The position numbers were made by a program, and so were the translations under genes. 64,000 bases of DNA, from positions 16,492,001 to 16,556,000 of the forward strand of contig OX597814.1 in NCBI GenBank assembly GCA_951406725.2. Reading direction: 5' to 3'. The DNA is from Octopus vulgaris (taxonomy: Eukaryota). This document shows positions 1-64,000 of this stretch, piece after piece; the first letter of the stretch is position 1, and the number at the start of each line of letters is the position of its first letter. Below the pieces are notes generated by a model. That model was not told the origin of the DNA, ran no database searches, and saw only the letters and a list, made by a program, of their open reading frames with translations.

Positions 1-27
1 TACAGGGATAGATAGATAGATACATAA

Positions 28-60
<33 letters not shown>

Positions 61-744
61 TAATTTAAACGTACATTTTTGGTCCGATTTGAATATGTAT
101 GAAAATGTGGGATCATTCAAGCTAATTTGTCACATCGACACTCATAAATTGCATATCCTCTGTCCGGTGTGTGATCAGTACGGCATTGTTGATTACTATA
201 TATTCACTTAGATCACTGCTATTCTACTGTGGATAATTTGCATAGATAGTAGCGTGAGTGTAGCAAGGAAGATGTGATCAAGATCTAGTTTAATTGATAC
301 ATACATTATACTACGGTGCAATTTTTTGATAGTTTGTTCTGCAAGTTATTGCCGAACAAACTCACAGATGATTTTGTTTATAGTGATCAAATGTTTGTGT
401 GCGTGTGTATATATATATATGTATATATATATATATTGTAGACAAGACAGTAAATTTTGAACGCAGTAAAGCAGTAATAACATGATAGAAGTCGGGGAAA
501 AGAGTGGCTACGTGAATCGAACACTATCCCGCAGGTACTGCTGAATTTTCTAGCCATTATGGAAGATTGCCCCCAAAAATGGATTACCGTAAAATTTGAT
601 GCTAAATTATGGGTTTCCAGTGCCACAGCAGTTTATAAACTAAGTTTAGAATCGTCAAGTATGTTTGGTACCTTGCAAACATAAAAAACTGATTGACGTA
701 TTCAAAAGCTATAATTTAGCATCAAGTTCCGTGGTAATTTCCCG

Positions 745-815
745 TAGCGTTTAGATTTATAGCTAGAGCTCTCAGTCGGTATCTGAGGGGCATGGGTCCG
801 AGTCGCGTAGCCGCC
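745..815 (+). pseudogene. Degenerate tRNA-like sequence (tRNA pseudogene or old SINE head)
   Basis: Anticodon-like arm CTCAG-TCGGTAT-CTGAG (771-787) followed by T-arm-like GGGTCCGAGTC. Acceptor and D arms are poor. Confidence 0.3.
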
Positions 816-970
816 TTATGACAACTTTTTTTCCGTCTCATAAAGGTAAATCTCCAATCTTTCTCTGCCGTCTTAAAATCTTTACTGCATTCGAAATTTA
901 CTTTCTTGTCCGCAAAATTTCATCCAAATTCAGCGCTTCCAAGGTTAGTTTATAGTTGTAGACACACACA

Positions 971-1045
<75 letters not shown>

Positions 1046-1180
1046 CGTATATATATATATATATTCACCTAAATGTCGAAGAATGAGAATTAGTGCTCAA
1101 CACCGTATTGGTGGATAAAGATTTTTTATTCTTGTACTGAGGCTACCATTTCATGTTAAGAAAATATACTCCTACTCCTT

Positions 1181-1405
1181 TACTCTTTCAGTTATTTGAC
1201 TGTGGCCATGCTGGAGCACCGCCTTTAGTCGATCAAATCGACCCCGGGATTTATTCTTTGTAAGCCTAGTACTTATTCTACCGGTCTCTTTTTGCCGAAC
1301 CGTTATGTTATGGGGACGTAAACACACCAGCATCGGATGTCAAGCGATGTTGAGGGGGAACAAACACAGACACACAAACCTATACACACATATACATACC
1401 TAAAT

Positions 1406-1453
<48 letters not shown>

Positions 1454-1622
1454 ATATACACGACGGGCTTCTTTCAGTTTCCGTCTGCCAAATCCACTCA
1501 CAAGGCTTTGGTCGGCGCGAGGCTATAGTAGAAGACACTTGCCCAAGGTGCCACGCAGTGGTACTGAACTCAAACCATGTGGTTAGTAAGCAAGCTACTT
1601 ACGACACAACCACTCCTACACC
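1181..1622 (-). mobile_element. tRNA-derived SINE, family S1 (internal TA/CA microsatellite)
   Basis: Reverse complement of the GGNGCAGGAGTGGCTGTGTGGTAAG...GCTCCAGCATGGCCGCAGTCAAAT element repeated at 33773, 40861, 43387 and 44626. Confidence 0.9.
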
Positions 1623-1739
1623 TTAATCTTCCAAGCCGATCACATGGAGAAATTGGTGTTCGCCTTAATTTCGGATTGATTTATATATTAATGTAACCAC
1701 ATGTGAATCGTTGGCGATATCTTTCTACCTCCGACTTCC

Positions 1740-1906
1740 ATTTCTACTGGACATTCCTCGGTTTCTTGTTTCGAAAGAAGAGCTTTCCTCGGACGTTAAA
1801 CCATCTTTCCTTCCTTCTCCCAGTGCCTGCTAATACTTTACATGTACCACGTCTTTGCGTTGTTGTATTTTTGTGTTTGTTCATGGTTTTTTTTATGGAT
1901 TTACTA
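1740..1906 (+). mobile_element. Diverged relative of family A (Penelope-like terminus fragment)
   Basis: GAAGAGCTTTCCTCGGACGTTAAA, then a pyrimidine/TG-rich tail ending in (TA)n. Same layout as the copies at 6660 and 41634. Confidence 0.35.
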
Positions 1907-2132
1907 TATATATATATTACGGAGCTGTACTTCCATAGCAAGTAACTTCATCAGAGATCGTGTGCTGAAACAAAAACAATTGTTGCGTGAAAGCCATTTA
2001 AATCGCACAAAAGCAATTAGATTCACTTCAAAATTGAAAATTTAATTTGTCAAAATATTTTCGCTTTCAAACCGCGACCTGCTCACTGACAAAACTCTGT
2101 GGTGCATCTGAGAAAGTAACAGTTAGTTCATA

Positions 2133-2163
<31 letters not shown>

Positions 2164-2197
2164 TGTATGTATGTATGTATGTATGTATGTATGTATG

Positions 2198-2229
<32 letters not shown>

Positions 2230-2514
2230 TGTATGTATGAAAGAATGTGTGTATGAGTGTGTGCACGTATGTGCGTATGCCTATGTGTACATGCGTATGC
2301 ATACAAGCACGCCTATAAGCATGTATGTATATATGTATATATGTATCTATTTACTTATGCTTGTGTGTTTGTGAGTATTTAAGGTATGTAAATGTGTAGA
2401 CGTGCTTGTGTCTGTGTATATGTCTCTACATGTGAACATATCTTTATGTATTGATATATTTGCCTGTTCAAGTAGGATACATGACGGTAACTCTGTAGAA
2501 GGATGTATTTATAT

Positions 2515-2700
2515 ATATCTAAAATCAGTTTTTACTGTCTCTGTGTGAGTCTTCTAGGATCTCGGGCATCCTCCATCCGATTGCGCTCAAATTTGATGTG
2601 TAGATACTCACGGTACCAGGGCGTGTATAAGTCTTGAATAAATTACAAAAATCGATTCCACGTGAGAATGCGATTGCTAAAGCCGTGGGAACGCGCATTT
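2515..2700 (+). mobile_element. Possible Helitron/Helentron-associated (HINE-like) non-autonomous fragment
   Basis: ATCT...CTGTCTCTGTGTG...CCGATTGCGCTCAAATTTG resembles the recurrent HINE/DINE-1-type 5' layout. Resemblance only. Confidence 0.3.
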
Positions 2701-2958
2701 GTACATCAGCTGTTGCGATATACTTACTGGTACTTTAAACTCTTCGGTTGCATATTTGTGTGAATAAAATCGTTTTTCTTTGAAATAGAAAAATATCTAT
2801 CTTTATTTTTTCTTTTGCTCAAATTGATGTCTCAAATTTAGATTAAATCAGTGATTCTCAAAGAGGAGGCCTATGGGACGGTCGGAGAAGTTGTTTTAAG
2901 AAAATTTGTTTTAAATGTTTGACAACTCAGCAAGGTCCATTGGAAGGGGGGCGTTTTG

Positions 2959-3013
<55 letters not shown>

Positions 3014-3017
<4 letters not shown>

Positions 3018-3190
3018 GGAAAAATTCACAAAAAACAAAAGACGAAGTCAGGTGGTGTAGACAACAAACAGATGTATTAGCATAACGCTCGATAAGTGAA
3101 AAGATCTTTAACGTTTCCAGCCTACGCTCTTCCACAGAAAGGATCACAGAAAGAAACAAGGAGAGAAAATGATGAAAGTGTAGTAGCTAG

Positions 3191-3192
<2 letters not shown>
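3014..3192 (-). mobile_element. Family A short element between (TA)n tracts, with atypical hammerhead-like motif (3105-3142)
   Basis: Minus strand reads CCTTT CTGTGGAA GAGCGTAGGCTG GAAACGTT AAAGA. Homologous to copies at 6660, 29470 and 41634. Confidence 0.7.
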
Positions 3193-3278
<86 letters not shown>

Positions 3279-4490
3279 GTGTGTGAGTCGGTGCGTGTAT
3301 TAGCACATGGAAATCTACATATTGCAGCAAGGATACCTGCTGAGCAGTATTTTCACTCAGGCAGTATATGATGTAACAATCTGGGTCGTTTGCATTGCAC
3401 ACAGGAAGAGGTTTTACGTATTCTGGAATGTGTATATACATAATACATGCATGTTTATGCAAGTTTGCATATGCGTGTGTGAGTGGTTGTGGGGGGTTGT
3501 TAATGTATATATGCAGTGACATCACTTGCACACATACAAACGCACACTTATATATGCATATACATATTTATTACACACACACGCGCGCATATTTATATAT
3601 TTATAAATTTTGCATACATATTTGCATAAATGTAACAAGATGTATATGCATGTATTTTTATGCTCTTTTAGGTTTGCATGATTAAACCTACAACCATTCG
3701 TTTGGCAGGAAATACAAAATATAAACGAAATGAAGCTGAGTGAGAATAATTAACGTTGATCGTATGAGAAAAAGGAGGGAAGGGAAAACATTGGTCGTAA
3801 TTGGCGTAGGAAAACTTTGTTAGATAAAAACGATAACAAAAATATTTGGAGGAGATAAAAGAGAATGGATGGGCTAAAATTTGATGCTGTTTTAGATTAT
3901 TATTAGACATGCAATTCAGTGCAATCAGATTCCATATTTCTACTGACTCATTAATGTTACATGAATTTTTTTTTTCGTGATCTTGAAAAGCAAAACTGAA
4001 TTTTCCAATATTAGCATTTAAAACTGACATACAGAGATGTTGTTTAAACTATACGTTGTGTCAGATGGAAGGACTGTAATTTGATTACATTTCATTACCT
4101 GCACGTAAATGCGTACATACCTTAAGCCATAAGGGTAGGTAAATGTTTTCCCACTCTCTCAGCCAGAATTAGAATCCATCCGTACTTCAAGATACCCTTT
4201 ATATTCTTTATGTAAATTCCTATTGCAAACATGGAAATTCAGTTTCAAATATTCACATCTTCTTCAGCAAATACTTTACCGGCTCATTTAAATTTAGTTA
4301 AAGAATGGATAGGTAGTCATCTTCAAAACGAGATAGAGACTGGAGATAAACGATCATCTACACGGGTGCGATAAGGGAATATCATGAAAGAGAACATATT
4401 TTCGTTTATAAATATCTGAACATTTAGAAGCTTTTGACACATGGGCGAGTAAAACATAGATAAAATTAAATTCGTTATATTTCTAAGTAG

Positions 4491-4890
4491 TAAGCTGGCA
4501 AAATCGTTTGCAGGTCGGGCGAAGTGCTTAGCGGCAACCCATCCGTCTACACTTTCTGAGTTCAAATTCTGCTGAGGTCGACTTTGCTTTTCATCGTTTG
4601 GGTCGATAAAATAACTACCAGTTGAGTTCTGATGTCGATGCAATCGACTTAACCTGAAATTACTGTATTTATACCAAAATATGAAATCGGTACATCTGAG
4701 TAGCAGGCTGGCAGAATCGTTAGCACTCCGTGCAAGCTGCTTATCAGTATTACGTCCGTTCATTTGCTCTGAGTTCAAAATCAGCTGAGGTTCACTTTTA
4801 TTTTATTTATTATCATTTTTTTTTTTTTTGGAGTCGATGAAATAAGGACTCTCTCCGAAACTGTTCGCTTGTACCAAAATTTGAAACAAA
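4491..4890 (+). mobile_element. Two adjacent SINE copies, family S3
   Basis: GCTGGCAGAATCGTTAGCA...TCTGAGTTCAAA...GAGGTCGACTTTGC...GTCGATAAAATAA occurs twice (about 4491-4660 and 4703-4890). Confidence 0.8.
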
Positions 4891-5177
4891 TATTTCTGAG
4901 CAGTATCTACTATACATTTCTACATGCAACACGGCGATGTTCTAACGACTGCGAGCAAGAAAACTCATACCAACCATCTCACTTCAAATATTTCACCATG
5001 TTTCATAGTATGGAAGATTCTAAACAATTTCAGTGAATATACAATTTCCACAGAATTTTGCACGTACAATATGACAAATATGCATACATTTATATGTACA
5101 CACATGCACACATACATACATACGTACATACATACACGCATACATATATACATACATACATACATACATACATACAC

Positions 5178-5215
<38 letters not shown>

Positions 5216-5424
5216 GTTATATATAAAATTGAAGTTTAAACATGAAAATTTAAAATGTAGTTTCCAAACCTTGTTTTGGTTATGCCCCTAATACTTTGCC
5301 TTGAGAGCATTTCACCACACACAGCCACCAGGTATGGTCCGCTGTACTGCACTTTCGGAGGATCTACGTAAGGAATTCCTTGCTGCACTTCCTTATCGAT
5401 CATTTAAGTATCTGTCGATCATTT

Positions 5425-5485
<61 letters not shown>

Positions 5486-5508
5486 TACATACACACACAC
5501 ACACACAC

Positions 5509-5843
5509 GGCGCATGGCTCAGTGGTTAGAGCATCGAGCTTACGATCGTGAGGTTGTGAGCTCGAATCCCGGACCGGGCTGCGTGTTGTGTTCTTGAGCA
5601 AGGCACTTTATTTCACGTTGCTCCAGTTCACTCAGCTGTAGAAATGAGTTGCGACGTCACGGGTGCCAAGCTGTATCGACCTTTGTCTTTCCCTTGGATA
5701 ACACTGGTGGCGTGGAGAGGGGAGGCCGGTATGCATGGGCGACTACTGGTCTTCCATAAAACAACCTTGCCCAGACTTGTGCCTCAGAGGGTAACTCTCT
5801 AGGTGCAAACCCATGGTCACTCATGACCGAAGGGGGTCTTTAC
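5509..5843 (+). mobile_element. tRNA-derived SINE, family S2, full length
   Basis: A-box TGGCTCAGTGG and B-box-like GCTCGAATC; ends GACCGAAGGGGGTCTTTAC. Copies at 13954 and 16544. Confidence 0.9.
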
Positions 5844-5849
5844 ATATAT

Positions 5850-5907
<58 letters not shown>

Positions 5908-6573
5908 GCATATATATATATTATTTATATTACTATTTGTTTTAGAAGGTCACGCGTCCATTTCCAAGTAAGTTCATCTTAATAATTTTGATGCGACTCT
6001 CCCCTTTCGTTTTCTCTCTTATCCTTTCTCTAATTCTTTTTCTCCCCTTCGCCGTTTTCTATCTGTCTCTCTTTCTCTCTCTCTCACTCTTTCTCCTTTA
6101 CTCACTCGCGTTGTTCACACGTGATCATCGTCCATCTTTCTTCTCCTCACATGATCATCTTTCTTTTCCTTCAGTGCTGTCGTACAGACTACACTATTCT
6201 TATCTGTCTCCTCTTCTATCTTTTCTCTTATTAAAGACAGTATTTATTCAGAGTTCACTATTCCCCACTCTTTCTGGTCTAACGACCCTCCATGCTTGTT
6301 TACTTTCGGTTTCCTTGTATGTCTGCACTGTCCTGCTTTTGTTACCAACTTTGACCCACCGCAAATCCCAAATTTTAATTTGGTTCGCGAGAGCAACTAC
6401 CATTTGAAATCTCATATTGTCGTTCAGTCCTCGAAATGAGGAGTAGATAGACAGCCGACAACTGAAGAAGGATGGTTCTTTATCTTACTTGTCTTTTTTC
6501 CATTTGTTTCTCTCGTTGTTTGCTTACCCATCCTTGTTTTCGTATTCCACGTTGTTTTACGTTTTTTGACGTC

Positions 6574-6659
<86 letters not shown>

Positions 6660-6662
<3 letters not shown>

Positions 6663-6866
6663 TCACTATGATTCATTGCTAGCTACTAAACCTTTTTTTC
6701 TATTTTCTCTCCCTATATATTTCTGTATTCCTTTCTGTCGAAGAGCGCAGGCTCGAACATAAAAGAGTTTCTCACTTCCTGAACGTTAAACTAATACATC
6801 TGTTTGTCGTTTACACACCCGCCTTTGTCTTTTGTATTGTTTGTTTTTTTTTTTGTAAATTCCAAC
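6660..6866 (+). mobile_element. Family A short element between (TA)n tracts (motif 6731-6765)
   Basis: CTTT CTGTCGAA GAGCGCAGGCTC GAACAT AAAAG. Homologous to 3014-3192 and 41634-41845. Confidence 0.7.
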
Positions 6867-7265
6867 TATATATATATAATATAATTGACAGATAGACAGA
6901 CAAACAAATATGTGTATAAGATAACCAAGTGTTCATAATTTGAATTATTGAAGACAAATGTTCCAGAAGATAAGTACGATAACGCTATGTGTAATGATAT
7001 GTTCTTCAGTTGCACAGTTCTAAATATTTTGAAAATGTTTGATTGAAGAACTACAACAAAAATGTATATTAAGAGCATCAAAACTACCATCATTAATTTT
7101 TCCGTCCATATCGATCTTTCATGATCTTCTCCAAAGCTACCTAGCCCATCATTTCTTTCTTAATGCTGTTTAATACAATAATGATATAGATGTAGAATGT
7201 TTAACTGGACACTGAACTGTGAAAATTCTTCTAAATCGTATTACATCAAAGCAAACCTCTCTCTC

Positions 7266-7310
<45 letters not shown>

Positions 7311-7458
7311 CTCTTTCTGTCTTTCTCAGCTGTGAAATTTTGCATGCATTTATTTCGGCTATTCTTATCAATAACTGCGTTGTTTTCCTGCAGGTAAACT
7401 GATATCTGACGGAGCAAAAGATACTTCAAACACAATTAGTAGCGACTTCTCTTGAAAA

Positions 7459-8540
7459 ATGGAAAACATTTGGCATCGTGGTGTTATCAAGCACCTGTGT
7501 GAAAAGGGTTTATCCCAGAAGTACATTTATTCTGACACAATTGCTACATTAGAAGGTGAGTCTCCAGCTTTATCTGCTGTGCAAACGTGGGGAGGTGAAT
7601 TTAAGTGTGAGAGGAAAAATCTTAAAGATGACCTAATTCTTGGACATCATGAAACTGCCACCATCGAGGAACACGTTGCTCGTTTTCACTACATATTGAC
7701 GGATTACAGACGATTGGCTATAATTTAATAGCCAATTTTATTAGCGTATCCCGTGAGAGAATTGAGAATATTTTACACAATGACCTTGCCAGCATTAAGA
7801 TTATCGCTCGGTGTGTGCCACATCTAACATCTGATCAAAGGGCACGAGTTTGTTCACATCACGGGAAAATCTGACATTATTTGAGATAAAACAACTGGTT
7901 TCCTTGAAAGTTTCCTAACCCTGGATGGGTGTTGGTTTCATCATTGTGAGCTAAAGAAAAAGAATCAATCTGTGCGGTAGAACCACCCCCTCCTCACTTG
8001 CTCCAAAGAAGGCCAAAATCATTTTTGGTGGCTGTGGGGAATGCAGAAATCATTGTGTTTATTGACTATCTTCAAAAGAGCACACCATCAGTGGAGTGTA
8101 ATATGCCAACTTGCAGAGGCAATTACGAAATGCTATCAAGACTAACCTCCCAGGAAAATGACGGAAGATTCGTTAAGACAACGCACCAGCATGTAAGTCC
8201 TTGGTTGCAATGGCTGATTTGCATAGATGTCACTTTTGAACTAGATGAACTCGTTACCTGTTCTCGTGATTTCTTCATCTGGCATGAAAAAAACACTTGA
8301 CTGGGAACTAGTTTCGCAGTGATGATAACGAGGTAACGTCACAACTGCTGCATTTAATATTTTTGACCACCAAGATGAAAGCGTCTTCACCAAAGAGATC
8401 CATACCCTGCAACACCGATGGAAGAAATGTGTGGAACGCAAAGGAGGTAAGCTATGTTAGAAATTGAACCTTATTTTCTCACATTCCAGGATAAAACTTT
8501 CCTCGTCAACCTATGAACATTTCAGCTGAAACCCATATAT
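7459..8540 (+). pseudogene. Degenerate mariner transposase (Tc1/mariner)
   Basis: N-terminal HTH-like MENIWHRGVIKHLCEKGLS...W..EFK; central IVFIDYLQK; C-terminal LQHRWKKCVERKG. Many stops and frameshifts; TIR-like end near 8500-8540. Confidence 0.85.
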
Positions 8541-8623
8541 AAGCATCATCTATGGTTTTTATATTAAAAGATGAGCTTTCAAGTATATCTGCCTGTCTGT
8601 CTATCTATCTATCTATCTATCTT

Positions 8624-8742
<119 letters not shown>

Positions 8743-9540
8743 ATCTATCTACCCATACTCTTTCTCTCTTTCTCTCGAAAAATCCAAGGCTGTGGACAAT
8801 TTTAGATCATTTGTAAAGAGAAGCTCTTACAGCCGTTTCTGGGAAATTTTATATATCCCTTCATCGCAGACAGTGTGAGAAAATGGTTAAGCAATAGTTA
8901 CTTTAGATAAGATATGAAATAGAGAGTGAAATGGAAGAATGAAAATAGACGTGAGATATGCAGGATTATTTTATCTGTAGAACCATTATTTAGGCAGAAT
9001 GGTATACATATAAGATTCCATTACCTTGTGAGTAAGTTCCAATAGTATTTAAAATTGGTCACTCCAAGTATAGAGTTTGTACACCGCGTTATTGAATCAA
9101 GGATTTTTATTTAAAGTGACTTAAAAGTTGGGGATGTATTTGTAAGGTCAAAACGAAAACAGGAAGAGAGGAATAAAGAAAAGAAACAAAAGAAAAAACA
9201 AAAGAACAGAAAAGAAAAGCGAGGAGAAAGGATAATAAAGAGATGAAGAGAGGGAAAGTGTACTGGTTAGTGGTCAGTCAAGATAAAATTATATAAGGAA
9301 TAGGGACCTGAGGGTGATAGAGGGAGAAAGATATGAGCGTGTAAAAAGATGATAAGGTAAAGAGTAAAGGAGTGTCAGGTAGAAGGATAATCATCTAACC
9401 TGGAGCTTAACTATACTCTGAGCATAGAGTTGCGAGTGAAAAACATTCGGACAAAAACGTGAATAAAGATATACTCTAAATATTATTTGTATTCGTGCTT
9501 ATGTACATATATGTGTGTGCGCGCATCCTCATGCGCATAT

Positions 9541-9658
<118 letters not shown>

Positions 9659-10019
9659 ATATATCATAATTCTTCGGATAGTCTCACTATTCAGAGAATC
9701 CAGAGCTCTGAACTTGAATTTTATTAATCGATACTGAAATAATGCTGCGTTGGAAAGACGCTAGTGATTTTGCAGAATGTTCAAAGAAAAGACGTAAATC
9801 GTATTCCAGTATGCAATATGCCATAAACAGAAAAAAAGAAATAGGACGGCTTTGATGATATAGTTTTCCGCTCAGACGTGCACTTCCATCAAGCGACAGC
9901 TCCATTTTTAATTTGTTCCTCTTCATAATTTGTATTTCTTTAAAACTAGTGCTCATATGTGTCATATATTTGCAAATCGAATTGATATTTCAGACAGTTA
10001 TAACATATTTATGAAGTGA

Positions 10020-10078
<59 letters not shown>

Positions 10079-13000
10079 TTTTTTATCTCAATGCAGAATA
10101 GTTTCTCAGAATTGAACCTCTAGTACAATGAATATACATGTAATATACGAGACTAAGTTGGAACATGCTTAAATTCTTAGATCGAAATAAATTACAAAAC
10201 CGAAAAAGATTTAGTATATTACGAAGTAAGAAAAGGAAACTTGCCTCTACAATTAAATAAACAAGCTGGTCTTTATGTGTAGCATTTATGATATTAAGCA
10301 AAATTATAATTTAGGCTATGATTAATATAAAATTAACTTGCATTATATAATCGAAATTACAATTAAATCTTAAAGTAAATTGCTAGCTAATTGAAGTGAA
10401 ACAGCGTCAAACATGAATAGAAACCATATCACAGTATTTCAAACCCAGAATCTTCTAACCGTTTCCTTAATTCTGTTACGCAAACACCCCCGCAGAGTAA
10501 GTGGCAATTTAAAATTGGCTTATTTTATGAGAGAGAAAGAGAAACAGTTCAAAAGTAAAGTATCTGAAATGCAAACATTGAATAATTTTATAATAGCTGA
10601 TGGGAGGTCACAAAAGGAACAACTGTTAATGCTAGGTGTTTCACCAGAGAGCTGAAATATTAAATGACATACATTTAACCATGTGCTAAGATTATTTTGT
10701 TTTACAGTGAATATAACTTATGACTCCCAAAAATATTTTTGTACTTCCGTCCTGTTACTCACACTTGCAAGTATAATTTATTCCATATTTATTACTCATT
10801 CATTGTTTTCTCTAGAGTTACACCGGTATCCATTTTCTTGTGACAGTTAGGCTTAATTAAGGAAATAGATCTTTCTTAGCCCATACTTACTGTCTTTATT
10901 TCTCTATATTATTTCTCAATATTCCTATCGTTTGATATTCTTTACCTTTTCTTCACATTAATCATTTTTTTTCTGACAGAGCGATGATTTGTAAAATATT
11001 TAATTTTTTTAAATATCTCACACCGTCAGAGCTTAATTTTAACTCTTTTCAAATACTAAAAATATTGAATAAACTTCTGCACACGGAAATTGCATCTCAC
11101 ATATTCACATATAAACGCACATGAATATTTACAACACACATTCACATATACGATCAAACACACACATATACACATATTCACATCAGCTAAATATGCATAT
11201 GCACTTCAATGCAATTACAAAACGAATGATACTGATTTCATTGAAAAGATGTTTTTTTTACAAAAAGTCAATCCTTACCCACTTCCGATTCAGGAAAATC
11301 AATGATCATTATTATTATCTATTATCATTACTTTTTGTCTATGGAGATCTTTTGTCGTTTAAACTATCAACCCCTGTTGTTGAAGATGAATAAAACGATT
11401 TACTAAATTTCTTTCATATATTTCCCTAGCCTCGGGTTTGCAATAATCTCCAAGGCACGAATCATTCATAAATATTCCTCATGTTTCCGTTTTGAAAGGT
11501 ATGAAGATGCGCCTCATTCATGAATTCAGAATTGCACTATTTGCGTAAGTATTTATCTAAAGGCTTCGCAAAAACATTGCTTCCGTTTATGAATTTCTTT
11601 TGACAAAAACAAAAATGAAAATATTATAATAGAATTGTTTAATGATATTAATAAAAATATTTATTTCGATGTAAAAACGTATTTTATCCTTATCAATAGT
11701 AATATTATGATAGAAACAGCTGCCTGAAATAGGAGTTTTTCCAGTTGCTGGCTTGCAGTTATGTGATGGTACCGGAACTAACAGCTTTAAATGATTTTGT
11801 TTGACTTCTTTACGTTTTGAGTTCAAATCCCACCGGGAAAATATTCTCTTAACAATTTGGAATAATTTAACGTTCTGAAAATGATTTTGAGACTGTGACA
11901 CTTCGTAAATTTATAATTGACTCAGGAAAGGAAAAATTTCTTTCCATAACAATTGCATTCATAATTGTATTTCTATTTTTTTCATATTTCAAAATATTTT
12001 CAGCGTTATAGGAGGGTTCATCGCCGAAGTAGATTCTTGGATTTACTAGAAATAGCAAACAAATCTTTCTCGAATCACGCTTTACTCTGTTTTAAGAGAG
12101 GCACATAGAGTGTGAAGTTGTCTTACACATAGAGACAAACGTGTTAATGGAGATAAAATTACCATTGCTAAAATATCTTCTTGACTTGGGCTGACTGGAA
12201 GCAGTACTATATCAATAGATTATAATATTATTTCAAAAAAGAAGTGGTTGTCAAACAGGTTCAGTGTTAAATTGTGCATCAAATTGCATGGTATTTTGGC
12301 TTTCAAGTGTAAATTAACCTACGGTTACCACGACTCAGCTTTTGCCCGCTGTAGTGTCCGATACATACCTCAAATTTGGTACTTTGCAGAGTCTATCATA
12401 CATCATATAAAGACGATGATATAAGAGTTGGAGTAATTTATTGAATAAAAACATTGTTCGCAGTACACAGGTCATATTTGCAATATTGTAAATCATATCC
12501 TCCGTTTTAAAAGAACCGACTTTAGTGGATATAATTCATTCAAGTCTTAATATTCCGTACGTACAAATTCATATTTCATAACGCACATATTATATCATAT
12601 ATTTTAAAACGACCAAATACTGCTCCTAGAAATCATTATGATATAAATTCTTGATTTCATTGTTGAGGTAGATTTCAGAGTGGTCAAATGACTCGGTGAG
12701 AACGCAGATTCAGTGAGTGTCATCGGAACTATTTCATTGTAGGTTTCAAGATATCATTACAGACTGTTTGTTAAGCTATAATCCACAATTTTAATAATGA
12801 AAGAGAGGGGTTATTAAAAATAAACAAATTTTTATTTTCTCCCACACACGCTTTTTTTTATTTCTCGCTCTGTCATCTTCGATTTCCCTCCCACTCCCTC
12901 TCCCTTTATCTCTCCCTTTATGTTTCTTTCCCTCTCTCTCTCTTTGTATATATATACACATGCATACACACACATACATACATACATACATACATACATA

Positions 13001-13229
13001 CATACATACATACATACATACATACATACATACATACATAAATGTCAAACGACGAGAACAAGTGCTCAACACCGCAGATGCAAACAACACTCTTCCATAT
13101 GATCGGCTTCAAAAACTGTTAAAATATTAAGATATATTTCTTAACATGAAACCAATGGTAGCCTTCATACTGTCACAAGCACGCACAAAGACCCACTGAC
13201 GCCCGCGCGCCTGCACGCGTACACACACA

Positions 13230-13309
<80 letters not shown>

Positions 13310-13354
13310 AATATAAATACGTAAATTTGTATTGTCTCCTGGTTTTTATGAATG

Positions 13355-13403
<49 letters not shown>

Positions 13404-13679
13404 GGAAATAGGGAGAGAGAGAGAGACTGAGGGAGAGAGAGAGAGAGACTGAGAGAGAGAGAGAGAGAGAGAAAGAAGTATTTCTATTTAGTTACAAAGT
13501 TTGCTTAGGCTCAGTGCGTGTGCGAAGCAGAGTAGGAATATGCCCTCTACAATATTCCGAATGGGCAGTACGTGTTACTGTTGGAAATTAATTTAGTAGA
13601 CGAAGGCTGAGTGGAAGCAGCATGTCGCATTGCTCTCTGTCTTTGTTTTTCTGTCTCTGTCTCTTTCTCTTTCTTTATA

Positions 13680-13760
<81 letters not shown>

Positions 13761-13768
<8 letters not shown>

Positions 13769-13899
13769 GAAATAAGGTACTCAAAAATCTGGATGGTTTA
13801 AATTTATTAATATCAATATTTACAGATATTTATTAATATCAATAAATATCTGTAAATATAAAACCATCCAGATTTCCGAGTACCTTAAAACCTCTAATA
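13761..13899. repeat. Foldback element in (TA)n
   Basis: Outer arms TATTAGAAGAAATAAGGTACTCAAAAATCTGGATGGTTT and AAACCATCCAGATTTCCGAGTACCTTAAAACCTCTAATA; inner perfect 19-bp stem. Confidence 0.8.
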
Positions 13900-13953
13900 T
13901 ATAATACCTGTACGTCATCTCGAAACCTTTTAATATATATATATATTGTTGTT

Positions 13954-14279
13954 GACCCCCTTCGGTCACGACACTGACCATGGGTTTGCACCTAGAAAGT
14001 TACCCTCCTAGTCACAAGTCTGGGCAAGGTGGTTTATGGAAGACCAGCAGTCGCCCATGCATACCGGCCTCCCCTCTCCACGCCACCAGTGTTATCCAAG
14101 GGAAAGGCAACGGCCGATACAGCTTGGCACCTGTGACGTCGCAACTAATTTCTACAGCTGAGTGAACAGGAGCAACGTGAAATAAAGTGTCTTGCTCAAG
14201 AACACAACACGCAACCCGGTCTGGGATTCGAGCTCACAACCTCACGATCGTAAGCTCGACGCTCTAACCATTGAGCCGT
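13954..14279 (-). mobile_element. SINE family S2
   Basis: Reverse complement of 5509-5843. Confidence 0.9.
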
Positions 14280-15748
14280 AGACCATAAAAATGGCTGGTG
14301 GTATGAGATGTGAATATATTCGATTACGGCAGTCTCGCATCTTTCTTCTTATAATAGCAAATACAGTGAATAATACATTATGTTTACATGGTCTGCATTA
14401 GTAAGCATGCTACGCATCATGCGATACAATGTGTATGAACAAATCAGTGCAGATAAAGCAAGCTAGCTCTTCAGATCACCAAAACACCACGGTTACACCA
14501 ATGATTCATCTCACACTTGAATTATTGGTGTAACTATGATTTGTAAATATGCAATTGTATTGCGTAATGCGTAGCATATTAGTCCAGAGACATAAACTTA
14601 ATTTGCTATACACATGAAGAAGGCTACAAGATTACCATACTCCGTAGGATAACAAGTGACTTAAATATATTCATCTCTCATACCTCGACGTTTTCAGCTG
14701 CAAGGAACTCTGCTTTATACTCCTCTGCATTGGATTACAGAAAATATGGATTCCTTATGATCCCACATGGTCTCGGTACTCACTGAAATATAAAATGATA
14801 ATAAATTAATAATAATCATACAAAACTCATATATTTTAATGCTAATTTACATACAACCACGCATTGATATACGTGAATATGCATACATATGCATGCAAAC
14901 TCTCGCACAGACACACGCATACACACAGACCACGTATGTATGTATGTATGTATGTATGTATGTATGTATGTATATATGTATGTATGTATGTATGCATGCA
15001 TGTATATCACAATGTAATGCATTTGCTTCGTGTTACATGTTGAGAAATTAGCCTTTTATCTTATAATAAGCCTCTTACGTTATTTTCTTTTATTTTACCT
15101 TTTTCCTGGCATGTTTTAACCAGAATCAATACACAGAAACTCGCATTTTTGCTGGTTATCATTTTCAGAGTTAGACCGCTGTTTGAATTAGCAAAGCACA
15201 TGAAAATATTTTCTCCACAACAGCAAACTCTTGAATCCACTTGAAATCACGTTTGTTACTTCCGGTAAACGAAGATGAGCTTCCGTTAAAGTTAAACAAA
15301 CGTGTCACCGATTATAGTAGCCACTTAGAAACACACACACACACACACACACACTCAAAAATATAATACATATAATAGACAAAAACAAATTGAGTAAAAG
15401 AAAAATATATGAACAATAAACAAACAAAAAAACAAAAAAATAGAAGCAATGCTAACAAAATAACAACGAGAAGAGAGGTATCATTTACTGACGCCAACCG
15501 TCTTGTAATCGTTTATTCAACTAAGCGAGACTGATTACAGATTGAAGCTGAGTCAAATATCCACGAAATATACACTGTTTGTCCCAGAGCCATCGGCAAT
15601 AAACAAAGACCACGCACAATTGAAAAGACTTGTACACCGAATGTTCTCATATGTTTCTTCATTCTACTTTTCTTTTCATTCGTCTTGATCGTCTTCCTCT
15701 TTGTTGCTTTTGTTGTAGTTGTTCCTCTTCTTCTTCTTCTTCTTCTTG

Positions 15749-15782
<34 letters not shown>

Positions 15783-15810
15783 TATTATTATAGTTATTAT
15801 TATTATTATA

Positions 15811-16078
15811 GAGTGAGAGAGCGGTGCATGCCATCGAAGTGACGCCGGGGTAAAATATACGAAGTCCGGTGTACCCATCATGACTACCAGTCTGATAAGA
15901 GAACACTAGGCACAAGCATCACAACCATATGTGCGCGACATGGTGATCTCATATCAAGATAAACAGCACATGACCTTGCAGGTGGGGGCCGGTTAGAATT
16001 TTCTTCTGGTCGAGTAACCCATCCCGCTCAAAAGGTCTCTGAATAAGATTTGTTTAAGGATGTTGAACGAACCACCCA
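15811..16078 (-). mobile_element. 5'-truncated copy of the (AAT)n-tailed element at 62488-63012
   Basis: Reverse complement of roughly 62760-63012, abutting (ATT)n at the same end. Confidence 0.85.
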
Positions 16079-16543
16079 TGATGATGATCATGATGATTTC
16101 ATTTATCGATCTCAAGGCCCCAGGACATCGAGGATAGCATATATGTAATGACGAAACTAAATTTTGGACTGGGAATGGTATGACATTGCCCGTCGATGTT
16201 TTAATCTCGCCTAAGAAATTGTCTTTGATCTAACTACCATTAAGTAATAGTTCAGTATATCTGGCCCTACATTTCCTCAAAATATATATACCATGACAAA
16301 AGACCTAGCGGCATTTCGTCACTCTTTACGTTCTTGGATCAAATGCCACTGAAGTCGAATTAGGGGGTCGATAAAATAAGTACCAGTCAAACATTGGAAT
16401 CAATATGATCGATTACCCACGTCTTCCAACATTTCAGACCCTGTTCCTATAACAAAAAAGACAACAAAAACAGCATAAATAACAACAACAACTACTACTA
16501 CTACTACTACTACTACTACAATTACTACTACTACTACTGTGAA

Positions 16544-16860
16544 GGTGCATAGCTCAGTAGTTAGAGCATCGAGCTTACGATCGTGAGGTTGTGAGTTCGA
16601 TTCTTGGACCCGGCTGCGTGTTGTGTTCTTGAGCAAGACACTTTATATTCACGTTACTCCAGTTCACTCAACTGTAGAAATGAGTTACGACATCACTGAT
16701 GCGAAGCTGCATCCTTTGGGTAACATCAGTGGTGTGGAGAGGGGAGGCTGGTATGCATGGGCGACTGCTGGCCTTCTAAAAACAACCTTGCCCGAATTTG
16801 TGCCTCGGAGGGTAACTTTCTAGGTGCAATTCCATGATCATTCACGACCGAAGGGGGTCT
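16544..16860 (+). mobile_element. SINE family S2
   Basis: Homologous to 5509-5843; B-box GTTCGATTC. Confidence 0.9.
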
Positions 16861-17264
16861 CCTCCACCACCAAAACCACCACTACTACTACTACTAGCCA
16901 AACCAAATAATGAAGTACGATATTAACAAAACCAAGGATGTTCATTGGGATCCCCATCATTATTACTTTCATCACCAGTTATCATTTTCCCTCTTACTCA
17001 CCGTATAGGGTTTATACAATCTTGTGGTTTATTCTTCTCTTCACCTGAACTCCTACTAATGACACCGTTACTGGTATTTGCAAATATTCATATCCAATGA
17101 AACTGGTGCAACCTGCATAGGTGAATGGGAAAAAGGTGAATATTACAAATTGAAGTGTCTGTTAGAAGGGATACTTATTTGCCGCTGCCCATTGCCCGTG
17201 GGTGATTCAAAGCTGATTTATGTTTTTAACATCATACGTTTCAATTCATTTTCTTTTAAATGTT

Positions 17265-17868
17265 TCTTATTTCTTTACTACCAACAAGGGGCTAAACACA
17301 GAGGGGACGAACAAAGACAGACAAACGGATTAAGTCGAATATATCGACCCCGGTACGTAACTGGTACTTATCTAATCGACCTTGAAAATATGAAAGGCAA
17401 AGTGGACCTCGGCGGAATTTGAACTCAGAACGTAACGGAGGACGAAATACCTATTTCTTTACTACCAACAAGGGGCTAAACACAGAGGGGACGAACAAAG
17501 ACAGACAAACGGATTAAGTCGATTATATCGACCCCGGTACGTAACTGGTACTTATTTAATCGACCCTGAAAATATGAAAGGCAAAGTGGACCTCGGCGGA
17601 ATTTGAACTCAGAACGTAACGGAGGACGAAATACCTATTTCTTTACTACCAACAAGGGGCTAAACACAGAGGGGACGAACAAGGACAGACAAACGGATTA
17701 AGTCGATTATATCGACCCCAGGTCATAACTGGTACTTATTTAATCGACCCCGAAAGGATGAAAGGCAAAGTCGACCTCAGCAGAATATGAACTCAGAACG
17801 TAGCGGCAATTGAAATACCGTTAAGTCTTTCGCCTGGTGTGCTAACGTTTCTGCCAGCTCGCCGCCTT
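17265..17868 (-). mobile_element. SINE family S3 with triplicated 184-bp 3' portion
   Basis: TTCTTTACTACCAACAAGGGG recurs at 17271, 17455 and 17639; a single head ends at 17868. Confidence 0.9.
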
Positions 17869-17932
17869 AATGTTTTATGTTTCTCTCGTTCTCTCCCATC
17901 TTTCTCTCTCTCTTTTCTTTCACTCACTCACT

Positions 17933-17971
<39 letters not shown>

Positions 17972-18439
17972 CTTCTTTTTTCTATATATCTGAGCATATT
18001 TCTCCTTATGTGTATGAGAAGAGGGAATGCTTAGGAGTCAACCGTGTCCAAGTAATAAATTGTAATGCATCTCTTTCGCCCTATATCTATGTCTCACTCT
18101 ATCTGCATGTGTGTATATCGTGCGCGAGTGTGTTGGACTTCAGTGTCGAAAATACTGTCGCCCGAAACAGGTTCTAAACAGCGGAGCCCAATCGTATCAT
18201 TCTGTCGGTTGGAATACTTTTATCGCGGAAAACGTGAGTTTTTCTATTTTCCAATGGCCAACGCATATATCAACAAAAGCCTTCTCTGCAGTCACCATTA
18301 CTATAATATAACTAATTTTAACAAGAGCAAAACATATGTAATAATATATCGATAAATGAGGATACGTAGAAAGAAGCTAGGGGATCATATTAATCATCAT
18401 CATCATCATAGTCAACAATATTATTATTGTTGTTGTTGC

Positions 18440-18497
<58 letters not shown>

Positions 18498-19405
18498 GTT
18501 ATTATTATTATAACAGTAATTCTTATTATTTTTGCGTCAAGACGACAACAGTGCACCTTAAATAAAAAATAACAAATACTACAGCAAACAAACGGACATA
18601 TGAAAACAGCCCTAAAGGCTTAGCTGTTTTCGTGTGTTGCTTAAAGAAAACAAATCAGCCAATATCGAAAATATAACACACGGATGAAAAGATAGAAGGA
18701 AAGACACCAAACAAAAACAAATTATAAATGATAAGAGGCAATCCTTACGAAAAATATATAAACAATACAATTACAAAGCAAAAAAAAAGAACATGACAAA
18801 GGCAATACATGATACACAGGAAATTAAACGTGAAGATTTAGAAAAGAACACTTGTGTAATTCAAGAAATTAGTGGGAGGAAATATTTAGAAATGGCACAC
18901 TTCTCGAAATTTTTGTTTTAATTTTCTTTATATTTTTATGTGAGGCAACACCAGTGGTTGTGTGAAATGTGTAAAATGAAGACGTTGGTCGACAAAGCGT
19001 ATTGTTCGCCAGGTAGGTACTATTAAGCACATACATATACACACGTACACGTGCACGCGTACGCATACACACAGATATATAAACACTCATGAATACACCC
19101 AGATACAAACATACATATTATATTTCCATATGTATATTTACATATGTATGATATGTATATGTATGTATAAATATATACACACACACACACGCGCACACAC
19201 ATAAACATACACACGTATAAATAATATAAGTAACCCGTCAGCAATTCAAACCTGGAGGCAAATTTATAAACAAGGGTACAAAATAGTACCAGCGTTGCTA
19301 GAAACAGAAGTCAAATACCACTCGAAAAGCCACAAAAAGCACTAACTCAATATGTTGACGAAACAGAGGAAGCGTTAAAGCTCCTTACACAAAAGAAGCA
19401 GATAA

Positions 19406-19858
<453 letters not shown>

Positions 19859-19860
19859 AA

Positions 19861-19967
<107 letters not shown>

Positions 19968-20234
19968 ATGTAAAAGGTAGTTTCTCTTGTCCGAAAAAGA
20001 CGCTTCTGCAACCTCTTTCTGATCAACAAATGATTTGTTTATGATCACATATGTATGCTATATATTACATAACTCCGTATATCAAGTGTTGAAGTGATCG
20101 CAAAGCTGCGTAACATGAGGTGTTTTGCTCAAGAACAACTCACAACTCGGTGCAGGAAGTGCAATCATGACATGTTGGTTTAAACACCCAAGCCATTAGG
20201 CCATTCAGCCTCTCTCTCTTTCTCCATCCTTCTT

Positions 20235-20265
<31 letters not shown>

Positions 20266-20354
20266 AACAATCTATCTATCTATCTATCTATCTTACACCC
20301 ACTCTGTTTAAATACATACATATACATCATGTGACCGAATAACCTATCAGATAT

Positions 20355-20575
20355 TAGCTGACAGAAACGTTAGCACGCCGGGCGAAATGCGTAGCCGTAT
20401 TTCGTCCGCCTCTATGTTCTGAGTTCAAATTTCGCCGAGGTCCACTTTGCCATTCATCCTTTCGGGGTCGATAAATTAAGTACCAGTTACGCACTGGGGT
20501 CGATGTAATCGACTTAATCCGTTTGTTTGTCCTTGTTTGTCCTCTCTGAGTTTAAACCCCAGTGGGTAATAAAAA
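20355..20575 (+). mobile_element. SINE family S3
   Basis: GAAACGTTAGCACGCCGGGCGAAATGCG...GGGGTCGATAAATTAAGTACCAG. Confidence 0.9.
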
Positions 20576-20651
20576 AAAAACAGATATTACTTATTGCTGG
20601 TCAAAATGTTCTTTTGCATCGTCTTAACTTTATACATACACACATACGTAA

Positions 20652-20690
<39 letters not shown>

Positions 20691-20857
20691 TGCGTGTGTG
20701 TGTTTAGATGAGGTAAACCTTCACTTATTTTCAGATGGATTCCTTATCATGTTTAAGAAAACAAAGCTCTGAGTATTAGCTGCATGTTATACCTGAAAAT
20801 CTATCTGATATTTTAGTTCTATATGATTGTTTTAAGAGAATGTTACTTCCATTTATA

Positions 20858-21406
20858 TTGGGCTGTCCGGAAAGTTCATGCCGATTTTTAAAGGAAAGAA
20901 AAAGGTGAATAAATACTTGCCATTACCCAAGCTTTACTAGGTTCACATGAACGACGGATTTTGATAGGTTGAGGCTTTCTGTCAAGTATCGGGTTATGCA
21001 ATGTTGGTTGTTCTCAATTAATGACTTGATTTGGTCATCATCTGTAGTGGATGGACTGCCTGATCACTCTTTATCAATAAGGTTACAATCTCCAGCTCGG
21101 AACCTTCTGTACAGTCTTTAGGATAAAGAAACTTCACATATTTTTTTGGTTTCTTGTGAGGCATTTTCCTTTTACGGAAAAAGAAAAGCATCAAGTGCCG
21201 AAAATGAACTCTCTTATCTTCCATTTTAAAGGGTTACAGAATTAACGCAAGTTATAGGAACATAAACCTTCTTCCAGGAAAAGATAGCTTAAACTGTGCT
21301 CTAAATGGAGGTGTAGTCAAATCCTATTTTATGGACTAAAATATGTTCTAAAATAAGTGGAAAGGTAAGCTACTATAAATCGGTATGAACTTTCCGGATA
21401 ACCCAA
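20858..21406 (-). mobile_element. Internally deleted mariner element with TIRs and TA target duplication
   Basis: TIRs TTGGGCTGTCCGGAAAGTTCATGCCGATTT and AAATCGGTATGAACTTTCCGGATAACCCAA, flanked by TA. Minus-strand MEDKRVHFRHLMLFFFRK is a mariner transposase N-terminus. Confidence 0.88.
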
Positions 21407-23927
21407 TATATTAAAAGTTATTGACAATATTATGTTGTATACGCTATTAAAGTATGACTTAAGTGATATTACATTGCTTCTGTGATCGAAAAATAGACAA
21501 ATTATAATAAGCCAAAAGAGTTGCTTATTTTCTAGGCATGCAGCTATATTTTAAATGATTTTTAATGAAGAGAGAAGGCATTGTCCATAACTTGTTTTAG
21601 GGCCTCCTGGTCATTGAGGTGGGTAGAAGGTGTTCTCAGATCAGATGCCTGGCCGAATGACTTCCACGGAGTGAACTCCGATAAAGGTGGAGGGTGTTAA
21701 AGAAGGGAATTTCTTTACTCTACTAACCAAATTTTAAGTCGGTTACAATCATGATCTGCAGAATCTGTTATATAGTTATTTGTGCAAAAATCTATATTTG
21801 GGCTATTGAAAATAGTTCAAATTAAATTTCTGGGTGTTTTGTTTTGTTAAATGAGGAAGTCCTCCGTTTATATTTGCAGAAATGCTTTCACCTTATCACT
21901 TCTGATTTCAAATCAGTGGTCAAATTAATATCTATTTCCATCAGTGTATATAATGAATACATTTAGTTAAATATAATATTATTCGTAAGATAAGATTTCT
22001 CACACATCGTTAATGTTATTTTGATGGGAATGTAAATGTATGCCTGATAGTTGTTCCACATAACTATGATGTAACTATGATGAATATCTATGTTTGCAAA
22101 AGTTACCGAAAGAAATGATAAAGCTAACATAATTTTCTATAATGAGATAATAAATAATCATTATATTCTTCAAGTGGTGTCCCCTAAAGACAGTGAACAC
22201 AAAGGAGATGATCATATCGCCTTAATATTTGGCGGGATTGGAATTTTTTATTTTATATCAAGGGATAAGGTAAGGATGCTTAACATACACATATTTAATT
22301 TTTCTTTCTTGCTTACTTATTACGGTCTTCGACTTTCTTATCACTGTTAATATTGTATACTAGTATTTAATTCTTCTTCAAAATCATTATCATGACATAG
22401 TCTGAGACACGTTAGTTAAATATTTTGAGGCGAGACATTATTTATAGATGAAAGCAGACCAAAGAGTGTCAACTGTTGACAGCTGTTATTGCTGAGGATT
22501 GTTCGCCCAGATCTCACTCGAACGAGTAACATGATGATCACCACGTCTCTTCGCATATTAGGGACAAAACAAATATCGTATTTTAGGCGAAACGAGTGTG
22601 AATTGGTAGCTATTTTCACCAGCTTCAACCAATATGTGTTACTTGACTCGTTTGCGTTAATTTGTCCATTTTGTGGATCTTCATGCTTGAGGATATTTTT
22701 TTTTTTCGTTCAAGGATTTTTTTTATTATGAAATGACGTTAAAGTCCAATATTCTGTACTTGAAACGAAGGGAAATATACGTAAATGTTATACTTCAGAT
22801 ATATTGTATATTGTTGAAGGTTAGCTCACTGTATTTCCTGATTAAATATTTTCGTAAAGGATTTTATCATATGATGCTATTATGACAAGCGCTTCTGTCG
22901 GCTGAGTAGAGGCTATCTCATTGATTCGAGATTATATGTATCAGATCACTATTACATTTAGACAAAACTCGATTGATTAAGTTAAAAGAAATGTCAACAC
23001 TTCGACTGATACGCAATCGCGCTTTATGTGGTTGATAATCCTAATTAAGGCCTGTTGCTTTAACTTATTTGTCATTGTTGTTGTGAAACCAATAAAAGGA
23101 TTAGTACAGAGGCTAGAAGGTTGAATTTGTAACGGGAACGAAAAAAAGAGAAATGACAGGGTTTTGAATACCTAAGTGGAGATAGTATGAGACAAGCTAT
23201 CTCCGCGAAGCAGTAGCCAATATAGCAGCTCTAGAAAAGGCCGTTTAAGGAGATAGGACATACGAGAGCAGTCTGTTTGATTGTGTTTTGCAACGGCCCA
23301 GCGACAATCATTCAGATATAAAATATTTTGGAAGTAGGGAGGCAGTTGCAAAGTCTCTGAGGTCAGAGAAGTATTCTATTATAAAACTTATTTGACTTCC
23401 TATTATAATTTCCTGCAATGTAGATAGTTTAAAAGTGTAAAAATAATGGTATTTGACAGGAATTGGAATTGTTTTTTTAAATAACCTTCGTAAACATTGA
23501 TTTCTTCCATAGGTACAATGACTAAAATATACCAGTAAGGAAATTTCGATTGTATTTAACCCAATTATCAACATGTATTATATTTTATAGATCCCTTAAG
23601 AATAGCAGGCCAGTCAGAATCCGATTAAAATTGAACTTATGGCGTAAGTAAAAATGTAAGACATTTTAACAGACATGTGACTAATTTTTCCAAATGCAAA
23701 ATGACATTACTTTAAAGATATGCTTCTTGATTTTGTAATATTCACTGTGTTGATTTCACGTAATATTAACGTCAACTTTTCCCTTCATATACTGTTTTAT
23801 ATGGTAGAACAAGGAACTTTAAAGTACTGACAGTTATTTAATAACAACATCATTCATTTCAACACAAATGACTTTTCGAAGTTGTATTTATTTTAGAATA
23901 TAATGCATACATACAATAAGATCTGTT

Positions 23928-23975
<48 letters not shown>

Positions 23976-25405
23976 CATGGAGTGCTGTGAGTCTGTAAAT
24001 ATACACATACCTGTGTGTATACAAATACATGCAAAAATGCATACACACACACAAATTTATATATTACATGCGTATCTATGCATACATTCACACATAAATA
24101 ATGTATGTTTGTATGCATGTATGTGTGCATGCATGCATGTATGTATGTATGTATGCATGTATGTATATATGCATGCATGTATATATGTATGTATGTATGC
24201 ATGTATGTATGAGTGTGTGTTTGTCTGTGTATTATGATACATAATTTACAGAATTGTATCACGGATGAATTTTATTCGGTGAAATATCGTATTGTATATT
24301 TCTACCATTGTTTATTCTCACTGCTTTATCAACTACATTCATCATACAAAGTAGATTTTAAGCGTCTTAAATGCAATATTTCCTATCGTATTTATTCCAA
24401 TTGTTAAAGTGTTTTAAAGAATTGAGTTTGAAAACAAGATGATAGCTCGAATAATGAATTCTGAAGCATTTCATAGGACGAAACGCATTATATTCAAGCT
24501 ATTATAATCCATGTTATTATCAAAATGATAATGCAGGTAAACCATTTCCTTTATATACCATATATATCTACATTATTTTTCTTAAAATGTAATGGATTAT
24601 TAGAATTGATAATATTATTATATGACAAATAATATCAAATAGGTATATTTTGGTTGAAATGTAAATTTGCCTTATACAAAAATAATTTAATAAATATATT
24701 TAAATATTGATGTTATTTTGTGTCGTTTAAGTTAACAAAATTTGCTTTTACACCATTTAAGTTATCCACCACAATACGAATTAACTTCAAAGGAAATCTG
24801 ATGAATCCGCTATAGAATGAATATTGATAATCTTTTAAGGGGTATCAGAGAATATGTAAGGCTTCTATACAATACGTTAAAATTCTATTAAAAGTATGTT
24901 TCATAACGAATTTATTAATAAAATAAAAGAATAATTCTTTATAAGTTCACAAAAAACATAATTTAGAAACCTGCTACCTGACCTACCAGATAACACACAT
25001 GCATGTATCCACATATGTATAAGCATACGTATCTCACTCTCCATTAATACATACATACATATATATGTATATATATATATTAATGTATATATGTATATAT
25101 ATATATGTGTGTGTGTATATATATATATATATATACATATCTATGTATGTATGTATATATGTATGCATGTATGAATGTACATACATACTAGGTAGTTAAT
25201 GCGTCGCAAATAGAGGATGCTGCTGTATTTCCAGCTAACCTTTGTGAGACAAATTAATTAGAAAATCTATGGAGCATGTTCAGTCGAACTGGAGATTTTA
25301 TCTCGTATTTTATATTTTATTCCTTCAAGTAATTTTTTCTATACAGATTAAGAAAAGTAACCAGCTAATATAATAAACAGTCCATAAACCCTACAAATCT
25401 CTATA

Positions 25406-25635
25406 CAGGGTTGGCCAAAAGTTACGTGAAAGTAAGTCAAACCCATTTAATTCCAACCATTCAATTATTTATGTTTAACAAATGAATGACTTTAATAAAA
25501 GCATTTAAATATGAAACATCATGAAAATTGTTAAAACTGAAGTCCTCCTTGAGCGTCACATTTTTCCATTTGAGTTAATATAATAGTAATTCATGGAATT
25601 TTGATTTACTGTCGAGCGACTTATGGCTAACCCTG
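25406..25635. mobile_element. Tc1/mariner-type MITE
   Basis: TA-CAGGGTTGGCCAAAAGT...ACTTATGGCTAACCCTG-TA; imperfect TIRs of about 30 bp. Confidence 0.75.
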
Positions 25636-27049
25636 TATATCATATGCATGAACTAAAAAAAAAACGTTAATGATTACGGTAAATAAACGGCTACTATAGT
25701 ATGAACACCTATATGTGTTTTGTCAAGCATATGATCAAGTGGATCTGGCATTCACTGCCTGATGAGGAAGCAGGTTTTCTTTGATAAGTACCTGAAGAAA
25801 AGAAAACGAAGATTTCCTGTTTTTCTTTCATAAATTTTACTTTCATTGCATGTCATTACAACTATAATTATCAACAGAACACCAGTCGAACGCCTGGGGT
25901 ACAAACAAATGGATTGATGCTTCTAGATTTTAAATAAAAGCTAATATTATAAGATTAAACTTCTTTTGATGATTAAAATTCACTAAACTTTGCCAATGTG
26001 TATTTCCTAGAAGCATTTATTACATATATAATAAAACACATACTTTCCTGTAAAGGCCAGTAAATTGTCATTGATTTTATCTTGATCTATGTAAAAACTT
26101 TCTTTCAATATGCAATACAAACAGATAACACTATATTCAAATTAACTATTGAACAGATCACTTTGGTTAGATTCCTTGTTACAATATGAATCACTCTAAT
26201 GATATGCAAGATATGCTCGATAGATATCCCTGAATAGAAGACCTAGAGCAACAAAGTCAAGAAGACTAAAGGAAATATGTGTAGGAAATAACAGAAAAGA
26301 TGTGAAGTAAATTTGTTTTATAACATAAAATCATTATTTAAGATATGCTGGCAATGCAAGTTACAAATATATGAAATAACTTACCGTGTGCTTTCAATTA
26401 ATACCGCAAGCTTGACATCTCAGATATTTTAAACCTTGTAATCCTAACTTTCGTTAAAAGAATATTGAAAGTTATTATATTAAACTATGTACTTAGATAG
26501 ACATTTGGAAGAATCTCGTTATGTTCAAAACAACAATATGATATCTCGGTCGATCAAACTGCTAAAATAAGAACCATATCCCTCAATTCACACTTTCAAC
26601 TTTAAATGAAACTTACACAGTAATGGACAACCTGAATGCATTAGGCCTGTAACAAACTATCGAAAATATTTCTGCAGTGACGAAAGGACGAGTATACAAT
26701 ATTATGTAAATGAGAAAATATAGAAAGTTAGCTGACATTTTCATAATTTGTACGCGGGCAATTTCAGAGGAGCCGCACAGATTACTTCATCCGGTTTGGT
26801 CAAAAGGGAACATCATACAGCTATGGAATACCTGTACTTTAAAAATAATAGCACTATATACGTTTTTCATTCAGAACCTTATCTTTATAAATAAGCTAAT
26901 AGAACAGAACCTGGAAGTTCTTACAATATATGAAGCAAATTATCGAGGGTAAATGGGATTTTATTAATTGCAGCTTATTTAGAAAATTGTCATTACATTG
27001 AAGTAGATAATCTACGATTCACTACTGTACGTTTTTCTTTCATTGTTTT

Positions 27050-27403
27050 ATGCTTCGTAGCATTTATTCAACTTCGGCCAAGAAGTAGCAGCCCCTTGAA
27101 TAATTTTAGTCGATCAAATCGAACTTTTTTACATAAGTTTGAGTGGAATACTTATTTTATCAATCGCTTTTTCCGAACGCTAAATTTCGGCGACACAGGC
27201 AAACCAACGCCTGTTGTTAAGTGGTGAGAGACAGAAACGCGTTTACATACACAATGGAGTCCTGCACAGTTCCTCAAGTCATTAGTCGATCCTGATATAT
27301 AGTAGATATGGAAGAAAAAAATTATCTTGAGGTGCCGTGCAGTAGAACTGAACCCAAAATCACGAGGTTACAAAGCCAACTTGTTAACGACACAACCATA
27401 CTT
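27050..27403 (-). mobile_element. Highly diverged SINE family S1
   Basis: GAGGTGCCGTGCAGTAGAACTGAACCC...ACGACACAACCA matches the S1 head in reverse complement. Confidence 0.6.
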
Positions 27404-29081
27404 ATCTTGATAAATATTTCTTACTTATAAGTACTCGGCGACATAAGCAGGCGACGTGATTGTGATAAATCCCTATTTTTCGAGCGAAACGCTATATGGA
27501 ATAAGAAGTTTTATTCAATTATTTTATTTATGTATATATTTATAATTCCATTCGCTATTTGTTAGTTGTGGGTGGACCTTACCTTCTATTCTACACCAAA
27601 TTCAACATTGTGACTAATGACTTACACTCATTGTTATATATGAGAATTACACAGAATGACCTTTATAAATGACATATATCTGTAGGAAAGCATGCAGATT
27701 GATGACAGATTGAAAACGAAGTGCGCATGCTTCGCTACACTACCGATGGAAATTGGCGTGAAGTGTCAACTTTAACCATCTTACTTGACATATCCTAAAG
27801 TATTACGTACATAAAACTGATTCCTGTCACTTTTAAGCTCTTTAACATTTGCCAAAACTATATATTTTATCCATATATAAATCTGTATTCACACACACAT
27901 TTATATATGGGGAAAGAGAGAGAGAGACAGACAGACAGACAGAGGGAGAAAGATAGAAAAAGATTGATATGTATGTATCTATCTTTATATGCATATTGGT
28001 GTGTATGTAACTTGATATGTAGGAAAATAGTTTCTCACTTTTGTTTTTAATTTGTGGTAGCCCACCCGACCCTCATTCATTGATATTTTTGTTTTCGCTT
28101 CGTTTAATATCTATACAGCACACATTTTACACTATGAACCACATGTTTGCAACCACATGTAAATATTTATATGTATTTTCTTTTCTCAGAGATCGCTAGA
28201 GGTCAATGAGGAAATAGTCTGCTATTAATACGGAAGTACCATCTACCGCAGTTTTTCGATTGGTATAATATTTACTCCTCTTTAGCATAAAATAAATTGT
28301 TTTTGACACGACATTTAAACCACTTGCAGAGTTTAGCTATATGGATACACACAAAAGTATAATGTTAAAATCATAATCACTTCGAAGTTTAGAAATGGTT
28401 TTCTTAACAAGAAATACTAAAGTTAAGATTACATAGTGGTTTGAAACATAGCAAAGCATAAAACCAAAGCATATGGATATTGAAATAGTTAATGAATTTT
28501 GGGTATCAACGAAGAAAATATGTAGTGTCAACTAAAAGATTTTTCTAACATATTTCCAACATAACACCAATACTACGTGAAGGAAATATATGTGCGTGTA
28601 TTTGCGCGTGTTTATGTATGTGCGTGTTAAAGTCTATTGCGGATAAGCCCTATGAGATTCTTGTTCTTAGATCAACTCTCTCTCTCTCTCTCTCTCTCTT
28701 GGCGTATGGAACGGTGGTGTATTCCAGAGAAACATCCATCCTTAACACATTTTTTGGCTAGAATCATAGAAATACCCCGTGAGAAAACTCAAGTTGAACT
28801 ACAGGTAGAATCTGTGGAATGGCTGTTACTCCCATTGTTCTGACTGTAGAAAAATAATGAAAACTGCCAGCCTAATTAGAAGGCGAAATTTAATGAGATT
28901 ACGTTAGAACCACTCTTATTCGTGAATGATGCATCTTAGAAACTCTAGTAATGTGTCCACATTGAATGATAGCATGAGGTCCAGGAAATTTGCTTTGGGG
29001 ACACTTGGAGTTCATAGTCAAACATATATTTCTTAGGCCGAACAAACCTTTTAGTGACACACACGTATCACGAGCGGTCGA

Positions 29082-29290
29082 ATGAAAAATAAAGATGAAT
29101 GTTTATGGCTACGAATAGACACTAAAACATCAAGAAATTTGAAAATTATAGCATTACTCTCCCCCAGAATCCAGCAAAGCTCACACAACATTGGGATTAA
29201 TCAAGTAGTTTACCAGGAGATTCTCACGGAGGACATGAACTTGTATTGTGTTGCTGCAAAGTCTATACCTTGTATTCTGCTAACTTTATT
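29082..29290 (+). pseudogene. Very degenerate mariner transposase fragment
   Basis: NIGINQVVYQEILTEDMNLYCVAAKSIPCILL resembles the mariner second HTH and K-(W/F)VP-xxL linker. Confidence 0.6.
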
Positions 29291-29469
29291 AGCCCCGGTT
29301 TCACCCAAATAAACGGCAAGAGGTGCAAATGAGGGTAGCTATATGAAACTCCTTTCTTCACCAAGTGCCACAAAATGGAGGAAGCTCTTAGTAATTAGTG
29401 TGTACCAAAATGTCGGTTCATCAACATGGCCGCAGCTCTGAACTGAAACTACAGAAAAAAAATATATAT

Positions 29470-29664
29470 AGTTCAAATTTATATAAAAAAAAGACAGGTG
29501 TAGGAACAACAAGCAATTGTATTAGTTTGACGCTCGGGAAAAATGTAAAAAATTCTTTTAGGTTTCAAGCCTACGGTCTTCAACAGAAATGAATAAGAAG
29601 AAATAAAAAGAGAAAGAATGAAAAAAATAGAGAATGTAAAGAAAACGTGTAGAGTTCAGTGGTT

Positions 29665-29667
<3 letters not shown>
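29470..29667 (-). mobile_element. Family A short element (motif 29554-29589)
   Basis: Minus strand reads TTT CTGTTGAA GACCGTAGGCTT GAAACCTA AAAGA; adjacent to (TA)n. Confidence 0.6.
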
Positions 29668-29719
<52 letters not shown>

Positions 29720-30304
29720 AGCACACACACACACAACTTATTTGGGTTTTTTAGACACTTTTAAGAAAATATATATATCATTTTTACTGTGGAACGCAAA
29801 GTTGAGAAATCTATGAATATCATCTAATATATTGGGCTAAAAGTCACATTAAATAGAAAATTGTCGAAAGCTGTACCTAGAGGAAGCCTTGTATGTAAAG
29901 TCGAGCTTCCACTAACTTCGCGTGCTGAAACTCCACTCTCAAGGTTTGTATTAACACGAGACTGACCAAGAGAACACCTGCCAAAATTACTAATTTGACA
30001 AAGTCGGTGTAACATAATTCTTATTCGTGTACAAATTCACAAATTTCGGTCGTAATGTAAACAGTCGATTAAACTCGACTCATGTACTCTATTTTATCGA
30101 CATGCGAAGTAAGAAATATGAAGATTATGAAGGCGTAATTTGACCTTAAATCTTAAATTGACTGAAAAAAACATCGCTTAAAATTACGGTGCACGTTTTA
30201 CTGATTCTGCTAATCCAGTACTTTAAGCTCAGTCAGAAAAGAAAATAAATGACGCAGTTTTGAACGTCCTAATGTATGTATTGATATTTTAATATATTTC
30301 GTAA

Positions 30305-30505
30305 CGCGGCGAGTAGTTAGAACCGTTAGTACACCGGGAAAGACGTTTGACGGCATTTCGTCTGTCTTTACGTTTTGAATTAAAATTCTATCAAGGTCAA
30401 TTTTGCCTTTCATTCTGGTCGATAAAATAAGAACCATTTGAGCGCTGGGGTTGATACTTATCATTTTCCTGAAATTGCTGGCCTTGTGACAAAATTTGAA
30501 ACTGA
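30305..30505 (+). mobile_element. Diverged SINE family S3
   Basis: GCGGCGAGTAGTTAGAACCGTTAG...TTTGCCTTTCATTCTGGTCGATAAAATAAG. Confidence 0.7.
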
Positions 30506-31725
30506 TATTATATTTTGTATTGTTGAATAATGAACATTTTGCTAATGCTGTTGAAGATATAAATTTGATATATTTGAACACCGCAATCAATTCATTTCAA
30601 AAATTATTCTATTTTACTATTAAATATAGGAATTGGTGCCTGTATAAGTAAAATATAGTCATTTGCCACCACTGTTGATATACGCTATCTTAATAATTGT
30701 TATCGACCTAGTGGTGAGAAGAGTTAGATTACATCATTGTCGTTGTCTCTCCATCATAGTTATGATTAATTTATATGTATTTAAAGAACAGATGTCTTTA
30801 GACTTGCAGTAAATTCAAATAGTCACTTCCAACTATACAATACATAACTTGGGATGTTTGCATATATAATACATAATGGTCATTATCTTCTACTCGCACT
30901 TCTCTTATAAATATCTCAAATATGGTGGACTCGACTAATGACAGCAAACTTCCAGGTGAGCAACAAATGAAAGCAAAATCCTTCGTAAAACGCCAGGTGA
31001 AGCACTAGGCCCTACCTCATTGACGAAAGAGCAATACACAAAATAAAAAAAAGTCCGATATATACGCAAGTTTCTGCAACTATCGAGCAGAAAATGAAGC
31101 TGCAAAAAAGATAAAAGGAACCGATGAGGTGCAACAAGTATGATATGAAATACTGAAGGGTTTCTAAATGAGAAATTTAGAACACATTAGCTGATAGGAG
31201 AACTAGCTAATATATATAGCTGTCAGCAACAGTAAGAAGTTGCATATCAATCACAGCCGAGAAACTTCCAAGTATAAAGAAACATTCATCAACATCATAA
31301 CGAAATTTGATCTTCAAAATACAGAATGAAATTAAAAACAGCAACTTAAACATGATCAAGTGGAATTTGTTTCAACCCCACTGAAAAACTGTATTGTAAT
31401 GATATAAAAATTAAGGTACCCTGTGTATACAAATTACTTAAGTATTTTGAAACCTATGACATGTGTTGCAGTAAAATCAAAACTTGAGAGTTATTGGGAA
31501 AAGTTTCATCGAAGCGATGGCGTATAATATTAGTCATCGACATCAGTATAGTGCTGGAATCTGTGTATATTACGGCGTGTATATACTTCAGATTGTTAAT
31601 GTGTTGAATATACATATGAATTTATGAATTATTTGTATTTTTGTTGCCATTCTATCACACATTTCTCTGTGTGTATAATCATCTCTCTCACTCTCTCGCT
31701 TTGTTTCTCTCTCTTTGTTTGTTTG

Positions 31726-31758
<33 letters not shown>

Positions 31759-33772
31759 ATTCATACACACATAAGAGCGCGCAAAAACACTCACGCACAC
31801 ACACACAAACACACACAAACACACACACTTGAATGTGTTTGTATGTGCGTGTTTGTGTGCGGGCGGGCGTGTCTGCTGAGTCTGGAGGAAATTGTAAAGC
31901 ACTTTGTCCTTGCAGAAGGACATCGAGACTGTTGTGATTGATGTTATAAACCGATGCAGGTCAACACTTGCAGGAACAATGTGAGCATGAAGTAGCTTCC
32001 AATAGGTCGATGGTCGGTGTTTGGGAATAAAGAATTGGATATGGTGATTAGCGTCGGGACAGGGCAAGGCCTGTTGGTTGGAACAAATATTACAAATAAC
32101 TCAGCTACAGGCCCCGACATGTACCCCGCTAGAGTCTTGCAACAACACCATTACCAAATGGCATTCAACGTAGCTATTTTCTCGACGAAATCACAGAACA
32201 CTGGTTATATTTCCGATTATTTCGTATCCCGGTCGATAACCCAGTTATCAAAAAGTGCAACAAATTGCTGGCAGGGATTTACTGACGAATCTCACTTCTC
32301 ATATCATCGAATCATTTTCCTTATCTTCTTCATTTTGCTGGCCTGGATCCTTGGATACTATTGTGCTCTGTAGTCTGCCTACACAAAACAAAATAGTATA
32401 AAAATTGAAGCACCCCAGAGATTACAAAAAAGAAAAAAAAAACACGACGTGATAGGTTTTGATCTTTGGAATCGGGTCGAAAAAGCTCAATCTGTATTCC
32501 CTCTAACGCCACTGCAAACGCTATATTATTTGCTTGATGTGGGAAATATTCTACTAGCATTGCCGAAATGAAGTTAATATCAGGTTCAGAATTCATCCTA
32601 GATTTGGATCACGTGCTATCCTTCCTCTATGAAGATTATGATCGAGCAATCCCACAATACTAAGATCAGAATTATTTCACCCGAACTTACCCTGTTCTTT
32701 TAACATAATGTCAACACGTTAGAGAAGAATAATCTTTTAACATCTGAAAGGTCTCGAGATGAGAATTTGCCCGGATATATTGCTGCAAACAGTAACCCTG
32801 CTCAAATAAAGATTGTGAAGCATCATTAAATGTTTTCTGTACAGGTGATGCTTTTAAGTTATCCGTGGCAATTCGGCCGGAATTTATCTAAACACACACA
32901 TGCAGGCACACGCCAACAGACATAAATACGCACTTGTGTACATATGGATGTATGTATGTATCTATTCGTATGCTGCTATCAACTGGTGTCAAATATTGGC
33001 AAGCAAGCGTGATCTTCAGATATTCAGGCGAAGGTGGAGAGACCTGGGCATTGGAGAAGGCTGAAAAGAAATGCTGAAACCTAGCAGCAGGGGTGATGAT
33101 CCCAAAATGAGGCCAAAAATTACAGGTTCGAAACAGCAAGTGGAATCTCTCATTAGTGAATGAGGGAGGTCGAGAAGGAGACCTCGAACGGTGCTATTTC
33201 TCTTATGATAACCCCAGAAAACGTTTGGCGTATGGGGTTCTCGACAAACTGCAGTGGCACATGCAAGCTGTTTCCATGTTTTATGCCTGCCCCACTCTTT
33301 CTCACTCTTTCTCCCTATATATATACATACCTATATATTATATATATAAAACGATATCTCCATGTAAGACCCAAGGTGTAGGAAGATAGTAATCTTCAAA
33401 GAGCCCATAGAAGGTATGAAATTAATTTCAGGAGCAAGAGTAGTTTATTGGCGTGGAAGGTCGTAAATGTTTCCCATATCGAAATTCGATGAATTATTTT
33501 GTCGTTCAGTTAGCAAATAGGGATGCAATGAGTACAAATAAAAATCCAATGTGTATGTATATATGTATAAATACTTATATATGTACATATATATATTGAT
33601 AGAAATGGCAACACAGCAAAATAATGAAAGAGACCTCAATATTATGTATATAGAGGAATTTATCTGTAAATATAATAAGTGACAATTATTTGGTAGCCAT
33701 GATAAAACTCCGAGTTTCGATGTCGGCGCGGAAACCGACGCCGGCTTCTTTTCAGTTATCGATGACCCGATA

Positions 33773-33966
33773 GGTGCAGGAGTGGCAGTGTGGTAAGTAT
33801 CTTGCTTACCAGCCACATGGATGCGGGTTCATTCCCACTGCGTGACACCTTGGACAAGTGTCTTCTATTATTGCCTTGGGCCGACCAAAGCCTTGTGAGT
33901 GGATTCGGTAGATAGAAACTGAAAGAAGCCCATCGTATATAAGCATATATATATAAATATATATAC

Positions 33967-34023
<57 letters not shown>

Positions 34024-34263
34024 TGTGTTTATGCATGTGTGTATATATGGTTGTGTGTCTGTGTTTGTCCCCCCAACATCGCTTGACACCGATGGGTGTG
34101 TTTACGTCCCTGTAACTTAGCGGTTCGGCAAAAGAGACCGATAGAATAAAAAGTAGGTTTCCAAAGAATAAGTCCTGGGGTCGATTTGCTCAACTAAAGG
34201 TTTTGCTCCAGCACGGCCGCAGTCAAATAACTGAAACAAGTAAAAAAGATAACAGAAAAGAGA
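33773..34263 (+). mobile_element. SINE family S1, full length
   Basis: Head GGTGCAGGAGTGGCAGTGTGGTAAG, internal (TA)/(TG)n, tail GCAGTCAAATAACTGAAACAAGT. Confidence 0.92.
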
Positions 34264-34550
34264 ATGATATATATATATATACATACTACATACATACTTA
34301 TATATATATACATATATATATAAAATATGTATGTATGCATGTATGTATATAAATATGGAGGGAAACAAACACAAAGATATATATATATATATATAATAAA
34401 TATAAGAGAGTGGTCACTATATTGATCACTCTAGCACCAGTTAATCCAAAAGGTTTCAACCACGAAAAATACATGTTTCCCATGAAAGCCAGTACGACTG
34501 TTAGTTCACACGGACAGGGCAAATAAAAAATAACAAAAATACAGATTATT

Positions 34551-34626
34551 TTGGGACAATTGTTTCGCTATTAATGAATTAAATGTAATATTACTTACAA
34601 TAATCCATTTGTAGCTCTTCAGCCAA
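34551..34626 (-). ncRNA. Type-I hammerhead ribozyme motif, copy 1
   Basis: Minus strand: helix I UUGG, core CUGAAGA, helix II GCUA...UAGC, GAA, helix III ACAAUUGU (palindrome), C17, helix I CCAA. Predicted GUC cut between 34555 and 34554. Confidence 0.88.
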
Positions 34627-35085
34627 GACTATCTGGATGAAATCCACTTAATCACACGCCAGATTATTACCATAACGATAAATACGCGTGCGGTTCAATT
34701 GATTACATCGGACGTTATAATTCAAATACCCCAACCAACAGCGCGCCAAACTCACACGGAAAACAAATACAGCATTTAGAAATAAATGCAGCATAATTAT
34801 AATTAATTAATAAGGGTGAGATAATTAGATACTAATTTAATAGTATATTTATTCCACACCAAGTGGCCTAGTGCTACGAGAAACCTGGATTATTATAATA
34901 TTTTATAACATATTATAATATTTTCACAAAATAAATATAAGAGAGTGGTCACTATATTGATCACTCTAGCACCAGTTAATCCAAAAGGTTTCAACCACGA
35001 AAAATACATGTTTCCCATGAAAGCCAGTACGACTGTTAGTTCACACGGACAGGGCAAATAAAAAATAACAAAAATACAGATTATT

Positions 35086-35161
35086 TTGGGACAATTGTTT
35101 CGCTATTAATGAATTAAATGTAATATTACTTACAATAATCCATTTGTAGCTCTTCAGCCAA
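35086..35161 (-). ncRNA. Type-I hammerhead ribozyme motif, copy 2
   Basis: Identical to copy 1. Confidence 0.88.
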
Positions 35162-35617
35162 GACTATCTGGATGAAATCCACTCAATCACACGCCAGATT
35201 ATTACCATAACGATAAATACGCGTGCGGTTCAATTGATTACATCGGACGTTATAATTCAAATGCCCCAACCAACAGCGCGCCAAACTCACACGGAAAACA
35301 AATACAGCATTTAGAAATAAATGCAGCATAATTATAATTAATTAATAAGGGTGAGAGAATTAGATACTAATTTAATAGTATATTTATTCCACACCAAGTG
35401 GCCTAGTGCTACGAGAAACCTGGATTATTATAATATTTTATAACATATAATATTTTCACAAAATAAATATAAGAGAGTGGTCACTATATTGATCACTCTA
35501 GCACCAGTTAATCCAAAAGGTTTCAACCACGAAAAATACATGTTTCCCATGAAAGCCAGTACGACTGTTAGTTCACACGGACAGGGCAAATAAAAAATAA
35601 CAAAAATACAGATTATT

Positions 35618-35693
35618 TTGGGACAATTGTTTCGCTATTAATGAATTAAATGTAATATTACTTACAATAATCCATTTGTAGCTCTTCAGCCAA
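35618..35693 (-). ncRNA. Type-I hammerhead ribozyme motif, copy 3
   Basis: Identical to copy 1. Confidence 0.88.
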
Positions 35694-36152
35694 GACTATC
35701 TGGATGAAATCCACTCAATCACACGCCAGATTATTACCATAACGATAAATACGCGTGCGGTTCAATTGATTACATCGGACGTTATAATTCAAATGCCCCA
35801 ACCAACAGCGCGCCAAACTCACACGGAAAACAAATACAGCATTTAGAAATAAATGCAGCATAATTATAATTAATTAATAAGGGTGAGAGAATTAGATACT
35901 AATTTAATAGTATATTTATTCCACACCAAGTGGCCTAGTGCTACGAGAAACCTGGATTATTATAATATTTTATAACATATTATAATATTTTCACAAAATA
36001 AATATAAGAGAGTGGTCACTATATTGATCACTCTAGCACCAGTTAATCCAAAAGGTTTCAACCACGAAAAATACATGTTTCCCATGAAAGCCAGTACGAC
36101 TGTTAGTTCACACGGACAGGGCAAATAAAAAATAACAAAAATACAGATTATT

Positions 36153-36228
36153 TTGGGACAATTGTTTCGCTATTAATGAATTAAATGTAATATTACTTAC
36201 AATAATCCATTTGTAGCTCTTCAGCCAA
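36153..36228 (-). ncRNA. Type-I hammerhead ribozyme motif, copy 4
   Basis: Identical to copy 1. Confidence 0.88.
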
Positions 36229-36687
36229 GACTATCTGGATGAAATCCACTCAATCACACGCCAGATTATTACCATAACGATAAATACGCGTGCGGTTCAA
36301 TTGATTACATCGGACGTTATAATTCAAATACCCCAACCAACAGCGCGCCAAACTCACACGGAAAACAAATACAGCATTTAGAAATAAATGCAGCATAATT
36401 ATAATTAATTAATAAGGGTGAGAGAATTAGATACTAATTTAATAGTATATTTATTCCACACCAAGTGGCCTAGTGCTACGAGAAACCTGGATTATTATAA
36501 TATTTTATAACATATTATAATATTTTCACAAAATAAATATAAGAGAGTGGTCACTATATTGATCACTCTAGCACCAGTTAATCCAAAAGGTTTCAACCAC
36601 GAAAAATACATGTTTCCCATGAAAGCCAGTACGACTGTTAGCTCACACGGACAGGGCAAATAAAAAATAACAAAAATACAGATTATT

Positions 36688-36763
36688 TTGGGACAATTGT
36701 TTCGCTATTAATGAATTAAATGTAATATTACTTACAATAATCCATTTGTAGCTCTTCAGCCAA
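36688..36763 (-). ncRNA. Type-I hammerhead ribozyme motif, copy 5
   Basis: Identical to copy 1. Confidence 0.88.
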
Positions 36764-36820
36764 GACTATCTGGATGAAATCCACTCAATCACACGCCAGA
36801 TTATTACCATAACGATAAAT

Positions 36821-37375
36821 ACCCTTATTAATTAATTATAATTATGCTGCATTTATTTCTAAATGCTGTATTTGTTTTCCGTGTGAGTTTGGCGCGCTGT
36901 TGGTTGGGGCATTTGAATTATAACGTCCGATGTAATCAATTGAACCGCACGCGTATTTATCGTTATGGTAATAATCTGGCGTGTGATTGAGTGGATTTCA
37001 TCCAGATAGTCTTGGCTGAAGAGCTACAAATGGATTATTGTAAGTAATATTACATTTAATTCATTAATAGCGAAACAATTGTCCCAAAATAATCTGTATT
37101 TTTGTTATTTTTTATTTGCCCTGTCCGTGTGAACTAACAGTCGTACTGGCTTTCATGGGAAACATGTATTTTTCGTGGTTGAAACCTTTTGGATTAACTG
37201 GTGCTAGAGTGATCAATATAGTGACCACTCTCTTATATTTATTTTGTGAAAATATTATAATATGTTATAAAATATTATAATAATCCAGGTTTCTCGTAGC
37301 ACTAGGCCACTTGGTGTGGAATAAATATACTATTAAATTAGTATCTAATTCTCTCACCCTTATTAATTAATTATA
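36821..37375 (+). repeat. Inverted copy of one full 535-bp unit plus a 20-bp terminal redundancy
   Basis: Reverse complement of the array unit. ACCCTTATTAATTAATTATA occurs at 36821 and again at 37356, then (TA)n. Confidence 0.97.
37012..37087 (+). ncRNA. Type-I hammerhead ribozyme motif, copy 6 (plus strand)
   Basis: TTGG CTGAAGA GCTA...TAGC GAA ACAATTGT C CCAA; predicted cut after 37083. Confidence 0.88.
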
Positions 37376-37566
37376 TATATATATATATATATATAGGTTA
37401 TGTTACTTATATCAATAAGTGCATTTATGATAGTCTTCGTGGAACTATAATTATTTGTATCTACTAACAACTAGTGTAGCGATACTTTTGAATGTTTGAG
37501 AGAAAATATTACTGCTAAGGGGAGAGCCTTTCTATATATGTATACATACATGCATACATATTTATA

Positions 37567-37612
<46 letters not shown>

Positions 37613-38030
37613 GTATGTATACATGTATATCAAAGTGTATTTTTGTATGTGAGTGTCCCTTTTGTAAGTTTGTGCGTTTATGCGGGGAGTATGTGTAGTC
37701 GTGAACACACTTAGGCACTCGTCATATAAAAATAAAACAAATGCAAGAACAAAAAAACAACAACAACAAAAAGACACGCATCGGCATAAAAAAAAACACA
37801 ACGAATAAAACAAAAAGAATAACGAAAGGCAACAAATATAATACAAGAACAATACAAATAACATGATAAACAACAACATCAATAATAACAATGAAAAGAA
37901 CAAAAAAAAACGAAAAAGAAAAAATAAAGCCAAAACAGTTGTTAGCCATTTTGGCAGATTTTCGTTTATTTTAGAGAGTAGATGTAATAAAACTCAGCTC
38001 GTCTGGAAATCCGTTTGTTGAAGTCGAGAC

Positions 38031-38048
38031 TGTCGCTAGATGGCGTCA
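38031..38048 (+). promoter_or_regulatory. CTCF-like motif
   Basis: TGTCGCTAGATGGCGTCA resembles the CTCF core consensus. Motif match only. Confidence 0.3.
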
Positions 38049-38153
38049 GTCTTGCTAAAGTCCGCTTCTCATATCTCATTTCATTTTAGCTCCTGAATAC
38101 CTCCAAGACGTGCACATACTGAATGGTTCGCTTATATATATATATACACGTCT

Positions 38154-38212
<59 letters not shown>

Positions 38213-38217
38213 CATAT

Positions 38218-38500
<283 letters not shown>

Positions 38501-38516
38501 TATATATAATATATAA

Positions 38517-38558
<42 letters not shown>

Positions 38559-38650
38559 CATATTTTATCAAACGTACATATACACATATACGTACTACGT
38601 ATATACATTTGCATGAATTTGTATTCATATTTATATACATATATACATAC

Positions 38651-38692
<42 letters not shown>

Positions 38693-40860
38693 TGTGTATG
38701 TGTGTGTGTGTGTTTGTGTGTTTGTGTGTGTGTGTGCGTGTGTGTGTGTGTGTGTGTGTTTGTGTATAAAAAAGAACGAGAGAGAGATGCGGAGAGAAAA
38801 AGAGTTTGATGGAGGGAGAAGATCGTCAAAAATATTTAAAAAGATATAGATGGGGAACAGAGACTGAGATTGGTGTTATGCATATATATTCATGTATATT
38901 ACTTATATCTACAAATTCTAGTTTTGTTTAAGGTTGCATATACATCTTTATACTACGACTGAATACATTTTAATTGCAGTGCATATGTATGAGTGAGTGT
39001 ATGTTTATGTATATCGAGAAAGAGAATGAGTGACAGAAGAATAACGAATAAAATGTGTTATCTTCTTCTGTCTGCTTAACTTGTACATCGGTATATGAAT
39101 GAATTAATAGCTGTGTGTGTGTATGAATGTATGTATATATGTTTCGGTAGTACTTTTCGTAGCTGATCTTTTATTGGACCGGACGTATGCCAATATAGGC
39201 GTACTGTTACTAAATTCCACATATACACTCTCTATGACATCCACATAATATCAGAAGCGTCTAAAACATAAATGCCGAGGAAAATAAAAAGATAACTTAT
39301 ATCAATACATGATTATCATTCATTTATATTTTACCAATTCTTGGAGACTACTCAGGATATATTTCTGACTTATTCTGAGTTCATTATCAGTCGATTTCAT
39401 CCATGCCTTAGATTCTTTGCAGGTACAGTCGCTAAAATAATGTATATAAATTACAAGCCAACGAGGAACCTTTATATATTAGTTTCATCTCCTAAGAATA
39501 GCAACACATTTCCCTTAGAATTACACTCTCTTCTTTAAATTACATAATGACTTATCGGATAACGTAGTCCCAGATAAACAATACCTAGAAAATCAACGTA
39601 AAATCATCGCTAGAAAGCTTTTTATCAGAAGCCTACATTATCAGGGATGACTCAGGGTTAAATAACAACAACATTTATTAATTTCGTTTTTCCGGCATGT
39701 ACAGGAGACAACGCCGGATATATTCCAACCTTAATCTGACTTAAGAAAACAAAATAGAAGAAATCTAATTGAGAAAACCACCTTGTTAGTAATGCTTGAA
39801 TAATTGATTAATGCGTTGAAGGAAAAAATAACAAAGAACAATAAAAACTAAAGTAACCAAACAATAGTTGCAAAATCAATAAAACCTTTTGGGCATTTGT
39901 ATTCTTGTAAGGAATTACAGTTACAAGAGTAAAAAAAAATAAAAATGAAAAGAAAAAAAACAATGTCAAATTGAACTATATTTTCTGAAATTACAATTCA
40001 GTACTAACTGGTGCTAAAATTATTTGGAAATAGATAGTTCTTCTTCAAATCTTGTTGCAACAAAGATATGTTTCTCAGGGCCCCTTCGTGCATCTCTGCT
40101 GACGTTACTTTTGGTAGGTCCTTAATATAATACTGAATTTTAAATCATTAGTTTTCCGAGTCATGCAAAATCGTTATTTATCTCTCGTTAGCTTCTGTTT
40201 AATGATTTAGAAAGAAATATTTTTTATGGATAAATGATACTACAGAAAAATCATGTAAGTTATATAAGAGAACTATTTTTGTGTAGTCCATTTAGGTTCT
40301 CATTCTGCAGACACAAAATGCTAGTGCTTTGACCAAATCAATCACGTATACTTTAAAATACTTAGTACCTAAGAAAGTTTTTTTATACAATTCAATTATA
40401 AACGTAAATATGATTGATGTTTTTAAGCATAAGATGGTTGAGATACACTGGTCGAAGGAGAATTTTTCTGTCTTAACCAGTTTTGCTGCTTATGTCTTTC
40501 CATACCTGACTGTAGACGAAAATTTTAAAAAAGGTTGCATACGCCTATTCAAGGGTGTAAATCACTTGTGAACTGATCATCAACTAAGGCAGAACACAAA
40601 GAGGAAGTGCTATGAATATGTAAGGAAGCGAAGAATGACAAATGAATAAAAGCAAACCATTTTTTAATTATCAAAACCTGGAGCCAAGTTTTCAAATATC
40701 CTGATGGGCATTTCTGTTTTTGAGCAATACAGGAAAGAGGGAAACGCAAAGTACAAATATCTTGAAGTTGTAATGAGACATATCTAAGTGAAAAGTGTAC
40801 CAATAATAACTGAAGCACGAGGTACTTGCTACCACATATATAATACAACTTCTACATCTA

Positions 40861-41290
40861 GGTGTAGGAGTGGCTGTGTGGTAAGTAGCTATAGGCATAG
40901 GAGTGGTTGTGTGGTAAGTAGCTTGCTTACCAACCACCTGGTTCCGGGTTCAGTCCCACTGCGTGGCACCTTAGGTTAGTATCTTCTACTATAACCACAG
41001 GTCGATCAAAGCCTTATGAATGGATTTGGTATACAGAAACTGAAAGAAGCCTGTCGTATATATGGATATATATATGTGTATGTGTGCGTATATGTTTGTG
41101 TGTCTGTGTTTGTCCCCCGACATTGCTTGACAACCGATGCTGGTGTGTTTACGACCTCGCAACTTAACATTTCGGCAAAAGAGACCGATAGAATAAGTAC
41201 TAGGCTTACAATGAATGTCTTGGGGTCAATTTGTTCGTCTAGAGGCGGTGCTCCAGCATGGCCACAGTCAAATGAATGAAACAAATAAGA
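40861..41290 (+). mobile_element. SINE family S1 with duplicated 33-bp head
   Basis: GG(T/C)RTAGGAGTGG(C/T)TGTGTGGTAAGTAGCT occurs twice, at 40861 and 40894. Confidence 0.9.
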
Positions 41291-41572
41291 GTATCTTATA
41301 CTATGCAAACTCAAGTAGCAACCATAAAACACATGACAATAATCATATCAGATACGAATTTCAAACATCACTTAACGCATAATGTATTTAATGCGCACAG
41401 GAAAATAATAAAAATTAAACCAGAAGCAAGAAACTAAATCGCCGAAGAAAGAAAACAACACTCAATAGTGGTCAAATAATTTGAACTTACACTCCGAAAT
41501 CTTTTCCGAGGTGAGCTTGCATCATTATCTCTCTCTCTCTCTCTCTAACTCCATTTCTCTCTCTCTAACTTC

Positions 41573-41611
<39 letters not shown>

Positions 41612-41633
41612 ACATATATATATATATATATAT

Positions 41634-41842
41634 CGCCATGTTGATTCGCTAGCTTCTGCACGCATATTTCTCTCTCCTTGTTTCTCTCCGTGTTTCTTTT
41701 CTGTGTATCTTTCTGTTGAAGAGCGTAGGCTCGAAACGTAAAAGACTTGTTTTATTTATATTCCTGAGCGCCATACTAATACAATTGTTTGTTTGTATTC
41801 CACCTGCCTTCGTCTTTTGTTTATTTTCATAAAGCTTCCCGT

Positions 41843-41845
<3 letters not shown>
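41634..41845 (+). mobile_element. Family A short element between (TA)n tracts (motif 41708-41745)
   Basis: TCTTT CTGTTGAA GAGC GTAG GCTC GAAACGTA AAAGA. Confidence 0.75.
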
Positions 41846-41883
<38 letters not shown>

Positions 41884-41892
<9 letters not shown>

Positions 41893-42354
41893 TAAGGGTA
41901 GAAATTGATATTTATCAATTAAGACCAGTGGTCTAGCATATTAAAAAAGAATCCGAAGATTAAAATATTTATATATACCAATTAAGGACTGAACACGAAA
42001 AGTGGACAGTCAACATGCTAGATATAGACGTCAAATCGTCATTCTCCACAAAAGATTATGTTCTCAGATCAAACTCAACACAAAACCATAGCAATAAACA
42101 AGTGAAAAATATACGAAATAAAATAATTACCCATGTACTAACTTAGTTTCAGCTGTTATTTTCCGCAAGGAAAACTGCAGCCATCATCAGCATGGTCCGT
42201 TATAAATGTAATTTGCTGGACTATTGTTTATTGCTATGGTTTTGTGTTGAGTTTGATCTGAGAACATAATCTTTTGTGGAGAATGACGATTTGACGTCTA
42301 TATCTAGCATGTTGACTGTCCACTTTTCGTGTTCAGTCCTTAATTGGTATATAT
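41884..42354. mobile_element. (TA)n-embedded foldback element with 131-bp perfect inverted repeats
   Basis: Arms 41971-42101 and 42224-42354 are reverse complements. The left terminus AATTAATTAAGGGT resembles the array terminus. Confidence 0.9.
42131..42195 (-). ncRNA. Type-I hammerhead ribozyme motif in the foldback loop
   Basis: Minus strand: helix I CCAUG, core CUGAUGA, extra U, helix II GGCUG...CAGCU (with inner UUUUCC/GGAAAA stem), GAA, helix III ACUAA-G-UUAGU, A17, helix I CAUGG. Predicted GUA cut between 42136 and 42135. Confidence 0.8.
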
Positions 42355-42494
42355 ATATATATGAATAAACGGATAAGTTACAGTTTTTCATCATTCTTTT
42401 GCGACATGAAATTGGGATATCAAAATTTGCCTACATGTATACATGTGTATGTTTTGTGTGCGTGTGTGTGAGTGTGTGTGCGCGTGCGTGTGTT

Positions 42495-42528
<34 letters not shown>

Positions 42529-43130
42529 TGTGTGTGTTAGTGCGTGCATGCATGTTAGTGAGTGTAAAACAACATTTGTGTTTATACTTGTTTGAATATG
42601 CTCATGTGCGTGTGGAAACATGCAGATATAATTAGAGAAATGATTTATTTCCAAATACCATTTAACACGACTGAAACTTGACACATGCGATCGCTTCAAC
42701 GGAAGAACACCAAAATACAAACTGAAATTGACCTATATGCTTTTTTAAAAGCGTTACAAAATTAGCTAATATACAAGAATTGAATTAGAGCAATCCAGTA
42801 CAAATAATCGATGCATTAACTAAAAAACTAAACAAGAAGTAATATTTGTAAGTTCTTAGTCGTGAAATCTGTACAGTATCATGGCTATCTTAATCAACAT
42901 TTTAAGAAGATCTGTCATACTATAAAGAGACAAATATACGGAATGTAAATTAATATGTTTATGTTTATAACTATTTCGTTCTAAATGGAAGTCCTATGTA
43001 AGTACTGCCTCATCGAATCGTGACCCTCATCGACATGAGGACATAAACACACGCACGTGTAATATGTATGTCAACATATGTGTGTGTGTGTGTGTGCATG
43101 TGTGTATGTCTACATAGGTATATGCAAATA

Positions 43131-43164
<34 letters not shown>

Positions 43165-43386
43165 TGAGTATGTATGTAAGTGTGTGTATATGCATCTCTC
43201 TCTCTTTCTCTCACCCTCTCTCTGTATACATAAACTGTAAATCGTTATACACAGATATGTGTGCGCCCACACATTCACATTGACACGTACATAAACACGT
43301 AGTTTTAGTGGCGAGGTTTGCTCTGTAATATCGATGCCGTGGTTTCATTTCCACTACGTGGATGTCAACAGCTTGTATATATATAT

Positions 43387-43552
43387 AGGAGTGGCTGTGT
43401 GGTAAGTAACTTTCTAACAAACCACAAGGTTCTGGGTTCAGTCCCACTGCGTGGCATCTTGGGCAAGTGTCTTCTGCTATAGCCCTGGGCCGACCAATGC
43501 TTTGTGAGTGGATTTGGTAGACGGAAACTGAAAGAAGCCTGTCGTATATATG

Positions 43553-43583
<31 letters not shown>

Positions 43584-43800
43584 TTGTGTGTCTGTGTTTG
43601 TCTCCCTAGCATTGCTTGACAACCGATGCTGGTGTGTTTACGTCCCCGTCACTTAGCGGTTCGGCAAAAAGAGACCGATAGAATAAGTACTGGGCTTACA
43701 AAAATAATAAGTCCCGGGGTCGAGTTGCTCGACTAAAGGCAGTGCTCCAGCATGGCCGCAGTCAAATGATTGAAACAAGTAAAAGAGTAAAGAGTAAGAG
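43387..43800 (+). mobile_element. SINE family S1, full length
   Basis: Near-consensus copy ending (AAGAGTA)n. Confidence 0.92.
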
Positions 43801-44156
43801 TATATATATTAATCACGCAGTTTTTGTGTACAACTATGTAAACCTAAACTCTATGGAGAACTATCCGTTAGATTGTACCGGAAAGAGGACAATAGACCCT
43901 CACACAGATGTCACGAGTTCTGAAACAGTGATTTTCCTGGGGATTTCGTTAGATGTGTACATGCGTCTGCCACTCAGATGCTTATTCATTGTGGGTCACT
44001 TGAATGAACAACCGAATATTCACGATCTTAATATTAATATAATTCACGCGCACTTGTCTGTGTTCATAGTAGGCATTGTGTTACTGCTTTCATAGATTAT
44101 TTCAGTTGATAACAACGGCAAAGATTCTTTATCAGTAAATTAAATCTCGAAATATA

Positions 44157-44371
44157 CAAGGAATGCTGAAAAGTTCCGGGCTTTGGGTAAAACAAAATAC
44201 AGGAGGATCAGTTAATTAAGATTTTATTCAACATATCTTCCTCTCAGATTCACACACTTATTGCAGCGGTCCTTCAGTTTCCTAGCCGCTGTAAAAGAAC
44301 TCAGAAGGTTGTGTCTCCAGCCGGACCTTTCGTGATACCTTTAAAACCTGGAACCTCTCAGCACCCCATCG
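44157..44371 (-). mobile_element. Mariner-derived MITE / deletion derivative
   Basis: Imperfect TIRs TGCTGAAAAGTTCC and GGAACCTCTCAGCA; minus strand encodes KLKDRCNKCVNLRGRYVE*, a mariner C-terminus. Confidence 0.75.
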
Positions 44372-44625
44372 CACGTGGGCTTCTCCTTCCGTAATTGCTA
44401 AATCTAGAATTGATGGCTTATGTGTTACATATGTGAATATCCCCGCGAATTTTGCGACCAATAAATCATGCAAAGAAGAAACTACGTCCTCGACCCTAAG
44501 TTAGAAACAATTATTGCCCTCATATTGTTCTGAGAATACCACTGAAGAGGTGTTGAAATGCTAATTGAGTAATCGGCACGACTGTTCCAAACGCTATATA
44601 GTGAAGTATAGAGTTATAATTTCTT

Positions 44626-44903
44626 GTTACGGGGACGTAAACACACCAGCAACAGTTGTCAACCGATGTTAGGGGGGACAAACACAGACACACAAACATA
44701 TACACACACATACATAAATATATATATATATCCATATATACGATGGACTTCTTTCAGTTCCCGTCTACCAAATCCACTCACAAGGCTTTGGTCGGCCCGA
44801 GGCTATAGTAGAAGACACTTGCCCAATATGCCACGCAGTGGGACTGAATACGTAAACAGGTGGTTCATTAGCAAGCTACTTACCACACAGCCACTCCTAC
44901 GCC
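44626..44903 (-). mobile_element. SINE family S1, 3'-truncated
   Basis: Reverse complement of the S1 head and middle. Confidence 0.88.
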
Positions 44904-45966
44904 AATATCTTGGTAACTTTTTGCAATTACTCCATATTAATTGGTGCATTTGACAGCTATTCACTTATTCTTAGTTATATACATACACACACGTACATAC
45001 CAATACACAAATGTATGTGTGTGCTTGCGTATATATCTTTCATCTTTAATTCTATTTTTTGCTTCAGTCATTAGACCGACGCCATACTGGGAGACCGCTT
45101 TCAAAAATTTGTAATTGAAGGAATCGACCCCACTATTTTTATTTCTAATCCTGGTAAAAATGTAAGTAGCGACTCGTTTGAAGAACCACCAAATAACGGA
45201 GACAAGTATACCAAAACCGGTGGGTGAGAAACACAAACACACACACACGTGTGCGAGCGTATGAATCCGAAGCAAAATCTCACAGACTCATTGGTATTTC
45301 AAATCATATAGCACTTCTAATAGTTTAAACAACTTACAGTGTCATCAATATAATCATTAAAACTTATATATAAATACATCCATCAGCAATGAATCTGAAT
45401 ATGAAGTAAAGCTGTTTTATAAGGAAGTATAATTCGAATTTCAATATTTCAACTGGAATTCCGATATTTCAGTTACCCATCTCATTCAATTAAATTATAT
45501 TGTTTTATCTATGAAATTTTTATTGATTATATATGGACGAGGTTGTTTCACTTTTGATGCAAAGATAGTTTCAGAAATCAGGAACGAAATTTTAAAGGGT
45601 CAATGGTTTTCTTTTTATTTTTAAGTATTTTCTTCTGAACTTTCGTGTTAGTCAGTCATTTTATCTCTAAGCGAATTCATTCATATTATAAATGTTGCAT
45701 TGGGGTTGTTATACGCTGACATTTAACGAGTGGTTAAAAATTGAAGCGTTAAATTCAATGGATATATTTCTATAGTGTGGAGTGTGGGTGAACTGACGTA
45801 CATGCACGTACAGACTTGTATATCTATGTCCGTGTTTTTGTACATATGTTGTGTGTGTGTGTGCATATATGTAATATATCACACATCTGTGTGCATATGT
45901 GTGATTGTATATATATATATATGTATGTATATAGATATAGAGAGAGAGACAGACAGACAGACACAC

Positions 45967-46015
<49 letters not shown>

Positions 46016-46127
46016 CAGATAATTAACTTTATAGGTATGTATATATACATATATATATATACAAAGATATATATATACACACACATACATATAAATATAT
46101 AAATATTATATTCATAAATACATATGA

Positions 46128-46171
<44 letters not shown>

Positions 46172-46212
46172 GTATACATATATATACATATATATACATA
46201 TATACATATATG

Positions 46213-46255
<43 letters not shown>

Positions 46256-46756
46256 TATACTCTCCGGTCGCTTTCAACCTTTGAATATCCAATCGAATTA
46301 TAAAATGTGGAGCTAGTGGATAAGCATACGATTTAACAATATTCAACTAATACCAATATGTTTAATGCAATTCACAGATAGAGCCACTGAGATACAATTC
46401 TGAATGCTGAATTAAAAATACAGTCGAAAAATTTTGCTTCCGAACAAGTTGCTATTAATTTAATTCCAGTCAGTATTCTCAGGTTGATTGCATGCTATGC
46501 ATGTGCCTGCAAAGCCTGCAGTAAAGTCGGAAGCAAGAACAAATCCTTTGCGATATTCGATCAGGCAGTTTATGATCTGATTTTGCCGGAAATGACAGAA
46601 AAGACATGGCTTATAGGTTCTCCGATACCTTTCGGATCATAGATATGAGGACATGGGTCAATAGAACATATACATTGCATGCCCGCATTCTAAATTTGTG
46701 CTATTCTCCCAGACAGCTTTCGATAGGCAAAATATGTACAGAGATCACGAAAAAAC

Positions 46757-46804
<48 letters not shown>

Positions 46805-47370
46805 GTAAGATCGTTATTTTAAATAGCTATCAAATCAAGTGGCAGCGAGGGAAGGAACAACCATATAGGTTATAATAATACAGAATCTTGCGCTGTTTTG
46901 AATACTTGATTTGGTTTTAGAGTCAAGCTTTGACTGCTATTTCATGCATGGTGGTATCTCTTATATACCTCTCTATATAATTTTATACATATATATATAT
47001 ATATATATGTTTGTAGTGTTTGTAGTAGCTTCTTCTCTCGATCGCAATGTATGGAGGTCCAGCAGCCTTATGTAGCTGTTTGGCTACCCATACAGATTAT
47101 TTGCTTTAGGTGGTGAGCGCTCGTGTAGGACCATCCACACTTTCTCGAAATGCCGGTAGCAGAAATTTCGTGCAAATGTCTATCACAATTATAATGAGCG
47201 AAATACCTAAGGATCTTTGTTTCATGCTCTTCATCTCTTGTAAGTATTGCTGCGCCACGGCCTAGAATCTGGTTCAATAAATCCACACCTTGCTAACAAA
47301 CTAGAAATTTCGGAGTACTCGTGCACATACACACACACATACTTACATTCATAGATACATGTATGTGTAG

Positions 47371-47436
<66 letters not shown>

Positions 47437-47494
47437 TTAGATAGATAGGAAAATAGATGCATGTATGTAGATATAAAATAGATGCATGTATGTA

Positions 47495-47805
47495 GCATGG
47501 CTTAGTAGTTCAGGTGTTGCCCTCACAATTGCGAGATTGTGGTTGCGACTCCCACATCGGGCGTCGCGTTGTATTCTTGAGCAAGGTATTTCATTTCACG
47601 CTGTTCTGCGATCATTTCAACATCTGATATGTGGCACCTCTTACACCTCTACAGGTAATGTCGACGTGATGGGGGAAATGACATGATAAGCATCCACAAG
47701 CATCCACAAGCATTTCACAAGCATTTCATCTCTATAAACAAATCATCTGTGTGGTTGTTCGGTAAGAAATTGCTGAACCCTCATACGTCGTCCAACGACG
47801 ACAGG
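47495..47805 (+). mobile_element. Diverged S2-related SINE
   Basis: GCATGGCTTAGTAGTT...TTCTTGAGCAAGGTATTTCATTTCACG. Confidence 0.6.
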
Positions 47806-47819
47806 TACGTCCTCGTATA

Positions 47820-47887
<68 letters not shown>

Positions 47888-48283
47888 AGTGAGTGTGTAT
47901 GCATAAATATATATGTATATATACACACATATATATGCATGTGTGTGTACATGCGAGTGTGTGTATGTGTGTGTGTGTGTGTTTGGAAGGACGTTGACTT
48001 TCATTGCAGGGTGTCCAGAACAAGACACCAAACACCACAGTAGACTTAATGGTGCTGCCAGTTTAGTCGCCGCGGCCCACCCATGTATTAAGTTGAAAGT
48101 CTTCAAATCTTACAAGTAGCATTCAACAGTGAACTGATATGCACACGCGCGCCTATATATATATATATGTCTCTATATGCGCGTGTGTGTGTGTGTAATT
48201 AGGCATATTTGTATGTACGTATGTATATATAAAGTTAAATGCATATATATATATATACACGTGTAAATATACATGCATATATA

Positions 48284-48332
<49 letters not shown>

Positions 48333-48874
48333 ATGTGTGTGTGTGTGTGTGTATGTGTGTGTGTGTGTGACATATACAACTGTATACACACACACACGTA
48401 CATACATACATACATACATGTATATATATATATATATATATGCATAAATACTAGGCGGCTATCAGTCATATGAGTAGGTAATTTGGAAATATACTTTTGG
48501 CACCATGTGTAATATAAAGAAATATGACATATATACAATAATTTCAAAATACTTTTTCAAATCTCTTGGTTTTACAACAAATGAAGACATAAACACAAGT
48601 TTAACAACAAAAATATTTATTAACAGAAATTTAATCAGGAAACGCTTTAATTTAATTCTTCTTTTAACTAATAATTTACATTTTGAACTCTCCCTTCTGT
48701 CAGCAAGTCAAGTATCTGCATTCATCCTACACTTCTTATATTAATGCTCGTTCTAAATCTATTTGATTGCATTTTCTCTTCTCTCTATATGATGCAAAAC
48801 GTAACTGGAGAAACTAACAAACGAACCAACAAACTAGCCAAGAAACAGATGTTCATATCGGCTACAATATATAC

Positions 48875-48934
<60 letters not shown>

Positions 48935-49003
48935 GTCTTTATATATATATATATATATATACATACACACACATATATATATATATCTATATATATATAC
49001 ACT

Positions 49004-49040
<37 letters not shown>

Positions 49041-49078
49041 ACATACATACATACATACATATATACATAGATATTCGG

Positions 49079-49257
49079 TTGTGTCTGGGGAGAGTTATTT
49101 ACTTTTTGTGCCCTTTTCAATAGTCTTGACTATTGAAAATGTTGCAAGACGCAACGAAAATTTTAAGACAATAAAAATAAGAAATAAGTGGAAATTTTAC
49201 CGGTGAGTGTGTTAAATCATAAGGCACAAAAAAGAAAATGACTCTCCCCAGACACAA
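49079..49257. repeat. Foldback / MITE-like element
   Basis: Arms TTGTGTCTGGGGAGAGTTATTTACTTTTTGTGCC and GGCACAAAAAAGAAAATGACTCTCCCCAGACACAA; inner hairpin TTTTCAATAGTC-TT-GACTATTGAAAA. Confidence 0.75.
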
Positions 49258-50109
49258 TAGAACATGCTTCAAAACACGAACTCACATAGAAATCTGAAAA
49301 TCAAATCCAAAAATTAAATATACATAAATACATATATATATATATATATATATATCTACATTCCCACACACGTGCAAGCGCACACACACAGACACAGGCA
49401 GACACAAACACACACACACACACACATGCATGCAGACACATATATATATATACGGTATTCTCCTTTATGTATTTATATATATATATTACATATATAAACA
49501 CATGGAAAAAATATATATATATGCACATACATACACACACACACACACACACAAATACACACACACACGCACACACATACATATATATAAAGAAAGAGAA
49601 AGAGAGGCCGATAGAATACATACGTACACACATGTCTTCATGAATATATATACCCACAGAATAAAATATACATAAGCGTCTGTATATATATTGTTTTGTT
49701 AACATTGAAGAGACGTGTACCTCAAGAATTGGGAATTTCGTTTTAGCACTTATCAAACTAACGCACAAAACACTCGGCTCTTGTGTCACTCTGTTGCATC
49801 CTCTAAATATTAATTGAGAAAAAAATATATATAATCTCTTGTTTTGGGTTCTTCACCAAAAAACCTGTAAATATTTGTATATTCATATTCATTGAAATAT
49901 TTCGAAGTCTTAACGTCTTATTAATTCGTAGATGTCCTGTTGTAGCATAACATTTTTGTCGTGCATTATTACACCTGGCAAGAAAGCTGACATAACCGTT
50001 AGCATGCAAGGTAGAGTTCAGACCGGTATTTCTTTCTCCTTTAAGTTGCCTTTCATCTTGTCGAGGTCTATAAAATAAGCACTAGTTAAGGACTGGGGGC
50101 GATGTAACC

Positions 50110-50339
50110 TGTTTCTTTACTAGCCACAATGGGCTAAACATAGAGTGAACAAACAAGGACAGACAAAGGGATTAAGTCAATTACATCGACCCCAGTGCGT
50201 AACTGGTACTTAATTTATCGACCCCGAAAGGATGAAAGGCAAAGTCGACCTCGGCGGAATTTGAACTCAGAACGTAACGGCAGACGAAATACGGCTACGC
50301 ATTTCACCCGGCGTGCTAACGTTTCTGCCAGCTCACCGC
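50110..50339 (-). mobile_element. Young S3 SINE nested in an older plus-strand S3 copy
   Basis: Flanked by direct repeat GCGATGTAACC at 50099-50109 and 50338-50348. Confidence 0.85.
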
Positions 50340-50669
50340 GATGTAACCATCTTACCCACTCTCCCGAACATGGTGGCTTTGTGTAAAAACTTGAAACCAT
50401 TATTACACCAGGCGAAATTTATCTCACTTAAACTAATATCTTACAAAAAACGTAATATACTTCAGTGTGAAGAATAAAATAAGGCAATCATTCAACGGCG
50501 CCGAAAGGATGAGAGGAAGTGTTGAAGTTCAACACAGTCTCAAATAACGTAGTAATAAGCTTTATGCAACGCGATAACGAATATTCCGATCTTCCACCGC
50601 AAAATATCTTTCTTTCTTTTAGTATATACACTTGAATAAGTATGTATATATTCGGAAATGCATTAATAA

Positions 50670-50764
<95 letters not shown>

Positions 50765-50845
50765 TACATACATACATACATACATACATACATACATACA
50801 TGTATGTATGTATGTACATACATACATATATATATATATATTTGC

Positions 50846-50876
<31 letters not shown>

Positions 50877-50914
50877 AGCATAACATGTATGTGATACACA
50901 TGAAATTTCAAATC

Positions 50915-50959
<45 letters not shown>

Positions 50960-51496
50960 TATATATATGTATATATATTTATATTCATACATATATACCC
51001 ACACTCATATCTATCTATATATATATATATCATTCGACACGATTATGATGCACATGAAATTTGAAATAATTCCTTATTTTCTTGATATCCCTTGCTTAAA
51101 TTACTCTATAATTATGTGTATATTGACATGTACGCGCGGGCATGTATGCACCACTGGTTTTGTTATTTAAGTATAAGCATTCATATACACACGTTCATAC
51201 ATGTACTAATATGTTTGTATGTGTGTGTTTGCATGTGTGTATACATATATATACAAACAGACACACACACACACGTACACACACACACACGTACACACAC
51301 ACACACAGACATGTATGCATGTAAGTATTTACGCACGTATTTGTACTTGCATATATATATATTTCTATATTTATACTTGAAATGCATTCTGTTTTTATTC
51401 TAATGTACGGTTTTCTATTCGTGGAATTCCAACTTTAAAAAGCACTATATATATGTGTTTGTGTGTTTGTCTGTGCGTGTGACTGTGTATACATAG

Positions 51497-51563
<67 letters not shown>

Positions 51564-51905
51564 TGTATACAGAGATGGGAGAAAGGGATTGAGATGTGTG
51601 TGTATGTATATTAAACATACATTAACATGTATATACGTCTCTTTCTTTACGGTGGTGTCCTTAATATAACATTGTTTCGGGTTCAGAAATTCCACAGATT
51701 TATAATTTCTTTGGATATGGGAATTCTTGATTATATTTTTTAGTCGACTGTAACTGCGCTTAATCTCTTCTGATGGGTAATTACTATCACCTGTATGACA
51801 CACTTTAGTAGTGACCAAAGGGTAGCCAAAAAGATCTACATGATGAGTCTTCTACCTTGATCAATAACCTTCATTGTAACACGAACCCTATCATATTTAT
51901 ATCAC

Positions 51906-51967
<62 letters not shown>

Positions 51968-52360
51968 GAAAAACTTGTTAACTTTAAGCAATTATTGTCT
52001 ATTCGTATCTTCTATATGTACACTAGAAAAATATAGATGTTTGTTTCAGAGTAGCATTATTTTATACAAACAGTCATTCTATATTTTATGCGAAAGCTCA
52101 ACTATATTCACGAATATTTTCAAATTTCAATTTTGTTTGTTACTGTAACGTAACATTCCGATGAATGTTACGTTACGATAAACTCTATACTTGTAGTGAT
52201 ATTTACTAGACAAATTGTAATATATTCAAATATGACGAGGTATATTGCCGTGCACACGCTGAGATAATTTGTTCATGTGTTAGTATACATACATGCATAG
52301 AAAAACAAATATATTTATAAATATGTATATATATATATATAAACATATGTATATACATAA

Positions 52361-52407
<47 letters not shown>

Positions 52408-52497
52408 TATATTTATATATACATATGTATATATATGCATACCTCTATATGTATGCGTAGCAATATATATGTATACGATATATATTATGTATACATA

Positions 52498-52716
52498 TTC
52501 TTTTATTTCCTTCACTCCTTTAACTGCAGCCATCCTGGAGCACCGCCTTTGGTCGAAAATATCAACCTCAGAGCTTATTGTTTGTAAGCGTAGCACTAAT
52601 TATATAGGTCTCTTTTGCCGAAGCGCTAAGTTACGGGCACGTAAACACACTCGCATCAGTTGCCAAGCGATGGTGGGGCTACAAACATAGACTCACATAT
52701 AGATGCATAGATGAAT

Positions 52717-52779
<63 letters not shown>

Positions 52780-52789
52780 TCTGTGTGTG

Positions 52790-52833
<44 letters not shown>

Positions 52834-52970
52834 CGACGAGTTGCTTCCAATTTCTGTCTATCAACTACAAAAACAGAAGGATTTGGTCGGTCCGAGGTTC
52901 CTGGCAGTGGAACTGAACTCGGAGTCGTGTGGTTGAGAAGGAAGCTGCTTACCACACAGTTATGCCAGCA
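52498..52970 (-). mobile_element. Diverged SINE family S1
   Basis: CCATCCTGGAGCACCGCCTTT...GCTTACCACACAG with expanded internal (TA)n. Confidence 0.7.
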
Positions 52971-53022
52971 GATATATATATATATATATATGTATACATT
53001 CATATATACATATACATATGTA

Positions 53023-53082
<60 letters not shown>

Positions 53083-53327
53083 CATTATATCTATATATTT
53101 ATATTTATATATATGTATTATATATTATATATACATATCATATATATATACACACATATACATATTATATCTATATCTATATTACGTATATACATATGTA
53201 TATGTATATATATATACATAGACCCATGCGCACACATGCTCACAGAGGGACACACACGCATACACATATGTGTGTGTGCATGTGTGTGTGTGTAAATATA
53301 TGTATATATATATACAGTCGACTAAAA

Positions 53328-53380
<53 letters not shown>

Positions 53381-53872
53381 AATTTTGCAATTGATAATAA
53401 ATATTGTATTGAAAAAATGAAGTTAGAAAATGATTGATAAAAGTACAGGTTATGAAAAATGCGCGTACTGATGCTTGATAGATGGAACTAAGTGAAATTT
53501 ACCATTATATGTGAAACGTATAGTTATCAAAATATTGGAGGAAATTAATGAACGGCGATTAATTAAGTTAGAACCATCCCTGTACTTACATACACTCTGC
53601 AATTTTTTTTAGCCTTTACATAAAAAACATAATCAGCTGTGAAAAATCAAGAGGCTGTTTGTGGTTTTTATATGTGGTGGATAGAAAAAAAAAAACTTTC
53701 CACTGTAACTAAAAAAGAAGTAACTTTGTACAAATGTAGTAGAAAGTTTAAACATATCAGGACACGGTGAAATTTCAAGAAAGAAGGAAAACAATAGAAT
53801 CATGAAGAAAATAACTAAGGGTTTGCCTCAAATATATATGTTTATATATATATATATATGTATATATATATA

Positions 53873-53938
<66 letters not shown>

Positions 53939-53939
53939 G

Positions 53940-53972
<33 letters not shown>

Positions 53973-54052
53973 ACATATATATACACACATATATATACAT
54001 ACATATATGCATATACATTATACTTATATATATGTATGTATATGCATGTATG

Positions 54053-54095
<43 letters not shown>

Positions 54096-54561
54096 ATGTG
54101 TGTATATATGTATATATGTGTGTATATATATGTATATGTATATACATATATATGTATGTATATTTATGTGTATATGTATATATACATATATTCATGTATA
54201 TGTATATATGCACATATATATATATGTAAATATATATATGTGTGTGTGTATATATATGTATGTATATATATATGTGTGTGTGTGTATGTATATATATGTG
54301 TATATATAAATATAGATGATAGATATGTGTGTGTGTGTATATATAATATGTGTCTGTGTATATCTATGAGTGGTTGTGTGTATGGGTGTGGTACTGTACA
54401 TGTGTTAGTGTGCCTTTATATATGTATATATTATTTATATATGTATAATTATATATAAGTATGTACTTATACACATGTTTACACATGTACATTTATATAT
54501 ACATACGCATATGTGTGTATGCATACACACAATCACACACACGCACGCATACACGCACACC

Positions 54562-54649
<88 letters not shown>

Positions 54650-54715
54650 GTAGGTCCCGGGTTGAGTCGGGGTTAACCACAGTAAATAAGGTACTCAATA
54701 AGAAGCTACTTCTAT

Positions 54716-54720
<5 letters not shown>
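54650..54720 (+). repeat. Short (TA)n-embedded element related to 57281-57445
   Basis: GTAGGTCCCGGGTTGAGTCGGGGTTAACCACAGTAAATAAGGTACTCAATA matches the reverse complement of 57395-57445. Confidence 0.85.
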
Positions 54721-54768
<48 letters not shown>

Positions 54769-56176
54769 AAAATATATTCACTAATAAGTAAACAAACGTA
54801 TATGTGAAAATTTGTTGCTTATTAAATTTCCCCATTGCACACATAGTATTTAATTGTATTATAGATATATCTTTAGGAAAAGGCATATGTAAATAGATAT
54901 GTGTGGGTGTAGGTAGGTATAAATATATCAATATAGAGAGAGATAGATATATGTATCTGTCGAAGTATGTGTTTGTGTTTTATGTATGTGTTTATGCGTG
55001 TGACCCGAGCCGAGTGGAATTCTGAACAGAGAAACATAACGGGTTAATATAGCACCATACATGACTACCTTTATCTACGGAAAGAGCATCTTACCCAGCT
55101 GAAATGCTATGCATCAGTCGGTGACAGTTATACAACTGTAGGAACAGCTGAATTATTAGTAGTAATGGAGAGAGACGTTCAAACGTATGTACGTACGAAT
55201 CAAGAATTCTGGTTTGCTGATAAAGTGGATTTTAATTACCACGTTACGAAAGCAAAACTAAACTTTAAAAAAACGCTACATGAATAAGAATATAACCATG
55301 TAAATCTAATTATCAGTCTATTTGTTTACATATCTATTTATCTATGTATGTGTATATCTATATATCTGTATAGCTGCCCATATACATTTTACACATAAAC
55401 ATATATGTACACACGCACATAAAACACATTTGTATAGATAGTGTGTATATTACATGTATGTTCATGCATGTTTGTAACAGCTTTATTACATAGTATACAT
55501 AACTATACAAATGTCTATGTATACACACAGGCGCAGACACATACAGCAAAAACGTGTGTGCGTCTTTGCCTGTGTGCATACAGCCACACATACATTCTGA
55601 ACAAGTGTGCATGTCATATTGTATTTATGTGTAAAACTCAGCGCTGCATACATAGAAAATGTTACATTCAATATTACACATAATGAAAATTCAAATATTG
55701 ACAGACACACAGACACACAGAGATACAAATCCACACACAGACACGCACACACATACGCGTGCGCAAAGGCACAGACACACACAAGCCTACACGGGACACA
55801 CACCTGTTCTGTGCATGAAATGCGAGATAGTTTGCGCTATAAATACTATATATGTGTTCATCTATGTATATGTGTCTGTATAAATACGTGTATGCGCGTG
55901 TTTTTTGCTTGAATGTTTGTGTGCGCGTGTCTGTGTATGTGCGTGTGAATAAATACTTTCACACTTACCTTCTGAAATATTGCCGGAAAATGACCATATC
56001 TATGTATGAATGAATATATGTCTGTATGTATGTATGTCTGTATGTATGTATGTCTGTATGTATGAACCATATATATACACGTATGGATATAATCTTCGGT
56101 GAATTTACGTTGGGTCTCCTCAAATATAGATACATTCACGCACATAAACGCACACAAATGTATAAACATATAGCGG

Positions 56177-56219
<43 letters not shown>

Positions 56220-56445
56220 GATTTGGGAATACAAATTTCCAAATAAATCAGGTGTACCCCTACAGTGTTATATGCATCTACATATCGTACTTTAGGGTCT
56301 TATTTATCGTATATTTCTATATTTATCTATAAATATACAAAGTATCTGCTAAAAGTCAATATTAAATTTTTGGGTATTAACCGATGTGTGGGTATTCTAT
56401 TTCAGATAATACAATATATATATACGTACATACATGTAAATATAT

Positions 56446-56480
<35 letters not shown>

Positions 56481-56491
56481 CATACATGTAA

Positions 56492-56525
<34 letters not shown>

Positions 56526-56532
56526 TGTATAA

Positions 56533-56581
<49 letters not shown>

Positions 56582-56584
56582 AAC

Positions 56585-56619
<35 letters not shown>

Positions 56620-57280
56620 AGCAAATAGTTCACTATATACACACATTCACACACACAAACCCATACACTCATATAACATTCGCAAATAAATGAACTCCCA
56701 CGCTCACTCACAAACTTTTACATGCATGAACATACTTACATGTACATATATATATTTACGTATACGTATGGCTCCAGTTAAGGCTGTCATTCGGAAAAGA
56801 GATCTTCGGCTATGTTTACACTACTTCTTCATAGCGCCTTCTCGGACCTCCTACTAGTTGACATAGCGGAACATCTAGGCTGTGCCAAAGGAATGAAACA
56901 GGAAAGTTTTTTTTCCATCAGCGGGTTAGTACTTACTTTATTGACTGGGAAATGATAAAAGAACTTGAACTGATTCGAACTCAAACACCTAATCGAACAT
57001 CCTATCGCATATTTCCTGACGAGCTAATGACTGTACAAATAAACTATTGCTAAGATCAATAAAATGTACGTATTACACGTACACAGTAAAAATGACATCA
57101 TCACTAAGACAGGCACATACATAAACACACACACACATGCACACACACACACACTCACACACGCACACACACACAAACACACACACACGTACAAACAGAT
57201 GTATATGTATGTATATATATATATATAAATATCCTGCCAGCTCGCATATGTATATATATATGTATGTATGTATATATATA

Positions 57281-57445
57281 TTTATTTTTTAGAAGGAGCT
57301 TCTACAGGACTAGAACCGTAGAACTGATTTGAATGAAACAGTTCTAGTCCTGTAGAAGCTCCTTCTATAAAATAAATTAATTTACTCTGCCATGTATTGA
57401 GTACCTTATTTACTGTGGTTAACCCCGACTCAACCCAGGACCTAC
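57281..57445 (-). repeat. (TA)n-embedded foldback element
   Basis: 36-bp inverted repeat at 57281-57316 and 57341-57376 (1 mismatch), plus the terminus shared with 54650. Confidence 0.85.
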
Positions 57446-57485
57446 TTATATATATATATATATATATATATAGCTCGCCGCCTTG

Positions 57486-57526
<41 letters not shown>

Positions 57527-57528
<2 letters not shown>

Positions 57529-57536
57529 CTTGTATG

Positions 57537-57569
<33 letters not shown>

Positions 57570-57577
57570 CTTGTATG

Positions 57578-57610
<33 letters not shown>

Positions 57611-57618
57611 CTTGTATG

Positions 57619-57651
<33 letters not shown>

Positions 57652-57663
57652 CTTGTATGGATG

Positions 57664-57685
<22 letters not shown>
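57527..57685. repeat. 41-bp minisatellite, about 4 units: AGCTTGTATGGATG(TA)n
   Basis: Unit starts at 57527, 57568, 57609 and 57650. Confidence 0.9.
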
Positions 57686-57697
<12 letters not shown>

Positions 57698-57704
57698 TAC
57701 ATAC

Positions 57705-57915
57705 AAGGCGGCGAGCTAGCAGGATCGTTAGCACGTCGAGCGAAATGCTTAGCTTTCTTTCGCCTGTCTTTATGTTCTGAGTTCAAACTCTATCGAAGTC
57801 GACTTTGTGTTTTATCCTTTCAGTTTCTATAAATTAAGTGCCAGCCACGTACTGTGGTTGATCTCATCGACTGGCTCCTTCCCCTAAATTTCGGCCCTTG
57901 TGCCTAGAGTAGAAT
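57705..57915 (+). mobile_element. SINE family S3
   Basis: AAGGCGGCGAGCTAGCAGGATCGTTAGCACG...GTCGACTTTG. Confidence 0.85.
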
Positions 57916-58383
57916 AATATATATACATATATATGTATGTATGCATGTGTGTATGTAAGTATATCTATATATGTATAAATGTCTGTATGTAGGTACATAT
58001 ATGTACATAACTGTTTATACATATATAAATGCATATAATAATATACATACATAAACATATATACATATGCTACATACATATATTTATTTATTTATGTTTC
58101 TATGTTGAAGTAAGTACGTCCTATACAGACGAAACATATGTGTGGAAGATACTGCATGCTACTCTCTGTATTTGATTGTGCGGTCGCAAGTGTGTATACG
58201 ATTCTAGTTGGGTCAGGGAAAGAGTATATTCAATTTTTTTTTTTTTTTGTGCAAAATGAAATTTTGAGAAACACGAATATATATTATAAGTTATCTTGAA
58301 TCGAAGATTTTTCCGAAATAAAAAAAGACCAACATTTATATATATTCATATATACATACATACAAACCTACATACATACATGC

Positions 58384-58416
<33 letters not shown>

Positions 58417-58861
58417 TATAAATATATACATACACACACATATATATATACATGTATATATATATATATACATATATATATATCTATATTAAATATTTTT
58501 TTTTTAACTTTTAAATTTTCCATACACCCATTTTCATTAAAATTTTCCTTCAATTTAGCATTCTACCTTTTTATAATTTTTCCTTGCCTATATATTCATA
58601 TATGTACATCTAAGAAATAATTAAGATTCAGTTGGATTAGGTACTTAAGCTGAGTCACCAATTCAGTCCGGTGTTACACGCACAGCTCGAAGTAAGGTGA
58701 ATAAAAATCAAATAAGTAACGGATAATATTTTGACATTCTTGTTACTTCTTTGGCTTTTTTATACACACACATATATTTTAAATATAAATGTATATATAT
58801 AGATATATACATTCATATATATGTATATGTATATGCATATGTATATGTGTATATATATATA

Positions 58862-58918
<57 letters not shown>

Positions 58919-58983
58919 GTATATATATATATGCATATATGTATATACATATATATATATACATACATACATACATGCACACA

Positions 58984-59017
<34 letters not shown>

Positions 59018-59132
59018 CATACATACATACATACATACATACATACATACATACATACATACATACATACAAGCAACAACAAGTGTCTGAGCGATATGTA
59101 AACGGTAGCAGCACGAAATCGTAAAGAAGATG

Positions 59133-59487
59133 TGCCACCTAAATTTCGCTGACCCCTACGGGACGATGCTTCTGTTGTTTATAGCCCCATGAAGACACCT
59201 CTTCAAGCTGGATAACGACGGTTTGTCACCGGTAAAAGCATATAGTATTTTGTTTTTGAAATCATCCCTCATCTCTAGTCGGTTATCGTCACACGCCGGT
59301 GACGGTTTACTACCAAGGAACTCGCGTATGAGTGTATTACGAAAAGCTAGAGATGGTAATGATGAATTCCCTTCGCATATACCTAATCAGACACAGACAA
59401 TGTGCCGTTAGCCAGCTGGAGGAGATATCTTCCTGGGGCTAAAAACAGTAGCATCGTCCCCAATGGGTCAGCCACGTTTAGTTGGCA
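59133..59487. mobile_element. MITE-like element with imperfect TIRs of about 85 bp
   Basis: GCCACCTAAA...GCTGACCC...GGGACGATGCT...TAGCCCCA...AGCTGGATAACG is mirrored at about 59405-59487. Confidence 0.75.
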
Positions 59488-59525
59488 AATATGCTTCACA
59501 TATATATTTACACATATGTATACAT

Positions 59526-59588
<63 letters not shown>

Positions 59589-59665
59589 CATATATTTATA
59601 GTTAGGTAGATAGATAAATAGATAGATAGATAGGTACATAGATAGATAGACATATATCTGTATAT

Positions 59666-59698
<33 letters not shown>

Positions 59699-60121
59699 CG
59701 TTTATACATACATATATACATACATACATACATACGTACATTCATGTCACGTATGTGGCCTTCTTTTGTCAGTCAACTTAGCAGATATCCTTACAGTTTC
59801 GAGCAGTTACACTTGAGACCGTTCGAGTTGCTTGCCCTCAACGCAATAAATGTCTAAGCATTAGATTTTTTGCAAGAACAGTAGCGAATGTGTGCGACAA
59901 CAACAAAGAACAGGGAACATGATACATATTTATAAATACAAACAACACCTTATAGTAAGTATGTATATACATATCACCTCCACGCACACATATAGATATA
60001 TATATTTATATACATATATATATACATAAACAAATATCTCTCCTTCTCTCTCTTTCTCTCTCTCTCTATATATATATATATATACATACACACACACATA
60101 TATATATATACATATACATAC

Positions 60122-60159
<38 letters not shown>

Positions 60160-60194
60160 ATACACGTTACAACTTTCATAATTTTGTTGCGTTT

Positions 60195-60560
60195 CTTTTA
60201 GTCATATATGGGGTACCATATCCCACTCTAGCAAAGAGTTATTATTGTTGGAGATATATCCGGGACTAGGAGGTTGGTCTAGGATGTGTTGAAGAAATTT
60301 ATCCATGTGAACATTTGAATTTTATGAGATCCGTTTCCGTTTCGACGTATTTTGTTTGAGGTAAAGTAGTTGTGACATAATGCTGTTATGTGTCCTGGGT
60401 TTGATTTTTATAGTGGGCGGATAGGACGGGGGCCAAGTCTTGGATAGATTTTAAAATAGATGCCACTCTCATTTGTGTAATATTGAGGGAATATTTTGGT
60501 AATAAACATCAAATACCGTCATCTTATTTTTTTTAAATTCGCTCAATTTCTTTGAAACAA
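60195..60560 (-). pseudogene. 3' end of a CR1/L2-group LINE ORF2 (degenerate)
   Basis: Minus strand TDLIKFK...MDKFLQHILDQPPSPGYISNNNNSLLEW resembles the FK..LDKFL..IPDQP..PGY...NSL C-terminus of CR1-group ORF2. Confidence 0.6.
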
Positions 60561-60629
60561 TTAATTCTTGAAATACCCTGCATGGTGTAGCATTGTTAGT
60601 TGTTGCGTTGCTTGTGTAAATATTAAAAT

Positions 60630-61135
60630 CAAAGTTCTTCTCGCGCCGCCAACCCCACGCAAAGAGCGAGAAGCAGAATCGGCCGCCGCCAGTCGGAGAG
60701 CGCTCGGCACATGCAGCCTGCGGTATCGACGAGCCGACGTCGTCCACAGAGGCCAGGCGGAGGTTGCACGCTGAGCCAAAAGGGACGTAGTGTCGAGGTT
60801 GGGGATCGGCGGCGAGGAAAACGAAAGAAGAAATACCCGCAACCGAGCATGGAAGGCGGATCAGCAACAGCGTCGGCCGTCGAGCTTCCGAAGCGAGCGC
60901 GAGAGTGTGCGGGGAGAGGATCGTGAGGGACAGGCCATGAAGAGCACGTCGTCGTCGTCGTTAGGCAGGAAGTCTGAGGAGGCGAAGCGGCGCGGTCCCC
61001 GCTGCGTGAGCGAAATCGTGTAGGCGCACGACAGCGACGACGGCTGGATGCAGGCGACAAAGAAACCGAACGTTCGGGGGGTGAGAGGACGAAATTCCCC
61101 AGAAAATGTGTTTCCACCTCCTACATCCTCAAGCT
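60630..61135. other. GC/CpG-rich island of unknown origin (possible LINE ORF1 remnant)
   Basis: Abrupt GC and CpG enrichment; charged low-complexity frames with a DDGWMQATKK motif; no recognisable domain. Confidence 0.4.
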
Positions 61136-61164
61136 TTCCTTCACCTTCTATACGAGTATCTGAA

Positions 61165-61969
61165 AGTGCAGATACTGTAGATGACTAAAACTGATTTAAA
61201 ACCGGAAACAGAGGCTTGCCCAAAAGCAAGCACTAAGAACAAACTACATAAAATAGAAAATAAACAACACATCAGAAAGTGATAAGTGCAGATTCTATTG
61301 ACAAAATGGTGAAACCGTATGGCATATTGCCAGGGTATGTACGCCAATAGCTCAGAAGGAATATAAGAGACGCCACGACAATCTAGCAAGGATTGTCCAT
61401 TGGATGCTCTGCATCAAGTATGGAATTGACAGAGCAAAAAATTTGGTACGACCACAAACCCGATAGCATCGTCGCAAATGATAATGTAATGATCCAATGG
61501 GACTTTATGATTCAGTGCGACCATGAGATTGAGAATATGAAACCAGACATAATCTTAATTGAGTAAGAAAAATAAACTATGCTTTTTGTTAATTGAGAAA
61601 GAAAGCAAACGATGCTGGATCATAGATATAGCATGTCCAGCTGACAACGAGGTATGCGATAAGGAAGAAAGAAAAGTCGACAGATATGACAGGTTAGCTT
61701 GGGAGGTTAAGCAGTTGTGGCTGACGAAAAAGGTGGTAGTAGTTGCAATAACTGTTGGAGACCTGAGAATATCGAGTAAAAATCTTGAGAAGTACATGGA
61801 AGAAAAACGAGTTGCAATAACGGTGGAGCACTTGCAAAAAACAGCACTGTTTGGAACCGCTCGAATACTCCGGAAGGTGGTCGAAAAATAAGAGGTGTTA
61901 CCTTAGTTCACTGGTAGGGAACAGCTGATACTGCAATACATCTCCAACTTTAGAAGAGCTGTGCAGAGA

Positions 61970-61970
<1 letters not shown>
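61165..61970 (+). mobile_element. 3' part of an R4/Dong-clade non-LTR retrotransposon (zinc knuckle plus restriction-like endonuclease), pseudogenised
   Basis: DLKPETEA, QALRTNYIK, DKCRF..ETVWHIARVC, EYKRRHD, WDFMIQCD..KPDII, IIDIACP, K..RY..L, LQKTALFGTARILRKV*; short 3' UTR, then (AAT)n. Confidence 0.88.
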
Positions 61971-62046
<76 letters not shown>

Positions 62047-62341
62047 GTAATAATAATAATTATTATTATTATTATTATTATTATTATACAAAATAATTAT
62101 AGCAACAACAACAACAACAGCAACAATAATAATAATAATAATAATAAGAAGAAGAGTTACTGTAAACATTTATATATTAACCAAAATGAAGTAGATTGAC
62201 AAAAATATTTTATTAACATGTTGAAGACACACGAGATGTCGAAATATCGTTCACTAGATAACAATGGAATTCTTATTTTAATTTTGACTTTTTAACAACA
62301 ACAATAATAACAACAACAATAATAACAATAATAATAATAAC

Positions 62342-62427
<86 letters not shown>

Positions 62428-62487
62428 TGATAATAATAATAATAAAAATAATAATAATAATAATAGTAATAATAATAATAATAATAA

Positions 62488-63012
62488 ATGTCCTGGTGCA
62501 GTACCAGGCAGTGGCTCTCGTGGCTTCTGGTCTTAACTGATTGGAAGTGTTATCATGTATATCGTTTTGTCTTGGTATAAAAGACGGCTACAGCAAATAC
62601 CACAGATTTGCTTGTCAGTTATTTGACCTTAACCAGTTGAGCATGTCGCTTAGTGACTGACGATAAGTGTATCTCTGACCATGAGCAGAAGTAGTGGGGG
62701 AGCATCATATCTGTGTGTTGAAAGGGATTCTTAGAGGTTTGGATAATTCACCTTTGGGAACATCCTCAAACAATCCTTACTCAGGGACCTTTTGAACGGG
62801 ATGTGCTACTCGACCAAAAGAAAATTCTAACTGGGCCCCACCTGCAAGGCCATGCGCTGTTTATCTTGATATGAGATCACCATGTCGTGCACATATGGTT
62901 GTGATGCATGTGCCTAGTGTACCCTTATCAGACGGGTAGTCATGATGGGTATACTGGGTTTCGTATATTTTAACCCCGAGTCACTTTGATGGCATGCACT
63001 GCTCTCTCACTC
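62488..63012 (+). mobile_element. Non-coding element of about 525 bp between (AAT)n tracts (SINE or LINE 3' UTR)
   Basis: Second copy at 15811-16078 with the same (AAT)n-abutting end; 12-bp stem-loop at 62913-62958. Confidence 0.75.
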
Positions 63013-63049
63013 AATAATAATAATATCAATAATAATAATAATAATAATG

Positions 63050-63176
<127 letters not shown>

Positions 63177-64000
63177 GACAATCAACGCTACTGAGCAACA
63201 AAAAGAAAACAAAAATACTCCGCAAATATAACATCACAGAAAAAGATTCACCTGAGATAAAAGAAAATCTGAAGCAAGATATCCTTGCCAAAGCACAAAG
63301 GATCCGCCGGTACGAGAAACGCCAGCGCTTCTTTGAACAAAATAAAAAGTTCAACTCCAACCCCAAAAGTTCTACCAAGAACTTGGCAAAAATAAAATAG
63401 AAATCACTGCAGCACCAACGGCAGAAGAAGTGGAAGAATTCTGGAGAGAAATATGGTCGGCGAACGAACAACCAAAAAAAAAGAGTATTAAAACAACAAA
63501 CTCAGCATCTGACCAACTTTGGACCCCCATAACAACTGAAGAGGTTACCCAGGCACTGCAAAGACTAAGCAACTGGAAGGCACCTGGGCATGACAAGATC
63601 CCCAACTTCTGGTTGAAATATCTAACAGGAATGCACAAAAAGCTGGCTGAAAACTTTAACAACATACTAGCAGAGCCAGAGACAATGCCTGAATGGCTCA
63701 CGAAGGTGAAAACCATCTTAATTCCCAAATCAAATGAGACAGCAAAACCAGAAAACTACAGACCAATAACCTGTCTCCCTACAATGTACAAGGCATTTAC
63801 TGCAGTGATATCGCAAAGGTTGAACAAGCACCTGGACGAAAACAACCTGTTTCCAGAAGAGCAGAATGGATGCAGCAAACGCTCATATGGCTGTAAAGAT
63901 CAACTAATGATTAATAAAGCCATAACTGAAGACAGCCACAGAAAGAAGAAAGGCCTCAGTATGGCCTGAATCGACTACAAAAAGGCGTTTGATGGCATCC
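63177..64000 (+). pseudogene. 5'-truncated R4/Dong-clade reverse transcriptase, running off the window
   Basis: NWKAPGHDKIPNFWLK, PEWLTK..TILIPK, NYRPITCLPTMYK, EEQNG, GCKDQL, MA*IDYKKAFD. Frameshift near 63370 and TGA at 63967-63969. Begins directly after (AAT)n. Confidence 0.92.

What the first reader, a model, noticed from the sequence alone, without database searches (positions are those of the whole stretch)
41884..42354. Second, different hammerhead ribozyme in the loop of a perfect 131-bp foldback
Seen: perfect inverted arms 41971-42101 and 42224-42354 flanked by (TA)n. The loop encodes, on the minus strand, CCAUG-CUGAUGA-U-GGCUG...CAGCU-GAA-ACUAAGUUAGU-A-CAUGG (42131-42195) with a GUA site and near-palindromic helix III. 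All helices differ in sequence from the array ribozyme yet still pair. The layout is the same as the array: (TA)n, TAAGGGT terminus, antisense hammerhead, inversion, (TA)n. Inference: an independent subfamily of the same system, which supports selection on ribozyme structure.
Basis: partly seen in the sequence, partly recalled or inferred. Interest (0 to 1): 0.78.

Follow-up and report, generated by a model that had tools for sequence, protein, structure and literature searches.

The report
Truncated ribozyme-bearing Penelope-type mobile repeat
This is one broken copy of a young 505-base repeat, present in hundreds of copies in this animal genome, that carries a predicted self-cutting RNA and was likely pasted in by Penelope-like jumping-gene enzymes; across copies, two-armed insertions almost always end once at each of two fixed sites and each array is uniform, which likely records copying from one circular RNA.

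Summary
The foldback and the hammerhead motif are real. The locus is an exact fragment of a young 505-bp non-coding unit: 387 hammerhead-pattern matches genome-wide against 4 for the control, mostly as tandem arrays in (TA)n. It fits a non-LTR retrozyme, a non-autonomous Penelope-like (PLE) derivative.

The foldback is an insertion by-product: two 5'-truncated arms joined head to head. This copy has one ribozyme and is probably dead. Structure is under selection: against a homologous 508-bp family, 13 substitutions keep 19 of 19 pairs (p about 3e-5) and the core is invariant. The 535-bp array in the window is a collinear relative, not an independent origin.

Two family-level regularities are new to my searches. 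Two-armed insertions end once at site A and once at site B, 90 nt apart (48 of 49 typed; 34 of 34 in a second sample). Arrays are single-haplotype (19 haplotypes in 29 arrays; 1 mixed of 171 site checks). This points to two-site priming on one re-copied, likely circular, monomer.

Not shown: cleavage, circles, the autonomous partner. No Rfam hammerhead hit. The scan noted similar PLE-type repeats in other genomes (unchecked notes).

The parts
41843..41885 (.). (TA)n target, left flank; a target-site duplication cannot be read in it
41886..42223 (-). Arm 1: unit positions 168-505, 5'-truncated, ends at site A
   Evidence: identical to the reference unit, 338 of 338 nt
41886..41975 (-). 90-nt 'tail' between site B and site A (unit 416-505), with the CTAGRCCACT motif (41936-41928) and the ACCCTTAWTWAWT end shared with the 535-bp family
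   Evidence: (3539 matches, control 0)
42131..42195 (-). Type I hammerhead: 5-bp stem I, CUGAUGA core, extra U, stem II with internal loop, GAAA, near-palindromic helix III, GUA site; predicted cut between 42136 and 42135
   Evidence: activity not tested
42125..42213 (-). Predicted extension of stem I (42213-42208 with 42130-42125) across a 12-nt bulge
   Evidence: fold; helix 1 (92% of cells paired, no double change)
42223..42224 (.). Head-to-head inversion junction, blunt, no microhomology, no filler
   Evidence: (row L001)
42224..42349 (+). Arm 2: unit positions 290-415, no ribozyme, ends at site B
   Evidence: identical to the reference unit, 126 of 126 nt
42350..42362 (.). (TA)n target, right flank
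34383..37380 (.). Separate insertion of the sister 535-bp family (about 4.6 units plus an inverted arm; one B end, one A end)

Best explanation
The locus is a two-armed, 5'-truncated copy of a 505-bp non-coding repeat with a predicted type I hammerhead ribozyme, likely inserted into (TA)n by the enzymes of an autonomous Penelope-like element working from a single, probably circular, RNA monomer. Shown: family membership, fixed ends A and B, (TA)n flanks, one A end plus one B end per two-armed insertion, single-haplotype arrays, compensatory changes. Inferred steps: (1) tandem arrays are transcribed and neighbouring hammerheads cut, probably as dimers through the palindromic helix III; (2) monomers are ligated to circles; (3) a PLE RT/GIY-YIG complex nicks both strands of (TA)n and primes once at A and once at B on the same RNA; (4) RT can lap the circle, giving arrays of variable length; (5) the two 5'-truncated products are joined head to head, often where both stop at the same template position. 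The foldback here is the overlap of the two arms. With one ribozyme this copy could not release a monomer.
For: Family: 288 matches from 38 of 1254 candidates scored; 387 vs 4; 740 exact B-end pattern matches vs 0. Ends: of 76 loci, 55 are two-armed: 48 A+B, 0 B+B, 1 doubtful A+A (L166, not followed by TA), 6 undetermined. In the subset picked only by the ribozyme pattern (40 loci, 29 two-armed), 25 of 25 typed are A+B (hand count). Single arms use both sites, 10 A and 11 B. A second, B-anchored sample of 40 loci: 34 two-armed, all A+B (31 by script, 3 by eye), 6 single. Same pattern in 7 of 7 535-family insertions, 6 of 6 sister-family loci and 3 of 3 inverted copies of the Neptune-type PLE family (L073, L096, L103). 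One template: at four diagnostic sites arrays are all-variant 60 times, no-variant 110 times, mixed once; 19 haplotypes in 29 arrays; 11 locus-private variants fixed in all units, 8 of them across both arms, beside 81 private singletons. RT reads through the cut site: 0 of 96 arm 5' ends at unit 254-258; 156 junctions matching a loose pattern all have one length. 16 of 48 insertions exceed one unit in both arms; 8 of 48 cannot be a foldback copy of one arm. Structure; circular monomer folds at z -8.4 against 60 shuffles. PLE hallmarks as described in PMC8557442, PMC3846280, PMC11167929; circle model as proposed in PMC4209133 and PMC7229834.
Against: No cleavage, circle or transcript was shown. 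The ribozyme fold is 3.6 kcal/mol less stable than an inactive fold in which the core pairs with helix III, and position 10.1-11.1 is G-U, not G-C. Rfam does not call it. In a preprint only 1 of 9 predicted frog retrozyme dimers cleaved (10.64898/2026.07.22.740005), and the ribozyme was dispensable for anole PLE priming in vitro (PMC11167929). No partner found: no nucleotide match beyond chance neighbours in 70 GIY-YIG stretches, and the end of the intact Neptune-type family is not significantly similar (p 0.28). The tail is 90 nt, not 30-40. The two arms' 5' ends coincide within 15 nt in 14 of 48 and 18 of 31 insertions, which self-primed foldback explains equally well. 9 private variants are in some but not all units, so local duplication also occurs. 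Covariation rests mainly on one family pair.
Confidence: 0.62

Rival explanations
1. Same PLE-mobilised element, but no covalent circle: RT re-copies one linear, terminally redundant RNA by homology-guided strand transfer, and the ribozyme only trims transcripts or is a passenger.
For: Gives uniform arrays and read-through of the cut site equally well. Unprocessed RNA was the dominant substrate in vitro (PMC11167929). Non-autonomous Chlamys elements make head-to-tail multicopy insertions although most Chlamys lack canonical hammerheads (PMC8557442 passages). Two unchecked scan notes describe ribozyme-free PLE-type tandem units.
Against: The ribozyme is kept under structural selection across families, circles are shown for other animal retrozymes (PMC7229834), and the unit folds far better than chance as a circle.
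Confidence: 0.2
2. Only one arm is primed on the target; the second arm is made when the cDNA folds back and copies itself, and is then resolved at the other AT-rich site.
For: Coincident 5' ends and palindromic junctions are common (14 of 48, permutation mean 4.0; 18 of 31, mean 6.7). Self-priming was proposed for PLE palindromic junctions (PMC3846280), and the tail was ascribed to endonuclease resolution (PMC8557442).
Against: In 8 of 48 insertions neither arm contains the other. It does not predict strict A+B alternation. The junction in this window is blunt with a 122-nt loop. It may still hold for part of the copies.
Confidence: 0.12
3. The unit is a solo PLE pseudo-LTR fragment whose arrays grew in place by unequal crossing-over (the route favoured in the 2026 preprint), and the foldback is a later DNA rearrangement.
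For: Some partial-array variants and a tandem triplication of a whole inverted insertion in L099 show that local amplification happens.
Against: Dispersed young arrays with the same two ends, both arms multimeric in 16 of 48 insertions, variants fixed across the inversion, and no autonomous element sharing the sequence found.
Confidence: 0.05
4. The hammerhead is a chance motif in a satellite or fold-back DNA element.
For: No Rfam hit; the minimum-energy fold is not the hammerhead.
Against: Core 0 of 11 positions changed and 19 of 19 pairs kept with 13 substitutions; different helices that still pair in further homologous families.
Confidence: 0.01

Closest known systems
Animal non-LTR retrozymes (Cervera and de la Pena 2020, PMC7229834; Li, Clavereau and Pollet 2026 preprint 10.64898/2026.07.22.740005)
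   Same: Non-coding, AT-rich tandem units with one type I hammerhead each, dispersed arrays, stable predicted circular fold, coexisting with intact PLEs.
   Different: Unit 505 bp (above the 150-450 of the 2020 paper, inside the 51-972 of the preprint). Fixed A/B ends, (TA)n targeting and head-to-head arms are not described for retrozymes in the text I read. No homology to a PLE pLTR was found here, whereas 24 of 57 frog families matched known elements, nearly all PLEs. Expression and cleavage are untested here.
EN+ Penelope-like element insertions, Neptune/Naiad type (PMC8557442, PMC3846280, PMC11167929)
   Same: 5' truncation, partial tandems, inverted 5'-truncated copy, tail at one end only, two initiation sites, (TA)n targets, palindromic junctions.
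   Different: No ORF; tail of 90 nt rather than 30-40; both start sites are followed by TA-rich RNA that could pair with the target, whereas anole PLE priming was non-homologous; many laps of a short unit.
PLE-type hammerheads (Cervera and de la Pena 2014, PMC4209133)
   Same: [quoted passage not shown]
   Different: G-U instead of the conserved G10.1-C11.1; helix III is longer than the minimal motif; helix II has an internal loop.
L1 twin priming (recalled, no call)
   Same: Both target strands prime on one RNA and give a 5' inversion.
   Different: Here the second site is fixed, the arms overlap in sequence and both can be multimeric.

Membership tests
Type I hammerhead ribozyme | Conserved core CUGANGA, GAAA, UH in a three-way junction closed by helix I | tested here: met
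   core 0 of 11 positions differ between families
Type I hammerhead ribozyme | Helices I-III supported by compensatory change | tested here: met
   6 pairs with change on both sides, none in slid controls beyond 2; 19 of 19 pairs kept, 13 of 500000 random placements; 5 sequences, mainly one family pair
Type I hammerhead ribozyme | G10.1-C11.1 pair | tested here: not met
   G-U with an extra U in this family; U-U, A-U and G-C in relatives
Type I hammerhead ribozyme | Match to an Rfam hammerhead model | tested here: not met
   none of 7 related loci matched either
Type I hammerhead ribozyme | Self-cleavage at the UH site; loop I-II tertiary contact | not testable with these tools
   needs an assay; an inactive fold is predicted 3.6 kcal/mol more stable
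Non-LTR retrozyme | Tandem units each with a type I hammerhead, at dispersed loci | tested here: met
   met for the family; this copy has one ribozyme and fails the preprint's 'active' criterion of two
Non-LTR retrozyme | Non-coding | tested here: met
   no open frame of 130 aa or more listed over the locus (low-complexity frames were filtered out)
Non-LTR retrozyme | No PBS or PPT; target-site duplication larger than 4 bp | not tested
   a duplication cannot be read inside (TA)n; PBS and PPT were not searched
Non-LTR retrozyme | Expressed as linear and circular monomers | not testable with these tools
   only contigs of runs of guessed kind were available
PLE-mediated insertion | 5' truncation, partial tandems, inverted 5'-truncated copy, (TA)n target | tested here: met
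PLE-mediated insertion | Tail present at one end only | tested here: met
   48 of 49 typed and 34 of 34 two-armed insertions
PLE-mediated insertion | Tail 30-40 bp long | tested here: not met
   90 nt here; 32 nt in the genome's intact Neptune-type family
Autonomous PLE or its pLTR | RT and GIY-YIG ORF, or sequence shared with the pLTR of such an element | tested here: not met
   none in 70 GIY-YIG stretches; only 150 of 6136 candidates were scored, so a partner may be missed

The most novel reading that the evidence does not exclude
These families record the PLE insertion reaction on a ribozyme-made circle: a two-headed RT/endonuclease complex nicks both strands of (TA)n and starts two cDNAs at two fixed sites 90 nt apart on one circular RNA, lapping it and joining the products. 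This would be genomic evidence for rolling-circle reverse transcription of animal retrozymes and would explain the PLE tail and inverted arm as one concerted event.
Probability: 0.35. Interest if true: 0.72.

Novelty: new member of a known kind. Interest (0 to 1): 0.46.

Why it matters
The element itself is a new family of a described class. Its value is as a test system. How PLEs make tandem and inverted insertions, and whether retrozymes move through circles, are stated as open in the papers read. A young 505-nt family with hundreds of copies, two fixed ends, scorable haplotypes and an intact TA-targeting PLE in the same genome makes both questions testable by census and in vitro.

Tried and rejected
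Rfam: no hammerhead match; only microsatellite-driven microRNA hits among the 150 of 494 rows shown.

Expression: no RNA holder listed on record. Contigs of 4 of 24 runs were laid; they cannot show starts, ends or level, so they are no evidence either way. They show that three other coded organisms hold the sequence or parts of it.

Partner search: GIY-YIG scan and 70 stretches read; no shared sequence. End similarity to the 781-aa family was not significant (p 0.28 and 0.54).

Enrichment of 5' ends at the cut site: none, 3 of 96 within 250-262.

Two apparent B+B loci proved to be B+A (L231, L232). The A-end count (35) is not usable because the pattern had the wrong spacing. The 'odd' label came from a wrong length in my filter; all 156 printed junctions have the same length, and junctions with deletions would not have matched. 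My strict descriptor missed this family itself (1-nt loop III), so it is not a census. My note of 11 A and 10 B single arms was a miscount: 10 A and 11 B, and one of the latter (L042) is a two-armed old copy whose other arm fell under the 75% filter.

A-arm 5' ends near site B (8 of 79 within 405-425, hand count) are too weak a hint to use. No scan notes exist for this genome or sequence.

Full report
Observation. The minus strand gives a 5-bp stem I, CUGAUGA, an extra U, a stem II with an internal loop, GAAA, a near-palindromic helix III and a GUA site. Rfam does not recognise it. The left (TA)n does not abut the left arm: 90 unpaired bases lie between them.

What it belongs to. The window lies in a 2.8-Gb genome (G000). 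The locus matches many places at 98-100% (288 matches from 38 of 1254 candidates scored). Those places are tandem arrays of a 505-bp unit. The ribozyme pattern occurs 387 times against 4 for the control. Using one genomic unit from L025 as reference, the window copy is exactly unit 168-505 on the minus strand joined bluntly to unit 290-415 on the plus strand. The foldback is the part that the two arms share.

Architecture across copies. I mapped 76 loci. Every typed arm reads 5'->3' on the ribozyme strand towards its outer end, as a rule (TA)n, and stops at one of two sites: B (unit 415) or A (unit 505). Of 55 two-armed loci, 48 are A+B, none B+B, one a doubtful A+A and six undetermined. These loci came from three searches with different bias; in the 40 picked only by the ribozyme pattern, 25 of 25 typed two-armed loci are A+B (hand count; the window's own locus is one of them). 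Single arms use A 10 times and B 11 times, so both sites work alone. A second sample, 38 consecutive B-anchored loci not held before plus two picked as B+B candidates, gave 34 two-armed loci, all A+B, and 6 single arms; this sample can only test B+B. The same holds for 7 of 7 insertions of the 535-bp family, 6 of 6 of two closer sister families and 3 of 3 inverted copies of the Neptune-type PLE family. The literature describes this qualitatively as a tail at one end of inverted PLE insertions (PMC8557442, PMC3846280) and ties the tail to two RT start sites (PMC11167929). I found no count of the rule, nor a report of it for retrozymes, in eight full-text searches; subscription papers and unseen supplements may hold one.

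Template. Arrays are uniform. At four diagnostic sites, loci covering the site at least twice are all-variant 60 times, no-variant 110 times and mixed once; 29 multi-unit arrays carry 19 haplotypes. Eleven locus-private variants are fixed in all units, eight across both arms, while 81 private variants sit in a single unit and 9 in some units. The singletons argue against homogenisation by assembly or conversion. Each insertion therefore likely passed through one monomer. RT does not stop at the cut site (0 of 96 arm ends at 254-258), and 156 junctions across it have one length. A ligated circle is the simplest template, as hypothesised in PMC4209133 and PMC7229834. Strand transfer on a terminally redundant linear RNA is not excluded.

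Junctions. The two 5' ends coincide within 15 nt in 14 of 48 (permutation mean 4.0; 10 of 43 without the long overlaps, p 0.0014) and 18 of 31 (mean 6.7) insertions. This fits self-primed foldback, or two cDNAs stopping at one template position. In 8 of 48 neither arm contains the other, which foldback cannot give. In 16 of 48 both arms exceed one unit.

Selection on the ribozyme. A looser pattern found further families (329 matches vs 1). The 508-bp family (L182, L184) is 78-90% identical in the flanks. Against it, 13 of 38 paired positions differ and all 19 pairs are kept (13 of 500000 random placements); 0 of 11 core positions differ; 16 of 58 other columns differ. Six pairs change on both sides, in all three helices. 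The structure was drawn on these sequences and the signal comes mainly from one family pair. A more distant family (L183 type, 70-73% in the tail) has other helices that also pair. The 535-bp array family is collinear with the 505-bp unit and shares the tail motif (3539 matches vs 0), so the two ribozymes in the window are diverged relatives. The active fold is predicted 3.6 kcal/mol above an inactive one, while two helix III palindromes co-fold at -10.6 kcal/mol. Dimer-dependent, modest activity is therefore likely, as for other PLE-type hammerheads (PMC4209133).

Partner. The genome holds many intact 781-aa RT plus GIY-YIG frames. I call them Neptune-type from the cysteine linker described in PMC8557442; no tree was built. 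They insert in (TA)n, have two ends 32 nt apart and a U3-A8 hammerhead-like core on the ORF strand. They are the obvious candidate, but share no significant sequence with the unit, and only 150 of 6136 candidates were scored.

What I read. 10.64898/2026.07.22.740005: parts 1-3 of 5, main text, supplements not seen. PMC11167929: parts 1-3 of 4, supplement list only. PMC7229834: parts 2-4 of 6. PMC4209133: parts 1-2 of 4. PMC8557442 and PMC3846280: passages. L1 twin priming is recalled.

Verdict. Real; a new family of non-LTR retrozyme with PLE-type insertions. This copy is an ordinary, probably dead fragment and its hairpin is a by-product. The interest lies in the family statistics, which sharpen two open mechanistic questions. 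Cleavage, circles and partner remain inferred.

Noticed in passing
L094:768-4471 and L091-L096, L108, L109: Intact TA-targeting Neptune-type PLE family: 781-aa RT plus GIY-YIG frame preceded by an overlapping 479-aa frame with no convincing Pfam match, a hammerhead-like motif with a U3-A8 core, and two alternative ends 32 nt apart. An upstream ORF is unusual for canonical single-ORF PLEs.
   Followed up: partly
L102 and L110, about 500 nt downstream of the ORF; L064: Second PLE family whose 3' region has a hammerhead-like motif with a U4-to-C core change in some copies and a U-U mismatch at the base of stem II (read by eye).
   Followed up: no
L064/L107, L068, L072/L092, L173, L181, L187, L201, L206: Many further type I hammerhead-like motifs with palindromic helix III, apparently of other families.
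   Followed up: no
L099:1-1846: A 594-bp period made of a whole inverted insertion of a relative (mosaic in similarity to the 505- and 535-bp units) repeated about three times: local amplification of a truncated copy.
   Followed up: partly
L058, L162: Two insertions whose B end is followed by (CAT)n and the same following letters rather than long (TA)n, probably the head of another repeat.
   Followed up: no
window 17268-17806: 184-bp tandem repeat, 2.9 copies, 95% match, of a dispersed repeat also seen at 20356-20577 and 50112-50333.
   Followed up: no
window 63346-63966 and 15710-16064 / 62759-63113: A 207-aa open frame that looks by recall like the start of a LINE reverse transcriptase region, next to a 355-bp repeat with an 84% inverted copy elsewhere in the window.
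   Followed up: no
window 60400-61200: GC-richer stretch (42% over 60001-62000) with several open frames on the minus strand; possibly a gene start.
   Followed up: no
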